Part shown: positions 1 to 64,000 of the stretch, one piece after another
Layout of the letters: every line of letters begins with the position of its first letter
Position numbering within the stretch: the first letter of the stretch is position 1
DNA from: Polyangiales bacterium
Lineage (GTDB): Bacteria; Myxococcota_A; Polyangia; Polyangiales; Ga0077539
Length of the DNA stretch: 64,000 nt
Reading direction: 5' to 3'
Assembly: GCA_044229975.1 (NCBI GenBank)
Contig: JBGARZ010000006.1
Span: 320,001 to 384,000, forward strand
Position numbers and translations under genes: made by a program
The notes under the pieces: generated by a model
Told to the model about the DNA's origin: nothing
Seen by the model: only the letters and a program-made list of their open reading frames with translations
Databases searched by the model: none

Positions 1-1
1 C

Positions 2-1216
2 TACTGCAACAGCTCGATGCGGTGCGTTCCGCTCCAGGCGCCGGGCGCGACGTGTGATCGCGTGGGTGCTTGCGCGAGCGGCAACTGCGTCGACGGCGTG
101 TGCTGCGACACGGCGTGCGACGGCCAGTGCGAGGCGTGCAACGTGACGGGCAGCGTGGGCACCTGCGCGGCCTCGACGGGCGCGCCGGTCGGTTCACGCG
201 CGGCCTGCGCGGGCGCGGGCACCACCTGCGGCGGCACCTGCAACGGAACGCTCCGCACCGCCTGCACCTACCCCGGCGACGCGACGTCGTGCCGCGCGGC
301 TTCGTGCGCGGAGGGCTCGGCGACGCTGTCGGCGGTGTGCGACGGCGCGGGCGCGTGCCCGGCGGCGAGCGTCTCTCCGTGCGCTCCGTACGCGTGCGGC
401 GAGAGCGGCTGCCTCACGGCGTGCACGAGCAGCGCGCAGTGCGCGGCGGGCAACGCGTGCATCGGCGGGATGTGCGTCGGTCGCCGCCCCAACGGCGGGA
501 TGTGCGCGTCGACGGACGAGTGCACCTCGGGTCAGTGCGTCGACGGCGTGTGCTGCGACACGGCCTGCGAGGGCCAGTGCGAGGCGTGCAACGTGCCGGG
601 CATGCTGGGCACCTGCTCGCCCGCGACGGGCGCGCCGGTCGGGTCGCGCACGGCGTGCGCGGGCACGGGCACCTGCGCCGGGGCGTGTGATGGGACCAAC
701 CGGGCGGCGTGTGCGTTCCCGGGGGCGACGACGGAGTGCGCGGCAGCGGGCTGCACGGCGGGCGTGGCGACGTCGGCGGCGAGCTGCAACGGCTCGGGCG
801 CCTGCGGGATGGCGACGATGAGCCCGTGCATGAACTTCGCGTGCGGGACGACGGCGTGCCGGACGACGTGTGAGTTCGACACCGACTGCGCCGACGGCTT
901 CGTCTGCGCGGGCGGGACGTGTGTGCTGCCGACGCCCGACGCGGGCATGGTGGCGGTCGACGCGGGCGTGCCGGTGGTGGACGTTCCGGTCGTGAGCGAC
1001 CTGGGCGTGCAGACCGACGCGGGCATGAAGGGCGTGGACGTCCAGGTGGCCGACGCGGGCGTCGGGATGGACGGCTCCATCATCGGCACCATCCGCGGCG
1101 ACGGCTGCGCGTGCTCGACGCCGGGTACGCGCGGTGGGTCCAGCAACGGCGCGGTGGCAGCGGGCGTGCTCGCGGGCCTCGCGCTGGTGACGACGCGGCG
1201 CCGCCGCCGTCGCTGA
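2..1216 (+). CDS. Cys-rich repeat surface protein with MYXO-CTERM-like sorting signal (5' partial)
   Basis: Frame is open from the window edge. Repeated CxSGxCVDGVCCDTACxGQCEACN units. C-terminus GCACSTPG...hydrophobic helix...RRRRRR is typical of MYXO-CTERM. Confidence 0.85.
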   Translation, partial: YCNSSMRCVPLQAPGATCDRVGACASGNCVDGVCCDTACDGQCEACNVTGSVGTCAASTGAPVGSRAACAGAGTTCGGTCNGTLRTACTYPGDATSCRAASCAEGSATLSAVCDGAGACPAASVSPCAPYACGESGCLTACTSSAQCAAGNACIGGMCVGRRPNGGMCASTDECTSGQCVDGVCCDTACEGQCEACNVPGMLGTCSPATGAPVGSRTACAGTGTCAGACDGTNRAACAFPGATTECAAAGCTAGVATSAASCNGSGACGMATMSPCMNFACGTTACRTTCEFDTDCADGFVCAGGTCVLPTPDAGMVAVDAGVPVVDVPVVSDLGVQTDAGMKGVDVQVADAGVGMDGSIIGTIRGDGCACSTPGTRGGSSNGAVAAGVLAGLALVTTRRRRRR

Positions 1217-1227
1217 CAGGCTGATGA

Positions 1228-1256
1228 GGCGACGGGCGTAGCAACGACCCGTCGCC
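1228..1256 (+). terminator. GC-rich hairpin downstream of CDS, possible terminator
   Basis: 9-bp stem GGCGACGGG/CCCGTCGCC starting 12 nt after the stop codon; no U-tract. Confidence 0.4.
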
Positions 1257-1350
1257 AGCAGCCTCCGCTCCCTCCCTGAATCGATTCGATCCGTTTCCAG
1301 CAGCCTCTCCACCCTCCTGAAGACGGCTCGAACCGTTCCACGCTGCCTCC
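1255..1350. repeat. Degenerate ~42-bp intergenic tandem repeat (2 units plus a partial third)
   Basis: CCAGCAGCCTC...CCTGAA...TCGA.CCGTT at 1255 and 1297; third start CCACGCTGCCTCC at 1338. Confidence 0.6.
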
Positions 1351-1500
1351 TGGGGCGGTGCGTCACGGTTTGCGTCATCTCCCGCTCCCTCGCCTGCCTT
1401 CTTTTTTCTTCGCGAGCCACGAAACCTCGCCGGGGCTCCGTCCCGAAGACACCCCGCGCCGCGGATCACGTCGATCCCCCTGACGGCGCAGGAGGCCCCC

Positions 1501-2298
1501 ATGAAGCTCGACATCATCCTGTCCAAGTCGTTTCGCACCAACAGCCCGGCCCGCGCCTTCGCGCACTTCCGCCGCGAGGCGGAGGCCGTCGAGGTTCCCG
1601 CCGACTACTGCTTCCGGCAGGACGTCGCCGTCGGCCGCCACAACGTCGACCGCGCGATGGCCGTCATGATCGACCGCCTCCCCGACGTCGCCCGCGCGCT
1701 CCCCAGCGCCGACGTGGTCGCCCTCGCCGAGCTCCCCGCGCTCGCCCTCGCCGTCGTCCACGCGCAGGACCGCGTTCCTGCGTACGCTCCCTCCACGCGC
1801 GAGGTCGACGCGGCGCTCGCCGTCGTCCGCCCGCTGCGCGCGCTCGCGCTCTCCTATCTGGAGATCGTCGCCGCGCTCGGTCTTGTTCCGGTCGGTCGGG
1901 TGCGCGCCATCCGTGAGGGTAGCGGCAAGCTCGACGAGGCCCGCGACTGCGTGGCCATCGTCGCCGTCTTCGACGAGCACCGCGAGGCGCTCGCGCAGAA
2001 GCACCCCTTCACCGCGGAGCAGCTCAAGACCCTCGCCGACAAGGGCGCGTGGCTCGTGCAGAACATCACGCCCAGCAACGCCTCTCCCATCACCGCCCCG
2101 CGCCGCAGCCCCGAGTCCATGGAGCGCGACCGCCTCGTGAGGCTCCTCGAAGAGCGCTACGAGCAGCTCCGCACCGCGGCCGTGGTGTGCTTCGGGCTGC
2201 GCGACATCGACGCGAGGGTTCCGCCGCTGTGGTCGTCGACGCGGCCGAGCGCCGCGCCGGTGGAGGAGCCCGCGCCGGAGCCGTCGCCGGAGGGGTGA
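1501..2298 (+). CDS. Hypothetical protein (265 aa)
   Basis: AGGAGG RBS upstream of ATG; host-like high-GC3 codon usage; no recognised motif. Confidence 0.8.
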   Translation: MKLDIILSKSFRTNSPARAFAHFRREAEAVEVPADYCFRQDVAVGRHNVDRAMAVMIDRLPDVARALPSADVVALAELPALALAVVHAQDRVPAYAPSTREVDAALAVVRPLRALALSYLEIVAALGLVPVGRVRAIREGSGKLDEARDCVAIVAVFDEHREALAQKHPFTAEQLKTLADKGAWLVQNITPSNASPITAPRRSPESMERDRLVRLLEERYEQLRTAAVVCFGLRDIDARVPPLWSSTRPSAAPVEEPAPEPSPEG

Positions 2299-2322
2299 GG
2301 TCCACGGTTGCGAGCCCCCGCA

Positions 2323-3840
2323 TCACCCCCCGAGCTTGTACCAGTCGTCGAAGGGCGCGAGTGACCACATCACCGTCTTCCACGTGAGGTACGTCTCCAC
2401 CGCCTGCGGCCCGCAGTCCCGCCCGAAGCCCGACGACTTCACCCCGCCAAACGGCGCCTCCACCGGCGTCGGGTTGTAGTTGTTGATCCACACGTAGCCC
2501 GACTGAAGCTCCGTCGCGCACCGCAGCGCGCGCTGCACGCTCGTCGTCCACGCCCCCGCCGCCAGCCCGTAGTCCGTCGCGTTCGCCAGCGCGATGGCCT
2601 CGTCGTCCGTCTCGAATTTCGTCACCGTCACCACCGGCCCGAAGATCTCCTCGCGGAAGCACTCGTGCGTCGCCGCCACGCCCGTCAGCACCGTCGGCGC
2701 GTACCAGTGGCCCTGCTCGTACACGCCGCCGCGCAGCACCTCGCCACCACACGCCACCGTCACACCTTCGGCCCGCGCGCGCTCCACGAAGCCCGCGACC
2801 TTGTCCCGGTGCGCTCGCGAGATCATCGCGCCCATCTGGCTCGCTTCGTCCAATGGCGAGAGCACCCGCAGGCCCTTCGCGTACTTCACCAGGCCCGCCA
2901 TGTACGCGTCGTAGACCTTCGACTGAACCAGGATGCGTGAGCCCGCGTTGCAGTTCTCTCCCTGGTTGTAGAAGATGCCGAAGGCCCCGCCCGCGATGGC
3001 CTGCGAGAGGTCGGCGTCGTCGAAGACGATGTTGGGAGACTTGCCACCAAGCTCCAACTGAACCGGTCGCACCCGCTCGGCGCGGGCGTGCAGGACCTTC
3101 TTGCCGGTGATGGTTCCGCCCGTGAAGGCCAGCACGTCGACGTCGGCGTGAGACGCGAGCGGCGCCCCCGCCTCCTCACCCGTCCCGCACACCACGTTGA
3201 ACACCCCGGCCGGAACCCCCGCCTCCAATGCGAGCTCCGCGGCGGCGAGCATGGTGAGGCTGGTGAGCTCCGACGGCTTGAGCACCACGCTGCACCCGAC
3301 GCACAGCGCCGGCGCGAACTTCCAGGCGCCCACGAAGAGGGGGAAGTTCCATGGGGTGATCTGGCCGACGACGCCGGCGGGCTCGCGCAGCACCATCCCG
3401 AGCGCCTTGCCCGGCAGCGGCATCGTCTGGCCGAACACCTTGGTCGCGAGGCCCGCGTAGTACTCGAGGATGTCGGCGGTTCCGATGATGTCGGCGCGCG
3501 CTTCGACGATGGGCTTGCCGCTGTCGCGGGTCTCCACGTAGGCGAGCGCCTCGCACTGCTCGCGGAGCTTGCGCGCCAGCTCCCACAGCACGCGCCCACG
3601 GTGGCTCGGGTCGGCCCGCGACCAGTCGCCCTGGCGGAAGCTCCGCCTCGCGGCCTCGACGGCGCGGTCGATGTCGGCGGCGCTGCCTGCCGGGATGCGG
3701 GCGAAGGGCTCACCCGTGGACGGGTCTTCGACGGGCAGCCAGCGCCCATCAGCCGACGGAACAACCTCGCCATCGATGACGTGGCCGCGAGGGTGGAGGA
3801 AGCGCTCGGCGCCCGCGGGCGCAGGGTGGGAATGGCTCAT
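2323..3840 (-). CDS. Aldehyde dehydrogenase family protein
   Basis: Motifs ITPWNFP, KPSE, FTGG, LELGGKSP, catalytic Cys in NQGENCNAG, EEIFGPV, PFGGVKSSGFGR. Start reset to ATG 3840 (MSHSH). Confidence 0.95.
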   Translation of the reverse strand: MSHSHPAPAGAERFLHPRGHVIDGEVVPSADGRWLPVEDPSTGEPFARIPAGSAADIDRAVEAARRSFRQGDWSRADPSHRGRVLWELARKLREQCEALAYVETRDSGKPIVEARADIIGTADILEYYAGLATKVFGQTMPLPGKALGMVLREPAGVVGQITPWNFPLFVGAWKFAPALCVGCSVVLKPSELTSLTMLAAAELALEAGVPAGVFNVVCGTGEEAGAPLASHADVDVLAFTGGTITGKKVLHARAERVRPVQLELGGKSPNIVFDDADLSQAIAGGAFGIFYNQGENCNAGSRILVQSKVYDAYMAGLVKYAKGLRVLSPLDEASQMGAMISRAHRDKVAGFVERARAEGVTVACGGEVLRGGVYEQGHWYAPTVLTGVAATHECFREEIFGPVVTVTKFETDDEAIALANATDYGLAAGAWTTSVQRALRCATELQSGYVWINNYNPTPVEAPFGGVKSSGFGRDCGPQAVETYLTWKTVMWSLAPFDDWYKLGG

Positions 3841-3922
3841 GGCCGCGGAGTGTACCGAAGCGACGAAGCTCGCGACGTTGGACATCACCCGCGGAGCGGA
3901 GACCGTTGTATCGTCCCCGCCC

Positions 3923-5191
3923 ATGGTGACCAATCGGTGGGTAGCGTGGTTTGCACTGGCGACGGTGCTGTCCGCAGGCTGTGGCGGCGACGACCCGGTG
4001 CTGGAGCCCGACACGGGCACGGCCGTCGACACCGGTGAGGTCACCGAAGACACCGGTGAGGTCGCCGAAGACACCGGCAACCCCGCGACCGATGTCCCCA
4101 CGACGCCCACGGACGTCCTCAACGAGGGCGACGTCATGGTGGTGCGACCCGACGTCCCGGTCGGAACCGACGCGGGCTTCACCCCCGCCGACGTGGGCTT
4201 CACCACCGATGTCCCGGTTGGCACCGACGCGGGCTTCACCACCGATGTCCCGGTCGCGCCCGCCGACGCGGGCTCTGGCACCGACACGGGCGTGGCGCCG
4301 ATGGATGTTCCGGTCGCCACCATGGATGTGCCTTCGACGATGGATGTTCCGCGAGCCGACGCGGGCACCGCCGCCGACGTCCCGGTCGACACGGGCCGAC
4401 GCGACACGGGCACCACCTGCGGCGCGCCGGGCCAGCCCTGCTGCGCGCGGCTCACCTGCGAGGCCGGCTCCGAGTGCTCGGGCGGCATCCTCGGCGCCAA
4501 CATCTGTCAGGCGTGCGGCGGGGCCGGTCAGCGCTGCTGCCAGCGCACCACGCCCGCGTGCGGAACCTCCCTCACCTGCGGCCGCGACGAGGTCTGCCAG
4601 GCGTGCGGTGCGCCGGGCCAGCCCTGCTGCGGCACCACCTGCGCGGCGGGCGGCGTGTGTTCGGGGGGCGTGTGCGCGTCGTGCGGGGCGCCCGGTCAGC
4701 CGTGCTGCGCCTCGCGCACCTGCGCGGACGGCAACCAGTGCTCGGCCGCGGCGAACATCTGCCAGGCGTGCGGCGGGGCGGGGCAGCCCTGCTGCGGGGC
4801 GAGCAGCACCTGCGGGTCGGGGCTCGTGTGTCGGTCGAGCCTCTGCCAGGTGTCGCTCTGCGGCAACGAGGGGCAGGTCTGCTGCGCGGGCAGCGCGTGC
4901 AATAGCGCCACGCTCGCCTGCAACGCGGGGAGCTGCGTGGCGTGCGGCGGCAGCGGCCAGCGGTGCTGCGCGGGCAGCGCGTGCAACCCGGGCTACGGTT
5001 GCGGGACGAGCGGGATGTGCGGGAGCTGCGGCGCCGCGGGGCAGACCTGCTGCTCGGGCAGCACCTGCAACATTGGCCTGGGGTGCTCGGTGGCCAACGT
5101 GTGCGGCAGCGCGTGCGGCGCCCGGTTGCAGCCCTGCTGCGCGGGCAACCGCTGCACCACGGGGACGTGCCTCGCCGGGTTGTGCCGCTGA
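3923..5191 (+). CDS. Cys-rich repeat lipoprotein
   Basis: Lipobox LSAGC; Asp/Thr/Pro linker; about nine CGxxGQxCC repeats. Confidence 0.85.
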   Translation: MVTNRWVAWFALATVLSAGCGGDDPVLEPDTGTAVDTGEVTEDTGEVAEDTGNPATDVPTTPTDVLNEGDVMVVRPDVPVGTDAGFTPADVGFTTDVPVGTDAGFTTDVPVAPADAGSGTDTGVAPMDVPVATMDVPSTMDVPRADAGTAADVPVDTGRRDTGTTCGAPGQPCCARLTCEAGSECSGGILGANICQACGGAGQRCCQRTTPACGTSLTCGRDEVCQACGAPGQPCCGTTCAAGGVCSGGVCASCGAPGQPCCASRTCADGNQCSAAANICQACGGAGQPCCGASSTCGSGLVCRSSLCQVSLCGNEGQVCCAGSACNSATLACNAGSCVACGGSGQRCCAGSACNPGYGCGTSGMCGSCGAAGQTCCSGSTCNIGLGCSVANVCGSACGARLQPCCAGNRCTTGTCLAGLCR

Positions 5192-5379
5192 CGGGCTGAG
5201 GCGTGGGCGACGCAGGTGGTGTGTGGGTGCGTTCGCACCGGTCACGCGCCTTGCGTCGGGATGGACGGATCGGTAGAGCGTCTGCTGTGATGATCGGTCT
5301 GACGTGCGCGCCTGGCATGGTCGCTCGCTGCACTGTCTGATCGCAGACGAACGTGATGGGCGGGGATGAAGGCTTGACC

Positions 5380-6117
5380 ATGGCGGATACCAGTGCGGCG
5401 AAGCGAGGCGAGGCGGGCGTGGACGACGGCACCTACGCCACGCGGTTGGTGCACCAGGTCAACAACCCGCTCTCGTCGGTGATGGCCAACGTGGCCTTCG
5501 CGGTGGAAAACCTTGAGGCGCTGCGCGGGGCGTTTTCGACGGGGAGCGCCGCGCTTCGATCGGCGGAGAGGGCGCGTCTGCTGGGGGTGATCGACGAGGT
5601 GTGCGCCGTGCTCGACGACGCGTTTCGCAGCTCGGCGCAGGTGCGCGAGATCATCCGGCAGGTGGGTCGCGTCGGCCGCGCCGATGGGGCCGCGGACGAG
5701 GCGGCGCCCCAACCCGGCAGCGACGCGGACAGGGACAAGATCGCGACCCCGCGCCGCGGCAGGGTGTTGGTGATCGACGACGAGCCCGCCGTCGCGCGCT
5801 CGGTCGAGCGCATCTTGCGTGGGCAGCACGACGTGCGGGTGGAGACCGACCCCCAGGCGGCGCTGGCCCTGCTGTTGGCGGGTGAGGATTTCGACGTGGT
5901 GTTCTGCGACCTGATGATGCCCCCGCTCAACGGGATGGGCCTCTACGACGCCCTCGCCGACGCGCGGCCCGAGATGGCGTTGCGGGTGGTGTTCCTGACG
6001 GGCGGCGCGACGACGACGCAGGCGGAGGCGTTTGTGGAGTCCACCGAGCGCCCGGTGATGACCAAGCCGTTCACCGTCAACGGCCTGCGCGCCATGGCCG
6101 CGGACTATGTGAAGTGA
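5380..6117 (+). CDS. Response regulator with N-terminal HisKA-like segment and no HATPase domain
   Basis: H-box-like LVHQVNNPLSSV; receiver motifs VLVIDDEP, CDLMMP, LTG, KPF. Confidence 0.85.
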   Translation: MADTSAAKRGEAGVDDGTYATRLVHQVNNPLSSVMANVAFAVENLEALRGAFSTGSAALRSAERARLLGVIDEVCAVLDDAFRSSAQVREIIRQVGRVGRADGAADEAAPQPGSDADRDKIATPRRGRVLVIDDEPAVARSVERILRGQHDVRVETDPQAALALLLAGEDFDVVFCDLMMPPLNGMGLYDALADARPEMALRVVFLTGGATTTQAEAFVESTERPVMTKPFTVNGLRAMAADYVK

Positions 6118-8306
6118 GCTCCGCGCTGCGGCGCTCGGTCGCCCTCGTGGCGCTGGCGCTGGGCTGCGAGTCGTCGACCACACCGACGCCCATCGACGCG
6201 GCGGTCGATCGTCCCGATGTCGCGGCGATGGATGTGCCGCGCAGCTATGTGCCGGAGCCCTTCGCGGCCACCGCGGCGACGCGGGCTTACTGCGGTTCGC
6301 GTGACGCCGACGCCGTCGAGGCGCGCATCACGACGATGCTGGCGACGCTCACCCCGGAGGAGAAGGTCGCGCTCATGCACGGCGCCTCGCTGCTGCTCAT
6401 CGAGCGGAGCTGGCGCGTGGCGGGCAACGAGGCGCACGGCATCCCGGGGCTGCGGATGTTGGACGGTCCGCGCGGGTTGAGTGTGTTCACGCGGACGCCC
6501 GCGACGGCCTTCCCGGTGGCGATGATGCGCGGCGCGACGTGGGACCCTGCGCTGGAGCGTCGGGTCGGCGCGGCCATCGCGACGGAGGTGCGCTCGCTCG
6601 GGGCCGACGTGCTGCTCGCGCCCACGATGAACCTGCTCCGCCACCCGCGCTGGGGTCGCGCGCAGGAGACGTACTCCGAGGACACGCACCACACCGGGGC
6701 GATGGCGGTGCCGTTCATCGAGGGGGTGCAGTCGGTCGGGGTGATCGCGAGCGCCAAGCACTTCGCGGCCAACAGCATCGAGGACAGCCGGCATCGGGTG
6801 GACGTTCGCATGGACGAGCGAACGCTCCGCGAGGTGTACCTCCCGCACTTCCGCCGCGCGGTGGTGGAGGCTCACGTGGGCTCGGTGATGAGCGCGTACA
6901 ACCGCCTCAACGGCGACTGGTGCGACCAGAGCACGCACCTCCTGCGCGACGTGTTGAAGGGCGAGTGGGGCTTCGCGGGCTTCGTGGAGTCCGACTGGGC
7001 GTCGGGCACGCACGGCGATGCAGTGTCGGTGCGCGCCGGGCTCGACATCGAGATGCCCACGCCGGTGAACTTCCGTCGGCTGCCCGCGGCGCTGGCGCGC
7101 GGTGACATCAGCGAGCGGGAGATCGACGCGTCGGTGCGGCGCATCGTTCGGGCACAGCTCTGCTTCGGGCTCGACGAGCGCACGCGTACGGACGACCCCA
7201 CGCAACGACTGTCGACGGAGCACCTCGCGCTGGCGCGGGAGGTCGCGCGGCGGGGACTGGTGCTCTTGCGCAACGAGACGGTGCGGGGGAGCGCGGCGCT
7301 GCCGTTGGGTGCGGTGCGGCGCCTGGTGGTGATGGGACGCAACGCCGACGTGGAGAACCTCGGCGACCGCGGGAGCAGCAACGTGCTGGCGGGCGAGGTG
7401 GTGACGGCGCTGGAGGGGATTCGCGCGCGGGCCGGGGCGGGCGTGGAGGTGACGCACGTGGCGGGCGCGACGCTCGACGCGACGGCGATGGCGGCGGTGC
7501 GCGCGGCCGACGCGGTGGTGGTGGTGACGGGCCTGCAAGCGGACGACGAGGGCGAAGGAGAGGTCGGCGCGGGCGACCGCGAGGGGCTCGAACTGCGGGC
7601 GTCGGAGGTGGCGTTGATCCGCGCGGCGTCGGCGCTCAACGATCGGGTGGTGGTGGTGCTGGAGGGCGGCGCGGCGATTCTCACGAGCGGGTGGCGCGAG
7701 GAGGTCGAGGCGGTGGTGATGGCGTTCTATCCGGGGGCGATGGGCGGGAGCGCGCTGGCGGATGTGCTCTTCGGCGACGCGGCGCCGTCGGGTCGATTGC
7801 CGTTCTCGGTGCCCGAGCGGGAGGCTGATCTGCCGGCGTTCGACAACACGGCCGACACGGTGACCTACGGGTACCTGCACGGGTATCGACACCTGGCGCG
7901 CATGGGGACGGCGCCCGCGCATGCCTTCGGGAGCGGGCTGTCGTACACGACGTTTGGGTATGGGGAGCTGGCGCTGTCGGCGCCGACGATGCGCGCGGGG
8001 CAGGCCGTGACGGCGACGGTGACGGTGACCAACCGCGGGACGGTGCGGGCCATCGAGACGGCGCAGTTGTACGTGACCGCGCGGGGCTCGCGGGTGGAGC
8101 GCGCGCCGCGGGATCTGCGGGCCTTCGCGCAGGTGGAGCTGGGGCCGGGAGAGAGCCGGGCGGTGACGCTCACGCTGCGGGCGGACGACCTGGCGTACTG
8201 GGACGCGGCGACGGCGGCGTGGGTGCTGGAGCCGATCGAGTACGAGGTGATCGTGGCGCACGACGCGGCGGACGCGGGCGTGCGGGCGGTGTTGCGGGCG
8301 GAGTGA
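6114..8306 (+). CDS. GH3 beta-glucosidase, lipoprotein
   Basis: DGPRG, WGRAQETYSED, KHFAAN, MSAYN, catalytic ESDW, C-terminal Fn3-like FGSGLSYTTF; lipobox ALGC; GTGA overlap with the upstream gene. Confidence 0.95.
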   Translation: MSSALRRSVALVALALGCESSTTPTPIDAAVDRPDVAAMDVPRSYVPEPFAATAATRAYCGSRDADAVEARITTMLATLTPEEKVALMHGASLLLIERSWRVAGNEAHGIPGLRMLDGPRGLSVFTRTPATAFPVAMMRGATWDPALERRVGAAIATEVRSLGADVLLAPTMNLLRHPRWGRAQETYSEDTHHTGAMAVPFIEGVQSVGVIASAKHFAANSIEDSRHRVDVRMDERTLREVYLPHFRRAVVEAHVGSVMSAYNRLNGDWCDQSTHLLRDVLKGEWGFAGFVESDWASGTHGDAVSVRAGLDIEMPTPVNFRRLPAALARGDISEREIDASVRRIVRAQLCFGLDERTRTDDPTQRLSTEHLALAREVARRGLVLLRNETVRGSAALPLGAVRRLVVMGRNADVENLGDRGSSNVLAGEVVTALEGIRARAGAGVEVTHVAGATLDATAMAAVRAADAVVVVTGLQADDEGEGEVGAGDREGLELRASEVALIRAASALNDRVVVVLEGGAAILTSGWREEVEAVVMAFYPGAMGGSALADVLFGDAAPSGRLPFSVPEREADLPAFDNTADTVTYGYLHGYRHLARMGTAPAHAFGSGLSYTTFGYGELALSAPTMRAGQAVTATVTVTNRGTVRAIETAQLYVTARGSRVERAPRDLRAFAQVELGPGESRAVTLTLRADDLAYWDAATAAWVLEPIEYEVIVAHDAADAGVRAVLRAE

Positions 8307-8318
8307 GGCGGGGCGGTG

Positions 8319-9713
8319 TCAGGCCGCGGAGGCCAACGGCTGAAATCCTGCGAGCGCATTCTGTGAGCTCGCGACCAAAGCGGCGTACGGATCGTACTTC
8401 GTCGACTTCATCTCACCGGGACGGGCCGCGGCGATCGCTACGAGGTTTTCTCGAACAACGACATCTTCCGGCTGGGAGTCGGCCAGGCTTCTGAGAATCG
8501 TCTGGGCTTCTTCCTCACGACCAACGCGCGCGAGCGCAATGGCGAGGTCGTTGAGAGCAGGCAGGTCAAGAACCCCTTGCTCGACTCCTCCACGTCGGAA
8601 CGCCTGGATGGCGTCGTCCCAATAACCACCGCGGACGAGCAGTCGTCCTGCGGCGCGCCACTCGGCCTTCGAGAGCGCTTCGGGGTGAACCGCAAGCGGA
8701 CGTCGGAGCGCGGCGATCGCGTCCGTGTGACCAAGGTCGAGCGCGATGTTCGCGCGCATCAACCTCAACCCCAACTGCGTCGGCATGCGCGTGAGCGCTT
8801 CGTCGAGCACCGTCAGGGCTCGCGCGTGTTCGCCTCGGCGTGCAAGAGCCCACGCGGCGATTTCCAGAGCGAAGACTCGATGGGGTTCGTCCCCGACCAT
8901 CGCGCGTTCGAGTTGCAATATCGGATCGATCAGATGCGTCGGGTCGAGCGCGCCGACCGCCAGTTCGGGTCGTTCGTTGGCCAGGTACAAGGCCCCGGCC
9001 TGCACCACCATCGAGGCGTCGAACCAACCGAGTGCCCGCTCTCTCGTCCGATTGCCGTCGTCTGCCGACGAGCCGCAGTTCGCCGTGAGGGCCAACCAAC
9101 GCTTGGCGAAGTGTTCCTCGACAGGCATCGCCAGACACGCAGCGAGCGCGTCTCGAAACGCGAGCGACAGTTCGTCCAGGGCGCTGTGAGCGAAGCTGCG
9201 GAGGTAGAGCGAGAACCGAGACAAGCCAACATCATCAGCTTCCGTCTCGTTGAGCAGGGTACGCGCGGCATCCAGGTAGCCATGGATCACGACCCCGTCG
9301 CTCAGCGACCACAGCCGGGCCTGGGTTCTCTCGAACAGCTCTCGGGCGAGTTCGTAGCGTTGGCTCGCCTCGCGGTAGAAGCGTGCGTGTGTCGGGCCCA
9401 AGCCCCGCCAAGTCGTGAGGATCTCGCCGACCAGACCCCAATCTCCAGAGCGTTCCGCGAGCGTCAGGGCTGAATGAGCGCAGCGCTGCTTGTTCTGGAT
9501 GGTTCCGCCGTCGTGAACGAGGAGCCATTGCTCCCAAACCGCAGCGCCATGGTCGCAAGCAAGCGCCAGCAACCGCTCCTCGGCATCGTCACCAACCGCG
9601 GCGTGTAGCGCGTTTGCCTGGAGCAGCAGACGACTCTTGTGAGCGCGCACGTCTTCGACGCACTTCGATGCGGGCCACGGCTCCAACGCTCCGATGAACT
9701 CCAGGACACTCAC
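8319..9713 (-). CDS. TPR-repeat protein
   Basis: Helical repeats in the C-terminal half (AWALARRGEHARAL, LNDLAIALARVGREEEAQ); GTG start overlaps the upstream TGA. Confidence 0.75.
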   Translation of the reverse strand: MSVLEFIGALEPWPASKCVEDVRAHKSRLLLQANALHAAVGDDAEERLLALACDHGAAVWEQWLLVHDGGTIQNKQRCAHSALTLAERSGDWGLVGEILTTWRGLGPTHARFYREASQRYELARELFERTQARLWSLSDGVVIHGYLDAARTLLNETEADDVGLSRFSLYLRSFAHSALDELSLAFRDALAACLAMPVEEHFAKRWLALTANCGSSADDGNRTRERALGWFDASMVVQAGALYLANERPELAVGALDPTHLIDPILQLERAMVGDEPHRVFALEIAAWALARRGEHARALTVLDEALTRMPTQLGLRLMRANIALDLGHTDAIAALRRPLAVHPEALSKAEWRAAGRLLVRGGYWDDAIQAFRRGGVEQGVLDLPALNDLAIALARVGREEEAQTILRSLADSQPEDVVVRENLVAIAAARPGEMKSTKYDPYAALVASSQNALAGFQPLASAA

Positions 9714-10267
9714 AGGATCACCTCGACCCTCAACTGGGGTCCACCGAAGGCTACGACACCGATACGCCCCGGAGAAACCTTGGCGGCGCGAACCTTCCTG
9801 CGCTTCGCCTCTGCGACATCCGACGTGTACCGACCGCTGGTGCCCGCGAACTCGATGACACCGGCCTTCGTGCCGTCCGGCCCCACGAGCGTGTAGTCCG
9901 TCTTCGAACCGATCTGCTGCACGTCGCCGATCCGAAGACCCGACCGTTCAAGTAGCACCGCCGCGATGACGGCGATGGCCCCGAACTCGACCCGGTCTTG
10001 GGGGGCAACCGACGTCTTCTCGAAGCGAGCCATCTTCAACGGGTCGATCGTCATCGAATGTGCGACCTCGCAAGGCTCTTTGGTCTCGTCGCCGCCAACC
10101 TCGTCGACGAACACTCCTTCAAAAGGAGTGACTTCCAGCGCCGCTGCGCCTGCGGACGAAGCCGCGCTGTAAGCGAACAAGGCCCCCGGAAAGAGTCCGC
10201 TGTCATCGCCCGCCACGTCGTCGATCCGGTACATCACCATCGCCGCCACCATAGGGCATCCCGACAT
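9710..10267 (-). CDS. Hypothetical protein, possible PD-(D/E)xK/REase-like fold
   Basis: E-helix (VEFGAIAVIA), GSKTDY, IEFAG and downstream Lys residues. Start uncertain (several Met). Confidence 0.65.
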   Translation of the reverse strand: MSGCPMVAAMVMYRIDDVAGDDSGLFPGALFAYSAASSAGAAALEVTPFEGVFVDEVGGDETKEPCEVAHSMTIDPLKMARFEKTSVAPQDRVEFGAIAVIAAVLLERSGLRIGDVQQIGSKTDYTLVGPDGTKAGVIEFAGTSGRYTSDVAEAKRRKVRAAKVSPGRIGVVAFGGPQLRVEVIL

Positions 10268-10430
10268 GTCCTGGCTGGCAAGGCCGCCAGCGCCACCATC
10301 CCGAGCGCACGAAGCACCATCGGACCCTCCGTCCTTCTGTGGACCAACACGCGCGCGATTCGTCGACGCGTCAACCCTCCGTCATCGCGCTCCGTTGACG
10401 CCCATCCCCGCCGTGCGCTAGCGCTCGACG

Positions 10431-11444
10431 ATGCTTCGCAACGCGTCCCATACCCATCTCCTCGCCCCGCTGTCCCTCCTCGCCGCGCTCGCCGGGTGTG
10501 GCGCGCGTGGCAGCGGCGGCTTCACCGACCCCGACGCCACCGCGTCCGTCGACACCGGATCGCCCGCGGACGCCGGCACCCCGGTCGACGTCTCAACACT
10601 GCCCACGGATGTCGGTACCTCGCCCTTGGACATCTATACCCCGCCCTTGGATGTCGGTATCCCGCCCGCCGATGTCGGTACCCCGCCCTTGGATGTCGGT
10701 ACCCCGCCCGCCGATGTCGGTACCCCGCCCGTCGACGTCGGTACCCCGCCCGTCGATGTCGGTACGCCCCCCGTCGATGTTCCTGTCGATACGGGCGTCA
10801 CGGCGGGCTACGTCCGCACGACCACCTCCGCCACGCTGGTCGAGGCGTGCACGCTGCCGGGCGCGCAGCGCGTCCTGGTGAGCGCCGACGACGAGTCGAC
10901 CACCATCTTCGCGCCCTTCGATCTGCGCTTCTACGGCATCACCGTGCCGCAGAGCCTCGGCATCCAGATCTACTCCAACGGCTTCATGAGCCAGACGGCG
11001 GAAGACCCGGCGGCGACCTTCGGCGGAACCATCCCCAGCGCGGCGGCGCCCAACGGGATCATCGCGCCGTACTGGGCCGACCTCATCACCGGCACCGACG
11101 GCGTGTGCGTCGTGACGGTCGGCAGCGCCCCCATCCGCCGCTGGATCATCCAGTGGAAAAACGCCCAGTTCTACTCCGGCGTGGCGACCGCTCCCAACGT
11201 CGGTAGCGCGTCGTTCGAGCTCATCTACAACGAGTCCGACCGCTCCTTCGACTTCATCTACGAGACCATCTCCGGCCAGCCGACGACCGCCCCTACCATC
11301 GCCGCCGTCGGCGTCGAACACCCCAACGGCATCGACGCCTTCGCCGTCTGCAATGGTGGCCGCCGCGACCGCGCCCCCGTCGCCACCGAGTGCACCACCG
11401 TCACCTCTGGAACACGCTTCCGCCTCGCGCCCACCGGCGACTGA
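10431..11444 (+). CDS. Lipoprotein with DVGTPPx repeats and nidogen-like C-terminal domain
   Basis: Lipobox LAGC; PFDLRFYG, SNG, IIAPYWADL and SFELI motifs. Confidence 0.8.
   Translation: MLRNASHTHLLAPLSLLAALAGCGARGSGGFTDPDATASVDTGSPADAGTPVDVSTLPTDVGTSPLDIYTPPLDVGIPPADVGTPPLDVGTPPADVGTPPVDVGTPPVDVGTPPVDVPVDTGVTAGYVRTTTSATLVEACTLPGAQRVLVSADDESTTIFAPFDLRFYGITVPQSLGIQIYSNGFMSQTAEDPAATFGGTIPSAAAPNGIIAPYWADLITGTDGVCVVTVGSAPIRRWIIQWKNAQFYSGVATAPNVGSASFELIYNESDRSFDFIYETISGQPTTAPTIAAVGVEHPNGIDAFAVCNGGRRDRAPVATECTTVTSGTRFRLAPTGD
10608..10775 (+). repeat. Coding 21-bp tandem repeat, 8 units (DVGTPPx)
   Basis: GATGTCGGTACCCCGCCCNNN units in tandem. Confidence 0.9.
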
Positions 11445-11456
11445 GACCCTGACGCC

Positions 11457-12530
11457 GTGTTCGCCATCGACATGCTCCCCGCCGAGCACGGCGACTGCCT
11501 CTGGATCGAATACGGCCCCGCCGCCAACCCCCACCGCATCCTCATCGACGGCGGAACACCCGGCACCTTCCGCACCCTCCGCGCCCGCATCGCGGCGCTC
11601 CCCGCGGCGCAGCGTCGCTTCGAGCTGCTCGTGGTCTCGCACATCGACGCCGACCACATCGGCGGCGCCATCGAGCTCCTCGAAGACACCGCCCTCGGCG
11701 TGTCGTTTGGCGACATCTGGTTCAACGGCCATCGCCATCTTCCCACCCCCGAAGGCACTCGCGGCGTCGCGCAGGGAGAGGCGCTCTCCGACCTCCTGCG
11801 CACCCGCAACCTCCCCTGGAACCGCGCCTTCCACGGCGCCGCCGTCATGGTCCCGACGGAGGGTCCGCTGCCGCGCGTCACCCTCGAAGGCGCGATGACC
11901 CTCACGCTGCTCTCCCCGTGGCGCCCCGGCCTCGAACGCCTCCGCACCACCTGGGACAAGGAGTGCCGCGAGGCTGGCATCGCGCCGGGAGACACCCGCC
12001 GTCGTGCGCTCGACGACGCGCCTCGCAAGCGACGCAAGCGCGGTGGTGATCCCGACGTGGAGAAGCTCCTCGACGTGGCCTTCGCGCAGGACACGGCCGA
12101 GGCCAACGGCAGCAGCATCGCGCTGCTGGCCGAGCACGACGGCAAGCGCGCGCTGCTCACCGGCGACGCCTACCCCGGTGTGTTGATGGACGCCTTCGAG
12201 CGCCTCTTCGACGAGCGCGGTGGTGAACCGTTGCGACTCGACGCGATGAAGGTCTCGCACCACGGCAGCCGCGCCAACACCACGTGGCCGCTGCTCTACC
12301 GGGTCGAGTGCGGGCGGTATCTCTTCAGCACGGACGGGAGCGTCTTCGATCACCCCGACGACGAGTGCGTGGCGCGCGTCGTGGCGCACGGCGGACCGTC
12401 GCCGACGCTGTGCTTCAACTACCGTGGACCGCGCACCGAGGCGTGGGCCGACCCGGCGCGCGCGAAGGCCCTGGGTTACACCGCGGTGTATCCCGCGGAC
12501 GGGGCCGAAGGGCTGCGGGTGGTGCTGTGA
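11457..12530 (+). CDS. MBL-fold metallo-hydrolase (ComEC/Rec2-like)
   Basis: HGDC, LIDGG, SHIDADHIGG (HxDxDH), NGSSI, LLTGDA, KVSHHGS, HPD. Confidence 0.9.
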   Translation: MFAIDMLPAEHGDCLWIEYGPAANPHRILIDGGTPGTFRTLRARIAALPAAQRRFELLVVSHIDADHIGGAIELLEDTALGVSFGDIWFNGHRHLPTPEGTRGVAQGEALSDLLRTRNLPWNRAFHGAAVMVPTEGPLPRVTLEGAMTLTLLSPWRPGLERLRTTWDKECREAGIAPGDTRRRALDDAPRKRRKRGGDPDVEKLLDVAFAQDTAEANGSSIALLAEHDGKRALLTGDAYPGVLMDAFERLFDERGGEPLRLDAMKVSHHGSRANTTWPLLYRVECGRYLFSTDGSVFDHPDDECVARVVAHGGPSPTLCFNYRGPRTEAWADPARAKALGYTAVYPADGAEGLRVVL

Positions 12531-13774
12531 CGAAGCGCGCCCTCTGCATCGGCATCAACCGCTTCACCGACCGCGAGCTGCCTCCCCTCCGCGGGGCGGT
12601 CAACGACGCCCGCACGCTGTCGCTGATGCTCATGCGGGACTTCGGATTCGAGCCGCGGGACGTGCGCGTGCTCACCGACGAGCGGGCGACGAAGGCCGCG
12701 CTCGTAGGGGCCATCGGCGCGCTCATCGACGGGTCGCGCGCGGGCGACGAGCTGGTGCTCTTCGCGTCGACGCACGGCTCGCACGTGCCCGATCAGGACG
12801 GCGACGACGAGGACGGCTACGACGAGGTGCTCGTCGCCCACGACCACGACTGGGAGCGCGCCGTGCTCACCGACGACGACCTCGCGCGGCTGCTGGCGAG
12901 GCTCCCGGATGGTGTTCGTCTGGCGGCGCTCTGGGACACCTGCCACGCGGGGACGATGCAGGACACCGCCTCGCAGAGCTACCGCACCCGCAGTGTCGAG
13001 CGCCCCAGCGGGCTCGCCGATGGCGTCGAGGTGATGGGCTACCGCTACCTGCCGCTGCCCGACCGCTACGACGTCCCGCGCGGTGCGACGAAGGGTGTGC
13101 GGAAGAAGCCGCCGGCGCCGACGCGCAAGAAGAAGAAGCCGCCCGCGGGCGCCGACCATGGTGCCCTCGGGGCGCTCGTGCACGACGCGTTTCCCGCGGT
13201 GTCGCTGTCAGGCTGCGCAGACGACGAGACCTCCGCCGACGCGAGCTTCGGGGGCATCTACGAGGGAGCTTTCTCGCACGCGATGCTGGAGGTGCTGCGG
13301 CGCACGAAGGACGAGCTCACCTGGGAGCAGCTCCACAACCTCACGCGCGCGCAGATGAAGAAGCTCGGCATCAAGCAGACGCCGCAGCTCCACCTGCCGC
13401 GACGCGCGCAGGGCGTGCCGGTGTTCGGTGGGAGGGCGCGGCGCTCGACGGTGATGGTGAGCGTCCCGGCGGTGACGGCATCGGCGCCGACCATCGCGGT
13501 GGTGGATGTTGGTGCGGTCGACCGCGAGATCGCGGCGCACGAGCAGGCGGGGCGCTGGGCCGAGGCGGTGGCGGCGTGCTGGCGGCGCGTGGCGCTGGTG
13601 CGCGACGTGGCCGAGAAGGTGCGAACCATCGAGCATGTGGTGAGCATCCACCGCGTGGTGCTGCGCGACGAGGCCGCGGCGGTGCGGGCCGCGGAGGAGG
13701 TGCTGCGGGTCGATGCGGGGCACGCGGGGGCGCGGGAGTATGTGCGCGCGGCGAAGGGTCGGGATGGGGTATAG
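12527..13774 (+). CDS. Metacaspase (peptidase C14) with C-terminal TPR-like helices
   Basis: KRALCIGIN, LRGAVNDA, catalytic His (STHGS) and Cys (DTCHAG), QTPQL; GTG start overlaps the MBL TGA. Confidence 0.9.
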   Translation: MTKRALCIGINRFTDRELPPLRGAVNDARTLSLMLMRDFGFEPRDVRVLTDERATKAALVGAIGALIDGSRAGDELVLFASTHGSHVPDQDGDDEDGYDEVLVAHDHDWERAVLTDDDLARLLARLPDGVRLAALWDTCHAGTMQDTASQSYRTRSVERPSGLADGVEVMGYRYLPLPDRYDVPRGATKGVRKKPPAPTRKKKKPPAGADHGALGALVHDAFPAVSLSGCADDETSADASFGGIYEGAFSHAMLEVLRRTKDELTWEQLHNLTRAQMKKLGIKQTPQLHLPRRAQGVPVFGGRARRSTVMVSVPAVTASAPTIAVVDVGAVDREIAAHEQAGRWAEAVAACWRRVALVRDVAEKVRTIEHVVSIHRVVLRDEAAAVRAAEEVLRVDAGHAGAREYVRAAKGRDGV

Positions 13775-13783
13775 AGGCACGCG

Positions 13784-14539
13784 ATGAACGAGCCGCCGTG
13801 CAAGGGGCTGAGCCGGGTGAACGCGCTGGAGCAGCTTGTCGAGCGCGACCGCAACCACGACTGCGGCGGTTTCGGGGTGCACCAGGTGTGCGTGAAGGTC
13901 GACGCCGTGGCGAAGCTTCCGACGCGCTTCGGTGACTTCCACATCGTCGCTTTCTGGAACAACCGCGACGGCAAGGAGCACATCGCCCTGGTGCACGGGG
14001 ACGTGATGGGGGCGGAGGATGTTCCGACGCGGCTGCACTCGGAGTGTCTGACGGGTGATGCGCTGGGTTCGCTGCGTTGTGATTGCCGCGACCAGCTCGA
14101 AGCGGCGCTGCGGAGTCTCGCTTCGATGGAGCGGGGGGTGTTGCTGTATCTCCGTCAGGAGGGGAGAGGCATCGGGCTGGTGAACAAGGTTCGCGCGTAC
14201 GCGCTGCAGGAGCAGGGGCTCGACACCGTCGACGCCAACCGGGCTCTCGGCTTCCGTGATGACCTGCGCGACTACGCGGTGGCGGCGCACATGCTGGCGA
14301 GCCTCAACGTGGGCTCCGTGCAGCTGATGACCAACAACCCCGACAAGATCCGGCAGCTCGAAGAGCACGGCATCACGGTGAGCGGGCGGCTGCCGCACGT
14401 GATGGCGCCCAACGAGCACAACCGCTTCTACCTGGAGACGAAGGCCGCGCGGTCGGGGCACTTCATCGACCTCGACAAGGCCACGCCGCTGCCCGAGCAG
14501 GACGATCGGGCCATCGTCGAGCCGCCGCCCAAGGGATAG
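13784..14539 (+). CDS. ribA: GTP cyclohydrolase II
   Basis: RLHSECLTGDALGSLRCDC, QEGRGIGL, TNNPDK. Confidence 0.95.
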   Translation: MNEPPCKGLSRVNALEQLVERDRNHDCGGFGVHQVCVKVDAVAKLPTRFGDFHIVAFWNNRDGKEHIALVHGDVMGAEDVPTRLHSECLTGDALGSLRCDCRDQLEAALRSLASMERGVLLYLRQEGRGIGLVNKVRAYALQEQGLDTVDANRALGFRDDLRDYAVAAHMLASLNVGSVQLMTNNPDKIRQLEEHGITVSGRLPHVMAPNEHNRFYLETKAARSGHFIDLDKATPLPEQDDRAIVEPPPKG

Positions 14540-14553
14540 GCGCGTCGCTGCCC

Positions 14554-15933
14554 ATGAGCTGGTTCAGCGCACCGCCCTCGCCTTCGCCCGACGCCTACGT
14601 CGGCGACCACTCCTCCCGCTCCGACGCGCACACCCGCAAGATCGAGCGCGTGGTGCGGCAGCTACGAAATCACCGCGGCGACCGGCCGTTGTCGTTGAAG
14701 AAGACGTCCGTGTCGCACCAGGTGCCGAAGCGCGGCGACCTGCGGCTGCACGACGACAAGATCGACGTCAGCGACCTCGACCAGATCATCGCCATCGACC
14801 CGACGACGATGACCTGCGTGGCCGAGCCCGGCGTCACCTTCGTCGACCTCGTGCGCGCGACGCTGCCGCTTGGTCTTGTTCCGATCGTGGTGCCCGAGCT
14901 GGAGACCATCACCATCGGCGGCGCCGTCGCGGGCTGCTCGCTGGAGTCGATGTCCTTCAAGCACGGCGGCTTCCACGACACCTGCCTCGCGTACGAGGTG
15001 GTCACCGCCGCGGGCGAGGTGCTCCAGTGCACGCCGGACAACGACAACGCGCTCGTCTTCCAGATGATCCACGGGTCCTTCGGGACGCTCGGCATCCTGA
15101 CGAAGCTGACGTTTCGGTTGGTTCCGGCGAAGCCCTTCGTGCGGGTGACGTACGAGACACACCGCTCGGTCGCGGCGTACCGGAGGGCCATCGAGCGGCG
15201 CTACGTGAGCGGCGACGTCGACTTCATGGACGGCATCATCCACTCGCCGACGCAGTGTGTGCTGAGCCTCGGGGAGTTCGTCGACAGCGCGCCGTACACG
15301 CATCGGTATGACTGGGTGACGCCGTACTTCGAGACCACCGCGCGGCGCCGGAAGGACTACCTCAGCACGAAGGACTATCTCTTCCGTTACGACCGCGGCG
15401 TGACCAACCCGACGCCGAAGAGCGCGGTGGGGCGGCTGCTGGTGGGGAAGTTCCTCGACTCGGCGACGCTGCTGCGGCTGGCGGAGAAGCTCAACCGCTT
15501 CCTGCCCGCTGAGCGACCGGGCGTCACGCTCGACCTCTTCCTCCCGATCTCGCAGATGGAAGACTTCCTCGCGTGGCACACGAAGGAGCTCGGCCACTAT
15601 CCGTTGTGGTGTGTCCCGTACAAGCGCGTGCACGACTACGAGTGGATCGCGCCGGGCTTCTATGACGGGACGAAGGACGAGCTCTTCGTCGACCTCGCCA
15701 TCTACGGAATGGCCCAGCCCGTGGGGCGCAACATCTACCGCGAGCTGGAGGTGGCGCTGCCGCGGTTCAATGCGATCAAGACGCTCATCGCGTTCAACTA
15801 CTACTCGGAGGAGGAGTTCTGGCAGGTGTTCAACCGGCCCAACTACGACGCGGTGAAGCGCGTCACCGACCCCGACAACCGCTTCCGCGACCTCTACACG
15901 AAGACCTGCCGCACGGCGCGGGGGCTGGTGTGA
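14554..15933 (+). CDS. FAD-binding oxidoreductase (VAO/PCMH type, delta24-sterol-reductase-like)
   Basis: AEPGVT, PIVVPELETITIGGAVAGCSLES, GSFGTLG, YPLWCVP, C-terminal DPDNRFRDLYTK. Confidence 0.85.
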   Translation: MSWFSAPPSPSPDAYVGDHSSRSDAHTRKIERVVRQLRNHRGDRPLSLKKTSVSHQVPKRGDLRLHDDKIDVSDLDQIIAIDPTTMTCVAEPGVTFVDLVRATLPLGLVPIVVPELETITIGGAVAGCSLESMSFKHGGFHDTCLAYEVVTAAGEVLQCTPDNDNALVFQMIHGSFGTLGILTKLTFRLVPAKPFVRVTYETHRSVAAYRRAIERRYVSGDVDFMDGIIHSPTQCVLSLGEFVDSAPYTHRYDWVTPYFETTARRRKDYLSTKDYLFRYDRGVTNPTPKSAVGRLLVGKFLDSATLLRLAEKLNRFLPAERPGVTLDLFLPISQMEDFLAWHTKELGHYPLWCVPYKRVHDYEWIAPGFYDGTKDELFVDLAIYGMAQPVGRNIYRELEVALPRFNAIKTLIAFNYYSEEEFWQVFNRPNYDAVKRVTDPDNRFRDLYTKTCRTARGLV

Positions 15934-15949
15934 CTGGCGGTGGGCCGCG

Positions 15950-16172
15950 CGGAGTTCGCGTGGGCCCATGAGCCGAGGTGCGGTCGCTCACTCCGGGCTA
16001 TTTCACGCGGTCACCTCGCTGCGCGAGGTTGCAGCATTGGCATCGAAGAACAAGTCCATCGGCTTGCTCATCGCCAGTCGAGAGTCCCTGCAACCTCGCG
16101 CAGCGAGGTGACCGCGTGAAATAGCCCGGAGTGAGCGACTGCACCTCGGCTCATGGGCTCACGCGAACTCCG
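15950..16172. repeat. Long inverted repeat (85-bp arms, 53-nt loop) between convergent genes
   Basis: 15950-16034 is the reverse complement of 16088-16172 with 2 mismatches. Confidence 0.95.
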
Positions 16173-17082
16173 GCCCAGCGCGCGTGTAGCCGTCGAGCAC
16201 GAAGCGGTACATAGCCTCCGGGCGCGTCGAGCCGCACGTCAGCAACGCCGTTCGTCCGTCGCGCTCTCGCCGAACCTTCGTGGTGTGCAGTGATCCGGTC
16301 GCGTCGGCGAAGGTCACCACGCGCGCCTCGCCGTCACCCGTACACGAGCGGAAGCGCAGCTCACGCGCACCCAGCGGCGGACCATCGCGTCGCACGAAGC
16401 ACTCGGCCGCCTGAACGAAGCGCCCGTAGAGGCAGCGCCCGCGGTAGAGCGCCGGCTCGACGTGGTCGGCCAGGTAGCCGTCGAGGATCGAGCGCCCCGT
16501 GGCCTCGTCCACGCGCCCGAAGTAGAGGCCGTCGGGGAGGCACACGAGGTTGGCGGCGAAGCGGTCACCGCCGACGTGCGTCGACTGCCACACCTCGATG
16601 CCGGGGTGGTCTTCGAGCGCGTGGTAGAGCGCGGCGCCGTAGCGCGCGCAGCACGCGTCGTGGCGGCCGTGGGTGCATACGAGCGCGACGCGTCGGTCGG
16701 TACGGAGATGGTCGAGCGAAGGGTCGCGACGGACGAAGGCGGCGATGTCGAGCTGGGTGATCTCGGCGTAGTCGGAGAAGGAGACGCGATAGAGCACAGG
16801 GTCGCGCTCATGGGGGACGGCCACGAAGAGTGAGCGTATGGGACCGGGCTCGGGCGCGCGTTGGATGAGCTGGATGCGCAGGCCGTCGATCTGGTCTTCG
16901 GCGCGGCGGAGGTGCTGCTTCACGCGCTCGTCGAGGCGCTCGGAGCCCTCGACGGCGTCGTGCGTCCACGGACCCGGGCACTCGATGAGCAGCCACGCGT
17001 CGACAATGGAGGCGGTGGCGGTGAGTGACTCGTCGTTGGCCCGCGAGGTCTCTGCGCAATAGACGTGAGGAGCGCGACTCAC
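16159..17082 (-). CDS. Sucrase/ferredoxin-like Fe-S protein
   Basis: WLLIExPGPW, CTHGRHDACCA, HVGGDRFAAN, YRGR; GTG start overlaps the TGA of the cupin gene. Confidence 0.9.
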   Translation of the reverse strand: MSRAPHVYCAETSRANDESLTATASIVDAWLLIECPGPWTHDAVEGSERLDERVKQHLRRAEDQIDGLRIQLIQRAPEPGPIRSLFVAVPHERDPVLYRVSFSDYAEITQLDIAAFVRRDPSLDHLRTDRRVALVCTHGRHDACCARYGAALYHALEDHPGIEVWQSTHVGGDRFAANLVCLPDGLYFGRVDEATGRSILDGYLADHVEPALYRGRCLYGRFVQAAECFVRRDGPPLGARELRFRSCTGDGEARVVTFADATGSLHTTKVRRERDGRTALLTCGSTRPEAMYRFVLDGYTRAGPEFA

Positions 17083-18272
17083 GGCTCTTCGACGGCGACG
17101 AGGCCCGCCTCGACGAGCTCGCGGATGAAGACACGCAGCGTGTCGGGAGGCAGTGACGAGACCTCGCGCAGCGCACCGAAGCCCACGCGGCGGGTCTCGG
17201 CGAGCGCGCGCAGCACGGGGAGCGCGGCGGCGGCGAAGGTCCAGCGACGGCCTCCGGCAGCGATGCGTACGGCGCCATCGGGGTCGGGCTCGACGCGATC
17301 GATGCGAGACGGAATCCAGCGCAGCGACGCGCCATGGGGGATGGGCGAACGTGCGGCGGCGAGGGGCAGGCTCATGCGGGTGCGGAGCTCGGCGGCCGTG
17401 TCGAGCTCGGCGAAGTAGCGTTCGAGGAGGTCGTCGGAGAGGAGGTCGACGAGCGCGCCGCGGAGCTCGCGCAGGTGGGCCGAGCGCGCCGCGGAGTCGC
17501 CGAGACGCGGGAGGTCGCGGCGAAACGCGGGCTGCGAGCGGAGCTCGTCGGCGCACCAGTGGAGGAGGTCGACGCCGGTGCGGGCGGTGGCGCCGAAGCT
17601 GAGGTGCAGCGTGGGCTCGCCGAGGGCGACGGCGCCGTGCCAGCAGCCACGCGGGAGGTAGAGAACATCGCCCGCCGAGAGATCTCCCTCCCAGATGGGT
17701 TCGGTCGGCGCGACGTCGTTGGGTTCGACGTCGTGGGTGAGCGGAAACTCGCGGGCGAAGCCGTACACGCGCCAGCGCTTGCGGCCCGTCACCTGGAGCA
17801 CGAACACGTCGTGGTCGTCCCAGTGAACGCCGAAGCCGTGGGTGGTTCCGAAGCCCGCGTAGGCGTTGACCTGGAAGCGCTCGCGAAACACTCCCTCGAA
17901 GCTCTCGGCGAGCTCGCCCACCGGGTCGACGAGCTCATCGACGGCGTCGAGTACCAGCGTCGCCCCACGGCGCAACTGCTCTTGCAGCAGCGCGTGGTCG
18001 ACGCGACGGTTGGCTGCGCTGCGCCCGCGGTGTGATGTCTGGATGTACTTGTTCTCGGGGACGGAGCCGCCGTCGAGCGCGAGACGCAGACGTGGTGCGG
18101 GCAGGCGGTGTGTGCGGAGCACCGTGTTGAGCGTCTCCCACGGGAGCAGGTGGGCGAAGCGGTCGGGGTCACCCGCGACGTGGAGGTGCCGTCGCCCCCA
18201 CGCGTCGCGGACGAACTCATCGAGGCTGGTGCGACCGAAGAGGCCGCGGAGGATGTCCTCCGGGCGAGCCAC
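17079..18272 (-). CDS. JmjC/cupin-4 Fe(II)/2-oxoglutarate oxygenase (YcfD/ROX-like)
   Basis: NAY, facial triad HWD...WH, QVTGRKRW, GDVLYLPRG, LHLSFG; C-terminal winged-helix-like segment. Confidence 0.92.
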   Translation of the reverse strand: MARPEDILRGLFGRTSLDEFVRDAWGRRHLHVAGDPDRFAHLLPWETLNTVLRTHRLPAPRLRLALDGGSVPENKYIQTSHRGRSAANRRVDHALLQEQLRRGATLVLDAVDELVDPVGELAESFEGVFRERFQVNAYAGFGTTHGFGVHWDDHDVFVLQVTGRKRWRVYGFAREFPLTHDVEPNDVAPTEPIWEGDLSAGDVLYLPRGCWHGAVALGEPTLHLSFGATARTGVDLLHWCADELRSQPAFRRDLPRLGDSAARSAHLRELRGALVDLLSDDLLERYFAELDTAAELRTRMSLPLAAARSPIPHGASLRWIPSRIDRVEPDPDGAVRIAAGGRRWTFAAAALPVLRALAETRRVGFGALREVSSLPPDTLRVFIRELVEAGLVAVEEP

Positions 18273-18277
18273 GGCGG

Positions 18278-18586
18278 TCAGGCCGGGCTGCGGCCGTCGG
18301 TGCCGTCGGCGTCGCGGTGCGGGGTTCCATCGGTGCCGTCAGCGTCGCGGCCGGGCTTGTTGTCGGTGCCGTCGGTGTCACGGCCGGGAGCGCCATCGGT
18401 GCCGTCGGCGTCACGACCGGGCTTGTTGTCCGTTCCGTCAGCGTCGCGACCGGGCTTGTCCTTCCCGTCAGCGTCGCGGCCGCTCGCCCTCGCGTCGTCA
18501 CGAGCGCCCACGCGCTCGACGTTCAGGATCAGCCCCGAGCTCTCGTCCCCGCCCTGCGCCCCGTTGCTCGTCTCGTTCTTGTCCAT
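18278..18586 (-). CDS. Repetitive Asp/Gly-rich peptide, putative RiPP precursor (102 aa)
   Basis: Strong RBS AGGAGGAG at 18593-18600; ~35-aa leader followed by six (G/H)RD(A/T)DG(T/K)D units; stop 5 nt before the JmjC start. Confidence 0.8.
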   Translation of the reverse strand: MDKNETSNGAQGGDESSGLILNVERVGARDDARASGRDADGKDKPGRDADGTDNKPGRDADGTDGAPGRDTDGTDNKPGRDADGTDGTPHRDADGTDGRSPA

Positions 18587-18630
18587 GACCAACTCCTCCT
18601 ACGGATGTCCGTACGCAGCCTGTTGACCTG

Positions 18631-18701
18631 GGCGCTCAACGTCAACGACCGACCTTCCGTCGCTCGTGTTCTGTGGTCCATCATCGCTGTCCCTCCCGAT
18701 G
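18631..18701. repeat. Direct repeat copy 1 (duplicate of the nth upstream region)
   Basis: GGCGCTCAACGTCAAC...CCCTCCCGATG; the first 55 nt match 21176-21230 with 1 mismatch. Confidence 0.95.
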
Positions 18702-18795
18702 GCTTGGGGAGCGTGGTCTTCGATCGGCGATGTCGATCGTGTGATCGTGTCGATGGCCGGTGCGGGGTGGAGCGATCGTGTACCTTTGGGGCGCC

Positions 18796-20010
18796 ATGGA
18801 TCGGCTCAACCGCTACCGCGAATTCATGCGCCAGCTCGATCTGACGGACGCCGAGGAGGTGATCCGAAAGGGGATGTACGTCGCGCCCGCGGAGGGTGGG
18901 GTGGCCGAGCGCCTCGTGCCGTCGGTGGCCCTACGCCCGTACGCTTCTCACGTTCTGGTCGGGGGCATCGGCTCGGGCAAGACCACGCAGCTTCTCGTCG
19001 CGGCTGACCTCATCGAGGCGCGCTGTCCGGACACGTGGGCGGTCTACGTGGACGTCAGCAGGCGACACCGGTTGGCCGAACTGGCTCCGGGGGTGCTGGT
19101 TGCGCTCGCGGGTCTGGTGATCGAAGGCATCGTGCGTCCCAATGTTATCGCGCCGAGGTTTACGGAGCGGCCATCGGAGGTTCATCGCGCGCTGGAGCGC
19201 GTGCGGCGATGGGCCAAAGGCGAGCATGTAGATCCGGCGTATCTCGACGAAGGAGTGCACGAAGGTGACGGGGCAGTGTGGGTGGACGGCCTGCTCAAAT
19301 CTCCAGAGCCCTTGAGAGAGCAGTTGTCGGAGAACCTCGATGACATCGAGACCCTCCGCAACGCCCTGCCGAAGGAACGGCAGAACGTGACGATCCTCTT
19401 CGACTCTCTCGACCGCCTCGACGATGTCGACACTTTCGTCAGGTGCGTCGAACAGGACCTTCGCGCGCTCCGGCGACTCGGGATTGGCGTCGTGATGACT
19501 GCTCCGCTTCAGGCTATGTTCGGTGCGAAGCGCGCCGACCTGGATCGTTTCGACGTCGTCCTTCAACAGTCGGCGGTCGATGTAACGAACGACACGACCG
19601 GGCTCGCGTTTCTCTCCGATGTGCTCTTCCGACGGGCGCCCGCTGGACTGCTCTCCCCAGACGCCGCCGCGGCCCTCTCGCACGCCTCGGGTGGCGTGTT
19701 GCGCGACCTCATCGGGCTTGCTCGCTCGGCCGTGGAGGAAGCGTACATGCGGGGCGCCGACGTCGTCGACGTCGCCTCGGTGAGGCTCGCGATCGACCGC
19801 TTCGGCCGCAAGCGCATGCTGGGACTTCGCTCCAACGAGATCGACCTGCTCGATCGGGTGCGCCGCACGGGGCGCTTCGTTCCGACGACGGACGACGAGG
19901 TCGCGCTGCTCGTGACCCGCCGCGTCCTGGAGTACGAGGAGGACGGAGTGCGCTTCGCCGTGCATCCGACGCTCGTCCCGCTGCTCGAGTCCTTGAAGGA
20001 CGCGGCGTGA
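18796..20010 (+). CDS. P-loop NTPase (AAA/STAND-like)
   Basis: Walker A GGIGSGKTT, Walker B ILFDSLDRL, SGGVLRDL (GxxR motif), C-terminal VHP. Confidence 0.88.
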   Translation: MDRLNRYREFMRQLDLTDAEEVIRKGMYVAPAEGGVAERLVPSVALRPYASHVLVGGIGSGKTTQLLVAADLIEARCPDTWAVYVDVSRRHRLAELAPGVLVALAGLVIEGIVRPNVIAPRFTERPSEVHRALERVRRWAKGEHVDPAYLDEGVHEGDGAVWVDGLLKSPEPLREQLSENLDDIETLRNALPKERQNVTILFDSLDRLDDVDTFVRCVEQDLRALRRLGIGVVMTAPLQAMFGAKRADLDRFDVVLQQSAVDVTNDTTGLAFLSDVLFRRAPAGLLSPDAAAALSHASGGVLRDLIGLARSAVEEAYMRGADVVDVASVRLAIDRFGRKRMLGLRSNEIDLLDRVRRTGRFVPTTDDEVALLVTRRVLEYEEDGVRFAVHPTLVPLLESLKDAA

Positions 20011-20597
20011 CGATGTCGCCTGGCGCCCTCTCGCTCGGCGAGTTCGCCATGGGCGTGGCGCTGCGGTTCGGGACGCGCGACTGGTCGGTGCTCCTGGTGA
20101 CGGAGGCGAGCCGCTGCGAGACGGTGGCGCGCCAGCTCGCGGATGAGATCGAAGCCCAGGTCGAGGTACTGCCGGTGATCGCTGAGGTGGCGGAGTCACT
20201 GATCGAGGTCCTCCGTCACGAGAACCGTCCAGTGGTCGTGGGGTATCAGGGCGCGAGGGCGCTCGACGCCGTGTGGTCGTCGCTCGACCTTGACCGAAGT
20301 CGCCTGCCCGCCGCTCAGAGCGTGATGCTCGTGTTGACCCCGGCCGCCTTCGACCAACTAGAACGTCGCGCGCCGAACCTCGCAAGCTGGCTCGGCGCGA
20401 CGGTGTCGCTTGCCGATCTCGACGCGGGGCTGCTCACCGACGACGAGCGGGCGATGATGCTGGAGGGCTTCCGGACGAAGTTCGCGATGACCGACGAAGA
20501 GTTGCTCAAGGCTGCCGCGGAGGGACGGGCGCCTGCGGAGCCCGAGGTCGCGACGTGGCTGGTGCTGTTGGGACGAGGGGATCTTCTTGGGGCGTAG
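20007..20597 (+). CDS. Hypothetical protein, possibly an inactive NTPase-like partner
   Basis: GTGA overlap with the ATPase; LDLDRSRL...APNLASW motif; no Walker A. Confidence 0.7.
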   Translation: MTMSPGALSLGEFAMGVALRFGTRDWSVLLVTEASRCETVARQLADEIEAQVEVLPVIAEVAESLIEVLRHENRPVVVGYQGARALDAVWSSLDLDRSRLPAAQSVMLVLTPAAFDQLERRAPNLASWLGATVSLADLDAGLLTDDERAMMLEGFRTKFAMTDEELLKAAAEGRAPAEPEVATWLVLLGRGDLLGA

Positions 20598-21162
20598 CGA
20601 CTTCACGGCCTTGCGGGTCAACATCCAGAGCCGCCTGCTCGGGGTCGAGAGGCCGGGACTGCCAGACACCGCGCGTGCCCTCCAACAGGAGGTCACGAAG
20701 CTGCTGGTTGGATTCTCGAATGATGGACTCCTGAAGAACCCGCCCCGTGAAGTCTATGGACTGTTGAAGCGGACCAAACCCACGGCGGACCGGGTCGCGT
20801 TGGCCGTCTGCTCGCCCGCGAACTTCCGTAGGGAGCGCTCGCTTCCTCACTTTGAGCGCGACGACGGAGCGTGGTTCGACTTCCACCTCGACGTTCGGGA
20901 GCGCGGTCGACAGCCGGTCGAGATCGTCGCCTACGGCTTCGAGTTGAGGTTCGACGCGAACGCTGGAGCGCCCGCGTGGGTGCGCTTCGACCTCAACCCA
21001 CCGGGCACCGACAACGACCGTCGAGGCGTCCGATCGCACCTCCACCCGGCGACGGATGACTGGTCGGTTCCGTCTCCCGTGTTCACGCCGATCGAGTTGC
21101 TCTCGATCATGGTGCTCGGGATGCGACCCGAAGACCCGGAACATCCGCGCAAGGTCGAGTAG
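20587..21162 (+). CDS. Hypothetical protein with RFD...SHLHP motif
   Basis: Overlaps the upstream stop; TTG start uncertain; WVRFDLN and RSHLHP. Confidence 0.7.
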   Translation: MGRSDFTALRVNIQSRLLGVERPGLPDTARALQQEVTKLLVGFSNDGLLKNPPREVYGLLKRTKPTADRVALAVCSPANFRRERSLPHFERDDGAWFDFHLDVRERGRQPVEIVAYGFELRFDANAGAPAWVRFDLNPPGTDNDRRGVRSHLHPATDDWSVPSPVFTPIELLSIMVLGMRPEDPEHPRKVE

Positions 21163-21175
21163 GGAAGAACCAGCC

Positions 21176-21245
21176 GGCGCTCAACGTCAACAACCGACCT
21201 TCCGTCGCTCGTGTTCTGTGGTCCATCATCACCGCCCTCCCGATG
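21176..21245. repeat. Direct repeat copy 2, ending at the nth ATG
   Basis: Matches 18631-18701; last three nt are the nth start codon. Confidence 0.95.
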
Positions 21246-21911
21246 ACCACCCGCGCCGACAAGGCAGCCCGCATCCAGGCGCAGCTCGACGAGTTCTTCC
21301 CCGACCCGGAGATTCCCCTCGACCACGTCGATCCGTTCTCGCTGCTGGTCGCGGTGGTGCTCTCCGCGCAGACCACGGACAAGAAGGTCAACGAGGTCAC
21401 GCCCGCGCTCTTCGCCCGCGCCCCGACGCCCGAGCGCATGCGCGCGCTGCCCGTCGCCGAGATCCGCGAGCTCATCCGCCAGGTGAACTTCTCGCCCGCC
21501 AAGGCGAAGCACCTCCATCGCCTCTCGGAGATGCTCTGCGACCTGCATGGTGGACAGGTTCCGCGCGACTTCGACGCGCTGCTCGCGCTGCCGGGCGTCG
21601 GTCGCAAGACCGCCAACGTGGTCATGTCGCAAGCCTTCGGTGAAGCGTCGTTTCCGGTCGACACGCACATCTTCCGGCTGGCCCACCGGTGGGGTCTCTC
21701 CAACGGCGCCACGCCCGACGACGTCGAGCGCGACCTCACCCGCGCCTTCCCCAGGTCCGCCTGGAACAAGCTCCACCTCCAGATCATCTACTTCGGTCGC
21801 AGCTACTGCCCCGCGCTGCGCCACGACCTCACGTCGTGCCCCATCTGCTCGTGGGCCGCATCGAAGGCACGCATCGCCAGCGAGGCGAAGCACGGACACC
21901 GGGGAGCATGA
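21243..21911 (+). CDS. nth: Endonuclease III
   Basis: LLVAVVLSAQTTD, HhH motif LPGVGRKTA, VDTH, C-terminal Cys cluster CPALRHDLTSCPIC. Confidence 0.95.
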   Translation: MTTRADKAARIQAQLDEFFPDPEIPLDHVDPFSLLVAVVLSAQTTDKKVNEVTPALFARAPTPERMRALPVAEIRELIRQVNFSPAKAKHLHRLSEMLCDLHGGQVPRDFDALLALPGVGRKTANVVMSQAFGEASFPVDTHIFRLAHRWGLSNGATPDDVERDLTRAFPRSAWNKLHLQIIYFGRSYCPALRHDLTSCPICSWAASKARIASEAKHGHRGA

Positions 21912-22468
21912 CGATGGCCGCGCGGTACTTCCTCATCCAGGCGCGCACCAACCGGCTGATGAACCACCGGCTGCACGCCGCGGTGTCGTCACTTTCGCAG
22001 GCGGACTTCGTGGCGCCGCGGGTGGGCTTCTTCCCCAGCCTGCACGCGACGCTCAACCACCTCCTCACGGTCGACTGGTACTACGTCGACGCGCTGGAGC
22101 AGGGCGGCCGCGGGCTCCGCGTCTTCGACGACGAGACGCCCTGCGCGACGGCCGCCGACCTCGCGCGCGAGCAGGCCGCGGTCGACCGGCGGCTCGTCGA
22201 CTTCTGCGGGCGCCTCACCGACGAAGACCTCGCGCGCGACGTGGGCTGCGACCGCGGTGCGAAGGGCCTCGTCATGGACCGCATCGACCGAACGCTGCTG
22301 CACCTGTTCATGCACCAGACGCATCACCGCGGTCAGGCTCACGCGATGCTATCGGGCACGCCGGTGAAGCCGCCGCAGCTGGACGAGTTCTTGATGCGCG
22401 GGGACGCGGTGTGGCGCGCAGACGACCTCGCGGCCTGCGGGTTCACCGAGGCCGACCTCGCTCCCTGA
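21908..22468 (+). CDS. DinB/YfiT family protein
   Basis: FFPSLHATLNHL, HLFMHQTHHRGQAH; ATGA overlap with nth. Confidence 0.9.
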   Translation: MTMAARYFLIQARTNRLMNHRLHAAVSSLSQADFVAPRVGFFPSLHATLNHLLTVDWYYVDALEQGGRGLRVFDDETPCATAADLAREQAAVDRRLVDFCGRLTDEDLARDVGCDRGAKGLVMDRIDRTLLHLFMHQTHHRGQAHAMLSGTPVKPPQLDEFLMRGDAVWRADDLAACGFTEADLAP

Positions 22469-22565
22469 TTCGCGCGAACCCACGCAACCTCCGTCCACTC
22501 GCCTCCCGACAACGCGCCTGCCTCCGGGGAGACCCCTCCATTCCCTCCCCTGGCGGCGGAGCCCC

Positions 22566-23828
22566 ATGCACCTCTCTCATTGCCTCATCGCGGTCTCCCT
22601 CACGCTCGTCGCCTGCGCGCCCGGACCCGCGCCCTTCGTCGTCGACCCCGTCAGTTACACCGTCCTCCTGTCGCCAACGCCTCCCGCGCGTCCCTCCCTC
22701 GTGCCCGCCCCTCTCGTGCCCGCCCCTCTCGTCTTCCCCACCACTCCGATCGTCCGCTCTCCCGCCCGTGACGACCTTTCCGGCGACGGCCACCCCGACC
22801 CCGCCGTCGGCGCACCCGCGCATCGTCGCGTCACCATCTACATCTCAGGCGCCGCGCCCATCGTCCTCGACAGCGCGCTCGACGGCTTCGGCGCGACCCT
22901 CGCCTACGTCGGTGACCTCGACGGCGACGGCTTCCACGACCTCGCCGTCGGCGCTCCCGGCTCCGATGCCGTCGTCCTCTTCGCGGGTAGTCCCGCCGGC
23001 ATCACCACGCTGCCCAGCGCCATCCTCTACGGACCAATGGGCAGCGGCTTCGGCGCGACCCTCATCGCTGCGGGTGATCTCGACGGCGACGGTCTCTCCG
23101 ACCTCGTCATCGGCAGCCCCGCCAACAGCACCATCTCCCTCGTGCGCGGCCGACCCGCCGCGATGCCCACGCGCGTCGACGCCACCTTCGCAGGACCCGC
23201 CGACGAGGGCTTCGCGACCGCGCTCATCGCCTGCGGTGGCGGCCGCATCGCGGTCGGTGTCCCGGGCGAAGGGGCGGTGCTCGTGATGACCGCGCGCGAG
23301 GCCGTCTTCCGCGAGCGCGCCCGACTGATCGTCTCCGAGACGCCCATCACCGACCTGGCCATGGTCTCGCTCGACGCCAACGGCGACGGCCTCCTCGACC
23401 TCGCCTTCGCGGGCGGCGGCCTCGCTGGAATCGTCTGGGTGCGCGGAACCTCCGATGGCTTCGGCGCTCCCATCGCTGGCCCCGGCGGATCTGGCGCCGG
23501 AACCATCCTCGCCAACGCCACCGACCTCGATCACGACGGCGACGACGAGCTGCTGCTCGCTTCGGGCGCGGGCCTCTGGGTCATCCCTGGTGACGCGACG
23601 GGCACCGCGTCGCCCATTCCCTGGGACGTCGCTCGCAGCGGAACCACCCGCGCCATCAGCGTCTATCGCGACCCGTCGCAGGGCGGCCGGGCGATGGTGT
23701 TGCGTGGCGTTCCGAGTGAGGACGTCGCGCAGGTGCTGGGCGTCGATCGTGACCTGCGGTCGCTGACGCTGTTGGAGACTCTTGTCGGCGACGCGGGGTC
23801 GATGTTTGGTCTGGCCGTCGCGCGGTAG
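22566..23828 (+). CDS. FG-GAP/integrin-alpha repeat lipoprotein
   Basis: Repeated FG...GDLDGDGxxDLxxGAP; lipobox LVAC. Confidence 0.88.
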   Translation: MHLSHCLIAVSLTLVACAPGPAPFVVDPVSYTVLLSPTPPARPSLVPAPLVPAPLVFPTTPIVRSPARDDLSGDGHPDPAVGAPAHRRVTIYISGAAPIVLDSALDGFGATLAYVGDLDGDGFHDLAVGAPGSDAVVLFAGSPAGITTLPSAILYGPMGSGFGATLIAAGDLDGDGLSDLVIGSPANSTISLVRGRPAAMPTRVDATFAGPADEGFATALIACGGGRIAVGVPGEGAVLVMTAREAVFRERARLIVSETPITDLAMVSLDANGDGLLDLAFAGGGLAGIVWVRGTSDGFGAPIAGPGGSGAGTILANATDLDHDGDDELLLASGAGLWVIPGDATGTASPIPWDVARSGTTRAISVYRDPSQGGRAMVLRGVPSEDVAQVLGVDRDLRSLTLLETLVGDAGSMFGLAVAR

Positions 23829-23889
23829 GTAGCGCACCGAGCGCGCGGTGGTGTAGGCCATCGGCGATGAACCGTGGAGTCACGAACTG

Positions 23890-24420
23890 ATGTCTGAAGG
23901 CATCGACCTGCCGCCCGTCGCGCGCGGCGTGCTGCTCCCCGAGGCGGCGCGGCTGGAGCGCTTCGACGCGGCGCTGCCGCAGGTGCGAGCGGCGCTGGAG
24001 GGCGAGACCGACGCCGTCGCGCTGCAAGCGACGCTGGCGTGCCTGTTGTGGCAGGTGTTTCCGCAGGCGAGCTGGTGCGGGTTCTACCGTCGCGTGGGCG
24101 AGTCGACGTTGGCGGTAGGCCCGTACCAGGGGCCGATGGGATGCCTGCGCATCGACTTCGCGCGCGGCGTGTGCGGGGCGGCGGCGCGCACGGGTGAGAC
24201 GCAGCTCGTGCCGGACGTCGAGGCGTTTCCGGGGCACATCGCCTGCGACGGAGCGAGCCGGTCGGAGCTGGTGGTTGCGGTGCGCGATGGCGACGGCCGG
24301 GTGCGCGCGGTGCTCGACCTGGACTCGCACTCGCTCGCGGGGTTTGGAGCGGACGAGGCGTCGCGGTTGGAGGCGTTGCTGGCGGAGGTGTTCACGCACC
24401 GCGTTGGCGTGGTCTGGTAG
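23890..24420 (+). CDS. msrC: GAF domain protein, free methionine-R-sulfoxide reductase-like
   Basis: WCGFY, VGPYQG, GVCG, FPGHIACD, SELVV, VLDLDS. Confidence 0.85.
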   Translation: MSEGIDLPPVARGVLLPEAARLERFDAALPQVRAALEGETDAVALQATLACLLWQVFPQASWCGFYRRVGESTLAVGPYQGPMGCLRIDFARGVCGAAARTGETQLVPDVEAFPGHIACDGASRSELVVAVRDGDGRVRAVLDLDSHSLAGFGADEASRLEALLAEVFTHRVGVVW

Positions 24421-24438
24421 ACGGATGCGGGCGACGAC

Positions 24439-25068
24439 ATGACGGGCTGGGTGATCTTCCTCGGGGCCGCGCCGGTGGTCGGATGGATCGCGAGCCGTCA
24501 CGGTCGCAGCGCCGTCGCGTGGGGGCTGATCGCGCTGGTCGTCTCCGGGGTGGTGTCCGCGCTGGGAGTGCAGTTGTCGGCGTCGTTGCTGGAGCGCTCG
24601 GAGTCGGAAGCTCTCGCGGCGATCGTGCTCGCGCCGCTGCTCGGGCTCATCGCCGTGATCGCGATCGGTGTGCTCGCGGCGCGCGATGTGGAGGCGGTCG
24701 TCGACAGCGCGCCCGCGGTCGAGGCCGAGCCGGACGAGGGCATCGCGATGGTTCACCTGCGCGACGAACCCAACGCCCGTGAGGCGGGAGCGCCGTACCG
24801 CGCGGAGAGCCGCTGCCGCCTCGTTCTTGGCGCGAAGATGCTCACGCTGGAGGGGAAGCCGCCCGCTCGCACCTCGCTCGCCTACCACCTCGTCGCGGCG
24901 ACGGCCGTCGATGGGGACGTCCTGCGGCTCGCGTGGACCAACCGCGATGGTGAGGACGTAGTGGTGCTGCTACGGCCCGCCGACGCCGACGTCGATCAGC
25001 GGGCCAACGTGGTGAGCACGGTGGTCCAGCGAGTCGCGGCGCAGAACGAAGACCAGCCGCGGGCTTGA
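24439..25068 (+). CDS. Hypothetical membrane protein
   Basis: Three hydrophobic segments in the N-terminal half. Confidence 0.7.
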   Translation: MTGWVIFLGAAPVVGWIASRHGRSAVAWGLIALVVSGVVSALGVQLSASLLERSESEALAAIVLAPLLGLIAVIAIGVLAARDVEAVVDSAPAVEAEPDEGIAMVHLRDEPNAREAGAPYRAESRCRLVLGAKMLTLEGKPPARTSLAYHLVAATAVDGDVLRLAWTNRDGEDVVVLLRPADADVDQRANVVSTVVQRVAAQNEDQPRA

Positions 25069-25090
25069 GCACGACGACCCCGTCGTCGGC

Positions 25091-26647
25091 CTACAGCAGA
25101 ATCTTCGTGACGGCGTTTCCCCGCGCCGTCGTGACCGCTTCGACCTTCAAGCGCTCGGGTAGTTCGGGCTGCCCCGAGCGCTGGTCGAAGCGCACCAGCC
25201 ATCCCCGCTTCGTGCCGATGCTCGCGAGGTACTCGTCGAGCTGATCGACGCCCGCGTCCGCCGGGTCGGCGCGCTTGTCGGAGTCGCGCCAGGTCTTCAC
25301 CTCGACGCCGAGCCGGTCGCCCTTGTACTCGACGCACAGGTCCAACCGCTTCGACCCGATCGCGAACTCACGATCGACCCGACCTCCGCCGTTCACGATG
25401 CGGTGCAGGAAGGCCATCAACACCAGGTGCGCCGCGGCCTCGTTGTACGGCGAGCTGCCGAGCAGCGCCTCGCCGTTCTGCAACCAGAACGCGACGAACA
25501 CCTCGCGCAGCCGCGTCCAGTCGATCGCCCCGCTCTCGCTCAACCACGACGGCGCGAGCCGCGGGAGCGACGCGCGCACGTGGGTCGTGAGCGAGCGCAT
25601 CGCGATCTCGCGGTAGATGGGGTTGGCGATCTCGATGACGCCGTCGCTCGCCTGCACGACGAGCCCGAGGTCGAGCACGAAGCGCAGGTCGTCGGGTGAC
25701 GCCGAAGCGAGCCGATCGCCGAGGATCATCGGCTCGATGACCGCGCGCACCCGCGGGTCACGCAGCCGCTCGGCGAGCGAGTCGAGGTGCGTGTCTTGTC
25801 GCTCGATGAGGATGTCGCGCGCCCGGTCGACGTCCGCCGCGGTGACCGGCGTTGCGCGATCCGGAACGACGACCTGCACCAGTTGCCGTGCGAGTGCGTT
25901 GACGATCCAGGGCTGACCTCGCGTCACGTCGAAGGCGCGCGCCAGCGCTTCGGGCGCGAAGCGCTGACCGGTCTCGGCGGTGTGCTGGGCGTAGAGTTCG
26001 GCGACCTCGTTGGCCGTGAAGTCGCGCATCGTCAGCGACTCGACCTTGATGTTGAAGGGCGACGCGGTGTGCAACAGCTCGCTTCCCCCAGACGCGACCT
26101 TGTAGTCGCGCACATCACGCAGACCCACCAGCGCGAGCGACCATGGGAAGCCCGCGGGCCGCAGGCGGTGTCCGTCGCGGAGCTGTCGCAGCACCGCAAG
26201 AAGCGTCTGGTCGCGGAGCGCATCGATCTCGTCGAGGAAGATCACCAGCGGTCGCGGCGACGCCTTCGCCCACGCCTGCAACGCAGCGCTTATGCGCGAC
26301 CCGGGCGAGGCTTCGGGCCACGGTGGCGGTTGCAGCTCGGGCGGCAACGCGGCTTGGATGGAGCCTCGCCAGACATCAAGGATGGCGTCTTCCGCCGCCC
26401 CGATGTCGTCGCTGTGAGGCGCCCCGACCTCCATCGACACCAGCACGGCGGAGTAGCGACCCTCGTCGGTGAGCGAGCGAGCCATCGCCGTCAGCGCCGT
26501 GGTCTTCCCCACCTGCCGCGGCGCGTGCAGGATGAAGTAGGCCATCTGTTCGACCAGCCCTCGAACCTCGGGCACGCGCCGTTCGGGCGGCAGCATGTAG
26601 TGGACCGACGGAAGGCACACGCCGCCGGTGTTGAAGTGACGGGTCAT
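25091..26647 (-). CDS. AAA ATPase with C-terminal PD-(D/E)xK nuclease-like domain
   Basis: Walker A APRQVGKTT, Walker B IFLDEID, SPFNI, GQPW; C-terminal REFAIGSKRLDL...GVEVK. Confidence 0.9.
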   Translation of the reverse strand: MTRHFNTGGVCLPSVHYMLPPERRVPEVRGLVEQMAYFILHAPRQVGKTTALTAMARSLTDEGRYSAVLVSMEVGAPHSDDIGAAEDAILDVWRGSIQAALPPELQPPPWPEASPGSRISAALQAWAKASPRPLVIFLDEIDALRDQTLLAVLRQLRDGHRLRPAGFPWSLALVGLRDVRDYKVASGGSELLHTASPFNIKVESLTMRDFTANEVAELYAQHTAETGQRFAPEALARAFDVTRGQPWIVNALARQLVQVVVPDRATPVTAADVDRARDILIERQDTHLDSLAERLRDPRVRAVIEPMILGDRLASASPDDLRFVLDLGLVVQASDGVIEIANPIYREIAMRSLTTHVRASLPRLAPSWLSESGAIDWTRLREVFVAFWLQNGEALLGSSPYNEAAAHLVLMAFLHRIVNGGGRVDREFAIGSKRLDLCVEYKGDRLGVEVKTWRDSDKRADPADAGVDQLDEYLASIGTKRGWLVRFDQRSGQPELPERLKVEAVTTARGNAVTKILL

Positions 26648-26669
26648 CGCCCCGGCACACTACCGCCCA

Positions 26670-27662
26670 TCACCCGATCTCGTCCCTCCGCACGAACACC
26701 GCGTCGTCCCAGCGCAACATCACCAACCCGTCGGTCCACCCATCCATGGACACCTCGGGGTCTCTCCCCAACGCCCACCCGATGAGCCAGTCCGGGTAGC
26801 GCGCGCCCGCCGCCGCCGCCAACGGAAACCCCCCGCCAAACCGCGGGTTGATCTCGATGAACTTCACCTTCCGCTCCGCCGTCAGGAACAACTGCACCGT
26901 CATGCAGCCCACCGCGCCGGGCAGCGCCTCCACTACGCGCCGACCCGCGTCGATGAGCAGCGGGTCCTTCACCGTCACGCCCTTGGACACCTCGCCCGCG
27001 CGCGTCTCCAGCCGCAGCCGCGGCACCACGCACCTTACCTTGCCGGTAAAGTCCGCCAGCACGTCGAGCGTGTACTCCTCGCCCTTCACGTACTCCTGCA
27101 CCATCGCGTTGGCCGTGTGCCGCGCGTGAAACGCCAGCGACTCCGCGTCGTCGATGCGCGTCGCCCCGATGGAGCAGCTCCCGTCCGTCGGCTTCAGGAA
27201 GTACGGGTAGCGCGCCCCCGCGTCCGCGAGGATCGCCTCCGCATCGAGCACCGCCGGCGTGTCGAAGCCGTTGGCCACGAAGAAGTCCCGCGTGCTCCGC
27301 TTGTCGAGCGACAGCTCCGTCGTCGCGGGCGACGACACCACCAGCGTGATGCCCTTCGCCGCGAAGGCCTCGCGGTGCGGCGCCAGCAGGTGCAGCTCCG
27401 TGTCGATGAGCGGCACCACCATGCGAACGCCCTCGCGCTCGCACAGCTCCAGCAACCGCGGCACGTACTCCGGCGACGTCACCCGCGGCACCAGCACGCC
27501 CGCGTCGGCCGCGTGGAAGGCCGCCGCGTTTCGTCGCAGGTCGGCCACCAGCACGCGACCCGCGACCCCCAGCCGCTGCAACGCCGCCTGGAACTCCTTC
27601 ACCAGCGCCACGCGCCGCCCGCCGCTGGTGAGCAGCACCGTGTAGCCGTGGTCGGCCGTCAC
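26670..27662 (-). CDS. ATP-grasp protein (CPSase-like, polysaccharide-locus type)
   Basis: VLLTSGGRR, PLIDTEL, DK, KPTDGS, QEY, EINPRFGGG. Confidence 0.88.
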   Translation of the reverse strand: MTADHGYTVLLTSGGRRVALVKEFQAALQRLGVAGRVLVADLRRNAAAFHAADAGVLVPRVTSPEYVPRLLELCEREGVRMVVPLIDTELHLLAPHREAFAAKGITLVVSSPATTELSLDKRSTRDFFVANGFDTPAVLDAEAILADAGARYPYFLKPTDGSCSIGATRIDDAESLAFHARHTANAMVQEYVKGEEYTLDVLADFTGKVRCVVPRLRLETRAGEVSKGVTVKDPLLIDAGRRVVEALPGAVGCMTVQLFLTAERKVKFIEINPRFGGGFPLAAAAGARYPDWLIGWALGRDPEVSMDGWTDGLVMLRWDDAVFVRRDEIG

Positions 27663-29863
27663 GCGCTCGCCTCCGCCTCCACCGCCGCCGCGCTCGTCTC
27701 CTCCGCCGTCGTCGCCTCGGTCGCCATCTCGGTCAGCGTCACCGGCAGGCCCTCGCGCAAGCTACGAACGGCCATCAGCGTCGCGAGCGCCGTCCCGTAG
27801 GTCTCCTCCCACGAGATGGGCCACGCGCCGCCGTTGCGCACCGCCTCGACGAAGGCCTTGAAGCCCGCGCCGTGCCCCTTGTCCTTGTGGGCGTTTTCGT
27901 CGGTGCGGCGCTCACCCTTCCAGAGCGCGATGGTGTCCCACTCGTCGATCACCGCCGTGCGACCACCACCGAACACTTCTACCCGCTCGACCGGTCCCGC
28001 GCGGTCACCACCCGCCTGGTACGAGATGTTCGACACCCCACCATTCGCGTGACGAACCGTGATGAACACCTGGTCGTCCGTGGTCTCCAACCCCGGGTTC
28101 ATCGCCACCGATTCCGCGTAGACCTTCACGGGCCCGCTGCCCTGGAGCGCCACGCACGCGTCGATCGCATGGCACGCCTCGCCCACGATGCGACCGCCGC
28201 CCACGTCTTCATCCTGCGGCCACGCGTTGGCGGGGATGCTCCCCGGCGCGAAGCGGAAGCTCACCGTGCGCGCCCCCACATCACGGAAGAACCCGCGCAC
28301 CCGATCGAGCCCCGGCGCGAACCGCCGGTTGAAGCCGACCATCACCACCGGGCAGTCCTTGCCGAGCTCGTCGACCGTCGCCTTCACGCGCGCGAGCTCG
28401 TCCTCGGTGATGCACAGCGGCTTCTCCACGAAGACGTGCTTGCCCGCCTTCAGCGCGCGAATCACGAGGTCGGCGTGCAGGTCGTGCCGCGTCGCCACGA
28501 ACACCGCGCGCGTCCCCGGATCGCGGAAGATCTCCTCGACGTCGGTGGTGGCGAAGTCGAAGTCCATCTTGCGGCCCGAGTGCTCGGCGTTGAGGCCGCG
28601 CGCCGTCCCGAGGCCGCGCCAACGAACGGGACCCAGCTTCGCAAACGCCGGCATCATCACCAGCCGCGCGTAGTTGCCCGCGCCGATGAGCGACACACCC
28701 AGCTCCGATGATCCCTGACCGCGCGCCGACCGCAGCTCCACCCGCCGCGACGGAACACCCTGCAACGCTGGATAGGTCAGCACCGCGCCGAGCACCGGGG
28801 CGTTGCTGGTGATGAGGTCGTAGGCCTCGGCCGCGCGGTCGATGGCGAAGCGGTGCGTGGTGAGCTTCTCCACCGGCAGCTTGCCCTGCGCGATGAGGTC
28901 GAGGATCGACTCCATGTTGCGCTGCGCCGTCCACCGGACATGCCCGAAGGGGTAGTCGATGCCCTTCTCCTCGTACGACGGGTCCATGCGGCCCGGGCCG
29001 AGCGAGGAAGAGACGGTGAACTCCAACTCCTTCATGAAGAAGGGAGCGCGCGGGAGGTTGAGACCCACCACGCCGACCAGCACGATGCGGCCCTTCGCGC
29101 GCGTCACTTCGGCCGCGAACTCGATGGGCTCGTTGCTCTGCGTGGCCGCCGTGATGACCACCGCGTCGACGCCCTGCGCGCCCGCGAAGTCCCGCACGGC
29201 CTGCCGCGGCGACCCGATGCCCACCGCGTCGGCGCCGAAGGTCTTGGCGAGCTCCAGCTTGGCCGGGTCGATGTCCGTTCCGAAGACGCGGCACCCTTGG
29301 GCCTTCAAGAGCGCCACGCAGATCTGCCCGATGAGCCCGAGGCCGATGACCAGCACGCGCTCGCCGAGCGTGGCCCGCGCGAGACGAACGCCTTCGAGGC
29401 CGATGCTGGCGACGCTGGTGTACGCGGCCTGCTCGAAGGTGACGTTCTCCGGGATGCGCGCCACGAGGTTGCGCCCGACGCTCACCACGCCCGCGTGCGG
29501 ACCGGCTGTCGCGACGCGGTCGCCGGGCTTGTACTCCTGCACGCCGCGGCCGCACTCGACGATGACGCCCGCCGACGAGTAGCCGAGGGGCATGGGCTCG
29601 TCGAGCTTGGCCATCACCTGCTGCGCGGTGGTGACGAGGCCCTCCTGCTTGAGCTTCTGGAGCACGCGTCGAACGTGGTCGGGCCGCTCGCGGGCCTTGC
29701 CGATGAGGCTCTTGCGCGCGAGCTCGACGACGTAGCGCTCGGTGCCCGCGGAGACCAGCGACGCCGACGTGGCCACCACGACCTGCCCCGCAGACGCGAC
29801 CGGAGCCGGAATCTCCCGCACGCCCGTCTTGCCCGAACGCACCTCCTGAACCACCTGCTTCAT
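27659..29863 (-). CDS. Bi-domain oxidoreductase (Zn-ADH-like plus Gfo/Idh/MocA), nucleotide-sugar pathway type
   Basis: SLVSAGTE, PLGYSSAG, GLGLIG, IGAGNYA, GKHVFVEKPL, VGFNRRF, GEACH. Confidence 0.9.
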   Translation of the reverse strand: MKQVVQEVRSGKTGVREIPAPVASAGQVVVATSASLVSAGTERYVVELARKSLIGKARERPDHVRRVLQKLKQEGLVTTAQQVMAKLDEPMPLGYSSAGVIVECGRGVQEYKPGDRVATAGPHAGVVSVGRNLVARIPENVTFEQAAYTSVASIGLEGVRLARATLGERVLVIGLGLIGQICVALLKAQGCRVFGTDIDPAKLELAKTFGADAVGIGSPRQAVRDFAGAQGVDAVVITAATQSNEPIEFAAEVTRAKGRIVLVGVVGLNLPRAPFFMKELEFTVSSSLGPGRMDPSYEEKGIDYPFGHVRWTAQRNMESILDLIAQGKLPVEKLTTHRFAIDRAAEAYDLITSNAPVLGAVLTYPALQGVPSRRVELRSARGQGSSELGVSLIGAGNYARLVMMPAFAKLGPVRWRGLGTARGLNAEHSGRKMDFDFATTDVEEIFRDPGTRAVFVATRHDLHADLVIRALKAGKHVFVEKPLCITEDELARVKATVDELGKDCPVVMVGFNRRFAPGLDRVRGFFRDVGARTVSFRFAPGSIPANAWPQDEDVGGGRIVGEACHAIDACVALQGSGPVKVYAESVAMNPGLETTDDQVFITVRHANGGVSNISYQAGGDRAGPVERVEVFGGGRTAVIDEWDTIALWKGERRTDENAHKDKGHGAGFKAFVEAVRNGGAWPISWEETYGTALATLMAVRSLREGLPVTLTEMATEATTAEETSAAAVEAEASA

Positions 29864-30052
29864 CGACGTCTCCTCGTTGGAACCGACCGCGGGTTAGTCC
29901 ATCCGCGGGTGACCATCAAGCGTTGCCCATCCGTCGCCGGACGTTCGATCAGCGAGGAAGAATGGGTCGCACGTCGGGACGAACTCTCGCGCTGTCAGGC
30001 TATGTCAACAGTGGGTTGATGGGCGCTTGCCATCCGTGCCAGACCGGCGCCG

Positions 30053-31012
30053 ATGCAGAAGCCATACGACTTGATGGCGAAGGGGCTGCTCGAAGGAGCC
30101 CTCCAGGGGCCTTGCGAGGTGCGCGTCGAGGAGCAGGTGGTCGCCGACGCCCGCGCCATCGACACGGTGGTGGTGCCCGACCCGAGGCGGCGCGGTGAGC
30201 TCACATCGCGTGGTGTCCTGGGCGACATCGCGGCGGACTTCTGTGTGATCGAGGCGTTTCATGACGCCCCCGGCGTCAATGAGGTCGACGAATGCCAGTT
30301 GAAGACCCTGGCGCTGCACGCCCGACAGCGCGCCGCGTGGCAGGCGTTGCCCACGACCGAGCGAGGCCCGGTGCCTCCGCGACCGCGCCTGTGGATCCTG
30401 AGCGCGGGCGACCCGGAAACACTGCGTGAGGCGTGGGCGATGGTCCCAATGCCGTCGTGGCCATCGGGATGTTTCTGGACGGGTAGTGCACTGGCGCCGC
30501 ATGTCGTCGTGATCCGTTCGTTGCCACGAATTCGTGACACGCTGCTGCTCCGACTGCTCGGAGCGGGCGACACACTGCGCGCCGCGTACGACGACCTGCG
30601 CGCGTTGCCCGACGACGCGTGGGAGCGAGGGATGTTGACGCCGCTCCTCACGTTGCTGCGACTGGAGCTGCCGCGCATGGGAATCGGGGAGTACGATCCG
30701 AAGGAGGAAGCGATGCGATACCAGGAAGCCGTCGAGATCTATCAGCGCGAGAAGGCCGAGACCCGCGCAGAAGGGCTGCGCGAAGGGCTGCGCGAAGGGC
30801 TGCGCGAAGGGCTGCGCGAAGGGCTGCGCGAAGGCATGGCGCCGTTGCAGAGGCTCTATCAACGCAAGCTCGGTCGCGAACTCACTTCGGCCGAACAGGA
30901 GACGTTGTTCGCTCGACTCGCGACCGTGGGCGCTGTTCGTCTGGGCGATGTGGTGCTCGACCTCGATGGGCCCGCACTCGACCGCTGGCTCAACGATCCG
31001 AACGCGGCCTGA
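30053..31012 (+). CDS. Rpn/YhgA-like protein with EGLR repeats and short C-terminal domain
   Basis: N-terminal D..K helix, E...IDTVV...IEAF, (EGLR)5, C-terminal RKLG...L..WL. Confidence 0.75.
   Translation: MQKPYDLMAKGLLEGALQGPCEVRVEEQVVADARAIDTVVVPDPRRRGELTSRGVLGDIAADFCVIEAFHDAPGVNEVDECQLKTLALHARQRAAWQALPTTERGPVPPRPRLWILSAGDPETLREAWAMVPMPSWPSGCFWTGSALAPHVVVIRSLPRIRDTLLLRLLGAGDTLRAAYDDLRALPDDAWERGMLTPLLTLLRLELPRMGIGEYDPKEEAMRYQEAVEIYQREKAETRAEGLREGLREGLREGLREGLREGMAPLQRLYQRKLGRELTSAEQETLFARLATVGAVRLGDVVLDLDGPALDRWLNDPNAA
30701..30715 (+). promoter_or_regulatory. Internal Shine-Dalgarno plus in-frame ATG in the Rpn-like gene
   Basis: AAGGAGGAAGCGATG; ATG 30713 is in frame and would give a 99-aa C-terminal product. 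Confidence 0.65.
30770..30834 (+). repeat. Perfect 12-bp coding tandem repeat, 5 units plus partial
   Basis: GAAGGGCTGCGC x5 then GAAGG. Confidence 0.95.
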
Positions 31013-31031
31013 GTCTCTGCGCTGATCTTGA

Positions 31032-32240
31032 TCAGCGGACGGTCGTTGGCGTTGCGCTGTCGGTCGCCGCACCGTCCCCGAGCTGCCCCACGCTGCTGCT
31101 GCCCCAACAGCGGACCGTGCGGTCGGTGCGTCGGGCGCAGCTCGTGTCGAGCGCGAGAGCCAGCTCCGCCACGGAGGTCAACGCCACGACCGCCACCCGT
31201 GTGAGCCTCGTCTCGCGCGTTCCGTCCCCGAGCTGTCCGGCGGTGTTGTCGCCCCAGCAGCGAACGGCGCCGTCATCAAGCAGCGCGCACGAGTGCCGCC
31301 CACCGAGCGAGATGCTCGTGACGTGCGAGAGCCCGACCACCGTCACTGGCGTAGCCCGGTCGTCGCGGGTGCCGTCTCCGAGCTGTCCCGCAGAGTTGTC
31401 GCCCCAGCAGCGAACGGCACCATCGGCGAGAACCGCGCACGCGTGGGTGGCGCCGCATGCGATGCGCGTCGCGCCGGTGAGTCCGATGACCGCTGCGGGC
31501 GTCGCGAGCATCCCGACCGTCCCGACGCCCGCTTCCCCTTCTGAGTTGTAACCCCAGCAGCGCACCGTTCGGTCGGCGAGGCGGGCGCAGGGTGTGGCGC
31601 CGCCCAGCGCGAGCTCCACCGCGGGAGATACACCCGGCACCGTCGTCGGTTGATTGGTGGCGCGGAGCGTCCCGGTTCCGAGCTGTCCGAGTCGCCCGTC
31701 GCCGAGGCACTGCACGGTGCCGTCGGCAATCAATGCGCAGGTGAGGTTGGAGCCCGAGGCCACGGTCACCACGTCGCGCAAACCAGGAACGACGTCGGGA
31801 AGATCGTGACGCCCGGGACTGCCGAGCTCACCGAGGAAGTTGTAGCCCCAGCAGCGGACGGTGCCGCCTGCGAGGCGCGCGCAGCCGTGCGATTCGAGCG
31901 ACACCTGCGTCGCGCCGTCGAGCTCGGGGAAGGGGCGCGGTGAGGTCACGCGCTCGACCGTTCCGGAGGGGAAGTGCGCGCCGTTGCCGCCCCAGCAACG
32001 GACACCGCCAGCGGACGCGCGCGCACAGAACGCCTGGGTGCGCGATCCCGACCAGAGGGTGTCCGCGAGGAAGGGCGGCAGCGCGGCGTCCGGCGAGTCG
32101 TCGACCGCGGGCGCGTCGACCGTCGGGACGTCGAGGGTCGCTCCCGCGTCCGTGATCGTGTTGGTGACCGACGCCCCGCAGCCGGTCGCCAGGAGCGCGA
32201 GGACGACGTGATGGAGCATGGGCGTGGTGGCGCGGCGCAT
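31032..32240 (-). CDS. RCC1/BLIP-II repeat lipoprotein
   Basis: Repeated CA...GxVRCWGxNxxGQLGDG; lipobox ATGC; alternative start 32219. Confidence 0.9.
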   Translation of the reverse strand: MRRATTPMLHHVVLALLATGCGASVTNTITDAGATLDVPTVDAPAVDDSPDAALPPFLADTLWSGSRTQAFCARASAGGVRCWGGNGAHFPSGTVERVTSPRPFPELDGATQVSLESHGCARLAGGTVRCWGYNFLGELGSPGRHDLPDVVPGLRDVVTVASGSNLTCALIADGTVQCLGDGRLGQLGTGTLRATNQPTTVPGVSPAVELALGGATPCARLADRTVRCWGYNSEGEAGVGTVGMLATPAAVIGLTGATRIACGATHACAVLADGAVRCWGDNSAGQLGDGTRDDRATPVTVVGLSHVTSISLGGRHSCALLDDGAVRCWGDNTAGQLGDGTRETRLTRVAVVALTSVAELALALDTSCARRTDRTVRCWGSSSVGQLGDGAATDSATPTTVR

Positions 32241-32263
32241 CAGATGGAGGGAAGTGCCGCTGG

Positions 32264-33259
32264 TCACTCGCAGGCGCCGCGCACGTTCCCGCTCGAATCC
32301 GACGAGGGCACACACCGCTGGGCGCCGACGTCGGAGCAGGTGATCTCGTGGGAGGTGTTGCCGAGGCAGAAGCGGATGCGGGTGCCGTCGACGCACTGCG
32401 AGGCGCTCGCCCGCGCGGGGTCGGCGCACGGGTCACCCTGCGGACGGTCGGTGTCCCTCAACGCGACCGGGGCGAGCGACGCGCCCTCGCGCGCGCTCAA
32501 GCGCTCCCACCCGCCGCAATGCCGGGAGCCGTCGAGGCCCACGACGCACACCGTCCCCTGCGGCTCGCAGGAGCCGTTGGTGCTCGACGCCGTGCCGTCG
32601 GCGGAGCAGCGCCCGCCCGCACCGCAATCGATCCGCGCGAGCCCCGGCGCGACGAGGGTGTTGCCTTCGCAGGTGATGGCGCCCTCTCCGTTCGCAAAGA
32701 TGCAACGTGTGATGTCCGAGGAGACGCCGCAGGTTGCGCCTTGGGCCGCGCAGTCCTCGACGGTGCCGTAGCCGCTGGGCGGGCAGTACACGGCGCGGTT
32801 GCCGTCGCAGTAGTCCCTCCCCGTTGGGCAGGACGCACGCCCAACGCATCGCGCGACGGCGGAGCAGCTCGTCGCGGCCAGCGCGCAAGCCGCCTGTGAG
32901 CGCACGGCGGCGGGCGACCAGCGGCTGCCCTGCGTGTTGGAGGTGGTCATTCCCCCGATGCTGCTCCGGCTCGCGCGGAAGACCTGCCCAGCCGCGCGGG
33001 AGCCGAGGGCGAGCCTGCAGTCACCGTACCCGGCCTGACCGTCGTTGAGTCGCGGCGCCACGCCGCACGCGAGGAGGCGGGTGCACACCTCGTCGATGGC
33101 GCGCAGGTCGAGCGTGAGGTTGCCGTCGGCGCTCGGCGCGAGGAGGGGGCCGGTCGTGGCGCTCCCTCCTCCGTCGACGGCGGTGGTCTCGCCAGTGCCG
33201 TTGACCGCGTTGCAAGCGAGGACCGGAACGACGATCAGACAGAGACGCAGGGCGTTCAT
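32264..33259 (-). CDS. Cys-rich lipoprotein
   Basis: MNALRLCLIVVPVLAC signal; many paired Cys. Confidence 0.75.
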   Translation of the reverse strand: MNALRLCLIVVPVLACNAVNGTGETTAVDGGGSATTGPLLAPSADGNLTLDLRAIDEVCTRLLACGVAPRLNDGQAGYGDCRLALGSRAAGQVFRASRSSIGGMTTSNTQGSRWSPAAVRSQAACALAATSCSAVARCVGRASCPTGRDYCDGNRAVYCPPSGYGTVEDCAAQGATCGVSSDITRCIFANGEGAITCEGNTLVAPGLARIDCGAGGRCSADGTASSTNGSCEPQGTVCVVGLDGSRHCGGWERLSAREGASLAPVALRDTDRPQGDPCADPARASASQCVDGTRIRFCLGNTSHEITCSDVGAQRCVPSSDSSGNVRGACE

Positions 33260-33350
33260 CGTCGGCGTTATCGCGCGGGCGACGATGCCTGACAACGGAA
33301 CGCGCCGGGCCTTTTCCCCTCCGCTCAGCATTGGCGTAGCGTCCGACGCC

Positions 33351-35141
33351 ATGCGACGCGCGCTCCCGCTGTGGTTGATCCCGTGCTGCCTCGTGCTGAC
33401 CACCTGCGCGGCGGACGAGGCCACCGACGACGACGCCATCGACCCCGGGCCCTACGGCGCGGGCGCGGACTCGCTCGTGGCGCGGGGCGCCTACACGACC
33501 TCGACCACCAACCTCTGCGGCGGACTGCCGCGTGTGGAAGGACTCCGCACGCCCGCGGGCGTGTGCGTGGGCCTTGTCGCGCGCGGGATGAAGTTCCCGC
33601 GTGGCGTGGCCGAGCGCGCCACCGGTGACCTCATCGTCGTCGACATGGGCGGCTGGGCGCCCAACAACGGCAACGTCCGGTACCTCCGCCGCGCCGCCAA
33701 CGGCACCTTCCGCGAAGAGTCCGTGGTGCAGAACGGCGCCACGGGATCGCTGCTGCGCCGCATCGACCGGCCCAGCGGCGTCGCCATCGGCCCCGACGGC
33801 TTCGTCTACGTCGCGACCCCATCGGACATCTTCCGCTTCGACCCCGACGAGCGCCCTCGCCCCGTGTTGGAACAGGTGGTCCGCTTCGCTCAGGCGCCCG
33901 CCGGGGCGCGGCACCCGCTCACGCACTTCGTGTTCACGCCGGAGTCGTTTACGCGGCCGCAGGGGCCGTGGCAGCTCTTCGTCAACGTCGGCTCCGCGTC
34001 GGACGTCTGCGAGACCGCGCAGGGAACGTACCCCACGCCCTGCGCCGAGACGGAAGACACCGAGAACCCGCGTGGGGCCGTTCGTCGGGTGACCCTCGCG
34101 GGGCCGCGACCGGCGGGGCCGAGGCCCGCTGGCGGCTGGCCGCTGCGCGCGACGTCGGAGGTGTTCGCGCGGGGGCTGCGCAACTCCATGGCGCTCGCGG
34201 TGCACCCCACCTCGGGGCTGGTGTTTCAAGCGGAGAACTCGCGCGACGCGATTCACACCAACGCGCCCGCGCTGCGTGCTCGCGAGGCCGACCTGCCGCA
34301 CGAGGAGATCAACGTCCTCGAAGCGAACGGCCACTACGGCTGGCCCTACTGCTACGACCTCAACAGCCCGAACCCCGAGTACCCGAACGCGCAGTGCGGT
34401 CGGTACAAGTCGCCGACGATGCTGCTGCCGGGGCACGCCTCACCGCTGGCGATGCGCTTCTACACGGGCACGATGATGCCCGCGGCGTGGCGCAACGGAA
34501 TGCTCGTGACCTTCCACGGCGGTCGCGCCTACGGGCACCGCCTGGTGCTGCTGCCGACGCGCGAAGACGGGACACCCACCGGCTCGATCTTCGACATCGT
34601 GTCGGGCTGGGACGATCGACCGCAGGCGCCGTCGCACCCGCGCGGGCGACCCGTCGATGTGACGGTGAGCCGCGACGGCTCGCTCTTCCTCACCGAAGAT
34701 CACAACGGGACGGTGCTGCGGGTGTTCTTCGATGCAGCGCGCGGGGATGGGGCGCCGCTGACGCCGGAGGTCACCATGGCGCCCGCTCCGTTGGATCGTA
34801 ACAGCGCGGCGTGCCGGGCCCTCGCGACGCGCACCGACGCCTTCGCGCGCATCCAGCGCGATGTTCTCGATCGGAGCTGCGTCGAGGGCTGCCACAGCGG
34901 CCAGGACGGCGCCCAGGGTGGCCTGCTGCTCGACCTGTGCGACGACGCCGGCAACGCGCGGCGGCTGCGGACGGAGAGCGGGCCCGGCGGGCGTCCGTGG
35001 ATCGTCGCGGGCAACCCCGATGGGAGTCGGTTGATGGACAGCCTGCGCGGCGTCAACGGCGCCCCGCGGATGCCGTCAGCGGGATTGCCCGCCGCGCAGA
35101 TCGACCTCATCGCGCAGTGGATTCGCGAGGGCGCGCGGTAG
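33351..35141 (+). CDS. Sorbosone/PQQ-type sugar dehydrogenase beta-propeller with C-terminal cytochrome c-like domain
   Basis: VNVGSASD, ARGLRNS, EEIN, HYGWPYC, HASPL, GRPVDV; C-terminal CVEGCH...RMP. Confidence 0.85.
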   Translation: MRRALPLWLIPCCLVLTTCAADEATDDDAIDPGPYGAGADSLVARGAYTTSTTNLCGGLPRVEGLRTPAGVCVGLVARGMKFPRGVAERATGDLIVVDMGGWAPNNGNVRYLRRAANGTFREESVVQNGATGSLLRRIDRPSGVAIGPDGFVYVATPSDIFRFDPDERPRPVLEQVVRFAQAPAGARHPLTHFVFTPESFTRPQGPWQLFVNVGSASDVCETAQGTYPTPCAETEDTENPRGAVRRVTLAGPRPAGPRPAGGWPLRATSEVFARGLRNSMALAVHPTSGLVFQAENSRDAIHTNAPALRAREADLPHEEINVLEANGHYGWPYCYDLNSPNPEYPNAQCGRYKSPTMLLPGHASPLAMRFYTGTMMPAAWRNGMLVTFHGGRAYGHRLVLLPTREDGTPTGSIFDIVSGWDDRPQAPSHPRGRPVDVTVSRDGSLFLTEDHNGTVLRVFFDAARGDGAPLTPEVTMAPAPLDRNSAACRALATRTDAFARIQRDVLDRSCVEGCHSGQDGAQGGLLLDLCDDAGNARRLRTESGPGGRPWIVAGNPDGSRLMDSLRGVNGAPRMPSAGLPAAQIDLIAQWIREGAR

Positions 35142-35212
35142 GGGCGTCGCAGCGCCAGCGCTCTCGACGCTCACAGCGCATCGCGTCGGCGACGATGCTA
35201 TGCGTTCGCCCG

Positions 35213-35782
35213 ATGAGGTTCGGAGACATCCTCTTGTTGGCGGTCGGACTTGCGATGGACGCGACCGCCGCGGCTGCCACGCGAGGGATGGGCGTGGCCC
35301 GTCTGCGATGGCATCACGCGCTGCGGGTGGCGTTGTTGTTCGGCGGCTTTCAGGCGCTGATGCCTCTGCTTGGTTGGTACCTCGGGCGCCGCATTGGTCC
35401 GCTCGTCGAGGCGTGGGACCACTGGATCGCGTTTGTTCTGCTCGGTGGCATCGGAGGGAAGATGCTGTGGGAAGCGCGCTCGTCGGATGACGACGGCGAG
35501 CGCCCCGCGGGCGACCCCTTCGGCACGCGCCTGCTGCTCACGCTGGCGGTCGCGACGAGCATCGATGCGCTCGCGGTGGGCGTGACGCTGCCGATGCTCC
35601 ACGCGCCGCTGGCGATGTCCATCGTGACCATCGGCGTGACGACGGCGGCGCTCAGCGTGCTGGGTCTATGGCTGGGTCACCGCGCGGGCGCGACGCTCGG
35701 TCGCAGGCTCGACGTCTTCGGCGGGCTGGTGCTCATCGCGCTCGGCACGAAGATCCTCGTCGAGCACCTGCACCGGGGCTGA
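35213..35782 (+). CDS. mntP: Manganese efflux pump
   Basis: LAMDA, FGGFQALMPLLGW, WDHWIAF, ATSIDALAVG, GGLVLI. Confidence 0.93.
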   Translation: MRFGDILLLAVGLAMDATAAAATRGMGVARLRWHHALRVALLFGGFQALMPLLGWYLGRRIGPLVEAWDHWIAFVLLGGIGGKMLWEARSSDDDGERPAGDPFGTRLLLTLAVATSIDALAVGVTLPMLHAPLAMSIVTIGVTTAALSVLGLWLGHRAGATLGRRLDVFGGLVLIALGTKILVEHLHRG

Positions 35783-35785
35783 ACG

Positions 35786-36223
35786 CTACCGGCAACGGTC
35801 GAAGGTGAAGCTGCCGCTGAAGGTGTGCGGGTTGGGGTCGCTGGTGCCCGTGTTGCTGCACTCGATGGTCGCGGTTCCGCTGACGGGGTAGACGGTGTTC
35901 TGCATGTAGTCCTCGCGGGAGAAGGTCATCGGCCCGCACCCCGCGATGACGTTGCGGCGCTGAAGCGGAATCGGAATCCCGAAGGGCGTCGCGAGCCCGG
36001 AGACCAGGTACGAGATCTCCGCCTGACCGTCGTCCGTGCGCGTGAAACGGAACGTCCCCGCGCTCGTCTCGAGCTCCACCGAGTTGGGAGCGCGCGCGTG
36101 TTCGCCGCTCGCGCAGTCGTTGATCTGCACGGGCTGACCGTCGATCACCAGCGTGCCGGTCGCGCCACCGCCGCATCCGACCGTCAGCAGAAACCCAAGC
36201 GCCAGGGAGAGTTGCATCTTCAT
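35786..36223 (-). CDS. Hypothetical lipoprotein
   Basis: MKMQLSLALGFLLTVGC lipobox; GAGG RBS. Confidence 0.75.
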   Translation of the reverse strand: MKMQLSLALGFLLTVGCGGGATGTLVIDGQPVQINDCASGEHARAPNSVELETSAGTFRFTRTDDGQAEISYLVSGLATPFGIPIPLQRRNVIAGCGPMTFSREDYMQNTVYPVSGTATIECSNTGTSDPNPHTFSGSFTFDRCR

Positions 36224-36474
36224 CGGGACCTCGCGCGGCGCCCTTCAAGATGAGGCACGCCGTGATGGTTCGTTGAGCAACGCGCATGCCCTCCGCGACC
36301 GCTCGGACAACGCTCGAAAGTGATGGTCTCCGAGCGTGGCACCGCCGCCCCGTGAGCGTGGCGCACGCGCGCCGGTTCGACCTCGCGACGACGCAGATCA
36401 GACTGTTTTCTCGCGGCACGGGCGTTGGAGACCGGCCCCCTGCGCGCGGGTCTTCACCCCACGCGGAGGAGACC

Positions 36475-36902
36475 ATGAACAGACCCATCATCCGAACCAC
36501 CCACCTCGGATCTGCAACGGCGGCGAGGTCAGGCCGCGCACCTCCGACATGGGCTGCGCGGCGGGCGACTACGCGGCGACCAGCTTCTTCGCGGCGGCGG
36601 TGAGCGGCACCGGCTGCGGCATCTGCGCGCTGCGGTCGAGCGCGGGCACGACCAACTGCAACACCGTCTCGTGCCAGATGAACTGCCGCGAGGACGGCAA
36701 CCTCAACAACGACTTCTTCGGCTGCGGCACCGTCGGCTCGACCGGCATCATGGGGGCATGCGACGGCCTCAACCGCTTCTCGGAGGACCAGTGCATGGCG
36801 CTCCCGGCGGGCTGGAACTGCCCGAGCATGGGCGGCGAGAGCCGCACCGTGACCAAGACCACCGCCACCACCGGCGGCGGCGTGCTCTGCTGCCGCGACT
36901 GA
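36475..36902 (+). pseudogene. Possible remnant of a Cys-rich secreted protein gene
   Basis: GGAGGAG RBS plus ATG 36475 is out of frame with the Cys-rich domain ending GGVLCCRD (stop 36902). Alternative: a short intact gene from ATG 36549. Confidence 0.45.
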
Positions 36903-37038
36903 CCCGAACCCCTCCGCCTTGCTGAACGCCTCTCCCTCCTCCCGCAACAATCCCGGCATCACCGAGAGCGCACACGGCTTCCCTTCACGTCATTCGGACG
37001 GCGGAGGCAGTGCGCTCCATCGTTGGGAGGAATGTTCC

Positions 37039-37470
37039 GTGAAGCCCTACTACTTCACCGCGCGCGCCCTTGCGCTCGGCTGCCTGCTCGCCCCGCTCGT
37101 CGTCGCCGGTCGCGATCGTCCGCGTCGCGTCGCCAGCGTCTCACCACGCGCCACCACCATCGCCACCGTCGTCCCCACGGCCACCGACGATGACCGCCGT
37201 CAGCGCGTGCTCACCTCGTTTTCCCGCGGCGCGCAGGTGCGCCGTTGTTGGGACCGCGCGGTGATCCAGCACCCGACCATCACCGACCGCAGCCTCGCGG
37301 TGACCCTCCACGTCGACACGACGGGCCGCACCGTGCGCGTCGACGTGCGCGACCGCGAGGCGCCCGACCTCGCGCAGTGCCTCGTGCGCGCGGGCCTGTG
37401 GCTCCCGTGGGTCGGCGCCGGCGGTGCCTTCGAGGCGAGCACCACCGTGACCTTCAACCGCGGCGGGTGA
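37039..37470 (+). CDS. Hypothetical secreted protein, AgmX/PglI C-terminal-like
   Basis: GGGAGG RBS and GTG start; VRRCW...V..G.....LAQCL pattern. Confidence 0.6.
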   Translation: MKPYYFTARALALGCLLAPLVVAGRDRPRRVASVSPRATTIATVVPTATDDDRRQRVLTSFSRGAQVRRCWDRAVIQHPTITDRSLAVTLHVDTTGRTVRVDVRDREAPDLAQCLVRAGLWLPWVGAGGAFEASTTVTFNRGG

Positions 37471-37516
37471 CCGATCGCTCGCCTCGCCGTGGGCGTTGCG
37501 TTAGCGTGCGCGCCCG

Positions 37517-38875
37517 ATGACGGCGGCGGGTGACATCCTCGGAGGCAAGTACCAGCTCCTGCGCCTGCTCGGCGAAGGCGGCATGGGCCAGGTCTTCGAG
37601 GCCATCAACCAGAACACCGACCGCCGCGTCGCCATCAAGACCCTCCACCCCGAGTGGACCCGCGAGCCCGCCGTCGTGCAGCGCTTCCTCCGCGAAGCCC
37701 GCGCGGCCACGAAGATCAACCACCCCAACGTGGTCGACGTGCTCGACCTCGACACCGACGCCGCCACCGGCGCGCCGTACATCGTGCAGGAGTTTCTCGC
37801 GGGCGAGAGCCTCGAAAGCCACCTCGCGGCGCGACCCGACAAGCGCCTCCCCGTCGCCGACGCGCTGCGCATCCTCGTGCCGGTGATGGAGGCCCTCGTC
37901 GCCGCCCACAAGCTCGGCATCGTCCACCGCGACCTGAAGCCCGCCAACCTCTTCCTCTCCATCGATCGCGGCGCCACGCCCACGCCCAAGGTCATCGACT
38001 TCGGCATCGCCAAGCTCATGGAGACCAAGGCCGACGCCGTCCGCCAGACCGCCGCCGGCACCCTCGTCGGAACCCCCAGCTACATGTCCCCCGAGCAGGC
38101 CGCCGGCGCCGCCGACATCGACGCCCGCACGGACGTCTGGTCCCTCGGCGTGGTGCTCTACGAGCTGCTCTCGGGCGCGCTCCCCTACGACGCCCCCAAC
38201 TACAACCTCCTCGTCGCCAAGATCGTCTACGAGGCCCCCGTCCCCGTGCTGCAACAGGCCCCGTCGCTGCCGCGCGACGTCGCCGCCATCGTCGATCGCG
38301 CCCTCCTGAAAGACCGCGACGCGCGCTATCCGTCGATGCAGGCCATGCTCGACGCCACCCTCGCGTGCGCCGCCTGGGCCGCCACCAGCCCCACCCCTTC
38401 GTCCGCGCCTTCCATCAACCCGACGGTCGCGCCTGGCGTCCCGGCGCAACGCCTCAGCGCACCGCCGTCGTCGCCGCCGTCGCTCGCCGCGTGGTCGGCG
38501 CAACCACCGTCGCCTCCGCGTCGCACCGCGCTCACCGCGCTCGCGGCCCTCGTCGTCGCGGCCCTCGTTGGTGTGGCCAGCTTCCTCAGCTTCCGCGACA
38601 AGCCCGTCGCCACCGTGGTCGCCGCCCCCGCGTCGCGGCCCGCTCCGTTGCCCGTCACGGCCGTCATCGTCGCCCCGCCGCAGCCCGTCGCCGCACCACC
38701 GCAGCCCGTCGCCGCGCCGCCCGCGGTCGAGCCCGTGGCCGAGCCCGTGGTCGCGCCCGCTCCGACGCCGCCACCCGCCGCCGTGCGTCGCTCCGTTGTC
38801 CCAGCGCGCCCGCGTCCGCCGCGCGCGCCTCGCCCGCCCAGCAGCCACGACTTCGACCGAGGCTACCCCGAATGA
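37517..38875 (+). CDS. Ser/Thr protein kinase, membrane-anchored
   Basis: LGEGGMG, VAIK, HRDLKPAN, DFG, GTPSYMSPEQ, DVWSLG; TM helix; Pro-rich tail. Confidence 0.96.
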   Translation: MTAAGDILGGKYQLLRLLGEGGMGQVFEAINQNTDRRVAIKTLHPEWTREPAVVQRFLREARAATKINHPNVVDVLDLDTDAATGAPYIVQEFLAGESLESHLAARPDKRLPVADALRILVPVMEALVAAHKLGIVHRDLKPANLFLSIDRGATPTPKVIDFGIAKLMETKADAVRQTAAGTLVGTPSYMSPEQAAGAADIDARTDVWSLGVVLYELLSGALPYDAPNYNLLVAKIVYEAPVPVLQQAPSLPRDVAAIVDRALLKDRDARYPSMQAMLDATLACAAWAATSPTPSSAPSINPTVAPGVPAQRLSAPPSSPPSLAAWSAQPPSPPRRTALTALAALVVAALVGVASFLSFRDKPVATVVAAPASRPAPLPVTAVIVAPPQPVAAPPQPVAAPPAVEPVAEPVVAPAPTPPPAAVRRSVVPARPRPPRAPRPPSSHDFDRGYPE

Positions 38876-39687
38876 AACTCCACGCTCCCGTCTTCGCGCT
38901 CGCGCTCGCGCTCACCCCGGCCGTCTCCTTCGCGCAGCCCGCCAACCCCGAGGTGCAGGCCCGCACCGCCTTCGAGCGCGGCATCGCCGAGGTCGACGCC
39001 GGTCGCTTCGCCAGCGCCGTCGCCGCCTTCGAGGAGTCCTACCGGCTGCGCCCCGTCGCCGTGGTGCTCTTCAACCTCGCCGGGGCGTACTCGCGCATGG
39101 GCCGCCACCAGCAGTCCATCGCCACCTACGAGCGCTACCTCACCGAGGGGACGCGCCTGCCGCCCGACCGTGTTCAGTCGGTGCGCGATCGCATCGCCGA
39201 GCTGCGCCGCGAGATGCCCGTGGTGGTGCTCCATGTGCGTCCGGCTCCCTTCACGCTCACTGTCGACGGGCGCCCGCAGGCCGTCACCGGCGACGAGCTC
39301 GCCCTCGACCCTGGCAGCCACCTGCTCGTGGTGTCCGCGGCCTCGCGCGCCTCGCAACAGCGCGAGGTGCAGCTCTCCCCTGGCGCGCGCATCACCTGGG
39401 ACGCCGAGCTCGTCGCCGACAACGCCGCCGCGCCGACCGCCCCCGTCGTCGCGGTCGCGGCCACGCCCACTGCGCCCGTCGTGACCACGCCGCACCCCGC
39501 GGGAGAGACCCCGGTGACGCCGCGCGAGAGCTCGCCGGGCATCACGTCGCGATGGTGGTTCTGGACGGGCCTTGGTGTCGTCGTCGCGGGCGGCACCGCG
39601 CTCGCCCTCGGCCTCAGCGGAACCTTCGACACCACGCAGGCCCCCGTCGCGGGCACGGCCTACAATCTGTCGGCGGTTCGCTGGTAG
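38872..39687 (+). CDS. TPR/PEGA-like membrane protein
   Basis: Signal peptide, TPR (FEESY...LFNLA...YERYL), PEGA-like PGSHLL, WWFWTG TM helix; ATGA overlap with the kinase. Confidence 0.85.
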   Translation: MKLHAPVFALALALTPAVSFAQPANPEVQARTAFERGIAEVDAGRFASAVAAFEESYRLRPVAVVLFNLAGAYSRMGRHQQSIATYERYLTEGTRLPPDRVQSVRDRIAELRREMPVVVLHVRPAPFTLTVDGRPQAVTGDELALDPGSHLLVVSAASRASQQREVQLSPGARITWDAELVADNAAAPTAPVVAVAATPTAPVVTTPHPAGETPVTPRESSPGITSRWWFWTGLGVVVAGGTALALGLSGTFDTTQAPVAGTAYNLSAVRW

Positions 39688-39815
39688 GCGGGTCACCCCT
39701 CGTCGACCATCTGTCGTAGGTGCCGCGCTTCCTCACCGGTACCCATCAATCCAGAAGCATTGACCCCTTGCGCGCCTGGCGGCCATTGAGCACGCCCCGC
39801 CGCCAACGTCGCCCG

Positions 39816-40886
39816 CTACCCCGCGAGCTCGCCCATCCCCGGCGCTCCGCTGCACAGCGCCATCGCGAACTCCTCCAGCACGCGAAACTCCCCGATGGGC
39901 CGCGTGCCCATGGCTGATCCCTTCGATCCCTTGAGCGCCGCGTCCGTCGCCGCCAGCACCCGCATCGCGCGGTGCAACTGCGGAACCGTCCACCGCCGCG
40001 TGGCATTGGCGAGCCACCCTGGTGGTTTGCCGTGCATGTACACGGCGCGCGAGACGTTGGCCGACGGATCGACCGAGAGCATCTGCTTGGCGCGCGCGAG
40101 CAACCGCAGCGAGTAGCCCAGCGAGCCGAGTATCATCAGCGCCTCGCCGCGCTGGGTCTTGAGCTGCGCGATGTTGGCGAGGGCCGTCGGCAGGTCGCGC
40201 ATCAGGATGGCGTCTGACAGATCGAAGCCACCGATCTCGCGCACGGGCGTGACGAGCTCTTCGACGGAGGCGAGGGTGACGGTCTTTCCGCCGGCGTAGA
40301 GCGAGAGGCGTTCGAGGGCGTCGGCGATGACGCCGAGCTCGGGGCCGATCCACTCGACGAGTCGCTCGACCACACCGTTCTCCGCGGTGATCTTGCGCGC
40401 GGCCATCTCCGCGGTGATCCAGCGGGTGAGCCACGGATCGACCTCGTCATCCTTGGTCGGAACGCTGCACGTCACCATCCACCCGAGCTTCTCGGCTTCC
40501 TTCACCCAGGTGCGGCGCGCGTCGAACTTCGTCGCGACCATCAGCAGCACCGTCGTCGGCTCCGGGTTGGCGAGGTACCCGAAAAACTCCTTCATCTCCT
40601 TGTCGCTGAGCTTCTGGGCGAAGTCCTCGGCGGAGCGCACGACGACGAGCCGCCGCTTGGCCATCATCGGGAGCGTGCGGCACGCGCCGATGAGGTTGGA
40701 GCAGGAGACGTGGTCGCCGTCGAAGACGTCCTCGGCGAAGCCGCGGGGGCCGGGGCCGACGACGGCGAGTCGCACGGCGTTCATGCAGCGGGTGACCAGC
40801 AGCCACTCGTTGCCGCCCAGAACGTAGACGGGCTTGATGGTTCCCTTGGCCAGCGCGTCGAGGGTGGCCCGCATGTCGTCGCTCAC
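39816..40886 (-). CDS. holA: DNA polymerase III subunit delta
   Basis: PVYVLGGNE, TLPMMAKRRLVVV, LERLSLY, FDLSDAI, DAALKG. Confidence 0.88.
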   Translation of the reverse strand: MSDDMRATLDALAKGTIKPVYVLGGNEWLLVTRCMNAVRLAVVGPGPRGFAEDVFDGDHVSCSNLIGACRTLPMMAKRRLVVVRSAEDFAQKLSDKEMKEFFGYLANPEPTTVLLMVATKFDARRTWVKEAEKLGWMVTCSVPTKDDEVDPWLTRWITAEMAARKITAENGVVERLVEWIGPELGVIADALERLSLYAGGKTVTLASVEELVTPVREIGGFDLSDAILMRDLPTALANIAQLKTQRGEALMILGSLGYSLRLLARAKQMLSVDPSANVSRAVYMHGKPPGWLANATRRWTVPQLHRAMRVLAATDAALKGSKGSAMGTRPIGEFRVLEEFAMALCSGAPGMGELAG

Positions 40887-40937
40887 GCCGGCGACGCTAC
40901 CGCACCTCGCCCGCGAACCTCACGTCTCCGACAACGC

Positions 40938-42041
40938 TCAGGTCTCGATCGCGAGCGTCTCCAGCCCCGCGACCGTCCCGCAGCGCGTGCGCCCGACGAT
41001 GAAGATGCGAATCTGCACCTCGCCCACGCGATACACCGTCACGCCCGTGAGCTCGCGGTTGACCACCTGAACCAGTTGCCGGAAGCGCGCCGCCCGGTGC
41101 TGGTCTTCGAGCCCGGCGCCCTCGTCCGCCACCACCGCGTTGCGCATCAACCGATCGAGCGTGATCTGCTCCACGCGCGTCGTCGCAGGCAAGCCCAGCA
41201 GCCCCAGCATCGCCGCGCCCGTCGGCACCGTGCGCAACCCGCTCGGCGCGTACCACGTCAGCGGCGCGTCGCTCTCCGACGTGAACAACAGCCGCTCCGT
41301 CGCGTCGGCAAACGTCGCCTGGAGCTCGCTCCCGCAGTGCCGCGCCGCCGTCGGCGCCTCCACCCGCACGAACACCTGCGTCGCCCGCAGCACCGGAACC
41401 CGCTCCGTCGACGGATTGCCCGGCGCCGTCGTCCGCACGCCCGCGACCAGCACGCCCTCATCACGCGTTGCTGCGCCGAGCACCGTGTCGCGCGCGGTGT
41501 CGCTGAGCGTGGTGAGCCGCGAGAGGTCGACGCCCGTCACGGGCAGCGGCCGCGCGGTGCTGTTGACCCGCTGCATGTTGAGCGTCGCGCACGGAATGAA
41601 GGTGCACATGGTCCCGGTGGTGGAGACGCGCGAGACGCTGGCGGTGGGCGCCGCGCCGGTGGCCGAGCGCCACGCCTCGCTGGCGACGAAGCGCCCGTAG
41701 GTGTTGCCCGTCGCGGCGGCGATGCGCCCGCGGTACACGACGGCGCCGTCGAGGGAGGTGGCGCCGATGCCGAGGCCCGCGAGGTCGAGCGCGCCGACGT
41801 AGCAGCGGTCGGCGGTGGTGCCGTCGACGCAGCGCAGGGACGACGCGTTGACGGGCGACACCCAGTAGCCGCCGCAGATGGGCGAGACGCAGCGTCGCGT
41901 GTCGTGGGCGAGGGTGAAGTACCCGTCTCCGCGCACCACGACGGAGTCGGTCGAGGTGTCGTCCTCGGCGAGCTCGGCGCCCACCTGACAGCCCGACAAG
42001 AGAAGCCCGAGGGCGAGCGAACGGACGGCGGTGAACTTCAT
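40938..42041 (-). CDS. Lipoprotein with C-terminal nuclease A inhibitor (NuiA)-like domain
   Basis: Lipobox LSGC; N-terminal RRCVSPICGGYWV; C-terminal LLFTSESDAP...VYRVGEVQIRIFIVG...GLETLAIET. Confidence 0.8.
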   Translation of the reverse strand: MKFTAVRSLALGLLLSGCQVGAELAEDDTSTDSVVVRGDGYFTLAHDTRRCVSPICGGYWVSPVNASSLRCVDGTTADRCYVGALDLAGLGIGATSLDGAVVYRGRIAAATGNTYGRFVASEAWRSATGAAPTASVSRVSTTGTMCTFIPCATLNMQRVNSTARPLPVTGVDLSRLTTLSDTARDTVLGAATRDEGVLVAGVRTTAPGNPSTERVPVLRATQVFVRVEAPTAARHCGSELQATFADATERLLFTSESDAPLTWYAPSGLRTVPTGAAMLGLLGLPATTRVEQITLDRLMRNAVVADEGAGLEDQHRAARFRQLVQVVNRELTGVTVYRVGEVQIRIFIVGRTRCGTVAGLETLAIET

Positions 42042-42108
42042 GGCGGCGCCCATGTACGACACGGTCCCACATCCGTCCAGCGCGACGACGGTGATAGAAG
42101 CCCTGCCT

Positions 42109-43143
42109 GTGACGACGCACCCCGCCCGCTTCGCTCTCCTCGCCGCCCTGTTCGGGTGCTCCTCCACCCCGACCGTTGCTTCCGACGCCTCCGTCTCATC
42201 GGACATCGCCCATATCGCCGTCGACATTCCTTCGGCCGATGTCCCTTCGAGCGATATTCCTTCTGTCGACGCTCCGTCGATAGCCGATATTTCTCCCATG
42301 ACCGATGACGCGCCCGCCCAGGGTTGTGGCGTGTGCGCGACCCGACCCGAGCCCGAGACCTCCGGCTTCCTCACCGACAACGACCTCGACGAGCTCTCTG
42401 GCATCGTCGAGAGCCGCGCCCAGCCCGGCATCTTCTTTGTTCACAACGACTCTGGCGACTCGGCCCGCTTCTTCGCCATCGACCGCACCGGAACCCGCCG
42501 CGCCACCTTCGTCCTCCGCGGCGCCACTGCTGTCGACTGGGAGGACATCGCCATCGGCCCGTGCCCCGCCGGAACCTGCCTCTACCTCGGCGACATTGGT
42601 GACAACGACCTCGTACGCCCTGGCTACTCCCTCTATCGTGTCGCGCAGCCCACCGTCCCGGACGGAACCTCCGCCAACCGTGATGTCCCCTGGGAGCGCT
42701 TCACCTTCACGTATCCCGACGGCCGCCACAACTCCGAGGCGCTGGCCATCCGTCCCGACACGGGTGACGTCTATGTCTTCACCAAGGTCACCACGCTGCC
42801 CTCGGTGATCTATCGCTTCCCGCAGCCGTTGCGTGTCGACGCATCGATGACCCTCACGCGCGTTGGCGAGCTCGCTCTTCCGGCTGGGAGTTCGGGCCTG
42901 GTCACGGGCGCCGACATCCACCCGTGCGCGGCGCGCTTGTTGGTTCGCACCTACGATCGCCTGTGGGAGTTCGGCAATGCGAGCGCTTCGTGGGAAGACC
43001 TCTTCCGCGCCGCTCCCGCGCGCATGCTGGTGCAGACCGAAAACCAGGGCGAGGCTGTTGGATGGCACTCCGACGGCCGCGGCTATGTGACCATCTCCGA
43101 AGGGCGGGGGCAGGGCCTCCACGACGCGCACTGCCCGCGCTGA
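42109..43143 (+). CDS. Lipoprotein, beta-propeller (esterase/phytase-like)
   Basis: ELSG, HNDSGD, DWEDIA, GDIGDN, YPDG, NSEAL, VTGADI, QGEAV. Confidence 0.82.
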   Translation: MTTHPARFALLAALFGCSSTPTVASDASVSSDIAHIAVDIPSADVPSSDIPSVDAPSIADISPMTDDAPAQGCGVCATRPEPETSGFLTDNDLDELSGIVESRAQPGIFFVHNDSGDSARFFAIDRTGTRRATFVLRGATAVDWEDIAIGPCPAGTCLYLGDIGDNDLVRPGYSLYRVAQPTVPDGTSANRDVPWERFTFTYPDGRHNSEALAIRPDTGDVYVFTKVTTLPSVIYRFPQPLRVDASMTLTRVGELALPAGSSGLVTGADIHPCAARLLVRTYDRLWEFGNASASWEDLFRAAPARMLVQTENQGEAVGWHSDGRGYVTISEGRGQGLHDAHCPR

Positions 43144-43333
43144 TTCCCCTCTCCCGCCGCATCTTCGCCCTCGCCCTCGCCCTCATTGGGCCTACGCCGC
43201 GGCGTCAGCCCATTCGTGAGACCGGTCGGTCGCGCGCTGTCGCTGCGCGTGGCAGTCCCTCGGACCTACGCCGCGGCATCAGCGCGGCGCGCACCGGTCA
43301 GGCCTGCAACGATCGCTCTCCGTCCCTCACCCG

Positions 43334-43813
43334 TCATTCCCTGATCGAGAAGGCACCGACTGCGTGGTCGCGCACGGTCCCCTCGACGACAACCACAGCC
43401 GGGGACGCCCCAATGTGTACGATCAGATAGCGGGTCAACGAGTGCGGACCGAAGTGCGTACAGCACACGAAGAAAAACGCGACGTCGTCGATGGTCTCAT
43501 CGGCGTGCGACGTGGTCATGACGTGTTCGTCGTCCGACCAGCCATCGGGGGAGTCCTCGAAGCCCATGATGAACTCGGTATCGAATGAAGACTCCCACGC
43601 CTGACATTGCATGCCGCCGCAGACGGCATAGCGACAGCCCGCATCGAGGAGCGCCCTCGCCACGGCTGCCCTTCGCTCGCCGTCAAAGGAACCATCGTGG
43701 TCCCACACGAGGCACGGGAAGGTGACCCCTTCGAACGGGACCACGAGGTCATCGGGCGCGGCGATGGACACCGCGTCGAGCCGTCGGTCGCCGATCTCCA
43801 GGAGAGTGGTCAA
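43334..43813 (-). CDS. Hypothetical protein (distal end of cassette array)
   Basis: LLDAGCRYAVCGG...WE...D...VMTTSH; TTG start. Confidence 0.7.
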   Translation of the reverse strand: MTTLLEIGDRRLDAVSIAAPDDLVVPFEGVTFPCLVWDHDGSFDGERRAAVARALLDAGCRYAVCGGMQCQAWESSFDTEFIMGFEDSPDGWSDDEHVMTTSHADETIDDVAFFFVCCTHFGPHSLTRYLIVHIGASPAVVVVEGTVRDHAVGAFSIRE

Positions 43814-43863
43814 TGGTCTCTACTCGTCAACGCGTGGTCGATGTACCACCACGGGCGCTGCCA

Positions 43864-44214
43864 TCAGCTCTGGTGCGGGGCGGCGGGGCTCTGCACGAAG
43901 AGCCGCGTCTGCGCTTCGTTCGAGTCGCCGCGGTTCGTCGTGACGACGACGGCGCCCGCCGCGATGCCAGCGGCGGATCGGGTCACCACCCAGCTCCAGC
44001 GCGTGAGCACCGCGAGGGGCTCGTGCAGTGCCCGCGGGTCGCGACCCAGCGGCCCCCACAGCGACGGGTCACAATACAGGATGCCCGTGGTGCGATCGAG
44101 CACGAGCGCGGACTCGCCAGTGGCGTCCGGGGAGCTCTTCAACCAGGCGACGAGCACCTCGTGTCCACGCGGGACGGCTGCGACGAACGGGAGTTCTAGA
44201 ACTTGTGCGTCCAT
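43864..44214 (-). CDS. Hypothetical protein (cassette 6)
   Basis: AAGGA RBS before ATG; lies immediately downstream of attC 44297. Confidence 0.7.
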   Translation of the reverse strand: MDAQVLELPFVAAVPRGHEVLVAWLKSSPDATGESALVLDRTTGILYCDPSLWGPLGRDPRALHEPLAVLTRWSWVVTRSAAGIAAGAVVVTTNRGDSNEAQTRLFVQSPAAPHQS

Positions 44215-44296
44215 TGTGAGTTTCCTTGTATCTCGGCGGCCGTACGCATTCGGTGCAGAGCCGCCTGTACCGGAGTCATCGGATCAGACCTCGCCT

Positions 44297-44387
44297 GTCC
44301 AACGGATGGCCGATATGCCACCGCAGCGAGCCGAGTGGGTGTTCGTTGAGGTGAGTGGGGGCGGTCGGCACCATCGGCTTGTTGGAC
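44297..44387 (-). repeat. attC site
   Basis: RYYYAAC...GTTRRRY ends (GTCCAAC/GTTGGAC) with the conserved palindromic arms; 91 bp. Confidence 0.85.
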
Positions 44388-44393
44388 ACGCCG

Positions 44394-44681
44394 TCACCTG
44401 CCCTGCCAGTAGCCTGGTTGCCGCTTGGCGTGAGTAATGGCTACCACGAGGATACGTGTCGGCTCATCACGGTAGAGGATGGCATAGGGAAATCTGGACA
44501 GGAGTGCCCGACGCACATCGAGGTAGATTGGCCAGCGATCCGGCGCCTCGACGATGAGCCCAAGAGTCACGTCGAGTTCTTCAACAAAACGCGCCGCCAC
44601 TCGCGGATCGCGTTCCGCATACCATGCCGCGGCGTCCTCGCTTTCAACGAGGGCGCGCGGGTGCAGCTCAAGGGGTTTCAC
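44394..44681 (-). CDS. RelE/ParE family toxin
   Basis: HPRA..E...AAWY, RF, P..WP, RFPYAILYR, VVAITHAKRQPGYW. Confidence 0.9.
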   Translation of the reverse strand: MKPLELHPRALVESEDAAAWYAERDPRVAARFVEELDVTLGLIVEAPDRWPIYLDVRRALLSRFPYAILYRDEPTRILVVAITHAKRQPGYWQGR

Positions 44682-44919
44682 GTCGACCGTTCGCCGCGGC
44701 GAGAATGCGGCGCCGGGCCTCGGCCCACGGGATTGGCGTCACCGCTCCCGAGTCCACCTCCGCTAGCCGTCGTTGGGCTTCCTCAGCCCATGCCCGTTCG
44801 ACCCCTTCGTCAGCCGGACCGAGATCGTCGAGGCTATCAAGCAACTCAGCGACGACCGCCGCGCGCTCGGTGGCCGGCAGTTGCAGCGCAGCAGCCAAAA
44901 CATGTTCAACGTCGTTCAT
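44668..44919 (-). CDS. Addiction module antitoxin (TIGR02574-like)
   Basis: ALQLPATERA...LLDSL...AWAEEAQRR...SG...IPW; overlaps the toxin start. Confidence 0.88.
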   Translation of the reverse strand: MNDVEHVLAAALQLPATERAAVVAELLDSLDDLGPADEGVERAWAEEAQRRLAEVDSGAVTPIPWAEARRRILAAANGRRETP

Positions 44920-44987
44920 GGGTTGGTTCTACTCCTCCTCACGCGGGGTCGCGAGTTCGCTCGGCCAACACGCCGCTCGCCGAGGCT

Positions 44988-45079
44988 GCCCAACGGCTGG
45001 CCGATGTGCCGTCGCAGCAAGCGGGGGCGACGATCCTCGGGGATGGGTAGAGGCGGTCGGCACCATCGGCTTGTTGGGA
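44988..45079 (-). repeat. attC site
   Basis: GCCCAACGGCTGGCCGATGTGCCG...CGGCACCATCGGCTTGTTGGGA; 92 bp. Confidence 0.88.
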
Positions 45080-45093
45080 GGCTACGCCACGAC

Positions 45094-45429
45094 TCACTTC
45101 CTGCGTGGGTTGGGAGGCTCAGTCGTGAACAGCCGTCGGAGCCATGACCCATACGCCCACTTGCGCCACCTTGCCATCGTCGCGGCGTACCGAACGAACG
45201 CTACCTCGTCGGTAAAGACCTCGGCTTCGTGCTCGCCCACGGTGTCGGTCAGAGACACCTCCGCAAAAGGAAATGCTCGCAACAGATCGTCCTTCGTCGC
45301 GATGGCCGCTTCACGAGTCGCGAACGTCGGCCGAAAGGACACCGCACCGGAACAACGGTCTCCATGCGAGTCCAAGATGATACCCGTCTCGACCTCGGCG
45401 AGAAGCAGGGTGTAGCGCCCGTCACCCAT
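45094..45429 (-). CDS. Hypothetical cassette protein
   Basis: Single ORF filling the space between two attC sites; alternative start 45456. Confidence 0.6.
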   Translation of the reverse strand: MGDGRYTLLLAEVETGIILDSHGDRCSGAVSFRPTFATREAAIATKDDLLRAFPFAEVSLTDTVGEHEAEVFTDEVAFVRYAATMARWRKWAYGSWLRRLFTTEPPNPRRK

Positions 45430-45481
45430 CGCACCCCAGGCAGTCGTCGGGGCCACCGCCCCGCGGGCCCGATGGGTGTCC

Positions 45482-45572
45482 GCCCAACGGCTGGCCGATG
45501 TGCCGCCGCAACGGACGCGGCGGGTTGACGACGCGTGAAGCGGTAGCGGTCGGCAGCATCGGCTTGTTGGGC
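45482..45572 (-). repeat. attC site
   Basis: GCCCAAC...GTTGGGC with conserved arms; 91 bp. Confidence 0.9.
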
Positions 45573-45662
45573 ACGCCGCCCGCTGCCCTGTCGATGCGTA
45601 TGTGCGCCGTCACGCCGTTGCCCTCCGTGAACTCCGTAGTACCGGACTCAAGACGATCGACA

Positions 45663-46214
45663 TCAGTCGCGCTTCCATAACGAGAGGAATTCCGCGGCTA
45701 CCACCAACGATCGGCCGCTGTCGGAGAACCCGAATGCCCGTAGTTCGGGCCAATCCTTGACCAACAGGAACTCCCTGTCCGGTTCGCTGGATGGGTCGTC
45801 GTAGGGGACTTTGAGCACCAAGCTTTCACAAGGCCAGTTGGGCGCGACTCGACGGACATTCCATCCGTCTGGGGTGAAGGCCTTGAGCCCTCCCCCCCAC
45901 AAGCCAGCAACGGGGATGCGCTGCCCGGCGAGCGGCCCGATGCCGACAACCGACACGGGGTAAGGGTCGCGCTCGCCCTCCGCGCTGCCGCTGTGGCCGG
46001 GTTCGTCGGCCAAGGTGTCGCCCGTCTTGGCGTCGACCACGGTCAGTCCGTTGTGGGTCAGCACAACCAGCCACTCAGTGCCCGGCGCGAAACCCATTGC
46101 GACGGGCATCTCGAAGAACTCCTCCACGGGCACCACCACCCAAGGGGGCGGCGAACTGACCCTCTGTCGACTTCGCCACTCCGCACGAATCTTTCGGATG
46201 TGTCGATTGGTCAT
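45663..46214 (-). CDS. Hypothetical cassette protein
   Basis: ORF between attC sites; GLWGGGL...DGW, WP, ELRAFGFSDSG. Confidence 0.7.
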   Translation of the reverse strand: MTNRHIRKIRAEWRSRQRVSSPPPWVVVPVEEFFEMPVAMGFAPGTEWLVVLTHNGLTVVDAKTGDTLADEPGHSGSAEGERDPYPVSVVGIGPLAGQRIPVAGLWGGGLKAFTPDGWNVRRVAPNWPCESLVLKVPYDDPSSEPDREFLLVKDWPELRAFGFSDSGRSLVVAAEFLSLWKRD

Positions 46215-46291
46215 TGAATCTTCGATCCTGATCGAAGGGCACTGTCGTGGTTGTCGTCGCACTCACGCTGCCAACCCGTAGGACCGAGGCT

Positions 46292-46382
46292 GCCCAACGG
46301 CTGGCCGATGTGCCGCCGCACTGGGTGAAGCGGATTGGCGGCGGGTGCATTGTGCGCGGTCGGCACCATCGGCTTGTTGGGC
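46292..46382 (-). repeat. attC site
   Basis: GCCCAAC...GTTGGGC with conserved arms; 91 bp. Confidence 0.9.
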
Positions 46383-46388
46383 GGCCCC

Positions 46389-47138
46389 TCAATAGCAAGC
46401 GTCGTGAGTGGCATCTTGATCGAGTTCCAGATCAATCACAGGCAGTCGTCGATCGAGCCAGAGTCCCGCTGGTGTGAAGGCAATCGCAGCCTTCGTGCCT
46501 CCCACGGACTGAACGCGACCGGCCGCCGTCAGGGTTTGAGCCACTATATCAACAGCCAACTCATTGAATGAAACTCGGTCATCTAGTGACTTAAATGGCC
46601 ACGAAAGCCCCAGAGCTTTCAGGTTCATGGCGTAATTTTCAAGGCCCGGAATGAGCGTGTTGTAAAATGGATGGTATCCGTTACGAAGCACTGCACGCTC
46701 TGCAATGCAAGGATTGTCCTTGTGCAGTGCGTGCTGCGACGGTGTCGCTCCGTGATGCCCAGTGTGCACATGATAGAGCACGGGGTTGCCGTCTTCGTAT
46801 CCAGCGACATGAACCCCTCCCCGCAATTTCTCCCAACTCCGCCCGTCTGCATTCCCCGCTTCTGCGAGAAGACTGGCGAGTTTTGCCCCAGCCGTAGATG
46901 GCGTATCACTGCCAGTGAGTTGGTCGCTGAACTCTTTCACTAATTGATCGCACTGTCTGGAACCAAAGCGAGCGTTTCCCCAAACGGCAAATCCAATATT
47001 TGAATCCGCAGAATAATGTATCTTGGAGGCCCCGAATCGAATCTCGATTGGCCTGTCTGGCCTCGTCACCGTGATAGCTGAGTCACCCACAAGCACGCAG
47101 CCGAACGCGGCCGAAACCTCAGATACTACGAGTGTCAT
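46389..47138 (-). CDS. Ntn-hydrolase/proteasome-beta-like cassette protein
   Basis: Starts M-T-L-V-V (Thr at position 2), GDSAIT, KI, VAGY, SVGG; GGAAGGAAG RBS; AT-rich. Confidence 0.7.
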   Translation of the reverse strand: MTLVVSEVSAAFGCVLVGDSAITVTRPDRPIEIRFGASKIHYSADSNIGFAVWGNARFGSRQCDQLVKEFSDQLTGSDTPSTAGAKLASLLAEAGNADGRSWEKLRGGVHVAGYEDGNPVLYHVHTGHHGATPSQHALHKDNPCIAERAVLRNGYHPFYNTLIPGLENYAMNLKALGLSWPFKSLDDRVSFNELAVDIVAQTLTAAGRVQSVGGTKAAIAFTPAGLWLDRRLPVIDLELDQDATHDACY

Positions 47139-47151
47139 GGTTCTTCCTTCC

Positions 47152-47237
47152 GCCCAACGGCTAGCCTATGTGTCGCCGCAACGGGCGTGATGATTTGATA
47201 GTTGGTGACGGCGGTCGGCCACATCGGCTTGTTGGGC
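47152..47237 (-). repeat. attC site
   Basis: GCCCAACGGCTAGCCTATGTGTCGCCGC...CATCGGCTTGTTGGGC; 86 bp. Confidence 0.85.
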
Positions 47238-47251
47238 GGTTGCTCGCTTCG

Positions 47252-49030
47252 CTATGTGAAAAGGGCCATCAGCGCTTTTGTCTGCTTAAGTCCTTCCACC
47301 TTCACGGTATCGGATCCCCGCCGCGCATAAACGATGTCGCCCACATCAGAAAGAGATTTTTGGGACGGAATCCAAATGCAAACGACTGACAAGCCGCGGT
47401 AAACGATGCAGTCAACACTGCTAAGCACAGCAGTCTTAAGAGGTTCGCTCAGTTTCGAGTTTTCGATGTGGCGGATGATCTCTCGATTGTAATTCTCAAG
47501 GGATACCGCAAGGGCCGATGCTTCACGATCGATCCCTACGCAGAACCGTTCTCCAACATGAACGGCCTTGATACCATAGAGCGATTCGATGCGGTCTTTG
47601 TCTGTAGCTTTGTCCGCCACGCCCACGAAAATCGCACCGCTAGAGGTCGGGCCGAGATTAGCGATACCACAGATGGTGTTGACAATCTTCTCGAGGATAT
47701 TCGGATCCTTGGTGTGTCCTTCGTCGAGACGGAGCATGCCCTGTTTGCACTCGAATGCGTTGGTTTCGATCCGCGATCGCCTCAATGCGTTTTCGAACGC
47801 AATCGCTGCGCCTGCGCCATGACTCAATACAGGTGGGTCCTTGTCCTCGAATTGATCTTGGATCAGCCCTTTGATCGTGTTGATGTTTTGGAGGCGAGGC
47901 TCGCTGCGAATTTGCCCTGCAGCGATGTTTAGTTTGTCGTGTGCTCCTTGGAGAGATCGGACAATCGCGGTCTTGTCCTTTGGACTTCGACGCTGTCTCA
48001 CGCACAAATCGAAGAACGCCATGAAGACTGCAAAAAACGCCGTCTTTGCAGGATTCGGGTTCCCTGGACTCACGATCCGCCGAAATGCCGTAGCTGAGTC
48101 GTCCACACTCTCAATCACGTCACGAATGATAGCAATCGTGGAAAGAATCTCGTGCTTCAGGCGGGTGCCTCCGTACGTCGCCAGTTGGGCGTTGAGTTCC
48201 CGATATTCAGAGGTCGTCGCATTGTAGATCCCATCCAAGGCTCCGCCGGAGAACGCAAACGGCTTCCCTTGAAGGACTGAAATTGCGAGATCCGCCACCA
48301 TCTGCTCATCCTCGCTTTCGCGCAACTGGCTGCGACGTAAGATACCCTGCTTACACCAGAAGGTATCGTCAGCCTTGATTCGGTAGGAGGGCATGTCGCC
48401 GCCAGCGTCCACACTGATCTCTGGCATCTGTGCGAGGTCAAGCGACTCGCTCGAGACATCCCCACGAATTTCTGCTGAAAGCTCACGAACGGCCGTCGCA
48501 AAGGGCGTGATGACACCAGCCTGCCGGCGCTCTTGGTCACTAAGTTGCCGCCCATAGGCGTTGATTCTCCCGAAGACCTCCGTCACTGACTGTTCGTTGT
48601 TCGCCGGGAATTCAGTCACGGCGAGAGTGTACTCCAGAAACCTGGCACACTCATCGGCACTAAAGAGGGCGCTCTCCTTAGGTACTGGAGGGATTTTACC
48701 TTCGTCCGCGAGTGACCGCGCTCGCGCCAACTGCGAGACGTCGAAGTACCTCCCATTGACTGGAAACGCATCCTCGATGAATGAAAATATAGCGTTGAGT
48801 CTCTGCATTCCATCCAGAATCTCGAAGCTCTTGTTTCCGTCCTCCCGAAGTGTGTATGCCAACAGCAGCAGAGGAATAGGGAACCCCTGGAGGATAGAGT
48901 CAACCAGCTTCTGTTTCTCTTCGATGCTCCACACCAGCTTCCGCTGGTACCTTCGATTCACTCGGAAGTTCCCGTCCCGAAACTCTCGATATGCCTCTTG
49001 GACACTCATTCCGCGCGGCGTAACACTCAT
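47252..49030 (-). CDS. DUF262 (GmrSD/ParB-like) plus C-terminal Schlafen/AlbA_2 domain protein
   Basis: YQRKLVW, DSILQGFPIP, ILDGMQRL, VFGRIN..G..LS.QE.R; C-terminal ETNAFECK, ICGIAN, GAIFVGVAD, YARRG. Confidence 0.88.
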   Translation of the reverse strand: MSVTPRGMSVQEAYREFRDGNFRVNRRYQRKLVWSIEEKQKLVDSILQGFPIPLLLLAYTLREDGNKSFEILDGMQRLNAIFSFIEDAFPVNGRYFDVSQLARARSLADEGKIPPVPKESALFSADECARFLEYTLAVTEFPANNEQSVTEVFGRINAYGRQLSDQERRQAGVITPFATAVRELSAEIRGDVSSESLDLAQMPEISVDAGGDMPSYRIKADDTFWCKQGILRRSQLRESEDEQMVADLAISVLQGKPFAFSGGALDGIYNATTSEYRELNAQLATYGGTRLKHEILSTIAIIRDVIESVDDSATAFRRIVSPGNPNPAKTAFFAVFMAFFDLCVRQRRSPKDKTAIVRSLQGAHDKLNIAAGQIRSEPRLQNINTIKGLIQDQFEDKDPPVLSHGAGAAIAFENALRRSRIETNAFECKQGMLRLDEGHTKDPNILEKIVNTICGIANLGPTSSGAIFVGVADKATDKDRIESLYGIKAVHVGERFCVGIDREASALAVSLENYNREIIRHIENSKLSEPLKTAVLSSVDCIVYRGLSVVCIWIPSQKSLSDVGDIVYARRGSDTVKVEGLKQTKALMALFT

Positions 49031-49202
49031 CTTGCCCTCTTTTCTATCCTCTCTCTGTCGCAGGGTCGGATCAAGGTTTGCTTGGCAAGGGAGTGCCATG
49101 TCGAAGACTCAAGCTCGCCCGGCCGATTCTGGCGTACTGGAGTCGTGTTGTCATTGAGTATCGACGCACTGCCGGAGAGGATTGTAGATCGCTGCGACGC
49201 CC

Positions 49203-49222
49203 GCCCAACATCTCATTCACCC
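49203..49222 (-). other. attI-like site
   Basis: Minus strand GGGTGAATGAGATGTTGGGC: a core GTTRRRY without attC arms, at the head of the array. Confidence 0.55.
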
Positions 49223-49251
49223 GCGCGCCCACTACCGAATCCCGCCCTGGC

Positions 49252-49347
49252 GCTGCTCGCCCGCTTGCTGCCCAAATCCATATCCCCGTTCGCGTTGTTC
49301 GCCCGCTCGCTGCCGAGTTCCACAACCCCATTCGCGCGTCGTTCGCC
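49252..49347. repeat. Degenerate 42-bp tandem repeat (2 units plus partial)
   Basis: GYTGYTCGCCCGCTYGCTGCC...CCCCRTTCGC at 49252 and 49294. Confidence 0.65.
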
Positions 49348-49370
49348 TATGCCCATCCCCCCCACGCCCA

Positions 49371-51695
49371 TCACCCCCGCCGCCGTCGCCTCCTCGCCAT
49401 CCCCGCTGCCATCCCCACTACTGCCAACACCCCGAGCCCGCCGCTCTTCCCACTTCCATTCCCACTACCGACCACCCCGCATCCGCAGCCCGACCCGCCT
49501 GCGTCCGTCGTCGCGCCGCCGCGAATCAGCTCCACTGGCCTCGGCAGTTCCACGCCCCCATCCACGCTCACCGCGCGCCCCATCACCACCTCCAGCACCG
49601 CCGGCTCCGCGTCCGCGCTCTCCGGCTCATCCACCACGCGCGCCCGCACCTCCACCCGATGCTCACCCGCCAGCTCGAACGTCGGCGCCGTCACATCCAC
49701 CCACGGTCCTGCCGCCCACCGCGACCACGTCATCCCGTCCACCCGCCACGAGTACTCGTGCGGCCGATCGCTCACCGCCGACGCGCCCGGCGCCACCCGC
49801 ACCCGCACCCGCGCGCTCGTCCCCACCGGGTCGACGCCCAGCACGCTCGCGTCCGTCTCCGCCGCCGCGATGCTCGGCATCGTCGCGCGCCGATACCGCA
49901 GGTCCATGAACAACCCGAGATACCGCGACCCGCCCTGCTCCATTCCCACCAAGCCGTTGTCGGGAAGCTCCAGGTTCACCGTCCCCACCGGCATCCCCAT
50001 CGCTCCCGGAACCGGAATCGACGGAATCGCGATCGCCGGAATGCTCCCACCCAACATCCCGATGGCCGTTCCCAACAACCCGTCAAAGGACATCGCCAGC
50101 CGCGCCGGCGCATCACTCACCAGCGTCGACCCCGTCACCACCGTACCGCTCGTGCGCACCGTCCCGAGCGACGGCCGCAACCCACCCGCGTCGCGCATCA
50201 GCGTGAGCGGCGCCGTCACGTCGGTGGTCACCGTGAGCGCCCGCACGTAGCGCTCCTCCGACCACACCATGAGGTCGAGCGCGAGCCGCTCGAAGCGCAG
50301 CGTGAGCGTCGGCGACGGGCCCGACGACATCGCCACCGTCGGCGGACGCTGCGGCCGTAGCACCAGCGCCACCGGCCCCGACAGCGACGGAAACAGCACG
50401 TTGCGCAGCGACGGAACGATGATCGAAAAGGTCCCCGACGTGAGCTGCTGCGAGAGCGAGCTCGTCACGCCAAGGCAGAACGTCCCCGAGTCCCACAATT
50501 GATACAGCGCGTGGTTGAGGAAGGTCTCCGACAACCCCACGCCGAGATCCATCGAGCGCATTCCCCCCGGAACATCGTTGCGCCGCAGCGCCGTCCACTC
50601 GGGGATCTCTGGCACCGTCGGCTCCGCCACGCGCGGCACGCAGTTGTTGTGTCCGCGCGACTGCGCCACCCCGAACACGTTGAGCGTCATCCCCTGCGTC
50701 GACACCTCGGCGTCGTGCGCGTGGTCGCCCGCCGCAATCACGATGGCCGACTCGCCGCGCACACCCGGGCTCACCGACGCCAGCAGCGCCCCGACGTTGC
50801 CCGCCATCTCGACACCCAGCAGCGACGGAACCGTCTGCCCGTCTTCATACCGACACCGCGCTCCCTGCGCGACGCTCCCCAGCGGACACCCCGGCGGATC
50901 AGGCATCGACGCCTGGCTCAACGCATCTTGAATGGGCCCCAGCGCACCACCGATGGCGCCACCAAACGCGCCCGAGATGGTTCCTCGCAGCACCGGGAGC
51001 AGCCCACAGAGTCCGCCGCCCGAGCAGCCCACCCACGCGTCGTCGAAGCCCTCTCCCGGCGTCTGCTCGATGACCTCCGTCGCCCCCATCGCGGGCACAA
51101 GCTCCGCCCGGAAGTAGTCACGCCGCGACGGGTGCGTGTCCCGCCGGATCACGATGGCCGTCCGCAGCCCGATGTACGACCGCGCGCCGCGCGCCGTGTC
51201 GATGGTGAGCCGCGTGTCGATGCCGTCCGCGCAACCGCCGCACATGCTGTTGCAGAACAGCGTGCACGTCCGCAGCGGAATCTCTCCGCGGAAGCCCACG
51301 CGCAGCCGCACCTCGATGCGATCGGGCGCCACGAAGAACAGCTCCAGCGGAGGCGGACTCGTCGGCAGCACCAGGTCGAGCCCGCAGCTCCCATCGCGGC
51401 ACACCACGTAGCGCCCGACGCCGAAGTTACCCGTCACCAGCGGGATGGGCAGCCGTCCACCGGTCACGCCCAGCAGCAGGTCGGCGCCGAGCTGCGACAC
51501 GTTGCGCAGCCCCTGATCGCTCACCCGCACCTGCATCGCCCGCGGCACCCGCGTCTCCGGCGTCACCGGATACCCCCGCGGAATCGGCCCCAGCGCACCG
51601 CCCGCGCACGATGAGCAGCCCCCGCCGCTGCACCCCGCCACCGCGATCGCCACGACCATCATCCGAACCAGCGCGACGACGTCCCTGAGGTGCAT
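49371..51695 (-). CDS. Large secreted protein with MYXO-CTERM-like tail
   Basis: Signal/lipobox AVAGC, GCSSC; C-terminal Ig-like YSWRVDG, then GCGC...TM...RRRRRR. Confidence 0.85.
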   Translation of the reverse strand: MHLRDVVALVRMMVVAIAVAGCSGGGCSSCAGGALGPIPRGYPVTPETRVPRAMQVRVSDQGLRNVSQLGADLLLGVTGGRLPIPLVTGNFGVGRYVVCRDGSCGLDLVLPTSPPPLELFFVAPDRIEVRLRVGFRGEIPLRTCTLFCNSMCGGCADGIDTRLTIDTARGARSYIGLRTAIVIRRDTHPSRRDYFRAELVPAMGATEVIEQTPGEGFDDAWVGCSGGGLCGLLPVLRGTISGAFGGAIGGALGPIQDALSQASMPDPPGCPLGSVAQGARCRYEDGQTVPSLLGVEMAGNVGALLASVSPGVRGESAIVIAAGDHAHDAEVSTQGMTLNVFGVAQSRGHNNCVPRVAEPTVPEIPEWTALRRNDVPGGMRSMDLGVGLSETFLNHALYQLWDSGTFCLGVTSSLSQQLTSGTFSIIVPSLRNVLFPSLSGPVALVLRPQRPPTVAMSSGPSPTLTLRFERLALDLMVWSEERYVRALTVTTDVTAPLTLMRDAGGLRPSLGTVRTSGTVVTGSTLVSDAPARLAMSFDGLLGTAIGMLGGSIPAIAIPSIPVPGAMGMPVGTVNLELPDNGLVGMEQGGSRYLGLFMDLRYRRATMPSIAAAETDASVLGVDPVGTSARVRVRVAPGASAVSDRPHEYSWRVDGMTWSRWAAGPWVDVTAPTFELAGEHRVEVRARVVDEPESADAEPAVLEVVMGRAVSVDGGVELPRPVELIRGGATTDAGGSGCGCGVVGSGNGSGKSGGLGVLAVVGMAAGMARRRRRRG

Positions 51696-51767
51696 GACCT
51701 CAACGCGTATCACGAACGCCACGCCCGTCGGTGACGTCCCTCCGCCCATCTGATACCCGTGTCTGCG

Positions 51768-52793
51768 ATGCAGCACCCGACGCGCTTCGACTCTCTGCTC
51801 GACCTCGCGAAACTCCCTTGGTTCGAGGTCCGCGACGGCCGCCTCGTCGTGAGCGACCCCTCGGTCGGCACCGCCATCGACGTCCACACGCACCTCGCGC
51901 TCTCCTTCGTGCGGCCCAACCAGCTCGACCTCCAGCGCGGTCACCCCAAGGCAGAGCACTACCTCCCCGACCACCGCCCCTTCGACCTCGACGTCTACGT
52001 CAACAAGAACATCATCCCCGAAGACATGCACCGCATGGAGCGCGACCTCTCCATCGGGTCGTTCACCTCCGGCGGCATGCGCGCGACGCACACGGTCCCC
52101 AACCTCGCCCGCGAGATGGGCGAGCTCCAGGTCGCGCAGTCCGTGCTGCTCCCCATCGACTGGCCCGCGCTCTCCGACAACGCCACCACCTGGCTCACCA
52201 CCGTCCGCGGCGACAGGCGCTTCATCGGCTTCGGCTCCGTCCACCCCTACGCCCGCGACGTCGCCCGCAAGCTCGATCGCCAGATCGCCCTCGGCGCTCG
52301 CGGCATCAAGGTCCACCCCGCGGTGCAGCTCGTTCACCCCGCCGCGTCGCGCGCGCTCGAGCTCTACCGACTCTGCGCCGAGCGCGACCTCCCGGTGTTC
52401 TGGCACTGTGGCCCGGTGGACATCGAGCCGCCGCTCGGTCGCTACCTCTCGCAGGTGCGCCACTACGAGAAGGCCATCGCCGAAAACCCCGGCACCACCT
52501 TCGTGCTCGGCCACTCCGGCGCGCTCCAGATGGACACCGCCATCGGCTACGCGCGCCGCTACCCCAACGTGTGGCTGGAGATCGCCTCGCAGTCCCTCTC
52601 CAACGTCCGCCGCCTCGTCGACGAGGCCCCGCCCGGCCGCCTCATGTTCGGAACCGACTGGCCCTTCTATCACCAGGCCGTCGGGCTCGCGAAGGTGTTC
52701 ATGGCCACCGAGGGCAACGACGCCGCACGCCACGCGATGCTGCGCGGCAACGCCGAGCGCCTCCTCAAGCTCGCTCCCGACAACACCCCGTAG
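51768..52793 (+). CDS. Amidohydrolase family (Amidohydro_2) protein
   Basis: IDVHTH, GSVHP, GIKVHP, WHCG, LGHSG, MFGTDWP. Confidence 0.9.
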   Translation: MQHPTRFDSLLDLAKLPWFEVRDGRLVVSDPSVGTAIDVHTHLALSFVRPNQLDLQRGHPKAEHYLPDHRPFDLDVYVNKNIIPEDMHRMERDLSIGSFTSGGMRATHTVPNLAREMGELQVAQSVLLPIDWPALSDNATTWLTTVRGDRRFIGFGSVHPYARDVARKLDRQIALGARGIKVHPAVQLVHPAASRALELYRLCAERDLPVFWHCGPVDIEPPLGRYLSQVRHYEKAIAENPGTTFVLGHSGALQMDTAIGYARRYPNVWLEIASQSLSNVRRLVDEAPPGRLMFGTDWPFYHQAVGLAKVFMATEGNDAARHAMLRGNAERLLKLAPDNTP

Positions 52794-52861
52794 CTGGCAA
52801 TCTGGTACGAGCGTCAACGATCTGTCACCCCCCCCGACGGGGTGGTAGTGTCGTCGCCGGA

Positions 52862-54793
52862 ATGGCTACCGATCCCGTGCGAAACGCGGCAAACCCGGGG
52901 GTGCGACGGCTCGGCCGTTACACGCTGCGGTACCGCATCGCGCAGGGCGGCATGGCCTCGGTCTACCTCGCCCAGCTCGCCGGCACTGCGGGCTTCGAGA
53001 AGTGGATCGCCGTCAAGACCATCCATCCGCACATCGCCACGAGCAACCGCTTCGTGAACATGTTCCTCGACGAGGCGCAGCTCGCGTCGAGGCTCGACCA
53101 CCCCAACCTCTGCTCGGTCTTCGACTTCGGCGAAGAGCGCGGCACGTGGTTCATCGCGATGGAGTACCTCCACGGCGAGACCTTCGGCGTGGTCGCCCGC
53201 ACCGGCTGGAGCGCCCAGCAGCCGCCGCCGTACGTCATCATCGCGCGCATCCTGGCCGACGCCGCGCGCGGCCTGCACGCCGCCCACGAGCTGCGCCTCC
53301 CGTCGGGCGAACACGCCGGCGTGGTGCACCGCGACGTCTCCCCCGAGAACATCTTCGTCACCTACGCGGGCCCCACGAAGGTCGTCGACTTCGGCGTCGC
53401 GCGGTGGAAGTCGCAGTCGCAAGACCGCACCGTCGCGGGCGAGCTCAAGGGCAAGATCGCGTACATGTGCCCGGAGCAGCTCCGCGAGGAGGTCGTCGAC
53501 CGCCGCGCCGACATCTGGTCGCTCGGCGTGGTGCTCTGGGAGGTCACCGTCGGCCGCCGCCTCTTCCGCCGCAAGACCGACGCGGGCACCGTCTACGCCG
53601 TCCTCAACGATCGCGTCCCGCGTCCCGCGCGCTTCCGTCCCGACTATCCGCCCGCCCTCGCGGCCATCGTGGCGAAGGCCCTCGCGCGCGACCGCGACCA
53701 CCGCTACCAGACGGCGCTGGAGTTCGCCCGCGCGCTGGAGCAATGGCTCGCGAGCACGGGCGAGCCCACCGGAACGGGCGAGGTCGGCGAGTACATGCAC
53801 TCGCTCTTCGGTGAGCAGATCGCCTTCCGCGAGAAGCTCTTGCGAACGACCCACATCGAGGCCCCGGTGGAGGAGGTCTCGCAGATGTGGCGCAGCTCGC
53901 CCATCGACGTGTCGGAGGTCGAGTCGTCGCAGGACGGCATCCCCGAGGCGCGTCCCTCGTCGCCGGTCGACATGAGCGAAGAGGCCACGATCCTCAACCC
54001 GCAGCGCTACGTCAGCACCCTCCCCGAGTCTCTCGCGCTCTCTGCTCCTCCTCCTCGCTCATTGCCAGCGGTCTCCGACCCGTCGCCCGCCATCCCGCTG
54101 ACCTCCGTCCGTCCACACGGCGCCTATCAGCTCGGCCCCGCGCCTGCGGCCCCGCTGTCGAGCGGCGCCCACCGCGCCATCAACACGTCGAAGCTCCCCG
54201 CGTGGCGCCGCCGCGGCATCCCCAGCCTCGTCGGCGGCATCCTGCTGTCGCTCGTGAGCGCCGCGGTGATCGTCTACTTCTTCAGCCAGAACTCGCGCCC
54301 GGACGTCCCACCGCCGCGCTTGCCTGATCCCCACCGCGAACCGCCGCCCGTGGTCTCCGTGTCGACCCCGCCCGTGGTCCCTCCGACCATCGTCCCTCCG
54401 GCCATCGTCCCTCCGCCGTCGCTCCCCATCATCCCTCCGCCGGTCGCGCCCTTGTCGCACCCCGCGGTTGCGCCCCGCGTTCCGCGCCACGGCGTGGCGC
54501 ACCCGGTGGTGCGCTCGACGCCTCCTCGCACCACCGACGCTGGCGCCGCGACCGAGTCCGCCGCGGCTGCCCGTCCGGGCTATCTCACCTTCATCGCGAC
54601 GCCCGACGCCGAGGTCTATGAGGGCAACCGCGCGCTCGGCCGCACCCCGCTGACCGACCGCGCCATCCCGTCGGGCCACCACACGTTCCGCTTCGTGCCG
54701 GGCGGCGACCTCGCGTCGCAGACGGTGCAGGTCGACGTGCAACCCGGCGGCAGCTCCGTCGTCGAGATGCGCTGGGACCCGGCCAACCCCTGA
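52862..54793 (+). CDS. Ser/Thr protein kinase with TM helix and PEGA-like domain
   Basis: GGMASVY, AVK, HRDVSPEN, DFG, KGKIAYMCPEQ, DIWSLG; LGRTPL/SGHH PEGA motif. Confidence 0.95.
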   Translation: MATDPVRNAANPGVRRLGRYTLRYRIAQGGMASVYLAQLAGTAGFEKWIAVKTIHPHIATSNRFVNMFLDEAQLASRLDHPNLCSVFDFGEERGTWFIAMEYLHGETFGVVARTGWSAQQPPPYVIIARILADAARGLHAAHELRLPSGEHAGVVHRDVSPENIFVTYAGPTKVVDFGVARWKSQSQDRTVAGELKGKIAYMCPEQLREEVVDRRADIWSLGVVLWEVTVGRRLFRRKTDAGTVYAVLNDRVPRPARFRPDYPPALAAIVAKALARDRDHRYQTALEFARALEQWLASTGEPTGTGEVGEYMHSLFGEQIAFREKLLRTTHIEAPVEEVSQMWRSSPIDVSEVESSQDGIPEARPSSPVDMSEEATILNPQRYVSTLPESLALSAPPPRSLPAVSDPSPAIPLTSVRPHGAYQLGPAPAAPLSSGAHRAINTSKLPAWRRRGIPSLVGGILLSLVSAAVIVYFFSQNSRPDVPPPRLPDPHREPPPVVSVSTPPVVPPTIVPPAIVPPPSLPIIPPPVAPLSHPAVAPRVPRHGVAHPVVRSTPPRTTDAGAATESAAAARPGYLTFIATPDAEVYEGNRALGRTPLTDRAIPSGHHTFRFVPGGDLASQTVQVDVQPGGSSVVEMRWDPANP

Positions 54794-54861
54794 CCTCGCC
54801 GCTCCCCTCCCACGTCATCAGTCCCCGGCCTTACCCGGTAGGGACGTGACCTCCCACGCCG

Positions 54862-56262
54862 TCAGTGTGCGGCCGCGCGCGGCTGCGGTCGCGCGTTCCA
54901 GACCCGCGAGCACAGCGCGAGCCCGACCGCGGCCATCACGATCATCGCGCCGGGCCACATCTTCCACGACGCCGCCTGGTGCGACGCCGCGCTCCCGGTC
55001 TCGGGCAACAGGTGCCCGTACAGGTACGCCTGCGTCGCGGTGCCCAGGTAGACGAAGCCGTCGATGACGCCGGTGACGAGCCCGGCGCTCTTGCTGCCGC
55101 CGAAGTCCATGCTCGCGGTGCCCGAGAGCATCCCGTGCACGCCGATCACGCACAGCGACATGAACAGCATCGACCACCCGAGCACCGGCGACCCCAGCGT
55201 CGTGAACGCCACCAGCGATCCGAGCAGCAGGCCCGCGTAGAGCACGGCCGCGACGGGTCCGCGCCGCGAGTCGAAGACGTGGTCGGAGATGAAGCCCGCG
55301 AACACGCCGCCGAGGATGCCCGCCACGCAGAGCACCATGCCCCAGTTCTGGTAGACGAAGCTGTGGTCGTCGTGGATCGCCTTGGCGAACACCCGGTACC
55401 ACTTCATCACGCCCTGCCGCAGAAACCCCGAGCAGAACTCGATCGCCACGATGAGCAGCACCGCGGGCTGCGAGAGCATCCGCTTCACCACCTCCATCGG
55501 CGGCGGCGCCACGGTGTCACCGCTGGTCGCGTCGCCCGTGTCGAAGTCCGCGAGGCCCGCCTTCGACGGCGTGTCGCGGATCACCGCAAACGCCACCACC
55601 CAGCACGCCGCGAGCACCGCGGCGGGCGCCCAGAACGCGGCGGCGAGGCCGAAGTTCTCGGCGATCGCCTTCGCCCAGTCGTACGCGAAGTACAGCCCGA
55701 GCGAGATGAGGATGCCGAACATCCCGCCCAGCACTCCGCGCTCTCTCACGTGAAACCACGGCGCGTTGACCTTCACGATGGAGACCGCGCCGAAGCTCTG
55801 GAAGTACATGTTGACCGCGTTGGCGATCATCATGGTGTTGTAGAAGCGCGCCGGGTCTTCGTGCGCGTGCCCCACGGCGACGGCCATCGCGACGTTGGCC
55901 AGCGCGGAGCCGCCCGCCGCGAGCAGCAGCGTGACGCGGCCGCCGAACTTGTCGGTGAGCGGCCCGTTGAGCAGAAACGCCACCCCGTAGGTGAGGGCTC
56001 CGACGGCGTCGATGTCGCCGAACTGCGCCTTGGTGAGCAGGTGCGCGTGCTCGAACTTGTCGAGAATCGCCGACAGGTTGTACCGCCCGAAATACAAGAA
56101 CGCGTAGGTCAGCCCGAGCGGCAGCCAGTTCATCACGCGGCGCTTCTTGAAGGCCGCGGAGTGCCCGACGTCGACCTTGGGCAGGCGGGCGAGCACCACC
56201 CCGATGGCCGCGAGCAGGACGAAGATCGGGAGCGCGTTGGAGAGCCACGTCGGGAGGTGCAT
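54862..56262 (-). CDS. MFS transporter, organophosphate:phosphate antiporter (GlpT/UhpT-like)
   Basis: YAFLYFGRYNL, GPLTDKFG, FQSFG, WFHVRERG, SDHVF.SRR, GVIDGFVYLG. Confidence 0.88.
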   Translation of the reverse strand: MHLPTWLSNALPIFVLLAAIGVVLARLPKVDVGHSAAFKKRRVMNWLPLGLTYAFLYFGRYNLSAILDKFEHAHLLTKAQFGDIDAVGALTYGVAFLLNGPLTDKFGGRVTLLLAAGGSALANVAMAVAVGHAHEDPARFYNTMMIANAVNMYFQSFGAVSIVKVNAPWFHVRERGVLGGMFGILISLGLYFAYDWAKAIAENFGLAAAFWAPAAVLAACWVVAFAVIRDTPSKAGLADFDTGDATSGDTVAPPPMEVVKRMLSQPAVLLIVAIEFCSGFLRQGVMKWYRVFAKAIHDDHSFVYQNWGMVLCVAGILGGVFAGFISDHVFDSRRGPVAAVLYAGLLLGSLVAFTTLGSPVLGWSMLFMSLCVIGVHGMLSGTASMDFGGSKSAGLVTGVIDGFVYLGTATQAYLYGHLLPETGSAASHQAASWKMWPGAMIVMAAVGLALCSRVWNARPQPRAAAH

Positions 56263-56278
56263 TGCGCGCGGAGATTCT

Positions 56279-56341
56279 CACGCTGCCTCCCTCTGGGTCC
56301 ACGCTGCCTCTCGTGGGGTCCACGCTGCCTCCCTTCGGGTC
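56279..56341. repeat. 21-bp intergenic tandem repeat, 3 units
   Basis: CACGCTGCCTC-N5-GGGTC x3 in the divergent MFS/CYTH intergenic region. Confidence 0.85.
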
Positions 56342-56428
56342 CCACGCCGCAGCGTGAGCGCGCGCGCAACGGCCACGCCCACAGTTCCCTTGCGCCACCC
56401 GTTCGGGTGTATGGTCCGGCGCAGCCGT

Positions 56429-56905
56429 ATGGGGACCGAGATCGAACGAAAGTTCCTCGTGGATGTTTCACGCCTGCCGCGCGAGGCGCTGCGCGAGGGT
56501 TCGCGCTTCGTGCAGGGGTACCTCTCGCTGTCGCCGACGGTGCGCGTCCGGGTGAGCGAGCGCCCCGGCATGCCCACCGAGGCGTGGCTCACGGTGAAGG
56601 GCCCTGGTGGCCTCATGCGCGCGGAGTACGAGTACGCCGTCCCGGTGGACGACGCGCGGGCGATGGTTCCGCTGTGCGTGGCGTCGTTGCGCAAGACGCG
56701 CTTCCGCGTGCTGGTGGGCGACCACGTGTGGGACCTCGACCAGTACCACGACCGCTACGAGGGCCTCTGGATCGCCGAGATCGAGCTCGACGAGCCCGAC
56801 GAGGACTTCACCCGCCCGCAGTGGGTCACCGAGGAGGTCACCGACGACCCGGCGTACACCAACGCCGCCATCGCGCTCGGCTCGCTCCCGACGCCTCCCC
56901 GCTGA
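56429..56905 (+). CDS. CYTH domain protein (triphosphatase)
   Basis: EIERKFLV, QGYL, VRVR, LTVKG, EYEY, KTR, AEIEL, EVT.D..Y.N. Confidence 0.93.
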   Translation: MGTEIERKFLVDVSRLPREALREGSRFVQGYLSLSPTVRVRVSERPGMPTEAWLTVKGPGGLMRAEYEYAVPVDDARAMVPLCVASLRKTRFRVLVGDHVWDLDQYHDRYEGLWIAEIELDEPDEDFTRPQWVTEEVTDDPAYTNAAIALGSLPTPPR

Positions 56906-56958
56906 TACGCGCCACCTCCCCTTGGAACGCTCCATCGACCCGTGTACACCCCCCGCGC

Positions 56959-57669
56959 GTGAGCCCCATCCTCCAGACGATCCTCGACGAGATTGACGCC
57001 CGCCACCGCGCCGAAGAGCGCCCCGTGGTCATCTTCGACCTCGACGGAACCCTCTTCGACAACCGCCCCCGCACCCTCCGCATCGCCCACGCATTGGCGG
57101 CCTCCCTCGGCCCCGAGCACGACTCCGACGCGGCGCTCATCCACGCGATGACCGTCTCCGACATCCGCTACCGCCTGGAAGACGCGCTGCGTGAACGCGG
57201 CGTCTCCGAGGACGTGATCGTCATGGCGAAGAAGCGCTGGTTCAGCCGCTTCTTCACCGACGCGGCGTGCTCCGACGACGTGCCCGTGCGGGGCGCTGCG
57301 TTGTACGTGCAGCGCTGCTTCAACCGCGGCGCGACGGTGGTGTACCTCACGGGTCGCGACACTCCGGGCATGCTCGTCGGGACGGTCCGCACGCTGCGCG
57401 ATGACGGTTTCCCCATCGGTTTGCCCCGCGTCGAGCTGGTGTTGAAGCCCACCTTCGAGGAGGACGACACGGCCTTCAAGCGCCGCATGCTCGACCCGAT
57501 GGACGAGCTCGGCACGGTGGTCGCGACCTTCGAAAACGAGCCCGGCAACTGCAACCTCTTCCACCAGCGCTGGCCTCACAGCCACGCGGTGCTCATCGAG
57601 ACGCAGCACGCCCCCGGCGCCCCCGCGCTCGAACCCGGTTGCATCCGCCGCCCCGACTTCTCGCTCTGA
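56959..57669 (+). CDS. HAD-superfamily phosphatase
   Basis: FDLDGTL motif I, YLTGR motif II, K, FENEPGN. Confidence 0.88.
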   Translation: MSPILQTILDEIDARHRAEERPVVIFDLDGTLFDNRPRTLRIAHALAASLGPEHDSDAALIHAMTVSDIRYRLEDALRERGVSEDVIVMAKKRWFSRFFTDAACSDDVPVRGAALYVQRCFNRGATVVYLTGRDTPGMLVGTVRTLRDDGFPIGLPRVELVLKPTFEEDDTAFKRRMLDPMDELGTVVATFENEPGNCNLFHQRWPHSHAVLIETQHAPGAPALEPGCIRRPDFSL

Positions 57670-57672
57670 CCG

Positions 57673-58443
57673 ATGAGCGCCGCGGTCCGCCTCCAGTCCC
57701 TCCGCAAGGTCTTCCCGGACGGAACCATCGGCCTCGACGACGTCACCCTCGAAGTCCCGGCGGGAGAGTTCGTCGCCATCCTGGGGCGCTCGGGCGCGGG
57801 CAAGAGCACTCTCCTCCGTTGCGCGAGCAGGCTCATCGAACCCACGTCGGGACGCGCGTTCATTGGTGACCTTGAGGTGACCGGCGCGAAGGGCCGCGCG
57901 CTCGCTCGCGCCCGTGCGCGGGTGGGCTTCGTCTTCCAGCAGTTCAACCTCATCCGCTCGTACACCTCATTGGACAACGTGCTGGTGGCGCGCATCTCCC
58001 ATCAATCATGGCTGCGCGGCCTCATCGGACTCTGGTCCCCCGCCGACCGCGCCGTCGCCCTCCGTTGCCTGGAGGAGGTCGGCCTCGCCGCGAAGGTCGA
58101 CACCCCCGTCCGCTCGCTCTCCGGCGGCCAGCAGCAGCGCGTGGCGGTCGCGCGCGCCTTCGCGCAGGAGCCCGCCGCCATCTTCGCCGACGAGCCCACG
58201 GCCTCGCTCGACCCCAACCTGGCGGCGACGGTGCTGGCGATGTTGAAGGACTACGGCAGATCCCGCGGCGTCCCGGTGCTGGTCAACGTCCACACCATCG
58301 AGCACGCGCGCCGCTACGCCGACCGCATCATCGGCCTCTCCGCCGGCCGCATCGTCCACGACGGCCCGGCGAGCGCGTTGTCCGATGAGGCCGTCGAGGC
58401 CATCTACGCGGCTCCACCCGCGGTCGCCGCGGAGGCGCCGTGA
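57673..58443 (+). CDS. phnC: Phosphonate/phosphite ABC transporter ATP-binding protein
   Basis: GRSGAGKST, FQQFNL, LSGGQQQRV, ADEPTASLDP, H switch. Confidence 0.9.
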   Translation: MSAAVRLQSLRKVFPDGTIGLDDVTLEVPAGEFVAILGRSGAGKSTLLRCASRLIEPTSGRAFIGDLEVTGAKGRALARARARVGFVFQQFNLIRSYTSLDNVLVARISHQSWLRGLIGLWSPADRAVALRCLEEVGLAAKVDTPVRSLSGGQQQRVAVARAFAQEPAAIFADEPTASLDPNLAATVLAMLKDYGRSRGVPVLVNVHTIEHARRYADRIIGLSAGRIVHDGPASALSDEAVEAIYAAPPAVAAEAP

Positions 58444-60185
58444 ACCTCCGCCGCGCGCTCCCCATCGCCCTCCTGGCGATGGCGCTTCCCGGCATCGCGT
58501 CGGCGCAGGAGAGCATCCCCACCGAGATCGTCCTCGGCTTCAACCCGGCTGAAAACGCGCAGACCCTCCAGCGCTCGGCCGACGAGCTCGCGCGCGACCT
58601 CTCGCAGCGCATCCACCTGCCGGTGCGCGCCACGGTGACGCTCGACTACACCACGCTGGTCGAGTCGATGCGCTCGGGCCACGTGCACTTCGCGTGGCTC
58701 ACGCCCTCCCCGCTGGTGCTCGCCGAGCGCCTCTTCGGGGTGCGGGTGCTGCTCACCCAGGTGCGCCGCGGACAGCCCACCTACTACTCGGCCGTGGTCG
58801 TCCGCGAGGACTCGCGCTTCCACACCCTCAACGACCTCCAGGGCGGCAGCATCGCGTGGATCGACCCCACCTCCACCAGCGGCTACGTCATCCCGCGCTA
58901 CCTGCTGCTCCAGCGCGGCTTCAACCCGTCGAGCTTCTTCGCGCGGCAGGTGTTCGCGGGTCAGCACGACGCCGCGGTCATCGCGGTGCAGCGCGGCCAG
59001 ATCGACGCTGCCGCCGTGTGGGCCGATCCGCCCGGTGAGCACACCGGCGCGTGGACCCGTTACCTCGCCAACCGCACTGGTCCGCGGTTGCGTCCGTTGA
59101 TGTACTCGCCGCCGGTTCCGAGCGACGCCATCGCGACGACCGAGGTCTTCGCGCGCGAGCACCCGTTGCTGGTTCGATCGGTGTCGTCATCGTTGATGGC
59201 AATCGGTCAATCCGAGGAGGGCCGCGCCATCCTCCGTCGGTTGAACAGCACCGACGGCTTCGTCGCCTCGGACATCAATCAGTACGACCTGGTGCGTCGC
59301 GCCTTCCGCGCGACCCGCGACGAGCAGGCGCAGCGGCGCTCGGGCCGCTTCGACGACCCGCGCTCGATGCAGATCTTCGCCGTGCTCCTGCTCGGCGCCG
59401 CGCTGTTGGGGGCGGGTGTCCTCTCCCGTCGACCGCGGGCGCAGCGCTGGGCGGCCTTTGGCTTGTTCGGGGTGGCGCTGGCGTGGGCGGCGGTGGCGGC
59501 CCGCATCCCGATGGCCGACTTCCTCAAAGGCTGGAGCGACATCGGTCAGTTCTTGCGGGGAATGTTTCCGCCCGACAAGCGTGTGATGGCCGAGGTCGCC
59601 GAAGCGACGGTGCTCACCATCCGCCTCGCCCTGGTCGGAACCGTCACTGGCATTCCCCTCGCTCTGCTCCTGGGGCTGTTGTCCGCGGAAAACGTCACCC
59701 CATCGGGCATCGTCCGCCGGGCGGCTCGCTTCGCGTGCAACCTCAACCGCTCCATCGACCTGCTCATCATCGGGCTCATCCTGGTGAGCGCCTACGGGCC
59801 GGGGGCGTTCCCTGGTGTGGGCGCCCTGGCGATTCACACGGTGGGCTCGCTGGGCAAGCAGTTCTACGAGACGCTGGAGACGATGGACCCTGGTCCCGTC
59901 GAGGCGATGCGCAGCGTCGGGGCGACGCGCCTGCAGGTGCTGCGCTGGGGCATCTGGCCGCAGTTCACGCCGCACTTCGTGTCGCAGGCGTTGTTCCGCT
60001 TCGAGCTCAACGTGCGCGGCGCGGTGGTGCTCGGCCTGGTGGGCGCGCAGGGCATCGGCTTCCTGCTGCAAACGTATATGCGCGGGGCGGAGTACGCGAA
60101 GGTCACCGTGGTGATCGCCGCGGTGGTGACGCTGGTGATGTGCCTTGACGCGGTTTCTTCTCGACTGCGAAAGAACACGGCATAG
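58440..60185 (+). CDS. phnE: Fused PhnD substrate-binding / PhnE permease
   Basis: Signal peptide; PhnD motifs DYT..VE.M, DPTSTSGY, GQHD; then PhnE motifs MFPPD, GSLGK.FYE, EAMRSVGA, FELNVR, GLVGAQGIG in one ORF. Confidence 0.88.
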   Translation: MNLRRALPIALLAMALPGIASAQESIPTEIVLGFNPAENAQTLQRSADELARDLSQRIHLPVRATVTLDYTTLVESMRSGHVHFAWLTPSPLVLAERLFGVRVLLTQVRRGQPTYYSAVVVREDSRFHTLNDLQGGSIAWIDPTSTSGYVIPRYLLLQRGFNPSSFFARQVFAGQHDAAVIAVQRGQIDAAAVWADPPGEHTGAWTRYLANRTGPRLRPLMYSPPVPSDAIATTEVFAREHPLLVRSVSSSLMAIGQSEEGRAILRRLNSTDGFVASDINQYDLVRRAFRATRDEQAQRRSGRFDDPRSMQIFAVLLLGAALLGAGVLSRRPRAQRWAAFGLFGVALAWAAVAARIPMADFLKGWSDIGQFLRGMFPPDKRVMAEVAEATVLTIRLALVGTVTGIPLALLLGLLSAENVTPSGIVRRAARFACNLNRSIDLLIIGLILVSAYGPGAFPGVGALAIHTVGSLGKQFYETLETMDPGPVEAMRSVGATRLQVLRWGIWPQFTPHFVSQALFRFELNVRGAVVLGLVGAQGIGFLLQTYMRGAEYAKVTVVIAAVVTLVMCLDAVSSRLRKNTA

Positions 60186-60192
60186 AAGTCGG

Positions 60193-60879
60193 CTATAAAC
60201 CGGCAATCATGTCGATAATAAAGTCGATTGACTTCTCATTCGACATCAATATCGAATGAGGATTTTCTTTTCGTGGTATCGGGCCGAGCACGAGCTCCCC
60301 AGGCCACAGCGCGCGAAGCTCATCACAATGCGGAAGCGACACCCGATCGGGAGCGGCCACCGCATTGAGAACAACGGCGAGCACGGGAATCTTGCGCGAT
60401 TTCGCCGCTTCGAGCGTGAGGGAGGTGTGGTTGAGCGTCCCGAGCGCATCGCGGGCCACGACGATGAGCGAGGCGCCAATGGCCACGGCCAGGTCGGCGT
60501 AGCTCTTCCCCTCCGCGATCGGAACCAGCAGTCCCCCAGCCCCCTCGACGACTACGAGGTCATGGTCGCGCTGCACGGCGCGGACGTGATCGACGAGTCC
60601 TTCGAAGGAGTGCTTCGATCCTTCGAGGCGCGCGGCGGTCCAGGGTGACGCAGGGGTCTGGTAGCGAACGGGACACACCGTCGCGAGGTCGACATCACCG
60701 GCGGCTGCGCTCAGTGCGATGGCGTCTTCGGGGCGCTGAAGGTCGTCGCACCCGGTCTCCACGGGCTTGAGGGGAAAGGGGTGGACTCCACATTGGAGTA
60801 GTCCGCGAAGGATCGCGCAGGTCACGACGGTCTTACCGACACCAGTGTCTGTGCCGGTGACGAGGATGGTTTGTTTCAT
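60193..60879 (-). CDS. bioD: Dethiobiotin synthase
   Basis: VTGTDTGVGKT, KPVETG, VEGAGGLLVP, LGTLNHT. Confidence 0.95.
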   Translation of the reverse strand: MKQTILVTGTDTGVGKTVVTCAILRGLLQCGVHPFPLKPVETGCDDLQRPEDAIALSAAAGDVDLATVCPVRYQTPASPWTAARLEGSKHSFEGLVDHVRAVQRDHDLVVVEGAGGLLVPIAEGKSYADLAVAIGASLIVVARDALGTLNHTSLTLEAAKSRKIPVLAVVLNAVAAPDRVSLPHCDELRALWPGELVLGPIPRKENPHSILMSNEKSIDFIIDMIAGL

Positions 60880-62027
60880 GGGAGCACCTCGGCGAGGGCG
60901 GAGGCAAAGGCGATGAGTTCGTCGGGGTCGTGCGCGGCGCTGACGGTCAATCGCAGCCGAGCCGTCCCCACCGGAACCGTGGGTGGTCGGATGGGATGCA
61001 CGAAGAACCCGCGTTCGAGGAGAGCGCGTCCGACGCGTAGCGCGACGGCGTCATCACCGATGAGCACGGGGAGGATGGGCACTTCGGGGTGGGTCGCGAG
61101 CGTCGCGATGCCGCGATGGGCTAACGCCAGCTGGAGCGTGGTGATGTTGGCGCGCAACCGTCCCAGGAGCGAGGGGTCGTCGACGATGAGTTCGGTGGCA
61201 CGTCGTGCGGCGGCGATGGGAGCGGGCGAGATGCCGGTGGAGAAGATAAAACTGCGGCTGTGGTTCCAGAGCCAGGGACGCAGAGGGGTAGGGCCGGCGA
61301 GCAGGGCGCCGCTAGACCCGAGGGCCTTGCCGAAGCCGACCATCCGGACGTCGGGCTTGTCATCGATGCCATGGCAGGACCCACGGCCTTGCGCGCCGAT
61401 GACGCCGACCGCGTGGGCTTCGTCGACGAAGCGGTGGCAGCCGTACTCCCGCGCCAGTTGGCTGAGGTCGTCCATGGGACTCAGGTCGCCATCCATGCTG
61501 AAGAGAGACTCGGTCACGATCCAGGCGCGTCGCCTCGGGCTTCGGGCCTGGAGAGCGATACGCAGCGCGTCGGGGTCGTTGTGAGCGACGACGTGAACGC
61601 GGGCGCGCGAGAGCCGGATGCCATCGATGAGGCTCGCGTGGTTGAGCGCGTCGGAGAAGACTTCGTCGTCGTTGGAGAGCAGCGCGGCGAGGGCACCGAC
61701 GTTGGCGCTGTACCCGGACGAGCAGAGCAGCGTCGAACCCGCACCGAGGTAGCGGGCGAAGTGCTCTTCGACCTCCTGGTGGACAGTGAGATGCCCGGAC
61801 ACCAGACGAGACGCTCCCGCCCCGCTGCCATGGTCGTTCGTGGCATCGTTGGCGGCGTGAAGGAGCGCAGGATGATGACGCAGCCCGAGGTAGTCGTTTC
61901 CGCAGAGCACGGTCACGTCACGTCCCTCGGAGGTGGCGTGGGTGGCGTCGCGGTACCGCAGGTGGGAGGGGGTTCGCAGCCGGTCGCGTCGCTCAAGCGC
62001 GCGGAGGTCGTCGTCCATCCAGTCCAT
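60876..62027 (-). CDS. bioF: 8-amino-7-oxononanoate synthase
   Basis: [58 protein letters not shown]; alternative start 62051. Confidence 0.95.
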
Positions 62028-62071
62028 GTCGCGACTCGCTCCATAGCCCATTCCTCACGGCGCCCGGCCGG

Positions 62072-62087
62072 TGTTGCACGTGAAACA
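62072..62087. promoter_or_regulatory. parS site
   Basis: TGTTGCACGTGAAACA matches the consensus TGTTNCACGTGAAACA; intergenic. Confidence 0.8.
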
Positions 62088-62099
62088 CTCCGCCTCGCC

Positions 62100-63899
62100 A
62101 TGGTCCTGGCCGCGCTAGGTGCCTGCCAGCGAGCGCAGCCCACGCCCGTCCTACCGCCGCCCACGCCCATCGACGTCCCACCGTCTCCGACCGTTCAGCC
62201 CCCCGCACCCCCTCCCGCCCCAACGCCCGCGACCACCACCAACCCATGGTCGCGCGCCTACAACAACGACCCCCTCAGCGCCGACGCACTTCGCGCCCTG
62301 ATGGCCGAGGCCACTCAGCCCGACAGCGAGGCCGCCGCCCTCGCCCTCGGACGGCACATTCCCATCGACACCCTGCAAGCCACTGTCGGAATCCTCCCGC
62401 TCGGCAACCAGGACGCCTTCCTTCGCGGGTTCACTCGCCGCTCCGTCGGCGCGACACCCATTCCCGCACCATGGGGTCTCCGTTGGAATCAGGACCCGCC
62501 CTCAGCAGCGCTCGCAACCCTGCTGGGCGAGAGCACCAGCCGCCTCGACCCGGCCATCGCAGCGCGTCTGCACTCGCTGCTCCTCGATGGCGACCTCGAT
62601 CACCAGGTCGCTGGAGCCCGCGCTCTACGAAACACCAGCGTTCCACTGCCGCCCGTGACGAGTCTCACAGCGATGCACCCGGCCGCCCTCGCGCTAGCGC
62701 TCCACGCCCTTCACCAACGCGGCGACACCACCGTCGGCCACTGGACCGCTCTCATCACGACGCTCAGCGCCCGTGTCGCACCCAACCCCCGCAGTTGGGC
62801 CAATCCGTGGATCACCTTGATGACCGAGGTTCCCGATGGTGACCCCACGGTGCGGGCGGCTCTCCTGGCTGCCGAACCTGTTGTCACCCAGGTGGAGTTT
62901 GCGCCTGCGGGAGCGCTCGCCTGGTACCGCTGTGCCGTCGCCCTCAAGTACGACCTCCTCGACCTGGGCCACCGCACCGAGACCTGCGCGACCGGACCAG
63001 AACAGTGGCGATCGCTCGCAACCCTCGCCGCGCGGGCCCGTCCCCCGATGACCCCGACTCTGGTCGCGCAGACCCTCACCACGCTCATCGCACAAGGTCA
63101 GAGCGACCCTCGCGTGCTCGAACCCATCGCAGACGCCACGCTCGCGCTGCCAGGCTCGTACGCTCGACCACTCCTTCAACGCCTCGCCGATAGCCACGAC
63201 CCGGGGGTGTTGGCGCAACTCCTCGAAGGGCTCGTCACCCACCTCGACCACGCCCGACTGCTCCGCCCGCCCGCCCTCGAGCGACTCCTTCAGGCGCCCT
63301 TTGACCTCCCCGAAGCCTCCGCCTTCGAAGCCCGCCTCCAGGCCATCGCTCTTCGCCGCGCCCTCGGACTTCCCGCACCCGCCACCCCTGGAACCGCACG
63401 CGCCATCCAACTCGCCGTCGCCCCCGACGCCGCTGTCGATCCACTGTCGACCAGCACCACACCCTCTCGCCCCGCCGAGACCTGGGTCATCGAGACCACC
63501 GCAGGAACCATCCGAGTGGCTCTTCGTAGCGACACCGCCCCCGAAGCCGTCGCCCTCCTCCTCGAAACCACTCGCGCCGGAACCTATCGCCAGACCACCT
63601 TCCACCGGGTCGTACCCGGATTCGTCGCGCAGGGCGGTGACCCTCGCGGCGACGGCTACGGCGGCGCCTCTCGCATCGTCCCCACCGAGCTCTCGGGCGG
63701 ACGCTTCGAGCGCGGCGCCGTCGGCATCGCCCTCGCGGGCCTCGACACCGGCGGAACCCAGTTCTTCATCACGCTGACCGACTCACCCCACCTCGATGCG
63801 CGCTACCCCTACGTGGGTCGCGTCGTGTCGGGTATGGACGTCGCCGATCGCCTCCTCATCGGAGACCAGATCATCAACGCCAGCGTCGTTGCCCCATAG
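62100..63899 (+). CDS. Cyclophilin-type peptidyl-prolyl isomerase with N-terminal helical (HEAT-like) region
   Basis: FHRVVPGFVAQGGDP, GTQFFI, PHLD, GRVVSGMDV; LGAC lipobox-like; start uncertain. Confidence 0.88.
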   Translation: MVLAALGACQRAQPTPVLPPPTPIDVPPSPTVQPPAPPPAPTPATTTNPWSRAYNNDPLSADALRALMAEATQPDSEAAALALGRHIPIDTLQATVGILPLGNQDAFLRGFTRRSVGATPIPAPWGLRWNQDPPSAALATLLGESTSRLDPAIAARLHSLLLDGDLDHQVAGARALRNTSVPLPPVTSLTAMHPAALALALHALHQRGDTTVGHWTALITTLSARVAPNPRSWANPWITLMTEVPDGDPTVRAALLAAEPVVTQVEFAPAGALAWYRCAVALKYDLLDLGHRTETCATGPEQWRSLATLAARARPPMTPTLVAQTLTTLIAQGQSDPRVLEPIADATLALPGSYARPLLQRLADSHDPGVLAQLLEGLVTHLDHARLLRPPALERLLQAPFDLPEASAFEARLQAIALRRALGLPAPATPGTARAIQLAVAPDAAVDPLSTSTTPSRPAETWVIETTAGTIRVALRSDTAPEAVALLLETTRAGTYRQTTFHRVVPGFVAQGGDPRGDGYGGASRIVPTELSGGRFERGAVGIALAGLDTGGTQFFITLTDSPHLDARYPYVGRVVSGMDVADRLLIGDQIINASVVAP

Positions 63900-63908
63900 C
63901 GAACGCGG

Positions 63909-64000
63909 TCAAAAGCGCAGGTCGTCTCGCGACGCCGCCGGCTGAACCGACTCAAGCACCTTCATCGCCTCTTCCGTCTCAGGGGTCTCGGGAAGCGCCA
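63909..64000 (-). CDS. 3' end of a CDS starting beyond the window
   Basis: Open minus-strand frame ...ALPETPETEEAMKVLESVQPAASRDDLRF*. Confidence 0.4.
   Translation of the reverse strand, partial: ALPETPETEEAMKVLESVQPAASRDDLRF

Follow-up and report, generated by a model that had tools for sequence, protein, structure and literature searches.

A gene for an Asp-repeat peptide, a gene for a JmjC oxygenase and a gene for a sucrase/ferredoxin-like protein form a genuine, conserved cassette in a Polyangiales bacterium. Judging from the sequences, we suggest that the trio is RiPP-like, with a small precursor gene tied to a modifying enzyme across taxa. An earlier note on this DNA had proposed the three genes as a unit, and this is upheld by their conserved linkage and by the leader/core anatomy of the peptide.

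The cassette and its distribution

The features are given below in positions of the window, which is the whole stretch of 64,000 nucleotides that was analysed.

15950..16172, no strand: palindromic repeat of the genome, 223 bp, which overlaps the stop codon of the ferredoxin gene
16159..17082, minus: sucrase/ferredoxin-like (Suc_Fer-like) protein, 307 aa (PF06999, E 2.5e-23)
16564..16677, minus: predicted cluster-binding stretch C136-X8-C145-X23-H169-V-G-G-D173 of the ferredoxin (sequence; motif from PMC11138216)
17079..18272, minus: JmjC Fe(II)/2-oxoglutarate oxygenase, 397 aa, with the NO66/YcfD architecture (PF08007, JmjC_2, E 5.4e-28)
17082..17351, minus: C-terminal winged-helix domain of the JmjC, candidate leader-binding (RRE-like) domain (structure model, ROXA winged-helix look-alikes)
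18278..18586, minus: precursor-like peptide gene, 102 aa (ORF call; homologues)
18281..18481, minus: six D[AT]DG[TK]D cores with a period of 10-11 aa (sequence, repeat analysis)
18509..18541, minus: leader motif, peptide residues 16-26 (alignment; same motif on Streptomyces peptides)
18593..18600, minus: Shine-Dalgarno AGGAGGAG, 6 nt upstream of the peptide ATG (sequence)

The three ORFs lie as the earlier note had described them, linked on the minus strand behind the ribosome-binding site, with a gap of 5 nt between peptide and JmjC and a GTGA overlap between JmjC and ferredoxin. In the scan of the locus, neither a sigma-70 promoter nor a terminator reached the cut-off. NCBIfam holds no family for the three cassette proteins, nor for 11 homologous peptides and their partners, and the peptide has no Pfam match either. 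The palindromic repeat closes the unit and is not specific to it. The flanking genes are a divergent one without family assignment and a convergent FAD oxidase.

The linkage was followed from the side of each gene. On the ferredoxin side, an alignment-based scan of genome contigs covered 600 of ~2800 stretches, and the best 80 of 598 were retained; this sample leans to ferredoxins with the Asp variant described below (D-type), because one of the two search patterns contained it. JmjC adjoins 76 of these best 80 related ferredoxins, on the same strand in 34 loci and on opposite strands in 42. An acidic peptide ORF (at least 9 Asp in the last 50 residues) is located upstream in 71/71 ferredoxin-selected loci with more than 350 nt of upstream DNA, the other 5 being too short to score. 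The earlier note had named homologous pairs lacking a repeat peptide as a finding that would overturn its reading, and the reading survives this check.

On the peptide side, 120 metagenome loci were taken, of which 63 were discarded as too short, 5 because they had no in-frame pair and 5 because the motif belonged to another protein; JmjC is present in 46/47 of those left, and the ferredoxin in 19/20 that are long enough. Among JmjC-selected loci of Actinomycetota, an acidic or Gly-rich repeat ORF lies upstream in 24/24 (20 by the filter and 4 by eye; 23/23 without one locus from a genome flagged unpublished). The named carriers belong to Acidobacteriota, Actinomycetota and Chloroflexota, and among soil members of the first two phyla the cassette is common. 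As the earlier note had it, there is no protease or exporter at the locus: none was found among the flanking genes scanned, and none is conserved across phyla. An ABC ATPase makes up 10 of the 11 cross-phylum neighbour pairs. In keeping with the lack of a signal peptide and of any conserved protease or exporter, the product is probably intracellular and uncut, although processing might also take place in trans.

Peptide, target residue and oxygenase

At the DNA level the array of six cores is a 33-bp tandem repeat. The pattern D[AT]DG[TK]D matches only these six sites in the six frames of the 10-Mb genome. In pairwise comparison of the six cores the synonymous codon differences outnumber the non-synonymous ones (41 vs 15), which fits a protein-coding repeat. 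Both leader and cores are kept in six homologous peptides, so that the six-core peptide with a leader stands as it was originally described. The leader family has the consensus SSGLLLSVEP, with S17, G18 and L19 invariant in 24 aligned peptides. The cores of the homologues differ widely in length and sequence, and the repeat boundaries are irregular in most of them. A ‘BatC protein’ label for look-alike peptides (Atlas, 0.84) was under the trust level and was rejected.

The composition of the cores was analysed in 121 peptides, a set filtered on acidity from which 4 mis-called ORFs were dropped. All 121 contain at least three Asp per core and at least two DxD, and 100 contain DxDGxD; this universality of Asp is partly built in, because the acidic filter selects for it. 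Arg occurs in 29/121 cores (at least three copies in 6), Asn in 21 and His in 7, while Thr occurs in 121/121, with at least three copies in 113. Given this selection for Asp, and with Thr present throughout, the composition serves mainly to exclude Arg, Asn and His. Asp motifs are likewise retained in the Streptomyces and Tat-type cores, which were reached via the enzyme. We suggest that Asp is the likely target, as the earlier note had favoured; modification of Arg, which it had offered as an alternative, is disfavoured by the scarcity of this residue.

The same note had likened the cores to acidic metal-binding loops, and here it finds no backing in the canonical motifs. Calcium-binding repeats carry EF-hand-like Dx[DN]xDG or thrombospondin-3 DxDxDGxxDxxD motifs. 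Neither is present in this peptide; the EF-hand-like motif is found in 19/121 homologues and the thrombospondin-3 type in 0/121. Residues 37-102 of the peptide contain 18 Asp and 11 Lys+Arg. Its core charge per residue is -0.10, the least negative among the 121 peptides, whose median is -0.37, and this weakens the idea of a chelator.

In the JmjC, the HxD...H iron triad (H150, D152 and H212) and the 2-oxoglutarate-binding K165 and H223 are invariant in 47 aligned JmjCs, and these metal and 2-oxoglutarate residues align with those of NO66. The structure model (pLDDT 91) comprises a JmjC, a helical and a C-terminal winged-helix domain and matches NO66, MINA53 and YcfD across its length (against NO66: Z 27.5, rmsd 6.2, 375 aligned). 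Residues 316-388 are modelled as three strands followed by three helices. This is the order of elements in an RRE; JmjC-fused RRE-like folds have been reported, and a Cupin_JmjC_RRE model (RREFam042) is listed in the supplement of the same paper (PMC12710340). The domain equally fits the winged helix of ribosomal oxygenases, which is present in YcfD and NO66, and its profile matches the known RRE TfuB1 with E 0.26 only, among generic HTH matches. On the basis of the model we regard it as a candidate leader-binding (RRE-like) domain. Related bacterial NO66-like oxygenases amount to 973 representatives at 50% clustering (E up to 1e-30).

Sequence comparison shows that the leader type follows the JmjC clade and not the partner. 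The SSGLLL-type leader (22 loci) is associated with JmjCs more than 40% identical to this one, and the LxD[ED][ED]I-type leader (92 loci) with more distant JmjCs; 11 loci have no leader assignment. Among the named JmjCs of the plasmid collection, the nearest to this one come from Streptomyces. In 8 of the 11 plasmid JmjC loci opened, a short upstream peptide combines the same GL[LIV][LIVR] leader with one DGND-type core at its C-terminus; the other three are an NRPS cluster without a peptide, a core without a clear leader, and a locus with the other JmjC and leader type. The partner in the Streptomyces version is an aldo/keto reductase in 6/8 loci, with no ferredoxin in that slot, and the next gene is annotated as a phosphotransferase or similar. 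The JmjC paralogues of this genome and its relatives have the other leader, which is followed by what looks by eye like a twin-Arg signal and then by TDxD repeats, and they lack a ferredoxin partner. A reading of 32 of these paralogues as having no peptide turned out to be a filter artefact; together with 5 Acidobacteriota loci, the TDxD-repeat precursor is found in 22/37.

A 39-row JmjC tree shows a single switch of leader type (support 100) and two of partner. In this tree, which includes Streptomyces, one clade of ferredoxin-partnered JmjCs is rejected (p-AU 4e-7), in a test that used a quick LG+G4 search and groups named after the trees had been inspected; in a tree lacking the Streptomyces rows it is not (p-AU 0.44). 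Because an enzyme swap held only with the Streptomyces rows and post hoc groups, we confine the claim to the leader following the enzyme. Such a pattern is that of leader-guided maturases, and co-inheritance alone could give the same one.

The ferredoxin-like protein and a possible link to iron

The earlier note had described the third protein as Apd1/Aim32-like. This holds for the family (PF06999) and for the thioredoxin-like fold and fails for the bis-His ligand set, as the predicted fourth ligand is Asp. The structure model (pLDDT 92) consists of an N-terminal domain, a thioredoxin-like ferredoxin domain (~128-221) and a cystatin-like C-terminal domain (~220-305). The fold matches 1f37 (Z 10.5, rmsd 2.7, 94 aligned) and 5abr (Z 10.0), and a sequence search of solved structures gave no match. 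The ligand motif of Apd1/Aim32 is C-X8-C-X24-75-H-X-G-G-H (PMC11138216). The protein departs from it at the fourth ligand (D173, HxGGD) and in the second spacing, X23. Asp is found at the fourth-ligand position in 120/120 best homologues. Nine proteins with 65-92% identity exist, and the ferredoxin was not found in 30/30 genomes of the same family that were searched.

The replacement of His by Asp is associated with the cassette. In Pfam-drawn samples, JmjC adjoins 19/19 D-type versus 0/36 H-type ferredoxins (those with His), kin among the loci being not independent. The Actinomycetota part of the sample gives 18/18 D-type (16/16 without two loci from genomes flagged unpublished, G112 and G152) and 0/7 H-type beside JmjC, and 4 could not be assigned; in the sample taken around the source genome the values are 0/29 for the H-type, and the sole D-type is this locus. 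The exceptions are H-type copies that lie upstream of certain cassettes and three Ktedonosporobacter D-type genes without JmjC nearby. In the ferredoxin tree a single clade of moderate support (92) contains the cassette D-types, and seven other proteins are nested within it; H-type proteins without JmjC are nested among the cassette D-types. Putative JmjC-ferredoxin fusions, 4 of 7 longer matches, were rejected since, on visual inspection, the reading passes into out-of-frame text rich in Arg, Pro and Ala.

Stand-alone relatives of the ferredoxin point to iron. Out of 35 plasmid records, 7 were opened, picked across taxa, and in 6 of them the stand-alone Suc_Fer gene is located among TonB receptors, siderophore-binding proteins or iron ABC permeases. 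Stand-alone Suc_Fer also adjoins siderophore/iron uptake genes in the loci L275, L218 and L219, and one D-type gene without JmjC heads a Peripla_BP_2 + FecCD operon. In the flanks examined, siderophore-binding/FecCD queries gave 0/76 cassette loci and 2/36 H-type loci within 1.5 kb, and most of the iron-linked ferredoxins form a distant clade. Beta-hydroxy-Asp is known to chelate iron in siderophores (PMC12628792). We note that a ferric-reductase role of the Fe-S protein is a lead and not a result.

Proposed mechanism and comparison with known systems

We suggest that the JmjC would grip the conserved leader through its C-terminal winged-helix domain and then beta-hydroxylate Asp in successive repeats. 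The product would be an uncut, intracellular poly-hydroxy-Asp peptide, which would bind Fe(III). The Asp-variant Fe-S protein may act as a dedicated one-electron reductase that brings the iron to Fe(II), with the iron being released or the oxygenase being kept active. It is quite probable that the peptide is the substrate of the JmjC, and rather likely that the reaction is +16 Da on Asp. To the view that the Fe-S protein acts as a reductant of Fe(III), bound to the hydroxy-Asp product or to the spent enzyme, rather than altering the peptide, we give somewhat less than even weight. The reading as a whole, i.e. leader-guided multiple Asp beta-hydroxylation with an Fe-S protein reducing iron, is tentative and stands just short of an even chance.

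The main rival, prompted by the reductase that takes the place of the Fe-S protein in Streptomyces, next to the same JmjC clade and leader, is that this protein carries out a second tailoring step. The JmjC would hydroxylate Asp and the Fe-S protein would then alter this residue by oxidation, dehydration or epimerisation, the labile Asp ligand being an open cluster site. The coupling of the His-to-Asp change to the cassette, with JmjC-free H-types nested among its D-types, is consistent with that. However, the fold is that of an electron-transfer thioredoxin-like ferredoxin (1f37), a D-type protein heads the iron ABC operon in the absence of JmjC, and the Tat-type precursors have a JmjC and no ferredoxin, so we hold two-step tailoring to be rather unlikely.

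Another possibility is that the peptide is an accessory, namely an acidic metal shuttle, a decoy or a regulator, which docks on the JmjC, the true target being another protein as in ribosomal oxygenases. One leader heads both the acidic repeats and the DGND-type cores and the other heads the Tat-type repeats, with Asp motifs throughout. This is the leader/core pattern of a substrate, and it makes an accessory role quite improbable, even though the nearest solved structures are ribosomal oxygenases, the cores vary, and no protease or exporter is conserved. Oxidative self-cutting, in which JmjC oxidation at each repeat (at Gly C-alpha, or as oxidative decarboxylation of Asp) releases several small products without a protease, would suit six near-identical cores with no protease gene nearby and DG in 103/121 peptides, but is very unlikely given 18/121 peptides without DG, 5 cores without Gly, the irregular repeat boundaries in most homologues and characterised relatives that are plain hydroxylases.

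Returning to leader-guided Asp hydroxylation, we can also draw its boldest form, which is speculative and, taken together, unlikely. The product would be an intracellular poly-beta-hydroxyaspartate iron sponge with its own ferric reductase bearing a Cys2-His-Asp [2Fe-2S] site. The cassette would be a branch of a large unrecognised class, where NO66-like JmjCs act as leader-guided maturases of the cores of Asp-repeat peptides, with Tat-exported as well as reductase/kinase-tailored members. In this view, bacterial sucrase/ferredoxins would be a further family of ferri-siderophore reductases. The cassette offers a testable substrate for the large group of orphan bacterial NO66-like oxygenases and a testable role for bacterial sucrase/ferredoxins. 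If the mechanism is true, a leader-guided enzyme that hydroxylates many Asp would be a useful tool for peptide engineering, and the Cys2-His-Asp cluster would stand out among Fe-S sites as unusual.

This is apparently a widespread, RiPP-like system made of known enzyme kinds, for which we found no published account. The literature search, which covered few subscription papers and the supplements of one paper only, gave no description of the cassette and no functional paper on bacterial sucrase/ferredoxins. In the 2010 survey of JmjC neighbourhoods (PMC2938197), a term search showed the word ferredoxin to be absent.

Yeast Apd1 and Aim32 share with the third protein the family PF06999, the thioredoxin-like ferredoxin fold, C-X8-C and H-X-G-G. 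Unlike in them, the fourth ligand here is Asp and not His, the spacing is 23 and not 24-75, and the gene is linked to those of a peptide and a JmjC. The ribosomal oxygenases proper hydroxylate a ribosomal protein (L16, L8, L27a). NO66, MINA53 and YcfD/RoxA (PF08007) resemble the JmjC in the full-length JmjC, helical and winged-helix architecture and in the HxD...H and 2-oxoglutarate residues. However, the identity is ~20%, and here a dedicated repeat peptide is encoded upstream with no sign of a ribosomal substrate; the gene context points to the peptide rather than to a ribosomal protein.

Cupin_JmjC_RRE (RREFam042) is similar in the fusion of JmjC to a three-strand, three-helix RRE-like fold and in its RiPP-like contexts, and no precursor, ferredoxin or chemistry is named for it in the parts of PMC12710340 that we saw. 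CinX (cinnamycin) and CanE (canucin A) perform Asp beta-hydroxylation of a ribosomal peptide, which is the reaction proposed here, but at one site on a cyclised scaffold (PMC11575548); they are set beside this cassette by description only. JmjC hydroxylation of ribosomal precursor peptides is established for CzlI of curacozole (PMC11575548), BipG/PbsQ of biphenomycin (PMC12707348, PMC12257519) and PhaI of phaeornamide (PMC8784127). These are likewise JmjC Fe/2OG enzymes acting on a neighbouring precursor peptide; they carry out tailoring steps in larger clusters and their targets are Phe or ornithine, whereas in this cassette the JmjC is apparently the main maturase, with Asp-repeat cores and no conserved protease.

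DNA elements and neighbouring genes in the window

Two DNA elements flank the peptide/JmjC/ferredoxin cassette, and other genes of the window are listed with them:

Window 15950-16172, 223-bp palindrome, each arm 85 nt long, overlapping the ferredoxin stop
Window 18622-18646, inverted repeat GTTGAC-N13-GTCAAC, ~35 nt ahead of the peptide's start codon
Window 18760-21162, divergent unassigned P-loop-like gene with a weak NF047389 match (E 0.053); two orphan ORFs downstream of it
Window 11457-13774, metallo-beta-lactamase-like ORF, then caspase-like ORF, judged by eye

The palindrome is present in ~40 copies genome-wide (80 two-strand matches) and is MITE- or REP-like. The inverted repeat ahead of the peptide gene might serve as an operator or promoter element. 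The metallo-beta-lactamase-like and caspase-like ORFs are possibly a defence pair. The GC content drops to 0.56-0.62 at window 46001-50000 vs ~0.70 elsewhere.

Variants of the cassette and stand-alone ferredoxins

In nine Actinomycetota loci (L018, L025, L030, L034, L038, L056, L059, L065, L068) an ABC ATPase gene lies 5' of the peptide gene and may encode a lineage-limited exporter. GHDGGADG repeats, with His added to the core, are found in an Actinomycetota variant (L280, L289, L291, L292, L298). In some metagenome loci (L092, L098, L111, L146) a second sucrase/ferredoxin, of the H-type (His as fourth ligand), immediately precedes the peptide gene. Stand-alone sucrase/ferredoxin genes are located within iron-siderophore uptake operons (L339, L341-L345, L275, L218, L219), and we consider their products candidate ferri-siderophore reductases.

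On Streptomyces plasmids (L336-L338, L346-L349, L353) a short peptide with a GL[LIV][LIVR] leader and a DGND-type core at the C-terminus is followed by JmjC. In most cases genes for an aldo/keto reductase and a phosphotransferase-like protein come next. Our literature search found no description of this peptide/JmjC/aldo-keto reductase form.

Repeat proteins preceding JmjC paralogues

Two contigs of the source genome (G000) carry proteins ahead of JmjC paralogues:

C25, L003:958-1416, +, LxD[ED]DI-type leader, signal-like stretch lipobox-like
C39, L002:2697-3095, -, LxD[ED]DI-type leader

In these precursors and those of L309-L334, the LxD[ED]DI-type leader is followed by a twin-Arg signal-like stretch and then by repeats of the form TD[GSA]D[SG]G..AD..GRG, an arrangement found at 22 of 37 loci. 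The loci with twin-Arg signal-like repeat proteins look like an exported sister system of the cassette.

Follow-up and report, generated by a model that had tools for sequence, protein, structure and literature searches.

An array of integron cassettes without an integrase gene raises the questions of how it reached its locus and whether it still exchanges cassettes. Such an array lies on the minus strand of the window, by which we mean the whole 64,000-nucleotide stretch analysed here (Polyangiales bacterium, assembly GCA_044229975.1, contig JBGARZ010000006.1). The sequence-only reading had taken it for a CALIN served in trans or a relic. The CALIN assignment stands by the published definition, and the choice it posed is altered by an intact IntI in the genome, an attI homolog of the array's own and the presence of several arrays. 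A CALIN on its own would be nothing unusual; the interest lies in attI kept at many loci. Four routes by which CALINs may originate, loss of intI among them, have been listed (Cury et al., 2016, PMC4889954), and an attI model trained on the lineage separates the proposed routes.

The attC Sites of the Array

The five imperfect palindromes of 86–92 bp described earlier were confirmed as attC sites by core matching, fold and a covariance model: attC 1 at 47152..47237 (86 bp), attC 2 at 46292..46382 (91 bp), attC 3 at 45482..45572 (91 bp), attC 4 at 44988..45079 (92 bp) and attC 5 at 44297..44387 (91 bp), all on the minus strand. attC sites have inner L''/L' arms with extrahelical bases, an unpaired spacer and a variable centre, and their bottom strand folds better than the top strand. 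In all five sites of the window the R''/R' cores were complementary around AAC/GTT, a hairpin was predicted (z −2.4 to −5.4), with the bottom strand, opposite to the ORFs, giving the more stable fold; the folds and the consensus structure showed two single-base bulges and a variable loop. The sites scored 90–105 bits compared to 13.8 bits for the highest-scoring unrelated position of the window, with a covariance model built from the same five sites, so that the match is one by construction. Changes on both sides were found at 10 of 25 pairs across 49 aligned matches (0 of 500 shuffles), in an alignment fitted to the model and with one row that is a reverse-strand duplicate. An Rfam search of the attC sites gave 0 matches at E ≤ 1.

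Each attC follows the stop of a minus-strand ORF, as had been claimed, with a gap of 6–14 nt in four cases and of about 90 nt for a 199-aa ORF. The core at the cassette start matched the cassette's own R'' at 7 of 7 positions in cassettes 1–3, and at 6 of 7 in cassettes 4 and 5. Genome-wide, own-core matching over 29 of 32 internal cassettes, those with parseable cores, scored 124 compared to a shuffle mean of 93.2, and none of 20,000 shuffles reached this value. With five attC sites on one strand, spaced 494–860 bp apart, the array is a CALIN under the definition of at least two sites within 4 kb. The reported lack of a tyrosine recombinase beside it was borne out, since none of the 12 PF00589 matches of the genome fell on the window contig, nor did any TIGR02249 match.

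An attI Homolog at the Head of the Array

The attC part of the earlier description held, but the head of the array (49203..49347, minus strand), which we found to be an attI homolog, had been overlooked. In attI sites, as known from attI1, a GTT core stands at the start of the first cassette and is preceded by a 5-bp spacer, a degenerate left box and upstream repeats. All these features were present at the window head: a core at 49209–49203 with the crossover G|TT at 49209, a spacer at 49214–49210, a degenerate left box at 49221–49215 and two upstream repeat units of about 42 bp. The head starts 24 nt past the stop of the host gene 52817–49371, and the core match of the first cassette is 9 of 9. 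An attI model for which only sites next to intI in other genomes served as training set ranked the window head second among 149,323 GTT sites (nhmmer E 0.044); all 10 of its nhmmer matches fell in the eight heads of the genome, and the top six PWM sites were all heads. In addition, the terminal motif of the head also adjoins intact intI in genomes G014 and G021, and its upstream repeat adjoins intI in G002. A comparison of the window head with four intact intI genes gave scores within the shuffle range (1–37 of 200 shuffles as high), thus no intI remnant was found there.

Integrons Elsewhere in the Genome and in Relatives

A search of the whole genome (G000) for intI and further attC sites, which the first reading had pointed to, showed 43 attC in 10 loci, eight attI-like heads and one intact intI. 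The repeats were not scattered apart from cassettes: seven arrays and a single site that has a head, eight cassette loci together, account for 41 of the 43 copies, and the other two stand alone. The arrays share one attC family. The intact IntI (C4:248120-249070) is full-length, carries the R-K-H-R-H-Y motifs and scored 414.7 bits with TIGR02249 (cut-off 265); only at this locus, and not at the window array, is intI adjacent to attI in a complete integron. A second "integrase" on contig C19 was rejected as IntI because it scored 201, below this cut-off, and is paired with an IS91-family transposase. A further intI may be absent from the assembly, which comprises 39 contigs and is 93% complete.

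Of the multi-attC arrays without integrase, five have their 5' end assembled, and all five have a head; this count leaves out the array C23:1-5165, which starts at a contig end. Decayed intI remnants, beginning at about nt 480, were found at two of the seven orphan heads (C20 and C28), with scores of 160–235 compared to shuffle maxima of 85–111 (0 of 200 shuffles), and none was found at the window head or at the four other orphan heads. The C20 head was 86–93% identical to two other heads, and its intI remnant about 71% identical to intact genes. The heads on C19 and at the end of C2, both without intI, matched at 78 of 113 nt and are followed by the same first cassette (100% identity over the 130 bp assembled), which could have been shared via gene conversion or the transposase cassette's own recombinase.

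The array locus was empty in all five congeners with both flanks on one contig, and the window locus is thus not a conserved genus locus of the kind that defines a sedentary chromosomal integron. Seven arrays of relatives, picked by attC clusters, comprised four with an orphan head, one with a truncated intI, one complete integron and one cut by a contig end. In G043, an orphan head is followed by a first cassette that showed 97.2% identity over 1731 bp to one deep in the complete integron, with the attIs 81% alike and a few bases next to the core differing at the junction. Two broken intI copies were detected in G018. The flanks of intI vary between genomes, some of which contain three to four intI matches. 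At Sorangium loci a conserved mobile-element end of 150–260 bp lies beyond intI; it was not seen among the loci of the window's family, where a search for transposon ends found none.

Origin of the Array

We consider it on balance probable that a whole integron landed at the window locus and lost its integrase gene, and that the array, headed by its attI homolog, continues to be loaded and shuffled by the C4 IntI acting in trans. The deletion of the integrase gene would have occurred as indicated by sister loci; the window head, 24 nt from the host stop codon, holds no remnant, and for this locus the loss is thus deduced from other loci. By established integron chemistry, IntI would recombine a circular cassette, through the folded bottom strand of its attC, with the head at G|TT (49209), and since joining would occur at the head, the newest cassette should adjoin it. 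Cassette sharing indicates that orphan heads may still receive cassettes: near-identical first-position cassettes at diverged orphan attIs in this genome and in G043 suggest loading in trans. The window's own shared cassettes were 91–94% identical to their sisters compared to 86–91% for the heads; such similar identities would be explained by a duplication long ago as readily as by recent traffic.

The array may instead be an inert relic in which intI was lost, the cassettes are frozen and the leftover attI goes unused by the C4 integrase, which we regard as rather unlikely. The left box of the window head is unlike that of the C4 attI, and the C4 IntI may thus use this head poorly; besides, the last cassette has no attC, and CALINs have been proposed as a step to fixation (PMC4889954). 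Relics also exist, as indicated by the closed Sorangium genome G049, where eight attI matches but no intact intI were found. The one full-length intI there is interrupted by a stop at codon 151, which leaves all eight sites with no detected helper; intI-derived DNA was found at seven of the eight attI-motif sites, and attC-like sites, under a strict scan, at only five. Against a relic at the window, the ORFs of all five cassettes are open, their attCs are intact and the first-cassette core match is complete, while elsewhere heads are better preserved than the intI remnants that adjoin them and orphan heads have recently shared first cassettes.

The array could also have arrived without intI, if a circle excised by IntI between the upstream attI GTT box and an attC, carrying attI and cassettes, integrated at a secondary site and founded a satellite array. 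The lack of a remnant with the host gene so near and the empty locus in the five congeners are in line with this, as is an orphan attI in G014 that is 94% identical to an intI-linked attI over 87 nt, with homology that starts at the GTT box and no trace of intI; in G008 a second attI unit begins exactly at the first unit's crossover. However, the 5' boundary at the window does not begin at that GTT box, the same boundaries would be expected from selection acting on attI only and the same tandem units from slippage between repeats, and the remnants at C20, C28, G018 and G049 show that intI did reach many loci. We hold this route to be unlikely.

An assembly artefact, in which a single large integron was broken up and misplaced, is very improbable: attC repeats and a transposase cassette do break contigs of this 39-contig assembly (C2 end, C23 start), but the array is internal to a 556-kb contig, its two flanking genes are adjacent in five congeners, the eight heads differ from one another, and a closed genome shows the same multiplicity. 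That the cassettes lack a true attI, having been seeded at a random attG, as demonstrated and proposed for small CALINs (Loot et al., 10.1101/2022.09.11.507474), or left as the detached tail of an array, can hardly be credited, because an own attI homolog argues against both, the flank of an attG would be unrelated host DNA, and the DNA upstream of the first crossover is conserved between unlinked loci and matches the sites found next to intI; the independent attI model largely refutes this reading and points to former or satellite integrons.

Going beyond whole-integron landing and integrase loss at the window, we offer only tentatively the idea of a distributed integron in Polyangiales, in which circles made by IntI would carry attI-bearing satellites to new chromosomal sites with no transposase involved, and a single integrase would load and reshuffle at least eight platforms at once. 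If so, many CALINs elsewhere would be live acceptors, their attI missed because only class 1–3 attI were searched.

Comparison With Described Systems

Like the CALINs of Cury et al. (PMC4889954), the array has at least two attC, no adjoining intI, about five cassettes and an IntI elsewhere in the genome; in contrast to them, the arrays here keep an attI homolog. In that survey, as far as its available text goes, only class 1–3 attI were matched, exactly, and intI pseudogenes lay near 15 of 279 CALINs, compared to remnants at two of seven orphan heads here and at six of seven G049 sites without a full-length gene. Large genomes were reported there as poor in integrons, whereas the 10–13 Mb genomes here have about eight platforms.

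Homogeneous lineage-specific attC, toxin-antitoxin and defence-like cassettes, frequent intI decay and extra CALINs at other loci are shared with the sedentary chromosomal integrons of Xanthomonas (10.1101/2025.06.18.660453). There intI occupies one locus (ilvD) and CALINs conserved loci, whereas here intI flanks vary and the locus is empty in congeners; attI at the Xanthomonas CALINs is not reported in the part of that preprint available. Many chromosomal cassette sites with a distant IntI recall SALIN/attG insertion, but attG is unrelated host sequence, whereas the heads here are attI homologs (10.1101/2022.09.11.507474). Under the concept of hitcher genetic elements, CALINs are mobilisable in trans and originate by integrase loss or translocation (PMC11389934); the CALIN is described there as a cassette array mobilised by a helper, whereas one with its own attI could also gain first-position cassettes. 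One preprint relevant to myxobacterial integrons counts 192 complete integrons in 3,229 genomes (10.64898/2026.09.14.751636). The available portions of 10.1101/2022.02.06.479319, where attI is reported only beside intI, and of PMC8876359 have no bearing on orphan attI. CALINs and their mobilisation in trans are thus already known, and our literature search for attI-retaining or multi-locus CALINs found no report of attI heads kept at many loci. If orphan attIs work in trans, a genome would have several first-position slots, each under a different host promoter, with defence-like genes among their cassettes.

Cassettes, Tail and Flanks

All cassettes lie on the minus strand. Cassette 1 (47158..49209; 2051 bp, 55% GC) contains a 615-aa ORF (49099-47252) that matched GmrSD_N (PF03235, E 1e-19) and, weakly and below cut-off, Schlafen AlbA_2 (PF04326, E 0.004), while PADLOC matches to NsnA (E 1e-26) and PD-T4-2_A (E 8e-14) covered the N-terminal part only; by homology its product is likely anti-phage. 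Family searches gave no match for the ORFs of cassette 2 (46298..47158; 860 bp, 56% GC; 249 aa, 47138-46389), cassette 3 (45488..46298; 810 bp; 46262-45663) and cassette 4 (44994..45488; 494 bp; 120 aa, 45456-45094). For cassette 3, identity was 91% with cassette 4 in the array on C20 and 81% with the cassette that opens the complete G021 integron, and cassette 4 showed 83% identity to a cassette of a G001 array. Cassette 5 (44303..44994; 691 bp) encodes a type II toxin-antitoxin pair (PF09720/PF05016 matches), the antitoxin at 44919-44668 and a ParE toxin at 44681-44394; this cassette shares 94% identity with the fifth one of the C2 array and 80% with a G002 cassette.

The tail (43334..44303, minus strand) has a GTT core at its start, a 116-aa ORF (44214-43864), for which the ESM Atlas gave no match above 0.77, and a 159-aa DUF7684 ORF (43813-43334). 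It lacks a closing attC or any attC-like hairpin, is absent from the corresponding site of congeners, and is likely an eroded last cassette. Promoter and terminator scans gave chance-level results, the Pc promoter scan finding one sigma-70-like site, inside cassette 1, compared to 1.4 expected by chance; cassettes are possibly transcribed by read-through from the co-directional host gene 52817-49371. Among sequencing runs, 6–10% of the window's words were present in three DNA runs and none was listed among RNA runs. Contigs from the three DNA runs covered the tail, cassettes 3 and 5 and the host genes in part, and none spanned the array; joints in them were dropped as evidence of shuffling, as their sides were mostly 20–42 letters at 85% likeness. 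No tRNA or tmRNA was found in the window as an insertion target. At the far end of the array lies a cluster of REP-like palindromic repeats (43186..43290), which fall outside the attC family and occur in 144 copies in 70 clusters genome-wide; their nearness to arrays was given no weight, as the control ignores intergenic bias, although such clusters lay within 2.5 kb of three of the eight arrays compared to 0.5 at random (p 0.009).

attC sites and cassettes of the window array

The five repeats described in the sequence-only reading were found at 47152, 46292, 45482, 44988, and 44297 (attC 1–5), each preceded by a minus-strand ORF, as had been claimed. Their arms were invariant and their centres variable. 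All folded as hairpins carrying two single-base bulges, and in each of the five the more stable fold was obtained for the strand opposite to that of the ORFs. The proposed complementarity between the core at each cassette start and the cassette's own downstream R″ site, which is the expected signature of integrated circular cassettes, held at 7/7 positions for cassettes 1–3 and at 6/7 for cassettes 4–5. Across the internal cassettes of the genome (29 of 32 scored; the GTT core was not parseable in three), none of 20,000 shuffles gave a match as high as that observed. Paired changes on both sides were seen in 10 of 25 pairs compared to a shuffle mean of 5.1, based on 49 aligned matches in an alignment that leans to the model. 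The GC content was 55% beside the head (the attI homolog at the 5′ end of the array) and 64–66% farther away. By its own anatomy, the array is almost certainly a CALIN (an attC cluster without a neighbouring integron integrase) with an attI head; taken alone, it is an ordinary one.

Integrons in the genome

The assembly (10.0 Mb, approximately 71% GC, 39 contigs, 93% complete) contained 43 copies of the attC family at 10 loci (E < 0.01). The absence of a tyrosine recombinase near the array was borne out, as all 12 matches to tyrosine recombinases in the genome lay on contigs other than that of the window. The genome-wide search for intI gave one match above the TIGR02249 cut-off, a full-length gene divergent from an array (C4:248120–249070). 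The closest relatives found for its product were from Polyangiales records, including closed Sorangium genomes (74–77%), which makes a myxobacterial host likely. Most cassette products were unknown proteins; recognized domains were toxin-antitoxin, immunity, HNH, AIPR, RelA/SpoT, and kinase.

attI homologs at integrase-less arrays

The first window cassette begins at G|TT (49209), and the 140-bp element upstream, within the window head (49203–49347, minus strand), recurred at C2:257027, C20:73233, C28:41740, and C14:18950, with related forms at C19:436055, C2:354654, and C4:247880, the last adjoining intI. An intact intI directly adjoined the window-type terminal motif in two relatives (G014 and G021), and the upstream repeat of the window head adjoined intI in a third (G002). 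An attI profile was built from ten sites that adjoin intI, all of them in other genomes, their crossovers being picked by eye; it gave 10 nhmmer matches in the present genome at E ≤ 20, all within the eight heads (window head, E 0.044). When 149,323 GTT sites were scored with a 37-position matrix, the window head ranked second, the top six all being heads, and the C2-end head and the C4 site ranked 8th and 17th. Thus, an attI homolog is present at all five integrase-less multi-attC arrays of this genome whose 5′ end is assembled. No head was found at the lone attCs on C8 and C39. Seven arrays of relatives, chosen by attC clusters, comprised four with an orphan head (a head that lacks intI), one with a 5′-truncated intI, one complete, and one cut by a contig end; six more heads were excluded from this count since the head pattern itself had been used to find them.

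Tandem attI units were observed in G004 (L059 and L060) and in G008 (L054:1050–1204), where the first base of a second, 75-bp unit coincides with the crossover of the preceding one. In G002, a 1.3-kb IS-like insertion splits the attI of a complete integron (L037:5472–6785).

PMC4889954 describes CALINs, the cassettes they exchange with integrons, and four origins proposed for them, with attI matching for classes 1–3 only; three further sources cover attG (secondary genomic site) seeding of cassettes (10.1101/2022.09.11.507474), mobilization of CALINs in trans as the accepted view (PMC11389934), and, for Xanthomonas, the decay of intI and the presence of additional CALINs (10.1101/2025.06.18.660453). 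The literature searched, which covered few subscription papers, contained no report of attI-headed CALINs at many loci; supplements of a myxobacterial survey and of the Xanthomonas preprint may list such arrays. What is new is the retention of attI at seven integrase-less loci of one genome and in relatives, and it allows the origin of CALINs to be tested directly.

Loss of intI and probable origin of orphan heads

The C20 and C28 heads were adjoined by decayed intI DNA. Both remnants start at around nt 480 of the intI gene, with approximately 71% identity to intact genes, which show 76–86% identity among themselves. The shared start points either to a site prone to deletion, with short GC-rich homology, or to a single ancestral copy, already deleted, that later moved. 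The remnants lie at C20:73391–73630 and C28:41971–42378, and these two heads are only approximately 71% alike. No intI remnant above shuffle level was detected at the window, C2:257027, C14, C19, and C2-end heads.

The closed Sorangium genome G049 contained eight matches to the attI motif (control, 0). One adjoined a full-length gene with a stop at codon 151 and one a frameshifted gene; the others adjoined an internal fragment, a 3′ stub, 3′-end traces (three), and nothing (one). These loci are a birth-and-decay series, which supports the view that orphan heads usually arise by loss of intI and shows that a genome can end up without any helper integrase. By such a route, the window head would have lost its intI. 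The window unit may instead have arrived without intI; an orphan attI in G014 that is 94% identical to the cognate attI and has no intI trace fits this alternative.

In Sorangium G048 and G049 (L145, L148, L150, L151, and L156), 150–260 bp past the intI stop were conserved where intI was nearly gone. This stretch contains TTGACA and a possible −10 toward the cassettes, identified by eye; thus, deletions at these loci may keep a promoter beside attI.

Probable use in trans

Two heads without intI, those of C19 and the C2 end, matched at 78 of 113 nt and were followed by the same first cassette, identical across the assembled 130 bp. The second cassette at C19 has a 97–99% copy at the start of C23, which we infer to be linked to the C2 end. 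In G043, the first cassette of an orphan head was 97.2% identical to a cassette deep in a complete integron; the two attIs concerned were 81% alike, and a few bases at the junction differed. Heads were better conserved than adjoining intI remnants. IntIs often prefer their own attI, and the left box of the window head was unlike that of the C4 attI. Sisters of window cassettes 3 and 5 (91 and 94% identity) were found in other arrays with different neighbours. Since they are about as diverged as the heads, the evidence for service in trans is weaker for the window than for C19/C2-end and G043. Sequence comparison slightly favours intI loss plus service in trans at the window array.

At C19:433344–436055 (L022:8345–11056, minus strand), an IS91-family transposase and tyrosine recombinase gene pair lies exactly at an attI crossover, and its other end is a 111-bp attC-like hairpin from a different family; this is a transposase pair in the form of a cassette. 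The same cassette comes first at the C2-end head, and an 89% copy is present at a G001 head (L053). The pair might contribute to the movement of DNA on the attI side.

Locus, distribution, and other elements in the window

The genes flanking the array were on the same contig in five of eight congeners, separated by approximately 70 bp to 7.4 kb of DNA that differed in each, and attC and head were absent from these five gaps; the window array is therefore a lineage-specific insertion. Because of these differences, the gap between the two convergent genes (43143–49371) is an insertion hotspot. Matches to intI at E ≤ 1e-60 were obtained in 7 of 24 genomes of the family compared to 0 of 16 from the order's other families, and three of five additionally checked genomes passed the IntI cut-off. 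The attC pattern was present in 22 of 31 family genomes (control, 0). The DNA beyond the intI stop varied among family genomes. G019 and G044 contained three and four intI matches, several of them cut by contig ends.

A REP-like palindrome family (144 copies, 70 clusters) is represented at 43186–43290, and a 497-aa ORF at 40938–42431 encodes DUF6748 fused to a NuiA-like nuclease inhibitor domain. The 1148-aa ORF at 49371–52817, for which Pfam and NCBIfam gave no matches, ends in a Cys-Gly motif, a hydrophobic stretch, and an Arg run, resembling a myxobacterial C-terminal sorting signal.
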